Origin: a virus
Taxonomy: Duplodnaviria; Caudoviricetes
DNA: 64,000 nucleotides
Reading direction: 5' to 3' (one strand)
Virus record (IMG/VR): IMGVR_UViG_3300021255_000083
Coordinates: 1-64,000 of that record
The first letter of the stretch is position 1, and every line of letters starts with the position of its first letter. The position numbers and the translations under genes are program-made. Shown in pieces: positions 1 to 64,000 of this stretch. The notes below the pieces were generated by a model that saw nothing but the letters and a program-made list of their open reading frames with translations, did not search any database and had not been told where the DNA came from.

Positions 1-371
1 CCATCAAAATATCCACTAGAACTATCTACAGCTCTAAAACTTCCATATATATCACCAGTAAATGCTTCATCTAATACTACTTCATTTGGAAATGTACAAC
101 TATCAAATTCACTTTCTTCTGTTACAGGTTGTATTTCATTTCTATATACAACTGCTAAATCTCCTAATGATGGATTAGGGTCTGCTTGCATATGTTCTAC
201 TGTATCAAATAATTTTACATCTCCACTACCTGAACCTGATGGTATATTTGCAATAGCATTTGCATATGTTCTTATATCATTTGTTACAGTCATTCCTTTA
301 TTTTCTAAAGCTGTTTTCATATCATCTCTAGCATCTTGTAAAGTATTTAAATCTTGTACTATTGTTGACAT
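1..371 (-). CDS. Tail fibre-like protein, N-terminal part (runs off the left edge)
   Basis: ATG at 371 overlaps the upstream TAA (TAATG); reads MSTIVQDLNTLQDARDDMKTALENKGMTV...YANAIANIPSGSG, similar to the N-terminus of 1889..2840; open to position 1. Confidence 0.55.
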   Translation of the reverse strand, partial: MSTIVQDLNTLQDARDDMKTALENKGMTVTNDIRTYANAIANIPSGSGSGDVKLFDTVEHMQADPNPSLGDLAVVYRNEIQPVTEESEFDSCTFPNEVVLDEAFTGDIYGSFRAVDSSSGYFD

Positions 372-1870
372 TATTCATTTTCCCCCTCTCCAAATAAATC
401 TGATATTATATCTTCTGCTTCTTGTATATCTTGTTCTGTCATAGATACTGCTCCTATTGTTCCTCCTGATGTATACCCTGCTGGTATAGTTTGTTGTGAT
501 GTTGTTGGTGTGTAATTTAATTGTCCATTATTAGGCATTGTACCAGTTATAACAGTTCCATTCACATCAAAAGCTTTCTTACCAGTCAAAATATAATTAT
601 CTAAAATCTCATCATCAAAACTATTATAATAGAAATTCTTTCCATTTATATTAACACCTATTGTATGTTCTGTATCTATACTAGGTATATATAAAGTTAT
701 TTTACTATATGCTGTACTTATCCTAGAGTTAAATATAGAATATGTGGAGTTATTTTTACACATCATTCTACCAGTTGAAAATCTTATGCTCCCTATCACG
801 TTTAGACCAGAATATACTAAAGAAAAAGTATTAGTTTCATCATCAAACTTAATTAAAGAATAAGTTTGTTGATTAACATAAATTGCATAATAGTTATCAT
901 ATATATAATTAATATTATAAGGCGTACCACCAACCAAACTACTCATATCAAATCTGGCAATTACACTAGTAGTTATTTTATTATTGGTTATTGAGGTGAT
1001 TACACCACTGCTAAATATACACTTACGGCTACCCAAAGCAATAGCTGCATAAGTATTGCATACTTTACGAAAATCTCTATTTGATGTTTTTGTATATGTA
1101 GGAGATTGTCCTGATTTATCAATATGATAATAGCTATAATCTAAAAAATCACCACCGCTAGCGACAGTTACTCCACTCAATTCTTGAGTATTACCCCCTG
1201 CTAATATTCCTGTATCGTAAGAACCACCACTTATTGTTAATAAATAATCAAATTTTAATTCTGTTCTATTAAATTTTGCTAAATATGTATCATAAAGTAC
1301 ATAACCACCATATCTAAAAGACATAGTGCTAAAAGCCATATTTCCTTCTGAAGGAATATGTATAATAGATGTAGTTTTCGTATAATTATTATTATTATTT
1401 GTATAAACTGATAAAGTATTATCAGTTGATGATATAGAATTAGTATAACCTGAAACAACATATATAATATCATTTAGTTCATCTATATCTACTATAACTG
1501 ACATATACCCATAATTAGACCAATTTGTATTGTGCTCCTTAATTTTATCTATATAAACCAATGTATCGTTTTCTACTTTAAATAAATAATTGTTATGTTG
1601 AGTATTATAATTCGTTAATGATATAATTAAATAATTGTTGTAAATACTATTTATAACAATTCCTGAATATGATGATATATCAGATGTCGTTATATTACCG
1701 TTAGAAACTTCTTGCATTAAAGATGCTGTTATTTGTATAGGACTTACATTACCTACAGTATGAATATATCTTACATCTTGATAGTCTGGTAACTCATTAG
1801 CTTGTGTTATTAAATTATCTATTTTTAAATTATTATTATCTATCCATTCTTTATTTGTTATATTTGGCAT
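371..1870 (-). CDS. Tail fibre/receptor-binding-like protein (499 aa)
   Basis: Ser/Thr/Asn/Tyr-rich; C-terminal ILTGKKAF..NGTVITGTMPNNG..TPTTSQQTIPAGYTSGG segment resembles Firmicute phage fibre repeats. Confidence 0.5.
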   Translation of the reverse strand: MPNITNKEWIDNNNLKIDNLITQANELPDYQDVRYIHTVGNVSPIQITASLMQEVSNGNITTSDISSYSGIVINSIYNNYLIISLTNYNTQHNNYLFKVENDTLVYIDKIKEHNTNWSNYGYMSVIVDIDELNDIIYVVSGYTNSISSTDNTLSVYTNNNNNYTKTTSIIHIPSEGNMAFSTMSFRYGGYVLYDTYLAKFNRTELKFDYLLTISGGSYDTGILAGGNTQELSGVTVASGGDFLDYSYYHIDKSGQSPTYTKTSNRDFRKVCNTYAAIALGSRKCIFSSGVITSITNNKITTSVIARFDMSSLVGGTPYNINYIYDNYYAIYVNQQTYSLIKFDDETNTFSLVYSGLNVIGSIRFSTGRMMCKNNSTYSIFNSRISTAYSKITLYIPSIDTEHTIGVNINGKNFYYNSFDDEILDNYILTGKKAFDVNGTVITGTMPNNGQLNYTPTTSQQTIPAGYTSGGTIGAVSMTEQDIQEAEDIISDLFGEGENE

Positions 1871-1888
1871 TTAAATTTCTCCTTTCAC

Positions 1889-2840
1889 TTAATTTTTAAA
1901 TTTTATCCATTGAGTACCATCACCATAGTATGTTGGTATTGTATCATCCAAGTGACCATCATCATCGTAATAAGCTACATCATCAAATGGAATTATTATT
2001 TCATTTATAATATCTGTATTTACTAACTTTACTTTATATGGTAATAGTTTCTGTATAAAAAAGACAGAATTAGGGTCACTATCTTCTATTTTATTTGATG
2101 ATACTCTAACATTGCTAGTACCATTATCGTATACATCTTTATTAACTTTAATATTAGTATATGAAAGCACAGCCTTATTAACAGTTGCTTTAGTACTCCA
2201 GTTACTAGCACTAAAATTGGTTATACTATTTGCTAAATAACTTTCAACACAACCACCGTTGCTTAAATACAAGACCTTCATTACAGTAAAAATAAGCAGA
2301 AGAATTATTGACACTATAATAAATAGTTCCTTTAGCTATTATTAGAACAAAGCCATAACTATCACTACTACTCTGTGTTATGGCTAATAAATAATTATAA
2401 TTACTACTTTCTGCCCAACTAGGTAAACTTATTGTACCAACACCGCCATTAATCTTTGTGTAGTCCATCTTATAATCATCAAATGAGCTATAATCACTTA
2501 ATCTAGTGATTTTACTTATATCTATTTTTGTTGTTGTTTCAAGCCATATACCATCTTTTTCAGTAGGTTCTGTAGGTTGGGCATATATATTTAATTTAAT
2601 CTTACCTCCAGCTGTTTTATTATCTAATATACTTTCCAATTGAGCCAATTTAGCTTCTTGTGCAGAAAGTTCTTCTGATAAATCTTCACCTGTTTGTATA
2701 TCACTAATTAACTGTGCATAATCTGCAAATACGTTTGTAGGATTTTGTCCTTTATCTATTAAGGCTTGTTTTATATCTGCTTTACTATTTTTTATACTGT
2801 TTAAGTTATCTAATAATGTTGTATCTACTTCATTAGCCAT
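1889..2840 (-). CDS. Tail fibre-associated protein, ~316 aa after +1 shift at CAA-CGG-T (2256-2258)
   Basis: ORF 2244..2840 has in-frame CGG 4 codons before its stop; skipping the C gives Q-G-G-C-V-E-S in frame with ORF 1889..2314. Confidence 0.6.
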
Positions 2841-2870
2841 TTATTTTGCCTCCTTTTAATATTTACTCAT

Positions 2871-2881
2871 TAATATTTTAC
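2871..2881 (-). promoter_or_regulatory. GTAAAATATTA motif (candidate late promoter)
   Basis: One of nine identical intergenic copies (2871, 10189, 12022, 23527, 35148, 35245, 38060, 41272, 63555), each upstream of a - strand start. Confidence 0.6.
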
Positions 2882-2886
2882 AAAAT

Positions 2887-2911
2887 TAAAAGAGGTACTA
2901 TTGTACCTCTT
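2887..2911 (-). terminator. Intrinsic terminator
   Basis: AGAGGTAC-AATA-GTACCTCT followed by TTT on - strand, just after the stop at 2916. Confidence 0.7.
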
Positions 2912-2915
2912 GTTG

Positions 2916-3164
2916 TTATTTTTTCTTAGTTGTTTTTCTTGTTTTCTTTACTGGTTTTTCTTCAACACTTTCTTCTTGTACAACTGTACTATCTAATAAA
3001 ATTTCCTCGAATTCTGGAATTTTTCCTGCATTATTTAAAATTATTCTTTCAGGTCTACCTATTAAATCTTCAGAATGGTCTTCTTCTTTTAGCTTCAAAA
3101 ATTTATTTCTATCTGCTGTTATTACGGTAACTTTATTAAATTTATCTATTGTCATATAAAACAC
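2916..3164 (-). CDS. Hypothetical protein, Lys-rich C-terminus
   Basis: ORF with AGGAGG RBS. Confidence 0.6.
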   Translation of the reverse strand: MFYMTIDKFNKVTVITADRNKFLKLKEEDHSEDLIGRPERIILNNAGKIPEFEEILLDSTVVQEESVEEKPVKKTRKTTKKK

Positions 3165-3167
3165 CTC

Positions 3168-6007
3168 CTATTTTAAACAATCTATCATATAACCTGTTAA
3201 TATATTTTTATAATTTCTACCTGTACTTCCATTATCATCCACACCTGTTTCTGCTGCTAATATTATTTCTTGTAATGCTGTAAATGATGGTAAGGCTTTT
3301 ATACCATAAGCTAATTGTATATCTCTTCTATCTACTGTTCCGTTATTAGTAAATGTACAATAACTATTAACTCCTGTAATTAAATTAGTAATTGTGTTAT
3401 ATATTGAAGTATATTCATTTCTATATATAATATCTCCCACATTTACACTTACTGTTACATCTTGTCCCATTGGATAACATCTCAATAGTCTTTTAATATA
3501 ATCTTGTACTGTTGCATATTCAGATGCATATATTTTATTACCTTTTACTAAATTTTGTTTATTTACTGCAACTACTGTTATATTTACTGTGTTAGACCAC
3601 TCAGACCAAGATGGACTGTCATCTGAATTATCTCGCATTTCCTCATTTGTAAATATATAATTTGGCATTTGAGCTCTCATTCTTATTTTATATGTACCAG
3701 AAGTTATTACATCTCCATCAGTTCTATTTAACCATATAGCTTTATTCTGTTTATAATCAGATAACAATGAACTAAAACAATCTTCATAAGAATTTGTTGC
3801 TCCTGTCCACACATTTGTATAGTCATAAAGTTTTAATGTATTATCATCTGTAGATATTTCCACTTGAATATTACCATATTGATAATTGTTTTGCTGAGCT
3901 TGTGTATATCCTTCAAAATTAGGGTCTTCAGGCATTGTACAAAGAATTCTAAAATCTTTATTATGCCAAATAGTATTATTTATTGGATATTGTATTACAG
4001 GTGCATTCATTTTATAATAAGGTTTTACTAATTGTATATCATATGATTGTGTACCTAATATTATTTTTGTATCATCTGTAACTGTTCCTGATTGGTTTGG
4101 TTTAAAATAATATGGTGTTACTCTTGCATAATTCATCTTACCTATAAATAACTCTGTTGCTGTATTTAATGTTATACTTACTGGAGATGACAGTGCTGTT
4201 TTACTATAATATTTTGTTTGTTTTATTTGTGTTTTAGTATCATCCATTATTACTACTTTATATCCATTTACTACTCCTGCAGCTCCTGCATAATGGTTAT
4301 ATGTCCATCCCACTGTTATTGTTGGTACTTTATGTATTGCTACTGTTTTTCCTTGTACATTATTTATACCATCTGTTACTGTGTCATCTGCTGGAGATTG
4401 TGTTGGTTGATATTGTACTCTAAACGTTTTAGTACTTATTGCAGATTTATATATCCCTACCATATTTGGATGAGATACATTTAAAGTTGCTGTAGATGTT
4501 ACAAAACTATTACTTCTAACTGTTGCATTAAATACATTTTGAACATTCATTACTGTATCTGTACTTAATGATTTTGCTATCAAACTAAATCCATATCCAA
4601 TTTTGCCAACATTAGATATATCTGTTGTATTAACATATGCTAAGTTAGATGAATTAAATCCAAACCAACTTAATATATTAGTAGAACTTGTCATATTATT
4701 AGAATTAGTTAAAGTTAATGTTGTATTGAAATCACTTTCTAAATTCCATCTTCTACCATTGACATTTAGGTACATAATAGGATTATCTTGCGGACTAAAA
4801 TTATACATATTATCAGTATGATTAGATGATATAGTAAAATTAGATATACTTGGATGCGTATATGTATAAGAATATCTATATGTATAAGCATTTAAACTTG
4901 TGGCTTGTTCATTTATTGCCCAACAAACTGCTGTAAACCAACTTGATTGACTTTTAGGGTCATAGTTAGAAGAATACCATTGATTAGAATAATTATAACA
5001 ATCTAAATTACCTGCAACCTTAATATTTGTTTGAGTTGCACCATCACTTATATTAGCCCAAAGAGCAACTCTACTATTATCATCCCACCTAAATTTTGTA
5101 AGATTTATACAAATTTTACAATTACTTTGACCAACTTCTGAAATGGGTGTTATATTAGTTGTACCATCTGTTTGTAAAGGAGGTACACCTCTTAAACCAA
5201 ATATTTTAGTAGTCGAATTTGAAATACGTGTCTCTGCAGCCTCTCTAATATTGGCATATACATAATATTTTAAATCATTACCCATTTTAGGTGTAAATGG
5301 TCCTATTACACTAGCACCACTTGTTCCAGTACCTATATCTTGCCATCCAGCAGTATTACTAAAATTAGTATACCCAGCTGAAACATTATGGAAGGTACTA
5401 CCATCAGCATTACCTACACTACATAATTCTACTCTAATTTGTTTTGCGTGACTATCACCTGTCCAATCAGCCTTTAAATAACGTGATTGCCCATTCACTG
5501 TCCAATACACATCTTCAGCATATGTACCTTGTCCGTGGAACGTGTATAGTTGGAGTTGTATGAGGACTATATGGTATGTTACTTATACTATGTGAGCCTA
5601 ATTCAGCATTAGTATAATCATCATCAATATCACAATGATTATTTGAAGCAAACCCACAATGCATATAAAGAGTTAATGTCCCACTTGAAAACTCAACTAC
5701 TTTATTATTATATTTATATGTATGTAATTCTTTACCAGCACTCCAAGAACCTAAGTTTTCCACATATCCAGTATTAATTGTATCTTGGGGTGTCTTGACA
5801 AAGCTACCTATACCGAGGACCCCTATAACTTGCTGAGGCATCATAAGAACCAGCATAGCACCCATATAATATCAAAGAGCCATTAACTTTAACATACTTA
5901 TTTGAAGGCATATCACGAGTTATACTTATATTATATGCTACATTAAGTGTAGGACTACTACCGTGCCAAGTTGTATTATCTGAATTTAACCACTGAGTTA
6001 CAGCCAT
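3168..6007 (-). CDS. Large beta-rich virion (tail/baseplate-type) protein, ~945 aa after two +1 shifts at CGG (5813-5815, 5533-5535)
   Basis: ORFs 5804..6007, 5515..5865 and 3168..5510 join as ...YRGP|GIGSFVK... and ...IHVP|GQGTYAEDVYWTV... when the C of each in-frame CGG is skipped; Fn3-like WSEWSN motif near the C-terminus. Confidence 0.65.
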
Positions 6008-6019
6008 TTAAATATCCTC

Positions 6020-6493
6020 CTATCCAACATTATTTTCTGTTTCTTTGTTGTTATTTTCATCAATTAATTCTACTATTTCAGTAGGTGTTTTTAATTCATT
6101 TACTGCTTCATTAAGTGCTTGTATTTCTGTTTTTGTTTCATTAATTAAATCTTTTACATCTTTAGGATTTAATCCTTCATTTAATCCGTATACTGCACTT
6201 TCTATTAACATCATTATTTCTGTTTCTGTTATCTTAATTCCTTTTTCTTGTAATATGATTGATACTTGTTCTATAGCTTTTTGTAATTTTTCTTTTCCGT
6301 GTATATCTCCATATACTTGTTCTACAAATCTTACTACATCTTTAACTACTGTTTTTGCTGTTTCATCATTTATCTTTTTTTGATATGCATTTTTTATTTT
6401 GTTTCCTATATATGTAAATACTCCTGTTATAAATGTTGCCAATACTGGCATTAAAATTTGTATAAATTGATTTAATATTTCATTATTTTCCAT
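6020..6493 (-). CDS. Phage holin, LL-H family
   Basis: One N-terminal TM helix, then VVRFVEQVY..G.EKL..A and IESAV motifs. Confidence 0.75.
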   Translation of the reverse strand: MENNEILNQFIQILMPVLATFITGVFTYIGNKIKNAYQKKINDETAKTVVKDVVRFVEQVYGDIHGKEKLQKAIEQVSIILQEKGIKITETEIMMLIESAVYGLNEGLNPKDVKDLINETKTEIQALNEAVNELKTPTEIVELIDENNNKETENNVG

Positions 6494-6684
6494 TATACAC
6501 CTATCTCCTCTCCTATAATAATATTTGTTAGATTAGGATATATATTTAATAACCAATCTTTCATATTATTATCTAAAACTGTTATTTCACAATCATCAAA
6601 AACACCATCTAATACCCCACTAAAAGCGTCAAGACTTGAATAATTCGTTAAAGTGGATTTATACCCACTCTTTAACATCTATAA

Positions 6685-7176
6685 TTACATTAAATTACCG
6701 AACTCAACATTTATATTGACATCACTTGGAAATTCAGAACCCTTACCTATATAATCATTAACCCACGAATATTTTGCAAACTCTATTAAAACACTTTTTA
6801 TATTTTCTATTTCGTTTTCAAAATATTCTAAATCTTCTATTGTTATACCTCTATTTATAAATTCATATTGTTCTTCTTCTTGCATTGGACCATTATCTTC
6901 ATTTAGATAAAATTCAGCAAATAAAGTAATATCTTTATCATATTCACCTGTTTCTCCAATTTTATCAGCTAAATTATCTAATTCTTCCAAATTTACTAAT
7001 ACCCAAATATATTTATTATCTTTCTCTAATAATAACGGAGCTACATTACCCATTTGGTCACCCGAACCTGTTATAACTTCAATACCACCAGCTTTTACTC
7101 CTAGTGATTTTGCTTCCTGTAATTTTCCTTGTAAAGCTAATATTGTAGCTTCCTGTAATTTTTCTAATTTATTCAT
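6685..7176 (-). CDS. Acidic protein with N-terminal LQEAT motif (candidate internal head protein)
   Basis: MNKLEKLQEATILAL; the same motif starts the 31677 and 36886 genes. Confidence 0.5.
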   Translation of the reverse strand: MNKLEKLQEATILALQGKLQEAKSLGVKAGGIEVITGSGDQMGNVAPLLLEKDNKYIWVLVNLEELDNLADKIGETGEYDKDITLFAEFYLNEDNGPMQEEEQYEFINRGITIEDLEYFENEIENIKSVLIEFAKYSWVNDYIGKGSEFPSDVNINVEFGNLM

Positions 7177-7211
7177 TATTTTCTCCTCCTATAATTATTA
7201 TACTATATTAT

Positions 7212-7553
7212 TTATCTTTCTTCTGGTGTTTTCTGTTTATGTGATTGTATTATTTCCATATTTGTTTCGTAATCTCTAACATATTGAACAAATGATGAAA
7301 TAACCTCTAATCTTGCTTTTCTATCCTTTGGACTAATAACTTTATTATAATGTACCACATCATCTGCTAACCATTTTAAAGTATCTTCTAAATGATTTTT
7401 TATATTAGTAACATCATCTTCTGGTTCTGTTGGTAATCCTCTTGACTTTTTACTTGCTTGTTCCACTCTACATAATGCATCTTTCATTTCTTCCATCAAT
7501 TTAGGATATTCACTATTTATTTTATTACCTATATCACTCATTATTATATTCAC
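7212..7553 (-). CDS. Hypothetical protein
   Basis: 113 aa ORF with RBS. Confidence 0.55.
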   Translation of the reverse strand: MNIIMSDIGNKINSEYPKLMEEMKDALCRVEQASKKSRGLPTEPEDDVTNIKNHLEDTLKWLADDVVHYNKVISPKDRKARLEVISSFVQYVRDYETNMEIIQSHKQKTPEER

Positions 7554-7568
7554 ACTTCCTTAATTATT

Positions 7569-8381
7569 TTATCTACCATCATCCAACATAACTTGTTGCC
7601 AATGGTCATATTCAGCTTTCATTTTATCATAATCAGCTAATTTTTGTTGATTTATATCATAATTATCTACATAATGTGTAAATTCTTCTATAGTTACAAA
7701 ATCAGCTTTCTTTTCTTCAGATGATATAGTTTCATCTCTTAATATTGATTGTGCGTGACCTTTAACTGTATTCCTTACTTTTCTTAACATCAATTCTTTT
7801 GAACTTAATTTCTTTAACATATTATCATCTACTTCTTTCCTATAATATTCAAAATCTTCTTCCACCTCATCATACAATATTGCATCTATTTGTTGTTGTA
7901 ATTCTCTTTTTGACTTAGCTCTATTGTATTTTTGTTTTGGTCTTTCAGGTTTTGTATCTAATAAATCTGAATAGTCCTCCAACAACTCCACATCTTCCTC
8001 TAATACTGCATAATTACTTTTTACAACTAAACCTTTATCTATTTCTATTTGTGCTTTAAATTTACGTAACTCATTATTAACATACTCCTCTTGTTCTCTA
8101 GGTAAGCTGTGTATGTACATATGAGCTAACCAGTTTATTACTGCACCATTTTCTAATGATGTTTCACCACCCTCAGAACAATGTTTTAAATGATGGAGTG
8201 TCATCATTTTTTCATATCTTCTAATCTTCTTGCCGGTATATCTTTGTTCTTGTAAAAACTTTTTGTATGTCTTTATTATCTTTTTATCTTTAATCTTCTG
8301 CTCTATCCCAGCTTTCTTAAACATACAGCCTCTACCATAAAGTCTTTCTAATTCTTCTCTAATTTTCTTATTGGACTTCAT
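7569..8381 (-). CDS. HNH-like endonuclease domain protein
   Basis: TLHHLKHCSEGGETSLENGAVINWLAHMYIH fits the HNH pattern. Confidence 0.6.
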   Translation of the reverse strand: MKSNKKIREELERLYGRGCMFKKAGIEQKIKDKKIIKTYKKFLQEQRYTGKKIRRYEKMMTLHHLKHCSEGGETSLENGAVINWLAHMYIHSLPREQEEYVNNELRKFKAQIEIDKGLVVKSNYAVLEEDVELLEDYSDLLDTKPERPKQKYNRAKSKRELQQQIDAILYDEVEEDFEYYRKEVDDNMLKKLSSKELMLRKVRNTVKGHAQSILRDETISSEEKKADFVTIEEFTHYVDNYDINQQKLADYDKMKAEYDHWQQVMLDDGR

Positions 8382-8398
8382 TTATACACGACCTCTTT

Positions 8399-10154
8399 TT
8401 ATTTAATCATTATATATACTTTTCCATTCGCAGATGATTTTGTAGCTTTACCTACAACAGCTCTAGTATAATCTCTAACAATTTCTAAAGTTCCATCATT
8501 TTTTAAAGCTATTAAATCCCCTGTTTGAACTGCCAAATCTCCTATATTTAAATATACCCTTCCTGCTAAAGCCACAGGTACTTTTTCATTATCAGCAAGT
8601 CCATCTCCACCTAATACATATCCCATTGTATCAGGACTTGATACAACTCCTGCAATTCTATTTATACAATCAGGTCCTATCATATTACTTGCCTTAGTTA
8701 CTTTACCTTCATTCGTAAATACAACTACATCTCCTGCAACTATATTTTCTGTATAATCTGCTTTTTCCATATATTCAGCTATGTCATTGTACACAGCATT
8801 AAATACTCTTGATGCTCTTACATCTCCTGTAACATTTAATACCTTTGTTGTCATATTTACAGCACTACCAGAAGCATTACTTGTAGTAATATTTATAACA
8901 TCTCCAGTATTTGCTAAAGTCATATTACTTCCATCAGTCGTTAAGCTTGCATTATTACCCCAATTTTGTACTATCATATTACCTGTAAAATTAATGTCAA
9001 CTGTACCTATAGTACTATTTGCATCAGAAAATTTTATATTACCATCTGTAATAGTTATTTTTGAATTTGCATTGTTTGCACCTGATGATATTTCTACAGC
9101 ATCTTGACCGTGTATAATTGTTTTATCTCCAGTACTATCTATAGTAATTGTTTCAGGTGAAATTAAATTAGCACCTTGAGTAGCATTAATATTTATTATA
9201 TTAGGCGAAGTTATATCTAAATTATAGTCTGTTCCTTTACTTTCTATCTTATTTGGTCCTAAATCTAATGTAAGTCCTGTATTAGTTTCTGTTATTTTAA
9301 ATAAATTATTTGTAGCACTTTCTGCTGTATCGGGTGCTTTTATTATTACATTAGTTGTATTACCATCTACTGCTTCTATTCTAACACCATATTTACCTGA
9401 GCCAACATCTTGGTGGTCATCTAAAGTACCAGCAACATTTGGGTCTCTACCTGCTAAAAATTCAATAGGTCCAAATATTACATCTCCTTCTTTTGATACA
9501 TACCAATCTGGTGCTTTATACATCCAATCTTGTAACAACATTCTACTTTCATCAGGATGTTTCCAATCTTCTATTTTGCATAATATATCTTTAGCCCATA
9601 TTCTTCCATATTTATCTAAATCTTCTTGTATATCTGTAAATTCTGTACCATCCCAAGTAACTTGACCTAACCATAGTGCATCAGGGTCATTCTCATCTTT
9701 TTCAGTCCACCAATCAAGATATACCCCACTAAATAATTTTGATACACCTACTGTATCATCCCCTAAAACATTACCAGCACTATCTCTCCATAAATGTAAA
9801 GCTAATTGATATGTTCCTGCTTCATCTGGATGATAAATTCTTAAACGCTGTGTTGCTATGATATCCATACCGTTTATACAAGCTTGACCTTCTTTTACTT
9901 GTATCATAGGGTCACCTTCTAAATCAGTAACAGCTTCTAATTCAAAAGACGGATTTACTATACAGAAATTTTTACTTGTTACTCTAGTTACTATTCTTGC
10001 CATATTATATTCTAAATTTAGTTTTCCATTATCTGTTTGATTAGAACCGTGGATAACAAGTTATATAGTCGCCCTCATAGTATACTTGTTTATCTGAAAA
10101 ACTGTGAGCATATTCTATATTCTCATTAGTTATATGTGCAACTTCATTAGCCAT
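8399..10154 (-). CDS. Tail spike/fibre protein with C-terminal intramolecular-chaperone-like domain, ~584 aa after +1 shift at CCA-CGG-T (10047-10049)
   Basis: RBS-led short ORF from 10154 (MANEVAHI...TCYP) joins GSNQTDNGKLNLEYN-MARIV (ORF 8399..10003); C-terminal YNDIAEY..GDVV..GVVS..VPVALAGRV. Confidence 0.65.
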
Positions 10155-10240
10155 TATATATCTCCTCCTTGTTATATTTTGCTTACATTAATATTTTACA
10201 AAAATAAAAAGAGTAGTCTTATAACCACTCTTTTATAATA

Positions 10241-11462
10241 TTACCCCTTTAATTCATTAATTTGCTCTTGTAAATCATCACATATAGATTGTAATCTATC
10301 TATTTCATCTAATAAGTCTTGGTGTGTATGCATATCAGGATTTACAGTAACTTCTAAACTTGTATTTGATAATCCCTCTATTGTTGCTATTCCACTAACT
10401 CCACCTGTTAAACTTAATGTAAAATCGTTTGCTTTTAATGTTAAATGTTGTGTTGCAGCATTATATGAAGATGTTATACCTGTAGATGACATAGAGTTAA
10501 ATATTCTTCTCAATTGTGATGTACACTCTGCTGATAGTTTATCTGGTAAGTCTGTTATATCTGTATATGTATGTTTATGTCCTACCATAGAAAAATCATC
10601 TATATCGTGACCATCAAATTCACTTACATTAAAATCAAATACTTCTGGTAATGTACTCTTATCATCAGTTAATTTTTTATATACTTGTAATGGTGTCATT
10701 ACCACAATAGCACTTGTATCTAAATTACCTTCGTGAAATACCTTATACTTATGTGTGTCATTTTGAAATTGATTATCATCTAACATTTCATTTTCAGAAT
10801 AATCTACATACAATTCATTATTCAAGATATTTAATTGAGCTCTTAAACCTGCAACTGTGTAATTTTCATTATCTTCATCAACTATACTATCTATATAAAA
10901 TTCTCCCTCAGTTGTCATCTTACCATTAGGTAATAATCGTATACCCCCACCTAAAAATGAGCTTATAACTAAATTATTATTTCCTTCATCCACATATAAT
11001 TTACCCTTTATAAGTCTATTAGCATCTCTTATTACAACACTACCATCTTTTAATAATCCATTATCATCTGCTGGCATATTGGGCATATCATATCTATAAA
11101 TTGGACTTATATTTGCTGGCACTGATTTAGATGGTATATCATCGTAAGTATATCCACTAGGATATGTAGTTCGAGAAAATAAACATACCCACTTACTATT
11201 CCATAACCACAATGAATTATCTTCCCAACAATAATAAACCAACCCAACTTCTGGTTGTATATTATATTGTAAATCATTTATAGTTCTAACGCTTATATAA
11301 TCATATAAAACTCTGTCATTGGGTGAAATACCTTGGTCAAAATACAATTTCATTGTATCTAGACACATATACATATAACCGTTTCTTTTGTTTTGTTCTT
11401 AATACATCAAACTCTGTCATCTTGATTATATCTTTTATTTCCAATTCTACTATATTTGCCAT
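10241..11462 (-). CDS. Tail fibre-like protein, ~406 aa after +1 shift at AAA-CGG-T (11379-11381)
   Basis: RBS-led MANIVELEIK...KQKK joins GY-MYMCLDT (ORF 10241..11374); fibre-type motifs YKVFHEGN and GHKHTYTDITDLP. Confidence 0.6.
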
Positions 11463-11485
11463 AATAAATTCCTTTCAAAATTAAT

Positions 11486-11977
11486 TTATTCCTCACTTAA
11501 ATAATAATCTACACTTACAATATAGTCACTTGTTAAAAAGTTACTATACCCATTATGTGGTGAGATTGAAAAATTCGTTACATTTTCAGCATTTGCATCG
11601 TGTACAATATTCACTACTATAGGATAACTTGTATTGTTATAAGCATACACCCATAATGTATCATCTCCAACAGGATAATAAAACCAAATACTTGTCTGTA
11701 AATTATTAATCCAATGCTCTTCTCTAGCGTATACATCAACCTCTCTTTTTGTTACACTTGAATACTTACCGTTTTTATATAACGTAGTATCAATAAAGTT
11801 TCTACCATCCACAGTTGATTTACTTAGAGCATATTCAATATAATCTACTCCAGAACCTTTATAGGTACCTGTTACATCAAATACCTGTACTCCACTTTTA
11901 ATATTTTCTGGAATTATTTTGTTATTTTTTTCATTTAAAATGTTCATAGCTTTATCTTTTATTGTTGACATTTTCAT
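11486..11977 (-). CDS. Hypothetical virion-associated protein
   Basis: IIPENIKSGVQVFDVTGTY fibre-type motif; preceded by GTAAAATATTA. Confidence 0.5.
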   Translation of the reverse strand: MKMSTIKDKAMNILNEKNNKIIPENIKSGVQVFDVTGTYKGSGVDYIEYALSKSTVDGRNFIDTTLYKNGKYSSVTKREVDVYAREEHWINNLQTSIWFYYPVGDDTLWVYAYNNTSYPIVVNIVHDANAENVTNFSISPHNGYSNFLTSDYIVSVDYYLSEE

Positions 11978-12049
11978 ACCCCCTAGATTTAAAAAATAGC
12001 AGGGTGTTTAAAATACCCTACTAATATTTTACTAAATTTAATTATATTG

Positions 12050-12928
12050 TTATTTTAATAAATCATCCAATGTTTTTAAACCATATTTCTTTTGTATGTT
12101 TTCTATATCACAATGTATCTCCATAGCTAATGAATTTATATGAGCCATTTTTCTTTGTAATCCAATTAAATCTTTAGATAATTCTAATTTTTGTAATTCA
12201 TCATCTATTACATCTATTTGTTCTTGTACACTATCTGCTTCATCTTTTATTAAATCCTCTCTTGATACATATGATATAACTAAAGTATGATGTGGTTTAT
12301 CGTGTACATTTTCATCAGACATATCTTCATACATAGCATATATAGTATCTAATAATGCCTCTAATACCCATACTATTTCACCAGTATACACAGCACAAGC
12401 ATACCACTTAATACCATCTTCATCTGTAAAGATTTCTAGCATATGATTTTTGTTATTTAGGTATACCGTACTTTTAATTAAATCTGTTTCTTCAGCTTCT
12501 TTATACAATCTTTTTACAAAGTTGCTATTAGCCCTTATCATATCATCAGCAAATATAGCATTCATACAATTTTCATACACGGCTCTAAATTGGTCTGACC
12601 CAAATGTACTTAACACATACTGTAATTGTGGTCTTATAATGTCTAAAGCATTTCTTATTAATGATGACCAAGTTGATACATCTACAGCTGTCATTGGTCT
12701 ATCGTGTGCTGATAGTAATAGCTCTCCCCAACTTTCTCTGTTATTATACTCTATATCTGTATTTGACATATCTTCTAGTTTAATTGCCTTTGTACCTCTT
12801 AAACCTAATATAATGTCCTTATCTATATGTTTATTTGCTCTTAATACCATTTTTCTCAAGCTTTCATCATTAAATAGTTTTTCATTTTCTTCTTCTGTTC
12901 TAATTGACATTTCATTTAAATTTGCCAT
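12050..12928 (-). CDS. Hypothetical protein, coiled-coil C-terminus
   Basis: 292 aa ORF with its own sigmaA-type promoter. Confidence 0.6.
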   Translation of the reverse strand: MANLNEMSIRTEEENEKLFNDESLRKMVLRANKHIDKDIILGLRGTKAIKLEDMSNTDIEYNNRESWGELLLSAHDRPMTAVDVSTWSSLIRNALDIIRPQLQYVLSTFGSDQFRAVYENCMNAIFADDMIRANSNFVKRLYKEAEETDLIKSTVYLNNKNHMLEIFTDEDGIKWYACAVYTGEIVWVLEALLDTIYAMYEDMSDENVHDKPHHTLVISYVSREDLIKDEADSVQEQIDVIDDELQKLELSKDLIGLQRKMAHINSLAMEIHCDIENIQKKYGLKTLDDLLK

Positions 12929-12983
12929 TTACATCTACCTCTTTCTGCAAGTATTTTTATGTGTAATTTTTACTTGCAGATGT

Positions 12984-13012
12984 ATTATATAATATAATTT
13001 TTACATTGTCAA
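12984..13012 (-). promoter_or_regulatory. SigmaA-type promoter
   Basis: TTGACA-17 nt-TATAAT. Confidence 0.75.
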
Positions 13013-13081
13013 TAGTATTTTAAAAATTTGATATAAAAAATTACACACAGTATTATATTTGTGTGTAATTTTTTATATATT

Positions 13082-15767
13082 TTATAATATGATTGGAAAA
13101 CTCTCATCCCCAATATCAGGTTCCATTTCTTCCATATCGGCTAATAATCTTCCATAAAATCCTTGAGAACCAGCTAAACTTTTTGCTACTTCTTTAACTC
13201 TATTCCAATCAGCCATATCTTGTAATTCTAATTCATCTTCCTCTAGTCCTATAATTATATCTAAGTCATCCATAGCAGATACTTTATTCATTTTCTTTTC
13301 TCTTAATTGTTTAGCTTTTTCCCCAAATAATGATACTCTTCCACCATTTACGGCACCGGCTTGTGTTGCACTCTCTTCCAAGTCTTCTATATGTTCATCA
13401 GCAATTACTTCATCAATTAACTTCCAGATGTCATCATCATAATCTTCTAGCTCTTGTATAAACATACTTGTTATTATATCATTATCATTATCATAATTAA
13501 ATTTTTGTTGATTAAATTCATATTGCCATCCACCATTTTTTAATGATACTGCTAACCAAGTTTTTCTTGCTGTATGTTTATCCATTATTTCCATATAGAA
13601 ACCATCTTTAGATATATCATCTACATTAGTTACAACTAAATCTAATTCTTCTGGTCCTACTTCTATTAGATTTCCACAGTTAGGACATTCTGCATAATAT
13701 ACATAATCTTTACCTTTTTGATATATCTCTATATCATTAGATACTTCATTTAGTGGGTCAAATGTATATTCAAAATCTTCTAAACATTCATCACAATGTG
13801 CTGTAAATTTTTCTGGAGTTGTATCTATCATACTCTCTGTTTTTACTTCTTTATTTTCTTCTTTTTTATCATACTTTGACCATAGATTATTTAAATCGTG
13901 CAACTTAGTTTTTAGTATATCTTTTTCATCTAAATCATTTGTTCTTTCAATTTCTTCTTCTATGTCTGATGTTAGTTCGTGTACATTAAAATCTACCTTA
14001 CCATCTTTAGCTTTTATATCATCCATTGCTTTATCTATTTTACCTACTAAGTCTCCTATACTTTGTATACTTTCTGTTATATTATTTATACATTCATTTA
14101 GTTTATTATCTTGTATATACTGTTCAGCTTCATCTTCTGTATCAAATACAGGGTTATCTCCATTTTCATCATAATAAAAATCATCTAATTTATTATCATA
14201 TATAGTAAATTGACTATCATCTTCATCATCGGGGTCAAATGTATCATCCATTGCATAATCATATACTGTATATCTTGGTTCATCGTCTATATCTTCTGTT
14301 TTTATCTCTGTATTTTCATCTACAATATACTTCTCTAAAGCAAACATAAAGGCTACTGCTTCTCTATCACTAGATATATAGTCCCCGTGATATTTAACAA
14401 ACTCTTTTACAAATGCTTTAAAATTCTCGTTATTTTTAATTAAATAGTCAAACTCATCTAATGCCTCAGTATAACCTGCTACATTATCTCTGTTATCATA
14501 AAGAAAACCATATTCTGTTTCAAACTCTTTATCAAATTGTTCTATTGGAACATCTACAGCTTTAAACTCTACTTTCTTTGACTTACTTTCTTTCATAACA
14601 TCTTCCTCCCTACTTGCATCATATTGGCAAGATTTTATTTCTCCTCCTGATAAACCTAATTCTTTCTTAGTAGCCTCTAATTCATCGTGTGTTATTTTAC
14701 CGTGCCAATAATCTTTAAAAGCTTGTTTCATTTTTTCTTCTATAGCTCTTAGTTCTTCGTATTCATATGTACCTGATGCTGTTGTTACTTTACCTTCAGT
14801 TAAATCATACCCAGCATCCTTAGCAGATATTATCTCACCGCCAACCTTTTCTTGTACCCTTAATGCATCTTGATATGTATTAAAGAAATATGGTTCACCT
14901 ACATTAGCTGAATTTTTCCAAACATACCTACCATTTTTAGCTTTTATTAAATACTCCATATTTCCGAGGTCCTCCATAATATTGTATAAAAGCTTTACCT
15001 TCAAATGGTTCCATTTCTTTTGGTCCCCAATAATCATATCCAATATCTTCATCTTTCTTTACTTTAACTGGTTTTAATACTGTTCCATATTTATCATCCC
15101 CAGTCAATATCATTGGGTCTGTTTCTTCATATCCTAACTCTTTATATTTCTTACGTAGCATTTCTTTATCCTCCCAACTATACTTAATTGTATCACCTAC
15201 TGTTGTTTTATAATCTGCTGGCATTTTATCTAGTTCATCTTTTGATATATACTCTACATCTTCAACTTTTTTACTCTCTGTTAGCCCTAATTTACTTGCT
15301 ACAAATTCTTTTCTATCATCTGGTACTTGGTCATTGTGATATAAATCTACTAATGTTGATTTTATTTTAGCTATATATCTTTTTAATGTTTCTAATATTT
15401 TCTCAGGTGTACCTGTTGTTTTTCTAAATGGTAATGATATACTTCCATATGCCATATATTTATTATCTGGTTTTGTTAATATTGATTTATCAAATGCATC
15501 CAATATTAATGTATCTGGTAATTCTACATCATCTTTTATTTCTATACCATCATCATATCTACCAACATTTTGTAATATATGGAATGATATATTAAATAAA
15601 TCATTTTGTGCTATACCATTTGGAAATTCTGTCTGATTTCCTGCCAAATAAAATGTTATAAAAAATGTGTCTCTGCCTAATGCTCCTTTAGATACACTAC
15701 AAGCACTATTCGGAAATTCTGCTTTATATAAAGCATTTACTTGTTCTTTAAATTCTGCAAATGTCAT
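13082..15767 (-). CDS. Acidic multi-module protein (candidate internal head protein), ~894 aa after +1 shift at CCT-CGG-A (14964-14966)
   Basis: ...YYGGP|GNMEYLIKAK joins ORFs 14937..15767 and 13082..15052; ESKKVE/EVKTE linkers; CxxC...CxxC module. Confidence 0.6.
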
Positions 15768-15843
15768 TTTTATATTTACCCCCTATACTTAAAGGGTTAA
15801 GAGCTATACACTTTAGCTGCCTAACCCTTATTATTAATTTTTA

Positions 15844-18800
15844 CTATAATTTCTTATCTACTGATAAATATTTATTTTTAAAAATATTAATTTCATCATC
15901 TGTCATACCTGCTTTTGAACTTAGATATGTATCAATAGTATTTGATTTAAGAGCTTGTTTTAAATCTTGAGATATTTTTGCTGGGTCTGCTTCTACATAA
16001 CTATGTAATTCTCTAACCATATCACTAAACTTTTTATTATCTATTGTTTTTAAGTCATTAATAGATTTAACATTTTCCTCTACTTTATTATCATCAAACT
16101 CTTCTGCTTGTACTTCACTAAAGATATAATAACATTGTTTAGCACCTTCCATTGTTGCATCTATATATATTAAATCACTTAGTTCTTCATCTATAGCATC
16201 ATAGTATTCATCAGGTGTTTCATCTTCCATTTTATCTATTATTGGCATACCTGCATTTACTATATCTTCATAACCCATTTTAGCTTTATTATCATCTGAT
16301 AATGTTTCTAGTGCTTTTTCATATGCTAAATCTTCTCTAGCTCTTTCATTCATTTCTCCTACATCTAATAGTAATCCATTATATCCATTAGCTTCTGCAT
16401 ATGCTACAGCTGTGTTTATAGCTGTTTCCATATCATCTGCATATACTTTAAATGATACTAAAGATACTCCTGCTCCGTGGATATAAACTTATTATATAAC
16501 CTTTATTATTAAAGTAATCTTGTTCATCAGGATTTACTACAGGTATTTCATCATTTTCTACTAGTAACTCTTTATCTTCTACTTTTTTACTTTCTTCAAC
16601 ATTATCTTCATCATAATAATCATCATTTGGTGGGTCTGTATCTATATCTATTACTTCTTTATCAAACTCTATGTGGAATACTCCATCTTGATAGTCTAAT
16701 GTTGCTGTTGCTGATTTATGTACTGTACCATCTTTAATACCACTTTCTTTTTTAGCTAGTGCCATAGGTATTACTGCTAATGTGCCACTGTCTACACAAT
16801 AACCAAATCCATCTGAGCCATCATAACAACCATCTCCCCAAGCTGTTCCGTGTACTTGGAATGATAGACCATTTTCGCAATCTATTGTACCGTCTTTATA
16901 ATCATATTTTTTACCCCATATATCATCATATATATCGTCCGGTAATACATAACAAGGGTCTCCTACCCAATATTCCACTGCTTGCTTTGTTGCAGTTGCT
17001 ACATCTTCTGCTTCTTGTTTTTTCTTATAGCTCACTAAATTGTTATCATCTATATATTTTTTAGCATCTCTTAATGTTTGAAATGGCTCTATTAAAAATG
17101 GTTCTTGACCATTAAGTATATTATATTGTTTATAACCTCTATCTGATACTGATAACTCTATTGCTATATCTTTATAGTAATATGTTTTTTCACTGTGCCA
17201 AAAATCTTCTGTTACTTTTTTACTTTCTTTCAAATCTTTTACCCAAGCTTCACAATCAGGGTCTTGATTTAAACCATCTGCAAATTTTTGAGCTCTTTCA
17301 TAATCATCGAATGATTGTACATACTCTGTAGTAATTCTTCCATCTTCAAAGTATCTTTGCCATACTTCATATTCTTCTTGCTTTTTTGATTTAGCTTCAG
17401 TCTTTTTACTTTCAGATAAACTTAAACCATTTAGTACTCCATCTAGTATATAATCATATTGGTCTACATCACCATATAATTCTTTTATATATTGTGTTAC
17501 TGTATCTTTATTTAATGTCATTTCACCATCATTTGCTCTATCTGTTATATTATCAACTAAACCATCAACAATACTATCTACGGGTTCATATCCCATCTCT
17601 AATAATTTATCATATGTATCTGATAGTAAAGTATTATAATTTTGTTCATCATCATTTGGTAAATAGTATGATAATACTGATACAAACTGTTTCCATTCTT
17701 CTTGTTGGTTAAAAGCTGTTAAATTATCTGCAAAGAATGACATAAATCCATCATATGATTTATAATGGTCTTTTAGATATTGTTCAAACTCTGGGTCTTT
17801 TATAGCTTTTTCTTTTAATGCTTCATACTCTGCTACATTATATGTTATATCAAAATATAATACATCATTTAGATTACTAAATAATTTATAATATTTTGGG
17901 TGTTCATATTCCTTAAATGTTATTTTAGCTGATGGTAATACACCTTTTATTTCAGTTTCTATTATAGGCTCTGCTATATCTAACATAGCTTCATCTACAT
18001 CTTTTGACATATCAGAATTTGGTGGTGGTACTAAATCATCACACATATTATATAAATCATATTGATACATATTTATTATTGGTAGTAAATCTGTATGTGC
18101 ATCTAATGTTGCTGTACCTTCACTAGCTTCTGTTTTTATTGATTTATTTTCTGTTTTAACATATCTACTTGCTAAACTTTCTCCTAGATATTCATTTGCT
18201 ATGAAATCATCTGCTAATCTATTTGCTTCATCATCTAATTGAGCTATATATTCATCCAAGTATTCATCTCTAGCTTCTTTATTATCCCAATTATCATTAC
18301 TTAATCCTATTTCATCTAGTACTATCCAAGAGTTATCTTCTGGGTCTACATATACATATTCTACTATTGCATTTTCATTATCATATGCAAATGCTTTACC
18401 TTTATATTTATATAGATTACTGTATTTTTTATCTGCATCTTTACCCATTTTTTCAGTAAATTTCTTTACCTGATTAACAGGTGTTAAATTTGCCTCATCT
18501 AATACATATTGTAATTCGTCCTTACCATAACATATTGTTGCTACTACTCCAACATATTCTCCATTTTCATCTACTTCATTAAATTCCCATACATCCCCAT
18601 CTTCAGATGCTTTTTTTGCTCTTTGATATTTTCTTTCTTGTTCTTTATCATAAGCTGTATCATCACCTATATTCCAACCTGATGTGTAACCTTCATCATA
18701 ATCATTAGGGTCTTTTGGGTAATCTAATGATTTCTCACATACATAATATTGATTTGTATCAGCAAAATACCCTGTAGTATCTTTAAAATATACTTTATCT

Positions 18801-21800
18801 CCTGAATATAACCTATCTATTATATCATTCATATTTTTTACTTCCATTTTTACTTCTTTACTTTCATATAAACCTGTATTATAGCCAATGTCAGTGGCAT
18901 TAATATAAATTTTACGAGCAGCTTTTTCAGCTTCTTCTATATTTTCACCAGATATTTTATAACCACTTAATTTTAATGAATTAACAACCTTAATCTTAAA
19001 ATTATTGCCTGTAATTATAGCTGACCAACCTCCAGCAATTACTCCGTGCATTTCATCTGAAGCACTTGCCCATTTTTGTTTAAGATTTTTTACTGTAACT
19101 GGTGTTTCAGCGTACTTTGAAAATATTTCATCTACATCTTTAGATGTTATATCTTCTGTTAAATTTTTATTTTCTTTTTTAACATCAATTTTACTTATAC
19201 CAACTGTACCAACTACAGTGTCTTTTTCATTAAGGGAAAATTTAACATCAACTTTATAGCTATATCCTTTAAAATCAAAACCACCTTTAATATCTCTATA
19301 TATTGGTCCTTCATTTAATTCATATACATAATTAGATAATTTACTATAATGTAGATTATCAACCATTACCTTATCAATAATATTAAATGTCTGCTCATCT
19401 ACCGAAGTAATTTTTACAACTCCATTTGAACCATTATATTCACAATCTAAATGTTCATTATGATACAACTCTTCAAATATAGCTTGTGTCTTTTCATAAA
19501 CTATTAAATTTTTAATACCATCTAAATCATCTTTAGCTTCAGTTACTTTTCTATTTTCTGTTATTACTTCGACTTCATCTTCATATACTATATGACCCTC
19601 TTCTTCTGTTGCTTGGTCTGCTACATCAATTATAGTGGCATCTTTTTCATCTTCTGATTTACTATTCCATTCATCATTTGAGTATTCATAATACAACTTC
19701 CCATATGCCATTATTTTTACTGTTTCTGTTTTTACTTCTTTACTTTCATTTAATTGTCCTACTATATCATCAAATAAATCTTTCATTATTATTTCTAATT
19801 CTGTCTCATTTTCTTCAGGTGTTGCTTTATTTAACATTCCTTCTATATCTGCTACATCATTCCATACATTATCTACCACATCACCACTATCAGCTACATC
19901 TAAAAACCATTCAAACCAGTTACTCATATCTACTGTATATTTATTTGTATCATCACCTGATTTTAGAGCTCCTGACCTTATTAAGCTTTGTAGGTCTACT
20001 GGAAATGATTGATAGTTTTTATAACAATAACCAGTTTCATTATCCCATATTTTAACAGAACCTCTTACCATTAAACTTAACTCGTAATCACCTTCTTTAT
20101 ACGTAGCTATAGTAGTATCACTATCAAATAATAAACTACTTATATTTACATCTGATAATTCCTCTGGTTTTATGTATAGATTAAATTCTGATGATGTATT
20201 ATCCTCTGTTTTTAAACTTCTATCCTCTAGTTTTTCTAAAACATTTTTGTATTCTGGATAATAGGTCTTTATAAATGATTTATAATCATCTGCTGATAAT
20301 GAATTTTTTAATTTCTTTACAATATTTTTTATTTTAGTTTCATCATTATCTTCTAATGCTATATCTAAATCTTGTATAAGTTTACTTGCATCATCTATTC
20401 CTATATTATGTAGTGCTACATTAGTTTTAAATCTATCATTTGTTTCTGTTTTTACTTCTTTACTTTCTTCTAACTTAATTATTTCATCTATATCATTATC
20501 AGTTGATTTTATGGCTACTCTTATCTGTTCTCCATCTATATCATAATTTTTATCACATTCAAAATGAGTAGTTTTTTCATTACCATCTTTATCTGTATAT
20601 ATAACACTTATGGTCTGCCCTTTTTTTAATTCTGTTTTTATCTCTTTACTTTCACCTAATAATGATTTTAGTAATTTATTATATGTATCTTTATCATTTA
20701 GCATAGACTTAAACGCTTTTTCAGCTTCATCTGCTGAATTATATACTGTATCAAAACCATATACTTCAATTATATTACCATCTTTATCTTCACACTCTAT
20801 TGTATAATATGGTTCATCTACTTCATCCTCATATTTTATTTTAAATACCTTACCATCATCACTTTTTGCTAAACAACTTCCATCTGTACATAATTCTATT
20901 GATTTACTTTCACCTAAAGCTGATTTAATAGTGTCTAATTTTTCTATGTGTTCTTTTTCATCATCTACTATTTCTTCCATTTGGTCGTTTACTGCATCTG
21001 CTAATTCTTTATCAGCTACTTTTTCTGTTTCATCTCTAAAGTCTTCATAACCTTCTATTGCACTTTCCTCATCTGTCTTTAATACATCTATTGAACCTTT
21101 TACTTGGTCTTTTTCTAAATCTGTACTAGCTGATTTTTCTACTGCTGTTTCTATAGCGTTCTTTACTTGTGTCATATCTTCTGCTTCTGTCTTTTTACTT
21201 TCACCTAAAGTTATACCTTTTTGTTCTAGTAAATTATTAGCCTTTAACTCATCTATAAATTTATTTGCAACATCTGATTTATATTCTGTTGTATATAATT
21301 TTAATCTATCTATTTGATTATGTCTTACTCTTCTAGGCGTAATATATAATACTACATTATCACCATCTTTTATTTCCCATTCTCTACCCGTATTATCCAC
21401 AGTTAAACCATTTGATTTAGCTATTTTAATTATCTTATCTTTAAGCATACTTGATGGTAATTGTTCAGTTGTTACATCTTCAGTTACTTTTTTACTTTCA
21501 TCTTTTGGTTCTACAAATGAATTATATGATAAGCCATCACTATCTGTTCCTACATCTTTAATAACCTTACCTTTATTAAAATATTCTGTTTGTTGTTTAA
21601 TTATTTCTTCTGTAACATCTTTTCCTAATGTATCATAATATTCATTTACATATGGTTGTTTATAATATTTACTTACTGCATTCATAACAGTTGATGTATG
21701 TATATCTTCATCATATACTAAACAACTCATTACCATTCCTCTTAAACTTAACTCTTTCCATATTTGTTTTTGTTCATCTGTCATATCTTTAAATAAATTT

Positions 21801-23437
21801 GGTAATGACCTTCTTATTTCATCTATTTCTTTTTCACTTAAACCTTTATTACCTGATAATACTTTTCCAGCTGGTTTAAATACACTATAATCTTCTGCCT
21901 CTATTTTTAGTGCTTTACCTTCTTTTACTAAAACACAATTTTTACAAATTCTATTAGCATTGTTAGCATAACTTGATATATCTAATTTTGTTTTTTCATC
22001 CCAATTTCTCCAAGCACTTTCTGGTATTGTATCTACAGCTTGTACAAAATTCTCTAATTGTTCTTTTTCTTCTGCTGTTACATTAAACCATAAAGTACCA
22101 TCAATTTCTTTTGTAGGTACATTATCAGTATTCTTCAAATAATTTTTAAGAGTGTTTGGTAATTTATTATAAATATCATCTGCACTATCTGTTGCTTCTA
22201 CTTTTATTTCTTTACCTATTGGCACATAATATCTCATTGCTGAATATGTATCACTTCCATCTTCCTCTGTTACTTCTTCTCTTTCAAGTACATATCCTTT
22301 TTGTTTCATTAAGTAATCAGCTCTTTGATGGTCGTGTTTCCAATCACCCCAAGGTATGTTTAATATTATATCTCCATCTACAATATCTACTTCTGCATAT
22401 ACACCGTTATCTGCTAAATATTTAGATGTTTCATTAACTATTTCTGCATCTGACTTTGCTTCTGTTTTTTTACTACTATTTAAAACAGATGCTACTTTTA
22501 AATATAATTCACTTCTAGTTAATTGCTTATTAGAACTGATTAGTTCTTTTGCTGTAGTAACTATTTTATCAAATTCATTTGCTGATAGTACTCTATCTGA
22601 TGTGACATAATCTACTTTTTTGTCATCCAGTGATTTACCGTGACGACTTCCATCTATTAATATATCTACTATTTCTGGTATAACTGCATTTTGTATAAGT
22701 TCTTCCTTAGCCTTTTGTGACAAACCTTCATTTATAATTGATGCAATATTATCATAATCTACATCAAATGTTGAATGACAATTTGGACATTCTAAATAAT
22801 CCCCCATTGCATCGTGTTGTACATCTCTATTTTTGTACTTTATTTTCATTCCACAACTTAAACATTTAGCTACTTTTTCATCGGGTGCTAACTCTTTAGC
22901 TTCTTCTAATGCTTGACCAAAACAATTACTTTCTGCCTCACCTATTACTTGTTGTTCTAATTCTGCTTGTGTCTTACATAGATTATCATAATTTAGAATA
23001 TTATCAAAATTTACTTCAACACATATATGTCTACCACTTCTACCACATTGATATAATTCTACACCTGTTTGATTTTCAAATTCATCGAACGCTTGTTCTA
23101 CAAAGAAATTGTATAAGTCATAATCAAACTCACCATCAAAACCTTCAGGCTCATTTATATCCCAAAATGTATGATTGTCACTTAACTCTAAGTAAATACC
23201 AGTATCATTATAATCATTATAAAATGTTACATTTGGTAATATTTTTACTATTAAATCTATAGCTTGTTGTAATATCTCAGCTCTAGTTGTACCATATGTG
23301 TATTCATAATTATCTAAATCTGGTAATTCTTCTGTATTTACAGTTGCTTTTCCGTATCTATCTATATTATAGTCTATATCACCACCATCAAATAGATTTC
23401 TTGCAACTTCTAATACTTCATCTGAAATGCCTTCCAT
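15844..23437 (-). CDS. Giant acidic polyprotein-like protein, ~2530 aa after +1 shift at CCA-CGG-A (16475-16477)
   Basis: ...ISLYP|GAGVSLVSFKVYADD-METAIN joins ORFs 16448..23437 and 15844..16431; more than 15 ESKK(V/T)E / ESKEVKTE-like linkers. Confidence 0.65.
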
Positions 23438-23542
23438 CTTTTCACAATACCTCCTATTTAAATATTATTTCTACCTCTATATCTCGTTGGGCACAACTAT
23501 ATCAGTATAGTAAATACCCTATACAATAATATTTTACTTTTA

Positions 23543-24079
23543 TTAAAAATTATTTCGTTCATTTGCACACTCACTTAACTTTACTCTATTTATTTTATTG
23601 GTATGTGCATCTATAGTTTTCTTTATAGTTGGTATATTAAATAATGCTGCATATCTTTTTACTATCCCATTAAATTGGTGTCTACTTATACCTTTTTCTT
23701 CACAATATGCCCCTATAGAACTTAGACTATTTAGGTACTCATCAACTATTTGTTTAACATCCACATCTGTAAAATTTTTCACACTTAATTTAGATTTATT
23801 CATTTGTGACCTTATATCAAATCTTTTTTTCTCAGCTAAATTTAATTTTTCTTCATTATTTCTACAATCCTTACATATAAATGTTATAATATATGGATTT
23901 ACTTTATTATGTAATATTTGTGCATCCGTACTACCACATATACAACAAACTTTTTTAATCTCTGGTTTTCTTGCTACCATATTTGCTATTCTAGTTCTAG
24001 TTACCCTTAACTGTTTAGACTTAACTCTTTCCTCCCAAGTCATTTCTTTCTTTCGTACAATCTTCTTTTCATTACTCAT
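23543..24079 (-). CDS. Basic zinc-finger/HTH-like protein
   Basis: CCICG..H..CKDC plus YCEEKGISRHQF helix-turn-helix-like segment. Confidence 0.5.
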   Translation of the reverse strand: MSNEKKIVRKKEMTWEERVKSKQLRVTRTRIANMVARKPEIKKVCCICGSTDAQILHNKVNPYIITFICKDCRNNEEKLNLAEKKRFDIRSQMNKSKLSVKNFTDVDVKQIVDEYLNSLSSIGAYCEEKGISRHQFNGIVKRYAALFNIPTIKKTIDAHTNKINRVKLSECANERNNF

Positions 24080-24093
24080 AATATATCTACTCC

Positions 24094-24330
24094 TTAAAAC
24101 TTATATAATTTTGTTTTGTCGAATAGATTATTTCTTTCCAGCCACTCTGTTATTACATTAATAGGTACTGGACTTATTAATGTAATACATTCTGTTGTAT
24201 CATCATTATAAGAAATATCTATTAACATTTTTCCAAATACATCTAATAAACCGATTGTTCGTATTTGTATATAACTGATATTTGTGGTATTTATATTATG
24301 TAATTTGTTCACTAATTCCTCTTCTAACAT
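24094..24330 (-). CDS. Hypothetical protein
   Basis: 78 aa ORF in operon. Confidence 0.5.
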   Translation of the reverse strand: MLEEELVNKLHNINTTNISYIQIRTIGLLDVFGKMLIDISYNDDTTECITLISPVPINVITEWLERNNLFDKTKLYKF

Positions 24331-24349
24331 CTGTTAAATTGTTTCCTCT

Positions 24350-24871
24350 CTATATATTGTTATTATATCCATATTTTTGAGCTTTTACAGCTAGCTCATA
24401 GTCCTTTGTTATATCATCTAATTTATTAAAATATTCATCTCTGGACATTAAATCTTTTTGTTTTACTAAGGCTTTTAACCTTTTTAATACGGCTTGATAA
24501 TCTGCTTCATTAAAATATTTCCCATCTCTTTGAGCCCTATATCTTCTTTCATATATGTTTTTACGTAATAAATCTACAGGTCTTTGATATTCATCTAAAT
24601 GTTTAACATACTTATTTTCATTAGTAGCTTTATTTCTACAAATTGCCCCACAATATACTTGTAATCTCTTCGTTGTTGGGTTTGGAAAAAAATATTCATT
24701 ACACTTAGGACATTTTTTTACTAATGATAGTATTTGCATAAAATCAATTAGTTTATATTCTAATAAATAATTTGCACCTTTTATATTAGTTAAACTTAGA
24801 ATTTGTTGTATATCTGCAGCTCTTTTAACTACATCTGATAATGCATCTAAATCTGATTTATCCATATACAC
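24350..24871 (-). CDS. Zinc-finger protein
   Basis: KKCPKCNEYF...YCGAICR. Confidence 0.5.
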   Translation of the reverse strand: MYMDKSDLDALSDVVKRAADIQQILSLTNIKGANYLLEYKLIDFMQILSLVKKCPKCNEYFFPNPTTKRLQVYCGAICRNKATNENKYVKHLDEYQRPVDLLRKNIYERRYRAQRDGKYFNEADYQAVLKRLKALVKQKDLMSRDEYFNKLDDITKDYELAVKAQKYGYNNNI

Positions 24872-24874
24872 CTC

Positions 24875-25684
24875 CTAAATTAAGAATTGTTCAATAAATT
24901 GTCTATCTATCATAAACTCTGGTATACTTCCATCAACTATCCATTCATTATCCCTTTTATATACTGCAAATCCTCTCTGTTGTATTATAGATAGTTTATT
25001 CCAATCTATACCTGTTTCATCTTTAACCATTTGTAATTTTTCTTTTTGATTTTTACCTTCAAGTGCTTTATGACTAAAATATGCATTAGCTAATGATGAT
25101 ATTGAATTTCTAATTGCATCTTTCTGTCTATATATAAAATATGGTACCACATCTTCTTTCTCTAAATTAAACGCTCTACAATCAAACATTGCCTTGAACT
25201 GTTTATCTCTCCATAACTTATATTTATTTAAATTATACTCATCATCTTCTAATAATGTATCTTTAGCCATTGCTCTTGACCAGTACTTATTTTTTAAATC
25301 CAATAATGCTTTATTAAACTTAGCAGTAACTACCGATGATGCTATTGATGATAATTTTTGTAATCTGTAATTATACCAAGCTTCCGTATTATCATTTGTC
25401 CAATCTGTCATTAATATACTAATTTCATCTGATGTTGAATATATAAATTTTACATTATCCATTTCTTTATGTAAATCTATTGTCACTTCTTGAAATAATC
25501 TTGATAAATCTTTATCAAATGGTTTGTCTAAATTTTTTGTAAACTTACTAAATGACCTACCATCTATTCTAAGTATTACAGGCTTCTTTCTTTCTAATTT
25601 ATAATTTGTTTCATTTTCAAGTCGTTTCATTTTTTCTGACAATTTTTCATCGTAAACACATTCATCTTCTATCATATATAACAT
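24875..25684 (-). CDS. tRNA(His) guanylyltransferase Thg1-like 3'-5' polymerase
   Basis: ILRIDGRSFSKFT, YSTSDEISIL, FDCRAF and YRQKDAIRNSI motifs. Confidence 0.9.
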   Translation of the reverse strand: MLYMIEDECVYDEKLSEKMKRLENETNYKLERKKPVILRIDGRSFSKFTKNLDKPFDKDLSRLFQEVTIDLHKEMDNVKFIYSTSDEISILMTDWTNDNTEAWYNYRLQKLSSIASSVVTAKFNKALLDLKNKYWSRAMAKDTLLEDDEYNLNKYKLWRDKQFKAMFDCRAFNLEKEDVVPYFIYRQKDAIRNSISSLANAYFSHKALEGKNQKEKLQMVKDETGIDWNKLSIIQQRGFAVYKRDNEWIVDGSIPEFMIDRQFIEQFLI

Positions 25685-25688
25685 CCCC

Positions 25689-25853
25689 TTATTTATTTAA
25701 TGTACCATCATCACCATAATATTTTAATCTTTTATGTTGATAACAACTTGGACATAATGCTTCTCCATCTAACCATATTCTGTCACCTTCTCTGACATCT
25801 TGTTTACAACAAGGACATTTAACTATTTCATCTAACCAGCTATCATTATTCAT
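25689..25853 (-). CDS. Small zinc-ribbon protein (54 aa, not in the ORF track)
   Basis: MNNDSWLDEIVKCPCC...LCPSCY with AGGAG RBS. Confidence 0.55.
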   Translation of the reverse strand: MNNDSWLDEIVKCPCCKQDVREGDRIWLDGEALCPSCYQHKRLKYYGDDGTLNK

Positions 25854-25854
25854 T

Positions 25855-26262
25855 TTATTTCTCCTTTATACTTTTTACTTTTACGCCCAATAGCTGTAGT
25901 GCTTGTGTTTTATCCTTACTATAATCATTAGATGTCTTAATTAAATTTATCATCGTAGCTTTATCTGTTAAACCCGATTTAAATTTTTCTTCTACTACAG
26001 CTAATATTGTATTTAATCTATCTATTTCCTCAATACTCATAGGCTCATCAGCATATTTAGGTTTATTATACTGTTTCTTCCAGAAATCAATATAACTTTC
26101 TTTAGTCATACCTATAACTGATACAGCCTTCAATACATTTGAATATTTAGTATATGTACCATTATCATTTAATGCTATTATTTCACTGTTAATAAAATTA
26201 ATATCTCTTTGAAGTGATACATTTGGATTTAATACAGTTTCTACCTCACCATCATATACCAT
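25855..26262 (-). CDS. Hypothetical protein
   Basis: 135 aa ORF overlapping the upstream stop. Confidence 0.55.
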   Translation of the reverse strand: MVYDGEVETVLNPNVSLQRDINFINSEIIALNDNGTYTKYSNVLKAVSVIGMTKESYIDFWKKQYNKPKYADEPMSIEEIDRLNTILAVVEEKFKSGLTDKATMINLIKTSNDYSKDKTQALQLLGVKVKSIKEK

Positions 26263-27667
26263 TTATTACACCTCCTCTATTATCTAAAGCTTTTTCTATA
26301 GCCTTAGTTATATCTACTGGATAATAATCATTAACATCTACACCAACATTAAAACTATGTTTCGGTATTTCCATTCTAAATGTATGTATATGTCCAAACA
26401 ATAATACTGCTGGTTTTACTTCTCTGCTTTGGTGTTTAAAATCCTGAATAGGGTAATGCATTAGTGCAATCTCTTGCCCCCTGTATTTTATTTCTTTATA
26501 GTCATATACTGCCTTGAATAATGATTTATCAAACTTTTTATCATCTAAAAATATATCGTGGTTTCCTCTAACTAATACCTTGTCCCCATTTAACTGCCTT
26601 AATAATTCATTTGTTTCTTCAGCCTTTTTAAAACTAAAATCTCCTAATATCAATACTAAATCTTGTTTACCTACAATACCATTCCATCTTTTAATCAATT
26701 CATCATCGTGTTCAGCTACTGTTGACACTTTTAATTTAGCTACTCGGTTCTCGTAACTTAAAATATTTTTATGTCCGAAATGATTATCTGACGTTACCCA
26801 TACTTTATTATATTTGTCAAGACATAACTTAAACGGCTCTTTATATTCAGGTAATAACTGTTCTTTAAAACTTTGTCTAAATATATTGGTTTTTATACTT
26901 AATAAGACATTAACAACACCATCATCTATAGTCACATCATTATTGGTTAAATATAATTCTTTTAAATTATGTATATCTTTTGAATACATATCAGCAAACA
27001 TCCTAGCTTCTTCTAATGTGTAACCATTTAATTTAGCTCTAACACACATTAATCTTATATCATCTTCAAAATATGTTAATGATTGTTTAAACGACATACC
27101 ATTAATTAAATTGTTTAGGAACTGATATAACCTTATTATATGATGTAGTTGTTTTCCATCATATCCATATTTATCAATCTTATCTACTATACTTGGGTAT
27201 GGGTGTTCCAATGCCTTAAACTTTTCTTGTGCCATACCTGATATTGCATTATATAACTTTATTTTATTATAACTAGCTATCCTCTCAGCATTCTTAAATA
27301 GTGGCTCTAATATTTGTTTATATTTTTTATTTACTATTCTATAATCAGTAAACAATAACTCTAAAAATTGAGGATTTTGTTTATACATTAATTCAAAATA
27401 TAGTCTTATATCTTTTATATTAATATGCTCATTATTATCTAATACTAATGTGGTTGATACAGCTGGTTTATTTCCTACAAAATCATCAAATGAAGGTAAT
27501 ACTACAGCCATACAATCAATATCACTTTTATAATCAGGCATATAAATAGCCATATTATAATTTTGACTTCCTTGTAATGCTATAAATAATACTTCATATC
27601 CTAAATCATCTTGTAAGTAATTCATTCGTCTTTTTAACTCTTTAAATATTTCTTGCTTTCTATCCAT
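26252..27667 (-). CDS. Nucleotidyltransferase (Pol-beta fold) fused to calcineurin-like metallophosphoesterase
   Basis: N-half LQGSQNY...SDIDC; C-half SDNHFGH, LGDF, RGNHD, HYP, GHIH, NVGVD. Confidence 0.8.
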   Translation of the reverse strand: MDRKQEIFKELKRRMNYLQDDLGYEVLFIALQGSQNYNMAIYMPDYKSDIDCMAVVLPSFDDFVGNKPAVSTTLVLDNNEHINIKDIRLYFELMYKQNPQFLELLFTDYRIVNKKYKQILEPLFKNAERIASYNKIKLYNAISGMAQEKFKALEHPYPSIVDKIDKYGYDGKQLHHIIRLYQFLNNLINGMSFKQSLTYFEDDIRLMCVRAKLNGYTLEEARMFADMYSKDIHNLKELYLTNNDVTIDDGVVNVLLSIKTNIFRQSFKEQLLPEYKEPFKLCLDKYNKVWVTSDNHFGHKNILSYENRVAKLKVSTVAEHDDELIKRWNGIVGKQDLVLILGDFSFKKAEETNELLRQLNGDKVLVRGNHDIFLDDKKFDKSLFKAVYDYKEIKYRGQEIALMHYPIQDFKHQSREVKPAVLLFGHIHTFRMEIPKHSFNVGVDVNDYYPVDITKAIEKALDNRGGVINGI

Positions 27668-27688
27668 AATATTACCTCCTCTCTAATA

Positions 27689-28414
27689 TTAATCTATTGG
27701 TTCTAAATAATTTATTACCTTATTATGTTCTTTTGCAAAGTCAATTTCTTTTTGTGTTATATCACCTATATAACCATCTTTATTTACAACATATATTTCA
27801 TCTGATATTAGAATTTTATCAAGATGTAAATCTATTAGTTGTTGTTTTTCTTCCTCTAATATAGTTGCATCTGGTTGTTCAATCCCATCTGTAAACACCA
27901 TATCACCCTGCATAGTTAATTTAGTTTGCACATCATTTATTTCTTCTCTGAATTTAGGGCTTCCACATATTGTAACTATTTTTCTATACTTGCCCTTTAG
28001 AAATTTAACTAAATCAGTATCAAATATATTTAAAAACTTTTTGTATATACCGTCATAATCATAATCTTCTATATATATTCTTTCTTCTGCTAATTGTTCC
28101 TTATAATCTTCAGGTTTATACTCCCCTGTTCTAAACATATCAACTGTTACAAATAAGTCTGACATAAAATCTGCTAAATTATTTTTATCTATATAGTTTT
28201 CTTCACTAAAATATAGAGAATATGCCACAGCAGTTATAAAGTTTTGAATTGAAAAATTAACTTCTTCTTGATACATCTTCTCATAATCTTTTCGCAATAA
28301 AGTATCTAATTGATGCTCAAATTGACGTATCCAATCAATTAATTTTTGTTTGTTCTTATCTCTAGCTGCCTTTTCCAATCTACGTATTTCATCTCTACCT
28401 AATAAACTACTCAT
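27689..28414 (-). CDS. Protein with C-terminal nucleoside 2-deoxyribosyltransferase-like domain
   Basis: IVTICGS...KILISDEIYVVNKDGYIG...EIDFAKEHNK. Confidence 0.5.
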   Translation of the reverse strand: MSSLLGRDEIRRLEKAARDKNKQKLIDWIRQFEHQLDTLLRKDYEKMYQEEVNFSIQNFITAVAYSLYFSEENYIDKNNLADFMSDLFVTVDMFRTGEYKPEDYKEQLAEERIYIEDYDYDGIYKKFLNIFDTDLVKFLKGKYRKIVTICGSPKFREEINDVQTKLTMQGDMVFTDGIEQPDATILEEEKQQLIDLHLDKILISDEIYVVNKDGYIGDITQKEIDFAKEHNKVINYLEPID

Positions 28415-28911
28415 TTTACTTCTACCTCTATATCTTTATTTTTTCTAACTAAATAACTTTCGCATAAATTATATGAATGTATTATTTGATTATATGCAAA
28501 ATCTTCTGTATGCCAACAAAACCATTTTCTATGTTTTCTACTTGACTTTTTTCTGATATGTTTACACATCTGTTTAAATTTATTTTTTATGTATTTTTCA
28601 TCAGTACTTGAACATACTATGTGACTTTCACAAGTAGAAATTACCCTATCATCTGGGTCAAAATTACCCTGTCCAAATACTATACTATATAACTTTGTTA
28701 CTGTATATCCATCTGGTATATCTATTTCAATACTATACGTTAGACAATATGTTATTAATTCTTCCATATTACATACCATATCATCATTTATAACTTGATA
28801 ACCCTCACCTGTATATAACTTATTATCATATATGTAATTAAAATATGTTTCATTACAAACATATGCACATCTACTATAATTCTTAATCGGTAAACATACC
28901 TTTTCTATCAT
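28411..28911 (-). CDS. Hypothetical protein
   Basis: 166 aa ORF in operon. Confidence 0.55.
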   Translation of the reverse strand: MIEKVCLPIKNYSRCAYVCNETYFNYIYDNKLYTGEGYQVINDDMVCNMEELITYCLTYSIEIDIPDGYTVTKLYSIVFGQGNFDPDDRVISTCESHIVCSSTDEKYIKNKFKQMCKHIRKKSSRKHRKWFCWHTEDFAYNQIIHSYNLCESYLVRKNKDIEVEVK

Positions 28912-28913
28912 AA

Positions 28914-29630
28914 TTAAACCTCTTCCATTATTTTTAATTCAGCATATTTATCTTCTGGAAATTCTGTATTATATTCAACATCTTCAAATAACTCTGGCAT
29001 ATCTTGTTTAAACTTTAATAATAGTGGTATTAATACTTGTTGTATTGCAGGGTGTGTCATTTTACTACATCTTAATCTTAATATATGCCTCCACTCTCTT
29101 ATATTTGCCGTCATATATACTTGTGCTGCTGTTGAATGTGGTAATAACATTCTAAGTTCATCTGGCTTACTACCTGTTTTAGACATATTCATATACATAT
29201 CCTCTACATCAGACATACTATCATACCATATTTTTGATTTTATTTGGCTATCTGAAAATGCTTCACCTTCATAATTAGCCTCTATCCAACTATTATCATA
29301 AAACATAGGCTCTATAAACTTAATCTCATTATCAAACTTATCTTTACCGTAATTACAATATCGTGTGCTTTCAATACTAAAACTTGCTATTCTGTGTCTA
29401 GTTAAATCTTTATATACACCTATATCACAAGTCATACGCACTGTAACCTTTTCGTGCTCTAATACACTTTCGTGATGTCTACTTATACAATTAGTTATTA
29501 GCTTTTTATAACTATCATCTGTAATACTACCCTCACTTCTATAACAATTTCTACAAGCTCGTTCAATCTTTTTCATTATTTTTACACCATCATATGGCTC
29601 TACTTCTATTACTGGTTTTATTATCTTCAT
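28914..29630 (-). CDS. thyX: FAD-dependent thymidylate synthase
   Basis: HESVLEH, RHRIASFSIESTRY (ThyX motif), NIREWRHILRLR; start moved to MKIIKP behind the GGGAGG RBS. Confidence 0.93.
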   Translation of the reverse strand: MKIIKPVIEVEPYDGVKIMKKIERACRNCYRSEGSITDDSYKKLITNCISRHHESVLEHEKVTVRMTCDIGVYKDLTRHRIASFSIESTRYCNYGKDKFDNEIKFIEPMFYDNSWIEANYEGEAFSDSQIKSKIWYDSMSDVEDMYMNMSKTGSKPDELRMLLPHSTAAQVYMTANIREWRHILRLRCSKMTHPAIQQVLIPLLLKFKQDMPELFEDVEYNTEFPEDKYAELKIMEEV

Positions 29631-29652
29631 ATTTACCTCCCAAACTCTGATA

Positions 29653-29681
29653 ATTATATCACACATTGTAAAATATGTAAA
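29653..29681 (-). promoter_or_regulatory. SigmaA-type extended -10 promoter
   Basis: TTTACA-17 nt (ending TGTGA)-TATAAT; same design at 40970-40998, 52120-52148 (TATGAT) and 57617-57645. Confidence 0.7.
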
Positions 29682-29694
29682 TAGATTTTTATAT

Positions 29695-29727
29695 AAAAAA
29701 TTGGAGGTATAAAATTACCTCCAATTT
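29695..29727 (-). terminator. Intrinsic terminator
   Basis: AAATTGGAGGTA/TACCTCCAATTT stem followed by a T run. Confidence 0.75.
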
Positions 29728-29738
29728 ATAATAAACCA

Positions 29739-31677
29739 TTAGTCTTCTACTCGTGTATTCCATTTATTTAAATTTCCATTTTTAAAATCGGTGTATGCTA
29801 ATACAGACATTGGTTTGTAAATTCTATTCATACCTTTACCTCTATTAACAAACTCATTCATTTCATCAAATGTAAATGTTTTTTCACCCTTAGGTGTTTT
29901 AATTGTATATGTTTTTGCATTTTTATCAATAGTATATATTTCATCACCATTATCTATTATTGTTTTACTCTCACCTAATTTATGAAAATCGTATAATTTA
30001 TTTACAAGTTCGTGTACTCTATCGGATTTAATCTTAAATTCCTCATATTCTTCATCACTTAACTTAGATACATCTACACCTCTTAATTCATCTTGTAATC
30101 TATTCAACTCTTCCATATCATCATTTTCTTTTAACTCTCTTGTTTCATCAAGTTTATTAGGATATGCCTCTATTGCTGATATTATTAAATCATTTATTTC
30201 TCCCCAAGCTTCTTCATCATTCTCATCGGTAAATATATCGTGATTAAAGAAGAATTTATCTGCTACCATTTTTTTAGCTATCCCTTTTATATCTTCTTTA
30301 GTTAATGTAAAATCATTCTCATCTGCTTGAAACTCTATTTCAGCACATAATTTTTTAAACTCACTATCTTCTTCAGTTGGTGCTTCTTGTAATTTTCCTT
30401 CAGTAAGATTTAAACCGCTTTTACTAATCATATACTCTTTAATTTCTTCAGGTGTTTGATTTCTATAAACTATTGTGTCTATATCTTCACCTGTTTCTTC
30501 ATCATAAAATACTATTGTATTTGTATCTCTGTGATAGCTTGCAACAACATCCCCAACTCTAACTTTATAATCAACTTTATTAGCCATTTCATCATCTATT
30601 TCAAAATCTTCCTCTGGGTCTTTTCTTTCTTGTAATTTATTTTCAGTTAAATCCATATTTACAAAGTTTTCTACAATGCCATTATCAGATTTATATACAC
30701 TATATATAACATTATCTAAAGAGTAATCCATATCATAGTCTGATGTTTCAAAATAACCATTCTCTTCAATATTATCTTTTACATCATCTAATTCTTCATC
30801 TGATAAAAATATTTCTGATATGATACCATAAGTATTTAATACTCCTCTACTAACATAATCTTTTACAAGTTTCTTTGCACTATCTAAATCTAGTTCTACT
30901 CCCCAATCTTCATTATAATAACCGTGCTTCTTATCCCAAACCTCTGAATAAGCTTCATATTCATCATTATCTTCATCTAATAATACTCCCACTTCATATT
31001 GATACAATTTATTAGATGGATTAATTGCTTCTTCTAATTTCGTGCTTTCAGCTAATTTATTTCCAGCTGGAATTTCTTTCGAAGCCGTTTCTCTACCTCT
31101 TAAATTAGATACCCTTCTACCACCACTACGTCTTGGTGTTTCTTCTGGTGCACCTTCCTCATTACTTTCAGGTTCTTCTATTGGTGTTTCTTCAAATTCA
31201 GGTTCTTCAACTCTACTAGTAGCTGTATTAGGTACAGGTTCTATATCAGATAAATCATCTGAATTTTCATTATCAATATCATCTTCACCTGTAATATCAT
31301 TTAAACCTAATTCATCTTCCATAGCTATATCACTATCAATTTTACCAACTACTACAAAAGCCTCAGGTTGGTCTAAACAAATAGGACAAGTAGCTCCGTG
31401 GTTCTAATAAATGGTCTTCTACAAATGAAGAACCACATATAGGACAAGTTTGTAAATATTGACCTATATAATCTTCATCAAATGGTATATCTCCTTCTGG
31501 TGTATCTTCTACTATTTCTTGGGCTCTTTCAATTACTTCCTCATATTCATCTTTAGTTATCTCTGGGTCTGTAATTACTAGTACATCATCTACAACACCT
31601 TCAACATCTTTGACTTCATCTTCTAATTGGTCAGCCAATGCTTTTAATGTTGCTTCTTGTAAACTTAATTTACTCAC
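29739..31677 (-). CDS. Acidic LQEAT-motif protein with zinc ribbon, ~645 aa after +1 shift at CCA-CGG-A (31396-31398)
   Basis: Shift reunites CPICGSSFVEDHLLEP|GATCPICLDQP and runs into ORF 29739..31322. Confidence 0.7.
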
Positions 31678-31690
31678 TTTCAATTCCCCC

Positions 31691-32452
31691 TTAAAAATCA
31701 TTTATTTCAATAATAATATCATTATCTTTTATATCATAATCCCACGCTAATCCTTTATTAAACTGTTGTTCATAAGTAGATATAACAGGAGATGTATAAT
31801 CACTTAATAATTTATCCATAGCATCTTTTATATCTGATAGTGGTACACCTGTCTTAATTAAATTATCAACATCTAAACCACACTTTTTCAAATACTTTAA
31901 CATTTCAGATTTAGTCTGGTCTTTAAGTTTTGTATAATCTGCATCATCTTCTTCAAGTTTAACACTTTCATCAAGAAGTTTCCCTTCAGCTTCATCAATA
32001 TATTTTTTAAGTGCTTCAACAAATCCATTCTCTGAAACATCTTCTAAACCCTTTAATATATCAATATTAGTTATTAAATTATCTAGAGTTAAATTATAAT
32101 ATTCAAATTCCTCATCATCATCCATACCAATATCACACTCTGGACATACTTCAAATTCAACTTCTTCAGTTTCATTATAATCATATGGTTCTTGTCTATA
32201 ACTATCCCAAGCATCCACATTATAAGTAACATCTTTTGTCAATGTTTTAATGCTATCTATGGGAAACACAGAATGACAGTTATCACAAACTGCCAAGTCT
32301 GTAAATTCTAAATCCCACTTACAATTACATAAATCAGGAATATTATTAATAGTTAAATCATTTGATGTTAAATCATCATTTTTACCATATTTACTTTTAT
32401 TATGTAATGCCTCTGTTATAGCATTTACATAAGCATCATATATATTAAACAT
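31691..32452 (-). CDS. Acidic zinc-ribbon protein
   Basis: CDNC...CPEC; ESVKLEE linker. Confidence 0.55.
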   Translation of the reverse strand: MFNIYDAYVNAITEALHNKSKYGKNDDLTSNDLTINNIPDLCNCKWDLEFTDLAVCDNCHSVFPIDSIKTLTKDVTYNVDAWDSYRQEPYDYNETEEVEFEVCPECDIGMDDDEEFEYYNLTLDNLITNIDILKGLEDVSENGFVEALKKYIDEAEGKLLDESVKLEEDDADYTKLKDQTKSEMLKYLKKCGLDVDNLIKTGVPLSDIKDAMDKLLSDYTSPVISTYEQQFNKGLAWDYDIKDNDIIIEINDF

Positions 32453-32463
32453 AGGTATTCCTC

Positions 32464-35112
32464 CTATACCGTTTTTATTCTATCTTCAATAGATTGAAAT
32501 TTCTCCAAACTATCTCCAGTTAATTCTACATTACCCGACATAAATGCTTTTAATGGTTTTTCGGGGTCATTTATTGTGATAACTACTTTACCTCCAGCTG
32601 TACCTAACTGTATTGTACTTGTACTATCTCCATTATCAAATGTAACATCTACATCTAATCCTAAATCAGATAATGCTGTAAATAAATCTTGTGTTCTTAA
32701 TACTATTTTACCAGCATTACTTTCACTATCAAATCCATCTGATTGCAAAATATCTTTTATAGTATTAGCACTTTTATTATTTACCTCTTCTAATCTTCTT
32801 TGATAATTTTCTGTTATTTTATTTTTACGTACCTTTTCATATGTACCACCATAATTACCATTTATAAACCATAAGTATATACTCAATTCATCTAAATTAG
32901 CCTTTAGTTGTATATTTAGATGTGATACTACATCTTTTATAGCTTTTCTCGTATCATCTTTTGATATATTTTCAAATTCTATAAAATTATGTAACTCATC
33001 CATTAATTCTTCTATTGTTGTATCTTTATTTATTTTTCTTCTAAACCCGTGACTATCAAATGCACTATAAAAATTATCAGTTATAGCTTCAATTACTTTA
33101 TCTTTTGTACGCTTATTAAAATTTGCTTTTCTATTTTTAAATGCTTCTATTTGTTTTTTCCTTCTTTCTACTTTTTTACTTTCATCAAATACGTTTTTAT
33201 TTCTCCAATCACTTAGTCTGTCATCTTTTTCTAACTCATTTAAGTAATCTCTTAATTCTCTATAATTAGTTTCCTTAAAATCTTCTAGCCAATCATAATA
33301 AACATCCTCGTTATCACCGTTTAAATCTTTTAAAGGTCTATCAAAATTAAAATTATTGTATAACTTTAATTTATCTTCATTTGTACTCACATATAAATTT
33401 AACAAGCTATTTAATTCATCATATATAGATACATATTCGTGATTATCTGTACTTTCTACTTTTTTACTTTCATCTAAATCTTCATAATCATCATCTTTTT
33501 TATCTTTAATACGCTTATTAAAATTTACATTTTTACTCTCAGTAGCAAATTCCATATTAGGTGCTAATACATCAACACCAGTCTCATCAAATATCATTTG
33601 AGCTATACCATTTCTTGCATCTTCTATACCATCTTGTTTTATTGTAGCTGGATTAAATGTTTGTCTTAATTTATTTGATAAGTCTTGGTCTACAAAGCTT
33701 AATGTGTGTACTACTGCATTTAATTGAAATGGATATTTAGCTTTACCTACTAATGACCCTATATTTGCTATTTTATTAGCTTTTTGTTCTGGTGTTAATT
33801 CTGTTTTATCTTGTTTTGCTTCTGTTTTTAATTCTCTTAAAGCTTTGCCAAAACTTACAGCTTCAACCTGTTTTATCAAGCTCTCCTTAACATTTAAATT
33901 AATTGATTTACCACCTGTAACAGCTGTTATTGGTATACCTTTTCCATATTTTTTATTTTCATTTATCGGAATAGGCTCATCTAAATAATTTATACTTATA
34001 TCATCTACAGTATACTTACTCATAGAACCCTCATTCTCCATATATTCTTTAATGGCTGCTTCTTCCGACCAATCAGCTGTAAACATTAATGGGTCACAAT
34101 CAGGTAAACTAACTTCAAATGTATATACATCATTTTCACCATCATTATGCAAATCAAAATCTAACTTACCTAATACTGTTATAAAATTATCTGCCCAACT
34201 ATATGCACTTTCTGCATCATAATCTGCAAATAATTCATCTATAGCTTGTTCTATCGTATCATTATTTCCTACCATATTTAATATATTAGATGTTGTTAAA
34301 TCCATTGCAGAATTTAAATGATATGCTTTATCTGCCATATCAACTACAGTTATTGCATCTGATGGGAAATAAAAACCATCTAATTCTGTTTTATCTTCAC
34401 CCTCATCTAACAAATCTCTAAGGTCGTTAAATGCATTTTTAATTTCAGGTGTAATTGATTTTACTATTCTATCTCTATATTCCCTTTTTAATTCTGCTTG
34501 TTCCTTATTATATGTATCTACATCATAATCCTCAGTTTTTTTATCACCAAATATATGTTTAAAATTATCCATATCATCTAATGCATCTTTTTCACTAATT
34601 TCTAGTCCATTAGCATTATAATATTTATTATCAATCTTATATAAATCATATGGAGTTGCTTGTCCACCTACTATACCTTTACCAATATAATATTTTTGTT
34701 TATCATCATCTGATAAATTTATCATATTTTCAGTCTTTTTTGTTTTAGCTTCAACCTTTTTTGATTGTGGAAATTGAACAGAATTTTCATAGGCTTTAAT
34801 ATTATCTACAACAGGCTTTGGTTCAAATTTAGTTACCAAATTATCTCTAAAATCTAATCTAAATTCTGCTATTTGGTCATTCTTCCACAACTCAACAGCA
34901 TCAATTATATCAATGGCTCCATCACCAATTAAACTATTTACTTCTTTTTCAATTTTTTTAATTGTTTTTTCAGTAGGGTCGCCAAATTCATCTAGCTCAT
35001 AATAACTAGATGCTTCTTGATATGTTGGGTCTGTTTTTTGTGTAAACCATAAATCATCTCTATTTAATGTATCTAACACTAGTTCTATTATATTTATGTT
35101 TTCTTCATCCAT
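32464..35112 (-). CDS. Large acidic multi-module protein (candidate internal head protein, 882 aa)
   Basis: Repeated SKKVE/KKTE linkers; duplicated NFNKR(I/T)KDK; two GTAAAATATTA motifs upstream. Confidence 0.6.
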   Translation of the reverse strand: MDEENINIIELVLDTLNRDDLWFTQKTDPTYQEASSYYELDEFGDPTEKTIKKIEKEVNSLIGDGAIDIIDAVELWKNDQIAEFRLDFRDNLVTKFEPKPVVDNIKAYENSVQFPQSKKVEAKTKKTENMINLSDDDKQKYYIGKGIVGGQATPYDLYKIDNKYYNANGLEISEKDALDDMDNFKHIFGDKKTEDYDVDTYNKEQAELKREYRDRIVKSITPEIKNAFNDLRDLLDEGEDKTELDGFYFPSDAITVVDMADKAYHLNSAMDLTTSNILNMVGNNDTIEQAIDELFADYDAESAYSWADNFITVLGKLDFDLHNDGENDVYTFEVSLPDCDPLMFTADWSEEAAIKEYMENEGSMSKYTVDDISINYLDEPIPINENKKYGKGIPITAVTGGKSINLNVKESLIKQVEAVSFGKALRELKTEAKQDKTELTPEQKANKIANIGSLVGKAKYPFQLNAVVHTLSFVDQDLSNKLRQTFNPATIKQDGIEDARNGIAQMIFDETGVDVLAPNMEFATESKNVNFNKRIKDKKDDDYEDLDESKKVESTDNHEYVSIYDELNSLLNLYVSTNEDKLKLYNNFNFDRPLKDLNGDNEDVYYDWLEDFKETNYRELRDYLNELEKDDRLSDWRNKNVFDESKKVERRKKQIEAFKNRKANFNKRTKDKVIEAITDNFYSAFDSHGFRRKINKDTTIEELMDELHNFIEFENISKDDTRKAIKDVVSHLNIQLKANLDELSIYLWFINGNYGGTYEKVRKNKITENYQRRLEEVNNKSANTIKDILQSDGFDSESNAGKIVLRTQDLFTALSDLGLDVDVTFDNGDSTSTIQLGTAGGKVVITINDPEKPLKAFMSGNVELTGDSLEKFQSIEDRIKTV

Positions 35113-35284
35113 TATGATACTCTCCTTTACATACTTTATTTACTCAATAATATTTTACTTATTCTAAAAGGAGATACTGACATTTCTGTTGGTATCTCCT
35201 TCACAAGGTATATGATAGAATTATTGAGTAGTGTTCCTACTCAATAATATTTTACGATACCTTTTTATATAAACATATAACAAT

Positions 35285-36886
35285 CTATACCTTAAAATAT
35301 TTTTCATCTTTACCATCTGACCAATAATAAGACCTTTCAGTTTTAGTATTCCATACTTCCACACTTGCAAAATTATTCTTATCTAATATACGTTTTGCTA
35401 CAGCAATTGCATTGTCTATATCATTCTCTGAATAATATTCATATATTTCTCCCATACCATTATCTCTATCATCTTCGGTTTCCCAATATTCCACTACAAC
35501 TGGTGCTTCTTCATCTTCATCTTCTGTTTTTATCTGTTTACTTTCTATTTTACCTCTTGTACTATTTTTATAATCTATGCCAGCTAACTGTTCTATCTTT
35601 AAATGTATTTCTTCCCATAAATCATCTGAACCATTTACTAACTCATCAACTATTTCTTTTATCTTAGCTTCATTATCTATAACATTTAATGCTTGTACTC
35701 CTACCGCATCATTAGGATTATCATCTATTAATGCTTGTAACCAGTATTTAACTTCTGTAGTAAATGCTTTTTCTAATTCTGTTGTTCCCTGTTCATACAT
35801 ATTATTTAATTTTTCTACATCTTCAACTTTCTTACTTTCTTCATTTTTCAATTTCCAGTTGCCACTCATACTTCTTAATTCCATTACCATACGTTGCTCT
35901 GGTGTTACTCCCATTTTACTATTTTCTCTATTAACAAATTCCTCAGTATCTTCAATATCATCAAAATCAGTCTCGTAATAACCATTCTCACCTTTTTTAA
36001 TTATTATTATTGACTTATCAGATGGTAGTAATCCATAACAAATATCAGGTAAATCTGAGTATTTCATATTTAATACTTTTTCTTTATCTATTGCTTCTAC
36101 TTTTTTACTTTCTGTTACTTTACCATATGTATCATCTATATAACTTTTTATATATTCTTCTAAGTTATCGTTCTTTAATGATATGTTTTCTAAATAGTCC
36201 CCATTTTTATAATCTTTCATAGATTTATATATAGTTACTATAGTTTCATTTTCATTATCATAATTTGGTTCATCTACTTCAGCTACGTAACCTTTATATT
36301 GTATAATATCTTGTTGGCTTAAACTTTCTGTTTTTTCATCATATTCTCCAGCATATATTTCATCTGCTTTTTTTGATATATAATTTATTAATTCTTTTCT
36401 ATTAATTTCAGGGTACTCTTGCATTATCGCATATGCTGTCTCTCGTTTATTAGTATCTTTATCTTGTTTATCTACTTTTCTAGCTGTTTGTATCATTTCA
36501 TATATTTCCATTTGTATATCTTCTAATTTAGCTTCTGTCTTTTTACTCTCTGTTTTAGGTTCACCAAAAGGTAAATCAATTAAATCCCAATTATCATCAT
36601 ATACTGAATGACCTATAAAACTTTGTTTAAAATATGCTTCACCTCTAGTCCCACACTTATCGCAAGTCCAACTACAATATGATACACTATCACCATTTTC
36701 ATTTTGACCACCATATTCAACTGGCTCATAATGTAAATGTGCGTTACATATTGGACACCAACCATCTTGATTATCAAAATATTTAATACCTTGATATTCT
36801 CTATCAGGTGTTACATCTTCTTCTATTTTAGTTCCATTTAGCATTGCCCTCATAGTTGCCTCTTGTAAATCTATATTCTTTTTCAT
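35285..36886 (-). CDS. Acidic LQEAT-motif multi-module protein (533 aa)
   Basis: MKKNIDLQEATMRAM; CPIC/CDKC; ESKKTE, ESKKVE and ESKQIKTE linkers. Confidence 0.6.
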   Translation of the reverse strand: MKKNIDLQEATMRAMLNGTKIEEDVTPDREYQGIKYFDNQDGWCPICNAHLHYEPVEYGGQNENGDSVSYCSWTCDKCGTRGEAYFKQSFIGHSVYDDNWDLIDLPFGEPKTESKKTEAKLEDIQMEIYEMIQTARKVDKQDKDTNKRETAYAIMQEYPEINRKELINYISKKADEIYAGEYDEKTESLSQQDIIQYKGYVAEVDEPNYDNENETIVTIYKSMKDYKNGDYLENISLKNDNLEEYIKSYIDDTYGKVTESKKVEAIDKEKVLNMKYSDLPDICYGLLPSDKSIIIIKKGENGYYETDFDDIEDTEEFVNRENSKMGVTPEQRMVMELRSMSGNWKLKNEESKKVEDVEKLNNMYEQGTTELEKAFTTEVKYWLQALIDDNPNDAVGVQALNVIDNEAKIKEIVDELVNGSDDLWEEIHLKIEQLAGIDYKNSTRGKIESKQIKTEDEDEEAPVVVEYWETEDDRDNGMGEIYEYYSENDIDNAIAVAKRILDKNNFASVEVWNTKTERSYYWSDGKDEKYFKV

Positions 36887-36894
36887 AATTTTAC

Positions 36895-37086
36895 CTACCT
36901 TTCAAAATCATCCTTTTTTCGACTTAATTCTTCTTTTAGTCTATGATTTTCCACCAATACCTTTTCTATAGCACTATATTCAGCTTGTAATTTATTTATT
37001 GTTTCTAATATTTCAGCACGCCTATCTAATAGACACCTTACTACAGGGTCTTTTACTATTGCGTTTTTACTTTTATTTTCTTCCAT
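36895..37086 (-). CDS. Small coiled-coil hypothetical protein
   Basis: 63 aa ORF with RBS. Confidence 0.5.
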   Translation of the reverse strand: MEENKSKNAIVKDPVVRCLLDRRAEILETINKLQAEYSAIEKVLVENHRLKEELSRKKDDFER

Positions 37087-37113
37087 CTCTATACCTACCT
37101 CATTTTATTAAAA

Positions 37114-37377
37114 TTAACCTAATATTATTGTTGCATCCTCACTTGCTATACGCTCATCTAATTCATCGATAATACCCCACTCTGTTGGTACACCTTGGTT
37201 TATCATACTTTGAGTAATTTCTTCTGGTGTCTGAAACTCATACCATAAATAATGATAACCATTACCTTCATCATCATTTGAAATCATAATAACTCTATCA
37301 CCATTGCCCTTAGCTATTTGCTTATTACAAGCATCTGCTAGTTCTTTAACTGTTAAAGGTCTATTCATTTTTCTCAC
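37114..37377 (-). CDS. Hypothetical phage protein
   Basis: ISNDDEGNGYH motif; 87 aa. Confidence 0.55.
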   Translation of the reverse strand: MRKMNRPLTVKELADACNKQIAKGNGDRVIMISNDDEGNGYHYLWYEFQTPEEITQSMINQGVPTEWGIIDELDERIASEDATIILG

Positions 37378-37668
37378 CTACCTATTCAGCTTATTTACCC
37401 AATCACACAACCACGCAGCTAATTTACCATTAACTGTTTTTGGATATTGTTTCATCATATAATTCAATTTTACTGTAAATTCCATATTTAAAAAATTATA
37501 ACCTACTACATATGTCTGGTCCTTACAAAAACCTAATTTTATCCATTGACCTCTATTTCCGAAATAAACCATTATATAATCATTACTTTGTCTCGCATTT
37601 CTTACTTTAGGCTCAATATCATTTATATTTATTCTATCTTTATGAGGTACAGTTATTATTTGTTTCAT
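37378..37668 (-). CDS. Hypothetical protein
   Basis: 96 aa ORF with GGAGGTG RBS. Confidence 0.55.
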   Translation of the reverse strand: MKQIITVPHKDRININDIEPKVRNARQSNDYIMVYFGNRGQWIKLGFCKDQTYVVGYNFLNMEFTVKLNYMMKQYPKTVNGKLAAWLCDWVNKLNR

Positions 37669-37680
37669 AACTTCACCTCC

Positions 37681-38022
37681 CTATTCTTCTACATTAACAT
37701 CTGTAATTACTATGATGCCCTCATCCATATCAACTATATCATAATTTATTACATATGTATTGTCATCATCATCTACTAATAATTCTTGTGTATCATCTAA
37801 ATCCATATTATATAAATCTGATGTCATTAAAAATACCTTATTATATCTTGCAAATAAACTTTGTAATAATGCATTTAGTTCTCCTACAGACATACTTTGT
37901 CCTATTCTATCTTGTAACATTTCTAATAAATCATCGGTATTTTCTTTTTCTGCATTAACTTCTTTATCATTTTCAATATCTTCTACATCTACATCCTCTA
38001 ACTCTTCATAATCATCTTGCAT
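37681..38022 (-). CDS. Acidic hypothetical protein
   Basis: 113 aa; GTAAAATATTA at 38060 upstream. Confidence 0.55.
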   Translation of the reverse strand: MQDDYEELEDVDVEDIENDKEVNAEKENTDDLLEMLQDRIGQSMSVGELNALLQSLFARYNKVFLMTSDLYNMDLDDTQELLVDDDDNTYVINYDIVDMDEGIIVITDVNVEE

Positions 38023-38091
38023 TGAGTACTACCCCCTTTATACTTTATACCGTACCTAGTAATATTTTACAATAATAAATATAACTAATTT

Positions 38092-40947
38092 TTAAAATAA
38101 AGAATTATGCCCTTCAGCATCTTTTTTATGAAATACTATACCCATTCTTTCAATATAATCTAATGCTCTAGAACTTTCATCAGCATCTATAACTATATCA
38201 GACATAGCACCTTTCCCGCTTAACATATTTCGTATTTCCTCATCATATGTATCGGCTATATATAAGTTTATAACTTGCACAGTATGCTTTTGACCTATTC
38301 TGTGACAATTATGTACTGGTAAATTACCGACCATATAACACTCATCATCTTCTACTGAAATGTCATATAATATCATATTATTGTGAACTTTAGTTGAATA
38401 TGTCTTTATATTCTTTATTTTACCCACACGTATATCCCTATCTTTTCTCGGGTTATCTATTCCAATTTGTGTAAACTCTATAATATATTCTCGTTTTGCT
38501 CCTTGTTCGTATAAAAATCTCGTTCTAAATGATGCCTTATAGCCAAGTCTATAACATAAATACCATATACCTGTTGCAATAGCAGGTGTTGTTGTAACAT
38601 AACTATAATGTGTACTTTGATTTATATTATCACACATTTGTGTATGCCCGTCACTACGCATCAAACCCTCTAAAAAACTGTGCATTAAAACAGAATTTAA
38701 ATTAAATACCCACATTGGTATATATTTCTCTTCCCCAATTCTGCCAAAATTCATTTCAATAAAACGGGCTAGTGGTTCACATCTAACATTTAATTGTCTA
38801 CCTAAATTACCATCTCTAGGTACATCTATATTCATTGTTGCATTTGTAATTGTATGTATATAAGATTGTATCCTATCTAAAGCCGTCTGTTTTGTAGTAC
38901 AATTACCACAAAAACCAATTCTTTTTAAATCACTTGTTATGAAGCCATCGCCTAAATAAAATCCTAACAAAAACATCAATTCCTCTGTAACAGGTATTTC
39001 TGTATAATACATATACGTATCAGATGTATCTTTTACTTTACCTTGTGAATTACGTGTTTTATAACTTGCTTCAATATAAGGTAACATATCAATAGTTTTA
39101 TCTTCACCAAAATCACTATCTACTGCTGGAATACTCCAAACACTATCACCTTTCTTCAAGTCTTTTGCCATTACCCAATCACCATTACTAGTCAATATCT
39201 TGTGGTCATCTGTACATTTTATAGCAAACTCCTCACCTAAACCAAATAACTCAATATTAACCATAGACCTACTATTCTCTACAGGTATCTGATGTGTATC
39301 AACAACTCTTTTTATATTACCATAGGGTGTATATACATAATCATTAATCTTAATATCTTGTATGTATTTTGGTCCCTTTGTAGTCATTACAATTGTATTA
39401 CGAGCAAAACATCTATCGCAACATTGGTCATAATTTGCTCTATTCCAAGGAGGAGATAAAAACACAACTATCTCTGTATTAACTAAAGTAAATCCAGCTC
39501 CCAGTGTAGCTTCTTGTGCAAATATACAACTAAATCCTTCTGTATTTTCGTGTTCATCTATAACTTCTTGCACTCTAGCTCCCATTCCACCTTTTATTAA
39601 CTTAGGATGATATTCCTTACAATATTCCAATCCTAACTCAAGAGCTTGTGTAAACGGGCAAAATACTAATACCTTTTGACCATTTATTTTTGCTTCTTCT
39701 AATATATCATTTAATCTATCAAACTTAGTACTTTTAAAATGTGTTGATGATACCAAATCAGTCGAAACAGTAATCTGTCTCATTCTTGTAATCATCGCTA
39801 CTGTATCGAATACAGGCTCTATTTTATCTAAATATCTTCCACCATAATCACCGTGCATTAAATCATCCATTACTTTCCATTCATCAGTAGAAAATTCTAA
39901 AACTTCATCCTTTAATAATTTTTCAGGTAAATCTAACAAATCTTTAGTTCTTCGTATACTACTTCTATATAATATATTATGTAATTCATCCATATTTTGA
40001 TATCCTACAGGTCTACCCCAGTCATCCTTAATAACAAACTTTTTATCAAATAACCATTTATTATAATTTATTAATCCTACAAAACTCATTGGACAATATA
40101 AATCTAATGGATTATTTACTAACAATGTACCTGTCATAGCAACTTTACTTGCTTTACTATTAAATGCCATTATACCTTTTGCAGTACTACTTGTTATAGA
40201 TTTTGATTTATGTACCTCATCTATAACTATCATACCAAGTTCTCCTGCTTCTATCAATTTATTAAAGTGATGTACAACTCCATCTTTAGCCTTTTTATCT
40301 TCATCATTTAACCTAATACGTTCTATATTCATAACCCAAAAAAATTCTTCAGGTACATTATCTATTTGTTGTTTCATCTCTTCTACAGTAGTTGATACTA
40401 CTTTACCCTTACTATTAACTCTAGTACCTAGCACCACCGCTCTTTCATCTTTACAAAATTTTTCAACTTCTCTTTGCCAGTTAAACTTTAAAGAATTAAC
40501 TCCACATATTATTAAACAATGTTTTAAACCCTGATGTAACTTTTTATATCTAGCTAATGTTATAATTTGTAATGTTTTTCCAAGCCCTTGTTCGTCTAAC
40601 AACAAAAAATTATGATGATTTAGCCCATATCGAACACCATCTAATTGGTAATCATATAGATTATATCCATTAAAATCCATACCATTTAATATATCATCAG
40701 AAGTCACAACTTTTGCTTTTGGTGGATTATTTATATAACATATTTGGGTATCATTATATAATTGTTTTATTTCTTCCCAACAACTAAATGGTACTTCCCA
40801 CTCTTTATTCTCTGGTAAATATTTTCTATTCCAATAATTCTTTATTCTATCAACATTCTGCTTAAAATCACCACCACTAAATCTTAAAAACAAACTATTA
40901 CTATCTAGTGATTGTGTTTCAGCCATACCAAATTCTATTATAACCAT
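38092..40947 (-). CDS. SNF2-family helicase/ATPase containing an intein
   Basis: LYDYQ, DEQGLGKT (Walker A), IDEVH, MTGT; motif VI QCCDR/CHRIGQ split by the intein. Confidence 0.9.
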   Translation of the reverse strand: MVIIEFGMAETQSLDSNSLFLRFSGGDFKQNVDRIKNYWNRKYLPENKEWEVPFSCWEEIKQLYNDTQICYINNPPKAKVVTSDDILNGMDFNGYNLYDYQLDGVRYGLNHHNFLLLDEQGLGKTLQIITLARYKKLHQGLKHCLIICGVNSLKFNWQREVEKFCKDERAVVLGTRVNSKGKVVSTTVEEMKQQIDNVPEEFFWVMNIERIRLNDEDKKAKDGVVHHFNKLIEAGELGMIVIDEVHKSKSITSSTAKGIMAFNSKASKVAMTGTLLVNNPLDLYCPMSFVGLINYNKWLFDKKFVIKDDWGRPVGYQNMDELHNILYRSSIRRTKDLLDLPEKLLKDEVLEFSTDEWKVMDDLMHGDYGGRYLDKIEPVFDTVAMITRMRQITVSTDLVSSTHFKSTKFDRLNDILEEAKINGQKVLVFCPFTQALELGLEYCKEYHPKLIKGGMGARVQEVIDEHENTEGFSCIFAQEATLGAGFTLVNTEIVVFLSPPWNRANYDQCCDRCFARNTIVMTTKGPKYIQDIKINDYVYTPYGNIKRVVDTHQIPVENSRSMVNIELFGLGEEFAIKCTDDHKILTSNGDWVMAKDLKKGDSVWSIPAVDSDFGEDKTIDMLPYIEASYKTRNSQGKVKDTSDTYMYYTEIPVTEELMFLLGFYLGDGFITSDLKRIGFCGNCTTKQTALDRIQSYIHTITNATMNIDVPRDGNLGRQLNVRCEPLARFIEMNFGRIGEEKYIPMWVFNLNSVLMHSFLEGLMRSDGHTQMCDNINQSTHYSYVTTTPAIATGIWYLCYRLGYKASFRTRFLYEQGAKREYIIEFTQIGIDNPRKDRDIRVGKIKNIKTYSTKVHNNMILYDISVEDDECYMVGNLPVHNCHRIGQKHTVQVINLYIADTYDEEIRNMLSGKGAMSDIVIDADESSRALDYIERMGIVFHKKDAEGHNSLF
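38308..39411 (-). mobile_element. Intein with LAGLIDADG homing endonuclease (368 aa)
   Basis: Starts CFARNTIV, block B CTDDHKIL, LLGFYLGDG and FLEGLMRSDG, ends VHN followed by Cys+1. Confidence 0.92.
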
Positions 40948-41030
40948 AAACTTACCTCGTTTCGTGCATATTATATCATAATTTATAAAATATGTAAATA
41001 TATTTTTTACATTAATAAAAAGAGTTTATT

Positions 41031-41255
41031 TTAGTTAAACTCTTTTTCTCCATCTACTAACTTTGTTTCACCATCCACTAACTTTGTTATATGTGGAAGT
41101 TCTATTGGAGCCTTTGCATCTTTATTTTTCATCTTATCTAAAAGTTCTTGATACAATTTACTTGCCTTATCCTTACCATACCTTACAATAGTTCGACCTT
41201 TTCTAAAATGTCTCTTATCATAATAACTATACTCAAAATTATATATCTCTATCAT
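41031..41255 (-). CDS. Hypothetical protein
   Basis: 74 aa; GTAAAATATTA at 41272. Confidence 0.5.
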   Translation of the reverse strand: MIEIYNFEYSYYDKRHFRKGRTIVRYGKDKASKLYQELLDKMKNKDAKAPIELPHITKLVDGETKLVDGEKEFN

Positions 41256-41315
41256 ATAAATCCACCTCTATTAATATTTTACACATTAGAAAAAGCTATA
41301 GATTATCTATAGCTT

Positions 41316-41714
41316 TTATTGCAATATATATTTATCTTTACTTATAAAATAATAAATCGTTTCCCCATTTTCCCATTCATCTTTATATGTTTTCATCAAC
41401 TTAACATCTATCATACTTTTTATATACTCATATGACTGCTTTTCTACTCTATTTTTTAAATATATTATTAAGCTATCTTTCACATACTTAGCAAACTTTC
41501 TCATTTCTGATGAATTTAATTTATCAGCATCATAAAACACTTTTTTAAATAAATCTTCCATTTCTATTCTTGCATCACGCCATTTAGCATTATCTGTAAT
41601 ATCATTTAAACAACAATAATAGTTATTAAACTTAAACCAATCAAAGAAATTTTCAAAATAGCTACCAAAATCATTATCATAAAACTTAACTCTGATAATC
41701 ATATTATTCACCAC
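41316..41714 (-). CDS. Hypothetical protein
   Basis: 132 aa ORF in a tightly packed operon. Confidence 0.55.
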   Translation of the reverse strand: MVNNMIIRVKFYDNDFGSYFENFFDWFKFNNYYCCLNDITDNAKWRDARIEMEDLFKKVFYDADKLNSSEMRKFAKYVKDSLIIYLKNRVEKQSYEYIKSMIDVKLMKTYKDEWENGETIYYFISKDKYILQ

Positions 41715-42117
41715 CCTCTAAAAAATTTATTTCCGCTTGTGATAATTGCTCTATAGCATCATTATAATAACTTATATATCTATCTCCACATACAGCCTCC
41801 TTCATTTTAGCATATAATTCTCTAGCATTATTGGAATTTTTATTTTCTAGAGCTTGTTTAATTTTAACAACCTGCACTTCAAAATACTTTTTAATATCAT
41901 TTTTACTTCTAGCATATAACTTATCATATTTTCGTATATCCATAATCCTACTAGATGTCTTTTCTTTATATCTACTATAATTATTTAAAAGTACAAGTAA
42001 TTTCTCAGTTAATTTATCTAATTCAACTCTATCTTCAGCATCTAAGTTATATCTTATTTTATTTAAAAATTTAATATCATTATGTGTAATATACTTTGGT
42101 TGTTTCATATAAACCAC
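41704..42117 (-). CDS. Hypothetical protein
   Basis: 137 aa ORF. Confidence 0.55.
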   Translation of the reverse strand: MVYMKQPKYITHNDIKFLNKIRYNLDAEDRVELDKLTEKLLVLLNNYSRYKEKTSSRIMDIRKYDKLYARSKNDIKKYFEVQVVKIKQALENKNSNNARELYAKMKEAVCGDRYISYYNDAIEQLSQAEINFLEGGE

Positions 42118-42123
42118 TCCTTT

Positions 42124-42315
42124 CTATGTATCTGACTTTTTATTTAACTCTTTTTGTTTCTTAATACAATCTTTTATGTTTGATGATTTATATACTATGT
42201 TCTTACAAGGTAATCCACCTATAGGTTTCATCTCAAAATATACTATATATTCATCATCCATTTGATAGGGTTCATATTTAGGTGAAAATCCGATTTTATA
42301 TCTAGCCATCTTCAA
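42124..42315 (-). CDS. Hypothetical protein
   Basis: Small ORF overlapping the upstream stop. Confidence 0.45.
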   Translation of the reverse strand: MKMARYKIGFSPKYEPYQMDDEYIVYFEMKPIGGLPCKNIVYKSSNIKDCIKKQKELNKKSDT

Positions 42316-42601
42316 CCACCTCTTTCATTAAATCTTCTTCAATCACCTTCCTATGGTCAACACCTAAAATTTGTTTAACTTCCTCTGGGTCAAATAAATA
42401 AAATATCTGTAATACATTACCATCAGCATAATTAGAATAATCTGCCTCAGCCACATCATAATATTTATTATTATATATTCTGTGATATATAGTATAATCT
42501 TTGTCTGCAAGATTTACTATTGAAAATCCATCACCTTTACCATACACAATAATTGTTTCAGCTTGTTCCTGTGTTATTCTTTTAAACTTCATAATAACCA
42601 C
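42302..42601 (-). CDS. Hypothetical protein
   Basis: 99 aa ORF. Confidence 0.5.
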   Translation of the reverse strand: MVIMKFKRITQEQAETIIVYGKGDGFSIVNLADKDYTIYHRIYNNKYYDVAEADYSNYADGNVLQIFYLFDPEEVKQILGVDHRKVIEEDLMKEVVEDG

Positions 42602-42604
42602 CCC

Positions 42605-42994
42605 CTATTTATCTTCTATTTTTATACTACCCTTAACAGCTTGTTCAACCACAACTTTTTGATATATCTTAGATGTAGGTTTAAAATTTTCATAAAACAA
42701 TTTTGTATCAATTACTGTTTTAGTATAATCCTTTTTAGTTATAACCTTTACTGATTTGTCCTCTAGTGTAGTTTTACCCTCATCTTGCATAGCTACTCTC
42801 AATGGTTCTAAACATTCTTTAATTGATTTATTTTGTTCATTTAATTGTGTTAATACATCTAAATATTCTGCTAACAATTTACTATCTTTAGCTTGAGCTT
42901 CAATCTCAGCCTTTTTCTGCTCTAATTTTACTTTGTCTCTTTCCTTTTTACTTAACTTTTTAAATAACTTTTCAGCTAATGTTAATTCTTTCAT
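42605..42994 (-). CDS. Basic coiled-coil hypothetical protein
   Basis: 129 aa ORF with AGGAGG RBS. Confidence 0.55.
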   Translation of the reverse strand: MKELTLAEKLFKKLSKKERDKVKLEQKKAEIEAQAKDSKLLAEYLDVLTQLNEQNKSIKECLEPLRVAMQDEGKTTLEDKSVKVITKKDYTKTVIDTKLFYENFKPTSKIYQKVVVEQAVKGSIKIEDK

Positions 42995-43010
42995 ATCATA
43001 TACCTCCTTA

Positions 43011-43505
43011 TTATAATAAATTATCTAGTTCATCACCAAATCTGCTTATAATATCATCTTTTTCATTTTCATAATCTTCTTTTTCAGTATCAGCTGCATC
43101 TTCATCTGGTTCCTCTAATTGCTCATAATCATCATAAATAGAATTTAATTCATCTAAAACTTCTGTAACTGTATCTGTTCTCTCTTCTACCAAACTACCA
43201 CTTGCTAATTGTTCTGGCATATTATCAAACTTACTCTGTAAATCATCTAATAAGTCTTCTACATTTGATATTGTTCCCTCCATATCTTGATACTTATACC
43301 AATCATCTTGTATATCGTATACTTGACCTGTATACTCAGAACTTTCCCATCTACTTCTAGGTGCGTTTAGAAAACACTCTGTATGCACTTTCCATTTAGA
43401 ATAATAATTCCACACATTTACATACTCCACACCCTTTTCTATTTTCTCTCCGCACACATCACAAGTATACTCTTTTCTTGATACTACTCTTTTATTCCTA
43501 GCCAT
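43011..43505 (-). CDS. Zinc-binding/coiled-coil hypothetical protein
   Basis: Start moved to MARNK behind GGAGGGAGG; CDVC...HTEC; the ORF-track extension overlaps the promoter. Confidence 0.6.
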   Translation of the reverse strand: MARNKRVVSRKEYTCDVCGEKIEKGVEYVNVWNYYSKWKVHTECFLNAPRSRWESSEYTGQVYDIQDDWYKYQDMEGTISNVEDLLDDLQSKFDNMPEQLASGSLVEERTDTVTEVLDELNSIYDDYEQLEEPDEDAADTEKEDYENEKDDIISRFGDELDNLL

Positions 43506-43581
43506 ATGATTACCTCCCTCCGAAAAATGTTCTATTATCATTTCACAATTCCCATATGTTTTACATAATTCCCCTATTATC

Positions 43582-43610
43582 ATTATACCATATTTTTCGG
43601 TTTTTGTCAA
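43582..43610 (-). promoter_or_regulatory. SigmaA-type promoter
   Basis: TTGACA-17 nt (ending TGG)-TATAAT. Confidence 0.8.
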
Positions 43611-43690
43611 CCATTTTTACTTGTTTATAGGTGTTTTAAAAATAAGTAAATAATAAAATTTAATAAAAATATAGGGTATATATTAATACC

Positions 43691-44359
43691 CTATATTTTA
43701 ATTTCATAATCATACAAATCTCTAAATCTTATGCCTTTATCTGCATCATACATACCAACTTTAACAGCTTTATTTAATTTTTTATCCATTACCATAAATT
43801 TTATACCATCCCACATATGTTGTATAATATCAATGTAATACCTATCATTTGGTTTAAAGGTTTCAGTAAACCCCTCTATATATTTATCTAATGTATCATA
43901 ATCAATATCATCTGTATAATTAGAAAATTTTTTCCTCCTAACTGCATCCTCTGCTCTTCGTATATCGCTTTCAACGGAAGTTAATCTACTTTGTAATTTT
44001 TGTTTTTCCCTTTTTAAATTTTCTATTTCTGTATATATTATAGGATGTGTTTTTCTATAACTACCTCCTTTTTGATATTGTTCAAATTCATTTAGAAAAT
44101 TCTTTTTATCTTCTTCTGTATCAATATGCTTTCCCATACCATTAGCTAACCAAACATATCTTGGTCCAGCTTTATCCTTTAATTCTATATACACTAAACT
44201 AGTTGTAAATCTTTCTGCCCCATATCCATCAACTTGATACTCTATCATACAAGTTTTATTTTCAATATTACCTTTAAAACTCTTAGATATTATATTATAT
44301 TTACTCATATTATCTACCCTCCAATCTAAGTATAAATCTAATTCCATTTCGTATATCAC
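43691..44359 (-). CDS. Hypothetical protein
   Basis: Long ORF; true start probably MSKYN. Confidence 0.55.
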   Translation of the reverse strand: MIYEMELDLYLDWRVDNMSKYNIISKSFKGNIENKTCMIEYQVDGYGAERFTTSLVYIELKDKAGPRYVWLANGMGKHIDTEEDKKNFLNEFEQYQKGGSYRKTHPIIYTEIENLKREKQKLQSRLTSVESDIRRAEDAVRRKKFSNYTDDIDYDTLDKYIEGFTETFKPNDRYYIDIIQHMWDGIKFMVMDKKLNKAVKVGMYDADKGIRFRDLYDYEIKI

Positions 44360-44621
44360 CAGATTTAGTTTTAAACTTTCCGAATGTAGGCACGCATATT
44401 AAATTAACATCTGTAGATGCTAAAAAGTCTCTAGCCAGTACTATAGAGGTTACAGCCTTATTTATGGCTAACGGTCCAATGGCTTGTATTTCTACTAAAG
44501 CATCCTCACCATAGTCTGTATAATCCTTATTAAACTTTTTACTTATAGCTGTAGCTACTTTAGTTGGTATAGAAGTTGATGAAACAAGTACTACATAGTC
44601 TGCATCATTCACTCGCTTCAC
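44310..44621 (-). CDS. spoVS: Stage V sporulation protein S-like
   Basis: VSSTSIPTKVATAI, VEIQAIGPLAINKAV..I..AR.FL, LICVPTF match the SpoVS pattern. Confidence 0.75.
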   Translation of the reverse strand: MKRVNDADYVVLVSSTSIPTKVATAISKKFNKDYTDYGEDALVEIQAIGPLAINKAVTSIVLARDFLASTDVNLICVPTFGKFKTKSGDIRNGIRFILRLEGR

Positions 44622-44782
44622 CTTCTTTCATTTGTGTAATATTTTGTTCTAGCTGTAATTGTTTAGTTCTTTCTTTTAATTTTTCCTCTTCATATGTAAA
44701 ATGTAAAACAATATATAATATTACTACTAAAGCCACAGCACCTATAAAATAATTAGATAATTCAAACTTTCCAAATTTCATA

Positions 44783-46861
44783 CTATGCCTCCATAAACAT
44801 TGTTATTAACATATCTTTTGTAATACTTTCAATAGATAAATCATAATCAACTTTTTTCTCAACTTTTCTATATAATGTTTCACTACCAGTTTCTGTCTCA
44901 ACTACAACCTCTTCCATTATTTCAGTACAAGGTTTATCAGCTATAATACAACCTGCTTCAGTTAGTAATTCACGCAATGTTAATTGGGCTTTTGGATATT
45001 CTTCACCATAGCTTATAGCCATTTTCTTAACATCTTCTTTAAATCCTGCAATACTTGTATCAGTACTAAAATTATTAAATCTTAATACTACTTTATCCTC
45101 ATTTAATGTAACATATGCTATATCTATATCTGGTATAGTTTTATATTTTGGGTCATAATCAAATTTTGTACTTATTGATGTTATTATATCATTTGGATTT
45201 ATTGTATAATTTTTTGAAACATTTTCATCAGTAGTACTTGCTATAATAAACTCATATGGTACATCGTGATTATTTTGAGTATAGTTCTTTAACTTAATTA
45301 CAAATGTTACCTCTTTTAAACTTGATTTAATTAGTAAACACTCAGTTGCACCATCAGGTAATTGTGCATCCGTCATATCCCCACTATGTACTATATCATC
45401 ACTTCTATAAGATGCATTCCAACCTATATGTTCATTTTCACCTTCTGCGTGTAAATCTAAGTCAACTCTTTGTGTATCTAGGTTTTTCCAATGCACACCT
45501 ATAACCATATTATTATTTCTAGGTATAGTAATTGTTGTGCCAATAGGGAAATTACCCAAAAATTGTTTTTCAGATGTTGGTACTGTATATTCAACATTAT
45601 CTGGTAAATAAATTGTTTTATTTCCTATAATATTATGTACCCTATTATACAAGTGTTCTTCAATTATATTTTTTAAATATAATTGAGCCTTAAATTTATT
45701 ATTTGAACTTTTACCTGCGTGTTCGATATTTTCTAAATATGCCTTACCATTTCTAATTTTATACATCGCAGTATCTACATCATTTAACCTGTATCTTATA
45801 GAGTTTAATATTCTAACCTCTCTAAATACTGTTATAGTATCTAACTTAGACTTTATATCATTAAAAGATATAGTATCTTGTGTTAATCCTGCTGCATCTG
45901 CATTATACTTAAAATATCTATTATAATAAAATTCACCTTTTTCAGAATTCATATTATATATTGATGTAAGCCTATCTAATACATCAAATGGCATATGTTT
46001 ACGATTTGTTCTAGCTGATTTTTTAGCTCTATTAATTATATGATTTAATTCCTTGTCTATCTTTGTTTTAGGGTTATGTGACTTTATTGCTACAAAAAAC
46101 TCATTTTGACTTAAAAATATTTCACCTAGTTTTTTATAGCCATATGGTTTTTGTACATAAGATTTTAATAATCTTAGTGCTTCTTCCTTATCACAATCTG
46201 ATAATACACCCAACAATTCTTTACTTTTTATTAACATTGTACTTCCAGATAATTTATAAACTAAATATCTTAAAAAGTCCATATTATTTTTAGGTACAAT
46301 ACCATATTTATCATATAGAGCTATTTTAACCTCTTTATTATTAATCTCATCAAATTTTTCCTTATCTATATAATCAGATAACATCATTACATCTTCTACA
46401 GTTTGTTTAGATAAAGCTATTCCACTTTTTAGTAATTCTAATAATCTATTACCTAATTCTAACTCTGTTAATTTTACTATAGGTATTAATTTTACATCTT
46501 CATCTAAATCAGGTACTTCAAGTTTTTCGTGTGGTATATATACTAAATCTTGATTATATAAATCCATTGCTTCTAAACCATATGTTGTAAAATAATGTAT
46601 TAATTGCTGTGCAACTAATACTTCTATTGGTGTATCTATTACTGTTTGAAATGATTTATGAAATGTTTGGTTCCATTCTTCAGGTTTTATACCATATAAT
46701 TCTATAGCACTATTTAAAACATCTTCTGATACAGGGTCTTGTATTAATAAACCATTTTCAAGAGCTTTCTGATTTACACTACCTATAAACAAACTCTTGT
46801 CATCTGTATATGCTTTAAATAATCTTAACTCAGCCTTAATTTGTTCTATATTCATAAACAA
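44783..46861 (-). CDS. Putative Ro/TROVE-related protein with C-terminal TerD-like domain (692 aa)
   Basis: Helical N-terminal two-thirds; C-terminal IGVHW...RVDLDLHA...IGWN...HSGDMTDA..P.GATE is TerD-like; downstream of Y-RNA-like cluster. TROVE assignment is inference. Confidence 0.55.
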   Translation of the reverse strand: MFMNIEQIKAELRLFKAYTDDKSLFIGSVNQKALENGLLIQDPVSEDVLNSAIELYGIKPEEWNQTFHKSFQTVIDTPIEVLVAQQLIHYFTTYGLEAMDLYNQDLVYIPHEKLEVPDLDEDVKLIPIVKLTELELGNRLLELLKSGIALSKQTVEDVMMLSDYIDKEKFDEINNKEVKIALYDKYGIVPKNNMDFLRYLVYKLSGSTMLIKSKELLGVLSDCDKEEALRLLKSYVQKPYGYKKLGEIFLSQNEFFVAIKSHNPKTKIDKELNHIINRAKKSARTNRKHMPFDVLDRLTSIYNMNSEKGEFYYNRYFKYNADAAGLTQDTISFNDIKSKLDTITVFREVRILNSIRYRLNDVDTAMYKIRNGKAYLENIEHAGKSSNNKFKAQLYLKNIIEEHLYNRVHNIIGNKTIYLPDNVEYTVPTSEKQFLGNFPIGTTITIPRNNNMVIGVHWKNLDTQRVDLDLHAEGENEHIGWNASYRSDDIVHSGDMTDAQLPDGATECLLIKSSLKEVTFVIKLKNYTQNNHDVPYEFIIASTTDENVSKNYTINPNDIITSISTKFDYDPKYKTIPDIDIAYVTLNEDKVVLRFNNFSTDTSIAGFKEDVKKMAISYGEEYPKAQLTLRELLTEAGCIIADKPCTEIMEEVVVETETGSETLYRKVEKKVDYDLSIESITKDMLITMFMEA

Positions 46862-46885
46862 CTTCCCCCTCTTTTAATTCATTTT

Positions 46886-47056
46886 CTATATCATATTTTC
46901 ATAAATATAATTAAGCTCATTATGTATTTCATCTAACTTTTGTTTTGTTCTATTTAATTTATCATTTAACGCAATTAATCTTACTGTCTGATATGTAAAA
47001 TATGCAGTTAAAATAAATATGATTACTATTATAATACACCAAAATAATTTTTTCAT
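46886..47056 (-). CDS. Small membrane protein
   Basis: MKKLFWCIIIVIIFILTAYF TM segment then coiled coil; TTGACA/TATAAT promoter near 47085-47112. Confidence 0.5.
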   Translation of the reverse strand: MKKLFWCIIIVIIFILTAYFTYQTVRLIALNDKLNRTKQKLDEIHNELNYIYENMI

Positions 47057-47159
47057 AGTTAAACTACTCCAATCTATAATATCTATTATATTATTATAAA
47101 ACACTGTGTCAAAAATGACATCATTTTATCCACTTTTATTACTAGTTATTTAATTAAAT

Positions 47160-47256
47160 AGCAAGTCGAGGAGTAAACTTTTAACTAGCACTACATAAGT
47201 AGTCTAGCTAAATAATGTATTTTTCCCAAAAGACAAGGAACTCCCTTTGACTTGCT
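47160..47256 (-). ncRNA. Y-RNA-like unit 1
   Basis: AGCAAGTC/GACTTGCT terminal stem, GGAG/CTCC helix, conserved GTTCCTT and TAC; internal long hairpin. Confidence 0.65.
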
Positions 47257-47265
47257 TTTATAATT

Positions 47266-47394
47266 AAGTGTCGAGCAGTAACATTTGTGCGGTCGCTCTA
47301 CCAGTTGAGCTACACTATCTTACGATAATGACAGGGCTCGAACCTGTAACAAACTGCTTGGCTTCTATGTTATAAGGAACTGCATTAGACACTT
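47266..47394 (-). ncRNA. Y-RNA-like unit 2, YrlA-type tRNA mimic
   Basis: AAGTGTC/GACACTT stem; T arm ACAGG-TTCGAGC-CCTGT, acceptor stem CATTATC/GATAGTG closed by GTAA, then D arm TA-GCTC-AACTGGTA-GAGC. Confidence 0.8.
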
Positions 47395-47405
47395 TTAAAT
47401 ATTGC

Positions 47406-47484
47406 ATATGGCGAGGTGTAATACTACTTTCAATCCAAATTTGAATGCTCTACTGAGCTAATTAAGGAACACCATTAGCCATAT
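47406..47484 (-). ncRNA. Y-RNA-like unit 3
   Basis: ATATGGC/GCCATAT stem, GGTG/CACC helix, GTTCCTT; inner TAGCTCAGTAGAGCA mini D arm and TTCAA-ATTTGGA-TTGAA anticodon-like arm. Confidence 0.65.
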
Positions 47485-47501
47485 CATTTAATAAGTCATA
47501 T

Positions 47502-47648
47502 TATAGGCGAAGAGTAGTATAGTGCTCTAGCCAACTGAGCTACAAGTCATAGGCTTCCTCGTATGAGGGCTCTTATTGACTTGGTTGGACTTGAACCAAC
47601 GACCTCTCGATTACCAGTCGAAAATTTAAGGAACTCTATTTGCCTATA
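47502..47648 (-). ncRNA. Y-RNA-like unit 4 containing a circularly permuted tRNA-Thr(GGU)-like domain
   Basis: TATAGGC/GCCTATA stem; TCGA-CTGGTAA-TCGA, GTTGG-TTCAAGT-CCAAC, CAAGTCA...TGACTTG, TA-GCTC-AGTTGGCTA-GAGC. Confidence 0.75.
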
Positions 47649-47708
47649 TCCTTCTATTATAATATACCTCAAATTAAATTAATTTTTGAACAAATTTTAG
47701 CAAAAAAA

Positions 47709-48410
47709 TTATTTTTTTGCCTCTGTTACTGTATATGTACCATATTTACCAAAACTTAATTCGGTTCTTCTAGCTAGTACTCCCACTGCTAAACCAGATG
47801 CACACATCATTGCTACTAGATTTTCAGCAGAAATTAGTGCTTCATTATAATCTAAATTTAATTTAGTTTCCCAATCATTAAATTTTGAGTATACAGAAAC
47901 AACCATTGCACCCCTTGCATTTTTATTAATTGTTGGTACACACTCCATATCTACTGACGAATATGTTATAGGTGCTTTATCACCCCTAATTATAAACCAA
48001 CTTCTTGGGTCAACTAAATTTTTAGTTAAACCACTTCTATATGCTCCTTTACATATACTTTCTTTAAACGCCTCACAAGGTATATAAAATAAAGCCTTTC
48101 CTGTTTCTTTTTCTTCGTGCATTAATCTAGCTAACTCACTTTTATAATAATCATCATCATAATTATCATTAAGTGTATCAGGTTTTTTAGTTACATCTAT
48201 CCAGTGCATACTGTCAATAAATCTTCTCATATCAGAAGATTTATACTTAACTTGCGGTAACCCATTATCCTTCCTTCTTAAATTATCAATTACTGCTGTA
48301 GGTCTACACTGCATAGCTAATGGTGCTAGCCCTTTAACTGTAACTTCTAAACTTTTCCATCTGTATGTAAATTGTACCTCTTTTGTATTATCGTCTTTTT
48401 TTGTAGCCAT
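47709..48410 (-). CDS. Cas7/RAMP-like RNA-binding protein (~233 aa), stand-alone
   Basis: RAMP layout: VTVKGLAPLAM strand, YIPCEAFKESICKGA, WETKLNLDY, C-terminal Gly-rich loop SGLAVGVLARR...FGKYGTYTV; start MATKK behind AAGGAGG. Confidence 0.7.
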   Translation of the reverse strand: MATKKDDNTKEVQFTYRWKSLEVTVKGLAPLAMQCRPTAVIDNLRRKDNGLPQVKYKSSDMRRFIDSMHWIDVTKKPDTLNDNYDDDYYKSELARLMHEEKETGKALFYIPCEAFKESICKGAYRSGLTKNLVDPRSWFIIRGDKAPITYSSVDMECVPTINKNARGAMVVSVYSKFNDWETKLNLDYNEALISAENLVAMMCASGLAVGVLARRTELSFGKYGTYTVTEAKK

Positions 48411-48509
48411 AACAACTACCTCCTTATAAAATATTTTTAGATACAATAAATTTTTCACTACTTACTAAATAGACCCACTTACAACATCTATTAGTTTATT
48501 TCATTACTT

Positions 48510-49480
48510 AATTTAATGCTCCATACAATATATTATGATTTAATATACTCTATGGGGCATTAAACCCCTCATTAACAGACTATGCTGTTCTTCAACAAAC
48601 TTTAGAAAACCTCAAACAACAAGATTGCAAATGAATGCATCGCATTGTACGCCTCTTCACTTTAACACCTGCCTCCTACCAAAATACTATATAAGTATTT
48701 TCTAATATGAAATAATTTACACTAGAAGATACTTATTTGTATCTTCTAATAAAAATATAATCAACAAAAAATTATCCCAAAACACTGAAATTTATCTTAA
48801 TGAAAACAAAATCACCCAACAGTAACACCACCACCTACCTAGATATATTAATATCTCTTGCAAAATACCAACTTTTAATATTCTCCAAGAGGTACTAATC
48901 GTACCTCATTTACAGTTTGTCACAACGTTTTACTTTGCTGCACATTAATCCACGTCACAGTAAATTAACACCTACCACCTACCAAAATACCCTATAAGTA
49001 TTTTCTAATATGAAATAATTTATACTAGAAGATACTTAATAGTATCTTCTTCGTTTTTGTAAGTGGTTCACACATTATTATAAAAAGCAGTAACCCACAA
49101 AACTAAACACCAACTTTGATAACTTTAATGTATTGTAACACCTACCACCTACCAAGATATATAAAATATCTTCTACTATAAACCATTTCACATTAGAAGA
49201 TACTTATTTGTATCTTCTTTTAAATATATTAAACACTCAACACGACAGCACTAAAAATCAATCTAAAACACATAACACTACCGCACAATATATAAACACC
49301 ACCACCTACCTAGATATATTAATATCTCACACAATTTACAACTAATTATAAACTCTGTGAGGCACTAATGTACCTCATATTACCTACAATAAATTGAGAC
49401 ATAGAAATATACAAATAAGTAAGTTACAGAATTATACATCAAACTACACTAAAGAAATACAACACCGACCACCCCCACAA
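48510..49480 (-). repeat. Six-unit ncRNA-like array: GGT-rich leader + 5-nt-periodic variable tract + hairpins
   Basis: Leaders GGTAGG(T/A)GG(T/C)(A)GGTGTT at 48664, 48824, 48967, 49137, 49295 and degenerate 49461; period about 143-170 nt; no long ORF. Confidence 0.85.
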
Positions 49481-49487
49481 AGTACAT

Positions 49488-50021
49488 TTAAATCTGTAAC
49501 CTATCTATTGCATCAAATATATCTTTCAACTCAATTATAGATATATACTTCTGTTGCCAGTATAATAAATCTTTATATGCATCTTTTTTAAGTTGTTCAT
49601 ATGTATCTTCATTACTTACAATTCTAAATGTTGAACTATATCCTTTAGCATTTGATAAATGTGTATAAGGTTGAAAGTTTACCTTATATGTTACAGGTTT
49701 GTCGTTATTATCCCTTGCTGTAATTGTAACAACTCTCAAATTATACACAATTTGATGTATTTGTTGTAGCCTGTACTTTTTACCTGCTATAGTATCATTC
49801 CATTCAAGACCCTTATATATTTCAGAACTTTTGTTATTTTCAGCATATAGATATATGTTTTCATCTTGTAAATTACCAAACTCAGCATTAATTTCAACAA
49901 ATTCACTAAACACTTTATTAGCATCTAATTTTATTCTGCTAGCCTTCACAAACTCACACTTAGTTACATTACCCTCACTAAGCTCTTTTATATCTAAATT
50001 ATATAGCATCTTTTCTTCCAT
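49488..50021 (-). CDS. Hypothetical protein directly upstream of the array (candidate RAMP partner)
   Basis: 177 aa; LEWNDTIAGKKYRLQQIHQIV motif; stop codon about 10 nt before the first leader. Confidence 0.6.
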   Translation of the reverse strand: MEEKMLYNLDIKELSEGNVTKCEFVKASRIKLDANKVFSEFVEINAEFGNLQDENIYLYAENNKSSEIYKGLEWNDTIAGKKYRLQQIHQIVYNLRVVTITARDNNDKPVTYKVNFQPYTHLSNAKGYSSTFRIVSNEDTYEQLKKDAYKDLLYWQQKYISIIELKDIFDAIDRLQI

Positions 50022-50023
50022 AA

Positions 50024-50254
50024 CTACCTCTTATTTTCTCTAATTATCTTCCAAATATCATAGTCATATGATACTTTACTTTCAACTTCTGTAACAACAT
50101 TTTTCAAGCACAATGTAACATCTATTACATCTTTAGCTAACATTGAATATGTATGTTGTATATCTGTTACTAGATACTTTGTATCATATTTTTGTCCTTG
50201 TATAATATCTCCTATTTCTAATGGTATCCATATATTATATCCTGCTGTTTGCAT
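50024..50254 (-). CDS. Hypothetical protein
   Basis: 76 aa ORF in operon. Confidence 0.55.
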   Translation of the reverse strand: MQTAGYNIWIPLEIGDIIQGQKYDTKYLVTDIQHTYSMLAKDVIDVTLCLKNVVTEVESKVSYDYDIWKIIRENKR

Positions 50255-50263
50255 AGCAATCTC

Positions 50264-52075
50264 CTATTCCATATTAATTTTTAAACAAGCTAATTCTGTT
50301 ACATAAACACCCTTTAATCTTGCAAGCTCTTGCTTAGCAAAGTCCATAGCTATCTCTTGTTTTATAGTAACATAATCTTTATACCAAGGTCTAAACGCAC
50401 CATATCCTCCACCACTTAACTTACAAGATACTCTATATATATTAAACCCTGCTTTCACTTGGTCTTCTGTTAATTTCAAATTAGATTTTAATTTTTTTAA
50501 ATCTTTATTTATTCTTATAGTTTTATCGTGTAACTTTACTTTTTCATCCACTTCAAAATTATTTTCTATATCTGTATCAATTGTTTCAACCATATTTGTT
50601 ATTGGCTCTTCTTGTACTGGTGGGACATAATGTTTTACTACTGCTTTTTTATAATTAGAATTACGCATTATTGCCCAATCATATTTTTTAGTCATACCCA
50701 CATCTATTCTAGGTATATACTTTGGTTGAGCATTATCTACTATAGTTTGTTTTAATTTTTTAATACAACTACTTATTGGATTATTAGGATTTACACCATT
50801 TTTTAATGTATTTAATAATGGTTTCATTTGTCTTAATGCTGTACTATCAATTTCAATATATCTTCTAAAATCTCTTAACACATACATTTTATCTTGTAGG
50901 TATGTATCCCCATTTGATGCTAATTCATTTTCCATTTCGTGTACAATATCAAATTGATAATCATTAGCTATATTAAATTGTCTATCTCTTTTCTTTATTT
51001 GATTATCAACATTTTCCATTAAGTACTCAAGCATTTCCAACATATTTATATAATCATCTACAGTATAGTTGAATTCACTATCACACTTATTTTGTTTATA
51101 TTTGGCTTCCATCGTTTTTACAACTTCTTCTTTTATTGGAGCCAATCTTATTGGGTCACCATCTTCATCTAATTCATCTTCATTAAAGTGTGGTTTATTG
51201 ATTTTAACTTCTTCTACCTTAGGTACATACTCTTCTACCTTAGGTGCTTCCTCAATACTAACCTCAATTTTCGATGGTTTACCCCATCTATTACCAACTT
51301 TGTGTGGTATATTATGTCTTGCAATTATATTATTAAAATTAGATACTGTAATATTTTTATCAGGAAATAACTGAATAATCTCCTCTCTCAATTCAGCAAT
51401 AGTTTTTTCAGTACTAGCCAACCTTACCACCTCAGATATAATATCATCTGTGTATATCTGATTTGCTCTTACTACTTTTTGTTCACTAGATTTATTAGAA
51501 GTATGCATCTTGACAGTAATTGCATCAAGCTCTTGTTTACTCTTATCTCCTTTACACATATAATTACTACCATTTGACATTTTCCTACTAAATCCAAAAA
51601 CATCTATTAGAATTCTGTAGAATTCTTGTCTCGACATAACTCCATAATGTTTTATGCTACAATAGTTCATATACTGACTGTATAGTTCAGTTGTTTTTAT
51701 AGATACAAAGCTGACATCTAAATATTTTTTAGCATTTAAAAACTCTGTAATTAATCTCTCATTAGTTTTCTTTTCTTCCATAGGTACTTTTGTTGTGACT
51801 ACTTTAGTTTGTTTAAGGTTTTCAATTTTTTCTACATCTTTATTATTTCTTCTTCTAGCCCAATCATTATTTCTAGCTCTTTGTTTTTCTAACCTTTCTT
51901 TTTCCTCTTCTGGTAAATCTATATACTTGATATATGGTAAATTTTTTGTACTTGCCATTGTCTCTCTTCGAGCACACGAAATACATTTTTTAAAATTTTT
52001 ATATCTTTCTTCATCAATATAATTTATACCACAATCAGGACATAGAATATCTTGTTTATGTAAATTCATATTCAA
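50264..52075 (-). CDS. Multi-domain protein with N-terminal zinc finger and winged-helix-like segment
   Basis: CPDC...CISC; TTELYSQYMNYC...SRQEFYRIL resembles primase C-terminal wHTH. Confidence 0.45.
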   Translation of the reverse strand: MNMNLHKQDILCPDCGINYIDEERYKNFKKCISCARRETMASTKNLPYIKYIDLPEEEKERLEKQRARNNDWARRRNNKDVEKIENLKQTKVVTTKVPMEEKKTNERLITEFLNAKKYLDVSFVSIKTTELYSQYMNYCSIKHYGVMSRQEFYRILIDVFGFSRKMSNGSNYMCKGDKSKQELDAITVKMHTSNKSSEQKVVRANQIYTDDIISEVVRLASTEKTIAELREEIIQLFPDKNITVSNFNNIIARHNIPHKVGNRWGKPSKIEVSIEEAPKVEEYVPKVEEVKINKPHFNEDELDEDGDPIRLAPIKEEVVKTMEAKYKQNKCDSEFNYTVDDYINMLEMLEYLMENVDNQIKKRDRQFNIANDYQFDIVHEMENELASNGDTYLQDKMYVLRDFRRYIEIDSTALRQMKPLLNTLKNGVNPNNPISSCIKKLKQTIVDNAQPKYIPRIDVGMTKKYDWAIMRNSNYKKAVVKHYVPPVQEEPITNMVETIDTDIENNFEVDEKVKLHDKTIRINKDLKKLKSNLKLTEDQVKAGFNIYRVSCKLSGGGYGAFRPWYKDYVTIKQEIAMDFAKQELARLKGVYVTELACLKINME

Positions 52076-52220
52076 GTTTAACTCCTCCTCTCATATTATT
52101 ACAATTTTATTACACAAACATCATATCATAATATTTAAAAAATGTAAATACATTTTTTAAACTTTTTAAAATTTTAAAGCCACCATAAATAGATTAATGG
52201 TGACCTTAAAATATTTAATA

Positions 52221-53654
52221 TTATTTGGTATTTTCAACAACACCACAATCATCAAATTGCAATGTATCAAGCATTACAGCTATCTTAGCTGTATTATCAA
52301 CTGTTTCCTTTAAACAACTGTATGCTAATTTAAGTGCATCTAAAGCATTTTCAGCAATATGTTTACTTTCATACACTAATTCAATAGCACTCTTGAACCA
52401 CTTACCTGTAACCTTAATATAATTAAATCGTATATTCCACACGTGTTTTACTATTTCAAATTCAGTAACTTCATATGGTTGTTCCTCAATACATTCATCA
52501 TCAACAGATGTACCAACTGATGTAAAAGTAATACCTTTATTATCTTCAAGTACAACTGTAGTATTTGAAGAACCATATGTTGCATCTATGTAATTAGGCA
52601 TATCATCTGTAGCATTATTATTAGTTACTGAAACATCTTGTGTAGCTTTTGATTTATGTGATTTTGGTCTTATTGCATCAAATTCTGGAATATTTTTAAT
52701 CCAATCTCTTACTGTATGTGCAGTCGCTTTATTTATATAACTAGGATATTTAGATGTAACATCTACCATAATAGATTTTATCATTTTGTTCCAAACTCTC
52801 CTATCCTCTGTTGCTGGATTTTCTTTAGTCAAATTTTCTTTGTGTGCTAATATAAATTGTCCAAAATACTTATCCATAAATAATCTAACCACATAATCTT
52901 GCATTTCTTTTGGATATCTCATACGCCTACCCTCACCTGTAGCTGTTATCATATTGTTCACCTCCATTTCATCAATATTTTTATTCTCAAGAAAACTTTC
53001 TTGACCATCTATTACTTTTACTTTCATATTACCCTCCACATATTTATTAATAAAATCTTGCACAATATCTACAGTCCAATAATACTCAGCTGTTGCTGGG
53101 TCAATAATGCACATTTCGTAAATATTTTCAGCCACGTATTTTTTATCATATTCTCTAGCTGACTTGCAAATTAATATAAAATTATCTATCAACCTTTGAG
53201 TAATAACATCATCAGTTAATTTAATTTTACCATTCCATTTATCAAATGAAATTTCCTCCACTTTTATCACCACTTTCTCTGGAACTATATTTCCAGTAAT
53301 CCCATCCCTGTATTGCATTAATGGTAACAGATAAATATTATACCCACAATACCTAGCTACAGTTGACAAACTATTAAAATAATCATTTTTAAATCCTTCA
53401 TAATCATTATAATAATTACTTGTTGATGATATCGATAATATATTATTCAATAATTGTTCTCTATAAGATAAACTTTCTTCATACTCACCTTCATCTTGTG
53501 TTCCATTATATATATGTTTTCTATGCCCTTGTTCAATAATATCAACAATAGTCATCCATAAATACTTTTTAGGTGAACTTCTAAAATGTATACCATTCAT
53601 TAAAAATAATCTATCTGTAAAACGTGTATAATCCATAAATTTCCCCCTATTCAA
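52221..53654 (-). CDS. Hypothetical protein (477 aa)
   Basis: Long ORF, no motif recognised. Confidence 0.6.
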   Translation of the reverse strand: MNRGKFMDYTRFTDRLFLMNGIHFRSSPKKYLWMTIVDIIEQGHRKHIYNGTQDEGEYEESLSYREQLLNNILSISSTSNYYNDYEGFKNDYFNSLSTVARYCGYNIYLLPLMQYRDGITGNIVPEKVVIKVEEISFDKWNGKIKLTDDVITQRLIDNFILICKSAREYDKKYVAENIYEMCIIDPATAEYYWTVDIVQDFINKYVEGNMKVKVIDGQESFLENKNIDEMEVNNMITATGEGRRMRYPKEMQDYVVRLFMDKYFGQFILAHKENLTKENPATEDRRVWNKMIKSIMVDVTSKYPSYINKATAHTVRDWIKNIPEFDAIRPKSHKSKATQDVSVTNNNATDDMPNYIDATYGSSNTTVVLEDNKGITFTSVGTSVDDECIEEQPYEVTEFEIVKHVWNIRFNYIKVTGKWFKSAIELVYESKHIAENALDALKLAYSCLKETVDNTAKIAVMLDTLQFDDCGVVENTK

Positions 53655-53740
53655 TTTCTATTTCCCTCTAATATAATATACCTCATTTATAATTAAAATT
53701 TTAATATAATCCAAACTGAAAATAAAATAGGTGTTACATT

Positions 53741-54716
53741 TTAAGTAACACCTATATCATCAACATCTAATAATATATAATTACAATTACAGTATAAAAT
53801 CTCATCAGCATCATCTTTATTATCAAAATGATACTTTATTATATCTCTAAATCTTTTATATAAGTTACTATCATCTTCCATCTCACTTTCAGTCAATTCA
53901 CCTATATCATAATCATATTGTTCAACTGATACATAACTAAAATACTTTTCTTCAAATTTAGATATTAATTTATCCTCTTTAATTGCTCTTTTTTCATTAT
54001 AAGGATTTTTACGTCTTACAACTAACCTTAATCTTGGGCTCCAATTATCTGGTCTTAAAATTAATATAGCATAATGCTCCTTCAATCTTTTTGATAATTT
54101 TCTACTGGCTCTTGTAGCTTTTGCTAATTTATACCAATCTTTAATTGCATATTTATAGTGACTTATCCATTCGGCAACAAAATCTTTAAAACATAAAAAG
54201 CTACTCTGTTCTTCCCAAATATGTTCAGCTTGAATACCAGAATACAGTACAGATTTAATATGGTGTTTTTTCATAAAAGCCAAAGCACCCTCCAATTTAT
54301 ATGTATTCCATTTTTCAATATTCTCATCATTTTCTATATATGCTTCTCTATATAAACCTATTACAAAACCACTTCGACTTGGCTTAAACTTATCTTCATC
54401 TCTTTCGTATTGAGTAAAAAATATTAGTTCAGATAAAGGACTTACGTTTAGACTATCTGCCCAAGTGTGTCCTATTCCATATTTTTCAATTTGATACTCT
54501 ATTGTATCAAATCTATTAGTATTCCACAAACCAAACTTAAATCCGAGGTATTTCCTTTATATGAAACCAACAAATACTGTCATTTTCCCCCTCAAATAAA
54601 AAATAACAATTACCCATCACAACATCTTTAATCGTATATCCCATATCTTGCATAACCTTTAAAATACTATTCATTAATTCTTGATTGGTCAATTTGGTCA
54701 ACTTTGGATTGTTCAT
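53741..54716 (-). CDS. Hypothetical protein, ~324 aa after +1 shift at CCT-CGG-A (54543-54545)
   Basis: RBS-led 59 aa ORF (MNNPKLTK...HIKEIP) joins GFKFGLWNTNRF (ORF 53741..54529). Confidence 0.65.
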
Positions 54717-55491
54717 TATTAGCCTCCTCTGAAACTGATTTACGCAACTCTTCCTCTTCTTGTCTATGTTGTTTATATACTTCTATGAAACTTAATAAAC
54801 AATTCACATATGCAAAATCAGTTACTCTTAAATCTATCTCAAAACCAATTGGTTCATTTAATCCCATATAATACTCATCCTCATTACCATATAAAGTAAG
54901 TATATATGGCACATCTACACCAAATTCCTTCATTCTCTTCTTATCTATAGCTTCCACAAACCACAAATCCCTTATTGAAGGATTAAATACTATATCACCT
55001 GTTTTATATTCGATACCATTTACATCTTTAACCCCTGTTTCTTTATTTAACATAGCATTTTGTTTCCATCTTAATTTCAAATTTGTGATATTTTCATCTT
55101 CATCTGGTTCTGATAATTTATCAAATTCGGGTCTATTATATGGTATATTTATATTGAGAGCTCTAGCCACATCTAACTCAGTTGCACTATCGTTAATTAA
55201 TACATCTATTATAGTATCTACTTCTTGTTTTTGTCTATCTTTCGCTTTTTTCCAAGCTCTTTCATTGATATAATTATTAAACAACACCACACTACATAAC
55301 ACTAAATTAACTACACATACAATATTAGCTATTCTTATACCAAATAGTCCTAATGTAACACTAATTATCAAAAATAGTAACTGCATAGTTATAATAACAG
55401 TATTTAAATTAAATTGTCCTGACATATGTTGTTTGAATATAATATCACTCACTCTAAACTTTGTTTCAAATGCTAAAAAACTCTTATCCAT
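54667..55491 (-). CDS. Membrane protein with YopX-like C-terminal motif
   Basis: Two TM helices; TGVKDVNGIEYKTGDIV. Confidence 0.5.
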   Translation of the reverse strand: MDKSFLAFETKFRVSDIIFKQHMSGQFNLNTVIITMQLLFLIISVTLGLFGIRIANIVCVVNLVLCSVVLFNNYINERAWKKAKDRQKQEVDTIIDVLINDSATELDVARALNINIPYNRPEFDKLSEPDEDENITNLKLRWKQNAMLNKETGVKDVNGIEYKTGDIVFNPSIRDLWFVEAIDKKRMKEFGVDVPYILTLYGNEDEYYMGLNEPIGFEIDLRVTDFAYVNCLLSFIEVYKQHRQEEEELRKSVSEEANNEQSKVDQIDQSRINE

Positions 55492-55507
55492 ATTTTTTTA
55501 CTACCTC

Positions 55508-56308
55508 CTATATATTTTTTGGATGCCAACTAATTATATTGTAAAAATCATACAATTTTTCAAATATATCTATAATTGTCTCAACAATAGCTTCTTCACT
55601 AATACGTTTATCGTGTCTCGGAAAATGCATTAACATAGAGGAATAGCACCCATCTACATCATTCTTCTTCCACCAATCGATAAACTCTTCTGGGTCTCTT
55701 GCATCAAAATCAAATGTATTTTCTGGGTCAGCATATCCAAAATCTGGCACACTATTCTGTGCATCAATATTTGTATTCCATACAGACCACTTAAATCCAT
55801 AACCTTTTAAATTGTTAAGCTCTGATACTATTTGGTCTTTTAAATCATCTATTTTATCTTGCAAATAATTTCTGTCTACACTATCGTGAGGTACTGCAAA
55901 ATATATACCAGCTTCAAACCCAGTATAACTAACATTTATTTGCATACAAGTATATTTTTGAAACCCTAGAATATCACCAGACCTATCATCTCCATATCTA
56001 GGTAGCCCATAATTTAATTGCTCAAGCTCCGATTTACTTTTTCCATACCTAACACCTAACCAATTAACTCTGCCTTTATTCAACTCATTAGGTACTATCA
56101 TAGATGTCACATTTGATTTTTTATAGTGATTGTGTAAATTCCACCCTTTTTCTTTTATTATAGGTAAAATTTCTTCATTTAAATCAAGTAACTTTTGTCT
56201 AATTCTCCTACGCATATCCATTTCTGGTTTTAATGCTGACGTTTGTCTATCTTCTTTAAATACATCATATTCATCATCTGTAAAATAATAGTTTGTATTA
56301 TCTATCAT
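55508..56308 (-). CDS. Hypothetical protein (266 aa)
   Basis: Long ORF; family not recognised with confidence. Confidence 0.6.
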   Translation of the reverse strand: MIDNTNYYFTDDEYDVFKEDRQTSALKPEMDMRRRIRQKLLDLNEEILPIIKEKGWNLHNHYKKSNVTSMIVPNELNKGRVNWLGVRYGKSKSELEQLNYGLPRYGDDRSGDILGFQKYTCMQINVSYTGFEAGIYFAVPHDSVDRNYLQDKIDDLKDQIVSELNNLKGYGFKWSVWNTNIDAQNSVPDFGYADPENTFDFDARDPEEFIDWWKKNDVDGCYSSMLMHFPRHDKRISEEAIVETIIDIFEKLYDFYNIISWHPKNI

Positions 56309-56320
56309 ATAAAATACCCC

Positions 56321-56533
56321 CTAAATAAAATCTGTTTGTAATAATCTGTATAAATTATGTCCTTCATCACAATAACCAACTCTAATTCTTAATCTATCAC
56401 TCCCACCATAATCTAATACAGCCACTGCTTCATCTGAACCTTCAGTTATAATTGTACAATTTTTGCAAGGTGGAAAATTACTATCGATAAATTGCATTAC
56501 TTTCTTTTTATTCATATGATACCTCCTTAACAA
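56321..56533 (-). CDS. Hypothetical protein
   Basis: Small ORF, probable start MNKKK behind AAGGAGG. Confidence 0.5.
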   Translation of the reverse strand: MLRRYHMNKKKVMQFIDSNFPPCKNCTIITEGSDEAVAVLDYGGSDRLRIRVGYCDEGHNLYRLLQTDFI

Positions 56534-57081
56534 CTATATGCTGATTTACTATATTTTGGTTTAATTTTATATTTTTCACAATAATTATAAATTGCATCTA
56601 ATATAAAACCTTTCGTTATATATCCTAAATTTCGTATTCTATTAATTTCTATAGGCGATTTACTGAAAAATCCATCCAAATTTGTTATACTAGCTCTATA
56701 TAAACTATTAATAGCTCGTTGTCTAGTTCCAGAACTATATTTAATTTCTATATCACGATTAACATCATCATAAAATATCTCAGGTAATGTTGGTGAATTA
56801 ATTTCCTCTCTATTAATAACATCTTCTTCTGGAACATAATCCATTCTATTATTAACTGCATTACTTTGATATATTATCTCGTTACCATCTAAATATTTAT
56901 GTCTAACCATATACCTTTCCATACTCTCTTCACTATAATCTCTAATCTCATTAAAATATCTTACATACACCTCGTGATGTGGAACTAATTTATTATCATA
57001 AGTGCTTTTTATCCAATCTCTTACAACCACACCTATTAAATTTTTCTCTACAACAACAATGTCGCCAAAACAAAACTTCAT
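56527..57081 (-). CDS. Protein with C-terminal RNA polymerase alpha-CTD-like domain
   Basis: RAINSLYRASITNL...SPIEINRIRNLG. Confidence 0.55.
   Translation of the reverse strand: MKFCFGDIVVVEKNLIGVVVRDWIKSTYDNKLVPHHEVYVRYFNEIRDYSEESMERYMVRHKYLDGNEIIYQSNAVNNRMDYVPEEDVINREEINSPTLPEIFYDDVNRDIEIKYSSGTRQRAINSLYRASITNLDGFFSKSPIEINRIRNLGYITKGFILDAIYNYCEKYKIKPKYSKSAYSC

Positions 57082-64000: not shown

What the first reader, a model, noticed from the sequence alone, without database searches (positions are those of the whole stretch)
44783..47648. Four tandem Y-RNA-like tRNA mimics upstream of a Ro/TROVE-TerD-like protein
Seen: four adjacent units share a frame of 7-8 bp terminal stem, WAAK/TC internal loop, 4 bp helix, then TTCCTT opposite YTA. 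Both helices differ in every copy yet stay paired (GGAG/CTCC, GCAG/CTGC, GGTG/CACC, AGAG/CTCT). Cargo differs: long hairpin; T arm-closed acceptor-D arm; D arm plus anticodon-like arm; whole permuted tRNA. Established: bacterial YrlA Y RNAs join a Ro60-binding stem to a T-acceptor-D tRNA mimic and lie next to Ro genes. Inference: a modular phage RNP where one scaffold displays different tRNA parts, as decoys for anticodon nucleases or adaptors for RNA repair.
Basis: partly seen in the sequence, partly recalled or inferred. Interest (0 to 1): 0.82.

Follow-up and report, generated by a model that had tools for sequence, protein, structure and literature searches.

The report
Phage handle RNAs displaying tRNA parts
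A 209-kb gut phage encodes four small RNAs that share one conserved folded "handle" but carry different pieces of tRNA, beside a large uncharacterised protein that travels with this handle in dozens of unrelated phages. Together they look like an undescribed RNA-protein particle built on the plan of Ro60 and its Y RNAs, though not detectably related to them.

Summary
Four tandem units on the minus strand (47160-47648) share a two-helix handle, and their inserts are a permuted whole tRNA-Thr(GGU), a D arm plus anticodon arm, a T arm-closed acceptor-D arm module, and a plain hairpin.

The handle is a real RNA family:
- 149 covariance-model hits in 667 kb of related loci all lie on the strand of the protein gene.
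- 95.9% of base-pair cells are paired, against 68% in shuffles.
- 62 of 72 sources have a hit; 8 of the 10 without have under 170 nt of upstream DNA.

No other neighbouring gene is widely conserved, but about half of the loci sit inside phage tRNA arrays.

Best reading: an undescribed RNP that works like Ro60/Y RNA but is not a member of that family. Protein binding and function are inferred, not shown.

I found it neither in Rfam, in four protein-family libraries, nor in five literature searches. This scan had already flagged the same system on more than 15 other genomes.

The parts
47656..47673 (-). Copy of a recurrent phage promoter-like motif (TTTGAGGTATATTATAAT), ending about 8 nt before U1
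   Evidence: The motif recurs on the coding strand of the genome, 14 of 16 matches at up to 3 mismatches, several of them just before an RBS and start codon. The stretch 47649-47675 is 96% identical in relative L002, although the protein gene is only 73% identical at the DNA level.
47502..47648 (-). U1: handle plus a complete circularly permuted tRNA-Thr(GGU) body. The acceptor stem is closed by a 27-nt linker with a small hairpin, and there is no CCA
   Evidence: Fold; pattern scan. ARAGORN calls tRNA-Thr(ggt) on the tandem-duplicated cargo, with the junction at tRNA position about 26/27. The unit is 89% identical in L002, with a compensatory change in the acceptor stem.
47523..47622 (-). U1 cargo: anticodon arm (anticodon 47615-47613), variable loop, T arm, acceptor 3' strand, linker, acceptor 5' strand, D arm
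   Evidence: Read directly. Rfam gives partial matches to tRNA (24.8 bits) and YrlA (33.6 bits). The permuted 73-mer keeps U8, A14, G18G19, U33, GUUC and A58, and its D arm is identical to that of the phage's own tRNA-Lys.
47406..47484 (-). U2: handle plus a D arm and an anticodon-like arm (7-nt loop AUUUGGA); no T arm or acceptor stem
   Evidence: Fold. R1 hit at 27.8 bits, E 2.7e-4. The cargo is identical in L002.
47266..47394 (-). U3: handle plus a long connector stem and a T arm, GUAA-closed acceptor and D arm module
   Evidence: T-stem and acceptor differences from L002 are compensatory.
47292..47354 (-). U3 tRNA-like module that aligns to the tRNA-like domain of YrlA
   Evidence: Rfam RF02553, model positions 24-84 of 114, 36.1 bits against a gathering score of 69, E 8.6e-6.
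47160..47256 (-). U4: handle plus a long, non-tRNA hairpin
   Evidence: Fold z-score -5.96. R1 hit at 33.8 bits, E 1e-5. The cargo has diverged in L002 while the handle is kept.
47085..47112 (-). Perfect sigma-70-type promoter (TTGACA-16-TATAAT) between the RNA array and the protein operon
   Evidence: 12 of 12 hexamer matches. This is a consensus match only; there is no expression data.
46886..47056 (-). Small ORF (56 aa from the ATG) with one hydrophobic helix; its role is unknown and it may not belong to the system
   Evidence: It is not among the conserved neighbours.
44783..46855 (-). 690-aa partner protein: helical N-domain of no recognised fold, a TerD-like beta-sandwich, and a small C-terminal domain
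   Evidence: AlphaFold model with pLDDT 86.9 and pTM 0.83. 1309 representatives at 50% identity with E<=1e-3. No Pfam, PHROG-function or PADLOC hit.
45005..45529 (-). TerD-like domain (residues 443-617), including the conserved DLDLH and SGDxTD...GATE motifs

Best explanation
The four units belong to an undescribed family of 'handle-and-cargo' small RNAs.

Anatomy of the handle: an outer stem closed by C-G; a 3-nt AWA bulge opposite a single C; a 6-bp inner helix ending G-C, U-A; then unpaired UCCUW on the 5' side and U(U) on the 3' side.

Proposed mechanism:
- The handle is most likely the docking site of the 690-aa helical+TerD protein encoded just downstream, so RNA and protein form a particle.
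- The variable insert is built from tRNA parts whose acceptor end is closed and lacks CCA. In this phage the inserts are a whole tRNA-Thr(GGU) body joined to the handle at the D/anticodon hinge, a D+anticodon half, and a T-acceptor-D half.
- The particle would therefore present non-chargeable tRNA look-alikes to factors that recognise tRNA. It could soak up host tRNA-cutting defence nucleases, or recruit tRNA repair or modification enzymes.
- In architecture it works like Ro60 with its Y RNAs (YrlA), but neither part is a detectable homologue.

Shown here: the RNA structure (by covariation), the tRNA mimicry, the gene-RNA linkage across distant phages, the TerD fold, and a promoter motif in front of the array.

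Inferred: transcription into stable RNAs, direct protein binding, and the biological role.
For: RNA structure:
- RNAalifold on 28 minimal units from other phages finds 12 pairs, 10 of them with compensatory changes.
- On 149 model hits, 95.9% of cells are paired against 68.3% in shuffles. There are 526 double-change cells against 153. Versions with the partner slid by 1-3 columns pair at only 36-47%.

Linkage to the protein gene:
- All 149 R1 hits (E<=0.01) in 667 kb, both strands searched, are on the strand of the protein gene.
- 62 of 72 sources have a hit; 8 of the 10 without have under 170 nt of upstream DNA.
- In the first 55 loci the pattern scan found 130 units upstream (median 292 nt), 19 downstream, none inside the gene and 1 on the other strand.
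- The pairing holds down to 27-31% protein identity. It includes the isolated phages S-CRM01, S-CBWM1 and Phass-1, and contigs binned with very different taxa.
- No other neighbouring protein family is shared by more than 12 of 79 loci.

tRNA theme:
- 26 of 55 loci lie inside same-strand tRNA arrays.
- Cargo ranges from bare hairpins to permuted and intact tRNAs.
- Eight distinct permuted cargoes, including U1, join the handle at position about 26/27.
- U1 lacks CCA, whereas all 15 ordinary tRNAs of this phage encode it.

Selection on the RNAs: U1, U2 and the promoter are 87-96% identical in relative L002, against 73% for the protein gene. Differences in U3 are compensatory.

RNA-repair context: eight loci carry a HAD_SAK_2 RNA-repair domain gene just downstream.
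Against: - There are no expression or binding data of any kind. Co-location and co-orientation do not prove that the protein binds the handle.
- The protein has no recognisable RNA-binding domain, and TerD domains are known for Ca2+ binding, not RNA.
- Some family members enclose intact tRNAs with an encoded CCA. These could simply be working tRNA genes.
- Many units carry only a short hairpin, so tRNA display cannot be the whole function.
- This phage has no RtcB, Rnl2-type ligase or TROVE gene that would anchor a repair role.
Confidence: 0.6

Rival explanations
1. The units are production cassettes for working tRNAs (permuted, split or leader/trailer-paired). On this view the handle is a processing or assembly signal, and the protein is the processing factor or chaperone. 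U1 would yield a usable tRNA-Thr(GGU).
For: - U1 keeps every tRNA invariant, and its anticodon GGU complements the phage's own Thr(UGU).
- Relatives enclose intact tRNA-Ile and tRNA-Met with an encoded GCCA.
- Some permuted cargoes keep NCCA before the acceptor linker.
- The modules sit within tRNA arrays.
Against: - U2, U3 and U4, and about a third of all units (51-66 nt hairpins), cannot give a tRNA.
- U1 and U3 have closed acceptors without CCA, while all 15 normal tRNAs of this phage encode CCA.
- The handle is a 3x1 internal loop, not a bulge-helix-bulge.
- The phage has no RtcB or Rnl2-type ligase, and the protein shows no nuclease or ligase fold.
Confidence: 0.15
2. The handles are cis-acting leader elements. 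The protein binds them to feedback-regulate its own mRNA, as ribosomal-protein leaders do, and the cargo is incidental.
For: Most units lie directly upstream of the gene on the same strand (median 292 nt).
Against: - A perfect promoter separates the array from the gene here.
- 19 units lie downstream of the gene, and others lie 1-3 kb away within tRNA arrays.
- There are 1-6 copies with conserved tRNA-like cargo, and the cargo of U1 and U2 is more conserved than the gene.
Confidence: 0.08
3. It is a true but extremely diverged Ro60/Y RNA system: the N-domain is a TROVE ring beyond detection, and TerD has replaced the vWA domain.
For: - The plan is the same: a protein gene next to several RNAs with a stem module plus a tRNA-like module.
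- U3 and U1 align to YrlA's tRNA-like domain.
- Some earlier notes of this scan report a Ro60-like shape for relatives; these are unchecked.
Against: - No TROVE hit at E<=1 in 57 members.
- hhalign against a 6-sequence phage Ro alignment gives a probability of 1%.
- No Ro60 appears among the top rows of five fold searches.
- The handle lacks GNCGAA/GGUCCGA.
- R1 finds nothing beside six genuine phage Ro genes.
Confidence: 0.07
4. It is a repeat with no RNA function: a duplicated tRNA-gene remnant or a mobile DNA element.
For: The units are tandem, and the cargo derives from tRNA genes.
Against: Covariation keeps the helices while the sequence changes, all copies lie on one strand, and the handle is conserved across phages whose proteins are under 30% identical.
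Confidence: 0.02

Closest known systems
Ro60 (Rsr; TROVE + vWA) with bacterial and phage Y RNAs, especially YrlA (Rfam RF02553; Chen et al. 2014, PMC4201824)
   Same: - A protein gene flanked by one to several small RNAs.
- Each RNA joins a conserved stem module to a variable module that mimics tRNA (T arm, closed acceptor, D arm).
- It occurs in large phages.
- U3 and U1 align to the YrlA tRNA-like domain.
   Different: - The protein shows no TROVE or vWA signal and has a TerD-like domain instead.
- The handle's sequence and geometry differ from the Ro-binding stem.
- Cargo is far more varied: bare hairpins, D+anticodon halves, whole permuted tRNAs with an anticodon loop, and intact tRNAs.
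- Up to six copies occur per locus, and the module is embedded in tRNA arrays.
- Genuine phage Ro loci carry no such handle.
TerD family proteins (for example Klebsiella TerD 2KXT; Streptomyces SCO6318 2QZ7)
   Different: TerD proteins are about 190-aa stand-alone stress proteins from ter operons. Here the domain is fused behind a 430-aa helical domain, is not detected by Pfam at the sequence level, and is linked to RNA genes rather than ter genes.
Circularly permuted and split tRNA genes of Cyanidioschyzon and archaea (processed at bulge-helix-bulge motifs)
   Same: In U1 and similar units of relatives, the 3' half of a complete tRNA is encoded before the 5' half, with a helix formed by the transcript ends.
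   Different: - The terminal helix is not a BHB.
- The junction is at position 26/27 rather than in a loop.
- The acceptor is closed, often without CCA.
- No splicing endonuclease or ligase is evident.
- Most family members carry no tRNA at all.
Phage-encoded tRNAs that counter host tRNA-cleaving defences
   Same: Both are phage RNA genes in tRNA clusters with tRNA anticodon arms exposed, plausibly used in the conflict over tRNAs.
   Different: Those are ordinary chargeable tRNAs that replace cleaved ones. Here the acceptor is blocked, and a protein-linked handle is attached.

Membership tests
Ro60 / TROVE protein (PF05731) | TROVE domain detectable by sequence | tested here: not met
   - hmmscan of the protein at E<=0.1 gives no hit.
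- 57 family members scanned at E<=1 give no TROVE hit.
- hhalign of the family profile against six phage Ro proteins gives a probability of 1%, and 0.4% against Bxz1 Ro alone.
- Positive control: the same Pfam model finds the Ro gene of phage Bxz1.
Ro60 / TROVE protein (PF05731) | HEAT-repeat ring fold of the N-terminal part | tested here: inconclusive
Ro60 / TROVE protein (PF05731) | C-terminal vWA domain with a MIDAS site | tested here: not met
YrlA Y RNA (Rfam RF02553) | Score at or above Rfam's gathering threshold (69 bits) over the whole model | tested here: not met
   U3 scores 36.1 bits and U1 33.6 bits. Only model positions 24-84 of 114 align, and the stem halves of the model do not.
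YrlA Y RNA (Rfam RF02553) | tRNA-like module: T arm, closed acceptor stem, D arm | tested here: met
   The alignments of U3 and U1 to the YrlA consensus structure show all three helices. U2 and U4 lack this module.
YrlA Y RNA (Rfam RF02553) | Ro-binding 5'-strand motif (GNCGAAN0-1G, resembling GGUCCGA; PMC4201824) | tested here: not met
   The 5' strands of the four handles read ...AGAGUUCCUU...GGUGUUCCUU...GCAGUUCCUU and ...GGAGUUCCUU. The family consensus is AuAgGgAGUUCCUaU.
YrlA Y RNA (Rfam RF02553) | Encoded next to a TROVE gene | tested here: not met
   There is no TROVE match anywhere in the complete 208.7-kb phage genome, nor in S-CRM01, S-CBWM1 or Phass-1.
TerD domain (fold level) | TerD beta-sandwich fold | tested here: met
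Canonical tRNA | Cloverleaf in the standard 5'-to-3' order with a free acceptor end and CCA | tested here: not met
   - ARAGORN finds no tRNA in the window as encoded.
- The Rfam tRNA match is 24.8 bits, below the gathering score of 29.
- U1 is called tRNA-Thr(GGU) only after circular permutation.
- U1 has no CCA, unlike all 15 ordinary tRNAs of this phage.
BHB-flanked permuted/split tRNA genes | Bulge-helix-bulge (3-nt bulge, 4-bp helix, 3-nt bulge on opposite strands) at the transcript ends | tested here: not met
   The consensus structure is a 3-nt by 1-nt internal loop at one end of a 6-bp helix.
Handle-and-cargo RNA family (defined here and in earlier notes of this scan) | Covarying two-helix handle with invariant C-G closure, A.A bulge, GUUCCU and UA, on the strand of a homologue of the helical+TerD protein | tested here: met
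   All four window units fit the pattern. U4 and U2 are hit by R1, which was built from other phages.

The most novel reading that the evidence does not exclude
Phages have evolved a portable protein-docking handle that they graft onto tRNA bodies at a few fixed positions: the 26/27 hinge, the variable arm, the anticodon-stem position and the acceptor ends. This makes protein-tethered, non-chargeable tRNA replicas. The resulting particle would intercept host immunity that cuts or senses tRNAs (anticodon nucleases and related systems), or deliver repair enzymes to damaged tRNAs. It would be a second, independent invention of the Ro/Y-RNA principle, built on an entirely different protein fold and spread across phages of Firmicutes, cyanobacteria and other hosts.
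Probability: 0.3. Interest if true: 0.9.

Novelty: new variant of a known kind. Interest (0 to 1): 0.8.

Why it matters
If the pairing is a real particle, it is a widespread phage ribonucleoprotein that neither Rfam, the four protein-family libraries searched nor the papers I searched describe. The protein family has more than 1300 clusters at 50% identity.

It would add a second protein scaffold to the Ro60/Y-RNA concept. It would also explain unannotated gaps and dubious small ORFs inside phage tRNA arrays, for example in cyanophage S-CRM01. And it would give a concrete, testable link between tRNA mimicry and phage-host conflict.

Three isolated or complete phages carry the module (S-CRM01, S-CBWM1, Phass-1); the two cyanophages have named hosts, so direct experiments look possible.

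The modular handle could also serve as a tool for tethering RNAs to a protein.

Tried and rejected
- **Protein family searches found nothing.** Pfam, PHROGs, PADLOC, NCBIfam and PDB sequence searches of the protein gave nothing informative. The one exception is a local NCBIfam hit of residues 424-507 to the RING_SCO0854 family (E 8e-9).
- **ESM Atlas** returned only unnamed or TerD-labelled viral clusters.
- **Fold searches showed only TerD.** The full model and a separately folded N-domain gave TerD and generic helical matches. Ro60 was not among the rows.
- **Profile-profile comparison was negative.** I built a 6-sequence alignment of genuine phage Ro proteins for this test.
- **Controls at genuine phage Ro loci were negative.** Rfam at gathering threshold and R1 found nothing in the short flanks of six such loci. 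The Rfam blank is uninformative because the flanks were only 0.6-1.5 kb.
- **R1 misses long units.** It does not find U1 and U3, so I counted those with a pattern script instead.
- **No widely conserved neighbour.** Clustering of flanking ORFs found no family shared by more than 12 of 79 loci.
- **Structural motifs rejected.** A K-turn reading of the handle fails because the inner helix is Watson-Crick and covarying, not sheared G-A. A BHB reading fails on geometry.
- **VIPR link rejected.** A connection to the neighbouring VIPR system fails because the handle-protein pair recurs without it.
- **No RNA-repair partners found in this phage.** It has no RtcB or Rnl2-type ligase. The T4 Rnl1 search was uninformative because its controls did not ring either. 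There is one sub-threshold HAD_SAK_2 match.
- **Literature.** Five searches found no description of the system.
Full report
**Setting.** The window is the first 64 kb of a complete 208,728-bp phage genome with terminal repeats and 28.4% G+C. Genes here run on the minus strand. In transcription order the locus reads:
- a gene that earlier notes of this scan assign to a VIPR system (47709-48458);
- a copy of a phage promoter motif (47673-47656);
- four RNA units (47648-47160);
- a perfect TTGACA-16-TATAAT promoter (47112-47085);
- a small hydrophobic ORF;
- the 690-aa gene (46855-44783);
- further small genes, including a SpoVS-like one.

**Observation.** The four units are as described.
- U1: 47648-47502
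- U2: 47484-47406
- U3: 47394-47266
- U4: 47256-47160

Each folds into an outer stem and an inner helix. The sequences of both helices differ in every copy yet stay paired. A strict pattern script finds exactly these four, plus one unrelated site, in the whole genome on both strands. ARAGORN sees no tRNA in the window.

Rfam finds only sub-threshold partial matches. Positions 24-84 of YrlA (T arm, closed acceptor, D arm) match in U3 (36.1 bits) and U1 (33.6 bits), against a gathering score of 69. There are two weak tRNA matches. No Rfam family matches the handle itself, even at E<=10.

**The cargo.**
- U1 holds, in order: an anticodon arm (anticodon GGU), a variable loop, a T arm, the 3' acceptor strand, a 27-nt linker with a small hairpin, the 5' acceptor strand and a D arm. 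Rotated, it is a canonical 73-nt tRNA with U8, A14, G18G19, U33, GUUC and A58. ARAGORN calls it tRNA-Thr(GGU) on the tandem-duplicated cargo, with the break at position about 26/27.
- U1's D arm is identical to that of the phage's own tRNA-Lys. It lacks CCA, whereas all 15 ordinary tRNAs of the phage (86-157 kb) encode CCA.
- U2 has only a D arm and an anticodon-like arm.
- U3 has the YrlA-type T arm, GUAA-closed acceptor and D arm on a long connector stem.
- U4 is a plain hairpin.

**The handle is a real RNA family.** The protein has many relatives (963 at E<=1e-3 in one search; 1309 representatives at 50% identity in another). I fetched 52 viral loci, 28 loci from binned genomes and 3 isolated or complete phages.
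- Twenty-eight minimal units (54-70 nt) from phages other than this one give a consensus with 10 of 12 pairs showing compensatory changes. From 5' to 3' it has a 6-bp outer stem closed by C-G, a 3-nt AWA bulge, a 6-bp inner helix ending G-C and U-A, and a single bulged C on the 3' strand.
- The invariant letters are the closing C, the two A of the bulge, UUCCU, and the A of UAC.
- Model R1, built from that alignment, hits 149 places at E<=0.01 in 667,635 bases searched on both strands. Every hit is on the strand of the protein gene.
- On those hits 95.9% of cells pair against 68.3% in shuffles, with 526 double-change cells against 153. Sliding the partner by 1-3 columns drops pairing to 36-47%. 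That alignment is fitted to the model, so it leans toward the structure. The independent MAFFT/RNAalifold result does not have that bias.

**Linkage to the protein.**
- 62 of 72 sources have at least one hit. Eight of the ten without have under 170 nt upstream of the gene, or a truncated gene.
- In the first 55 loci the pattern script places 130 units upstream (median 292 nt), 19 downstream, none inside the gene and 1 on the other strand.
- The pairing holds down to 27-31% protein identity. It covers cyanophages S-CRM01 and S-CBWM1, the gut phage Phass-1, and contigs binned with Clostridia, Bacilli, Erysipelotrichaceae, Desulfobulbaceae, Granulosicoccaceae and Promethearchaeota. Those bins may simply contain phage contigs.
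- No other flanking protein family is shared by more than 12 of 79 loci. The RNA is the only constant partner.
- In 26 of 55 loci the module sits inside a same-strand tRNA array. In S-CRM01 and S-CBWM1 the gene is annotated as hypothetical, in the middle of the tRNA cluster.
- Eight loci have a HAD_SAK_2 (RNA-repair type) gene just downstream.

**Cargo across the family.** Units range from 51 to about 150 nt.
- About a third are bare hairpins.
- Long units often hold tRNA.
- Three distinct units enclose an intact, normally ordered tRNA with an encoded GCCA, so the handle is formed by leader and trailer.
- One tRNA-Ser-like unit joins the handle where the long variable arm would be.
- Eight distinct units of several identities (Asn, Ile, Thr, Ser, Lys), including U1, join it at position about 26/27 with a closed acceptor.
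- Some of these keep NCCA before the linker and others are closed by a tight loop.

The handle is therefore attached to tRNA bodies at a small set of positions. U1 represents a recurrent design, not an accident.

**Selection and transcription.** The relative L002 has a protein 64% identical and a gene 73% identical at the DNA level. Against it:
- the promoter stretch is 96% identical, U1 89% and U2 87% (U2's cargo is identical);
- U3 is 71% identical with compensatory changes in the T and acceptor stems;
- U4's hairpin has diverged while its handle is kept.

The motif TTTGAGGTATATTATAAT, ending about 8 nt before U1, recurs on the coding strand of the genome. At up to 3 mismatches, 14 of 16 matches lie on that strand, several of them just before an RBS and start codon. 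This argues for transcription but is not expression data.

**The protein.** The AlphaFold model is confident (pLDDT 86.9, pTM 0.83).
- Full-length structural relatives in BFVD come from Campylobacter virus IBB35, Lactobacillus phage LpeD and an uncultured siphovirus.

**TROVE is not supported.**
- There is no Pfam hit in the protein or in 57 relatives at E<=1.
- hhalign of the family profile against six genuine phage Ro proteins gives a probability of 1%.
- The C-terminal domain is not a vWA domain.
- The phage has no TROVE gene anywhere. The same search finds Ro in phage Bxz1 and nothing in S-CRM01, S-CBWM1 or Phass-1.
- R1 finds no handle beside six real phage Ro genes.

**Interpretation.** What is shown: a covarying RNA handle, tRNA-derived cargo with blocked acceptor ends, and tight, strand-specific linkage to one protein family across very distant phages.

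The simplest account is that the handle is the protein's docking site. The particle would then present tRNA look-alikes to tRNA-recognising factors. This is the working plan of Ro60 with YrlA, reached with unrelated parts. Binding, stability and role are inferred.

The main rival is that the cassettes produce working tRNAs. It fits the intact-tRNA members and the quality of U1. It does not fit the many hairpin-only units, U2 to U4, the missing CCA, or the lack of any cutting or joining enzyme.

A purely cis-regulatory leader is unlikely, given the separate promoter, the downstream and distant copies, and the conserved cargo.

**Prior art.** The handle is absent from Rfam 15, and the protein matches no family in Pfam, PHROGs, PADLOC or NCBIfam apart from one local domain-level hit. 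Five full-text searches found no description. The jumbo-phage survey PMC7824862 mentions only ROT/TROVE proteins and stand-alone TerD.

Earlier notes of this scan report the same handle-plus-TerD-protein system on more than 15 other genomes. They disagree on whether the protein looks like Ro60. My own tests on this member give no support for that. The word 'handle' is taken from those notes.

**Limits.**
- No pairwise structure comparison with Ro60 was possible.
- There are no expression data.

Noticed in passing
window 47709-50021: Earlier notes of this scan read the adjacent upstream genes and array as a VIPR-type RNA-guided system (vipr, guide array, vap1). It is separate from the handle RNAs, because the handle-protein pair recurs in other phages without it.
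   Followed up: no
whole genome (G000); e.g. 53670-53687, 47656-47673, 73498-73515, 82520-82537, 84482-84499, 107047-107064 (minus strand): A recurrent motif (W)WTGAGGTATATTATAWT lies on the coding strand, several copies just before an RBS and start codon. It is probably a phage-specific promoter class, and one copy drives the RNA array.
   Followed up: partly
L004:3079-3230, L005:2892-3018, L048:2789-2910: In relatives, the handle is formed by the leader and trailer of complete, normally ordered tRNAs (Ile, Ile, Met) that carry an encoded GCCA end.
   Followed up: partly
L008:3694-3817, L010:2015-2141, L032:3340-3598, L039:3665-3789, L048:2651-2775, L052:3673-3797, L006:3854-3976: Permuted whole-tRNA cargoes of several identities all join the handle at tRNA position about 26/27, the same design as U1. 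One Ser-type unit (L004:3623-3750) joins it at the variable-arm position and keeps ACCA before the acceptor linker.
   Followed up: partly
L053 (Synechococcus phage S-CRM01) 3537-3627, 3769-3827, 3836-3899, 5846-5905: Four handle RNAs flank g174 inside the tRNA cluster. The annotated 48-aa ORF g173c (L053:3812-3958, opposite strand) overlaps two of them and is probably not a gene.
   Followed up: partly
L006:6303-6851 and seven similar loci; G000 154734-154952 (minus strand): A HAD_SAK_2 domain gene ('Swiss Army Knife' RNA-repair type, E 5.7e-20) lies just downstream of the protein gene in eight loci. This phage has only a sub-threshold match (20.9 bits), inside its own tRNA region.
   Followed up: partly
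window 45335-45586 (residues 424-507 of the protein): There is a local NCBIfam hit (E 8.2e-9) to the MXAN_6230/SCO0854 RING-domain family, at positions 529-622 of an 842-position model. This suggests cellular proteins share the start of the TerD-like region.
   Followed up: no
window 44310-44621: A SpoVS-like gene (Pfam PF04232, E 2.2e-17) lies just downstream of the protein gene, which suggests the host is a spore-forming Firmicute.
   Followed up: no
L074 (Lachnospiraceae bacterium ZAX-1, 333-kb contig), L081: These two loci have adequate flanks yet no handle was detected. They are possible handle-less or divergent-handle members.
   Followed up: no
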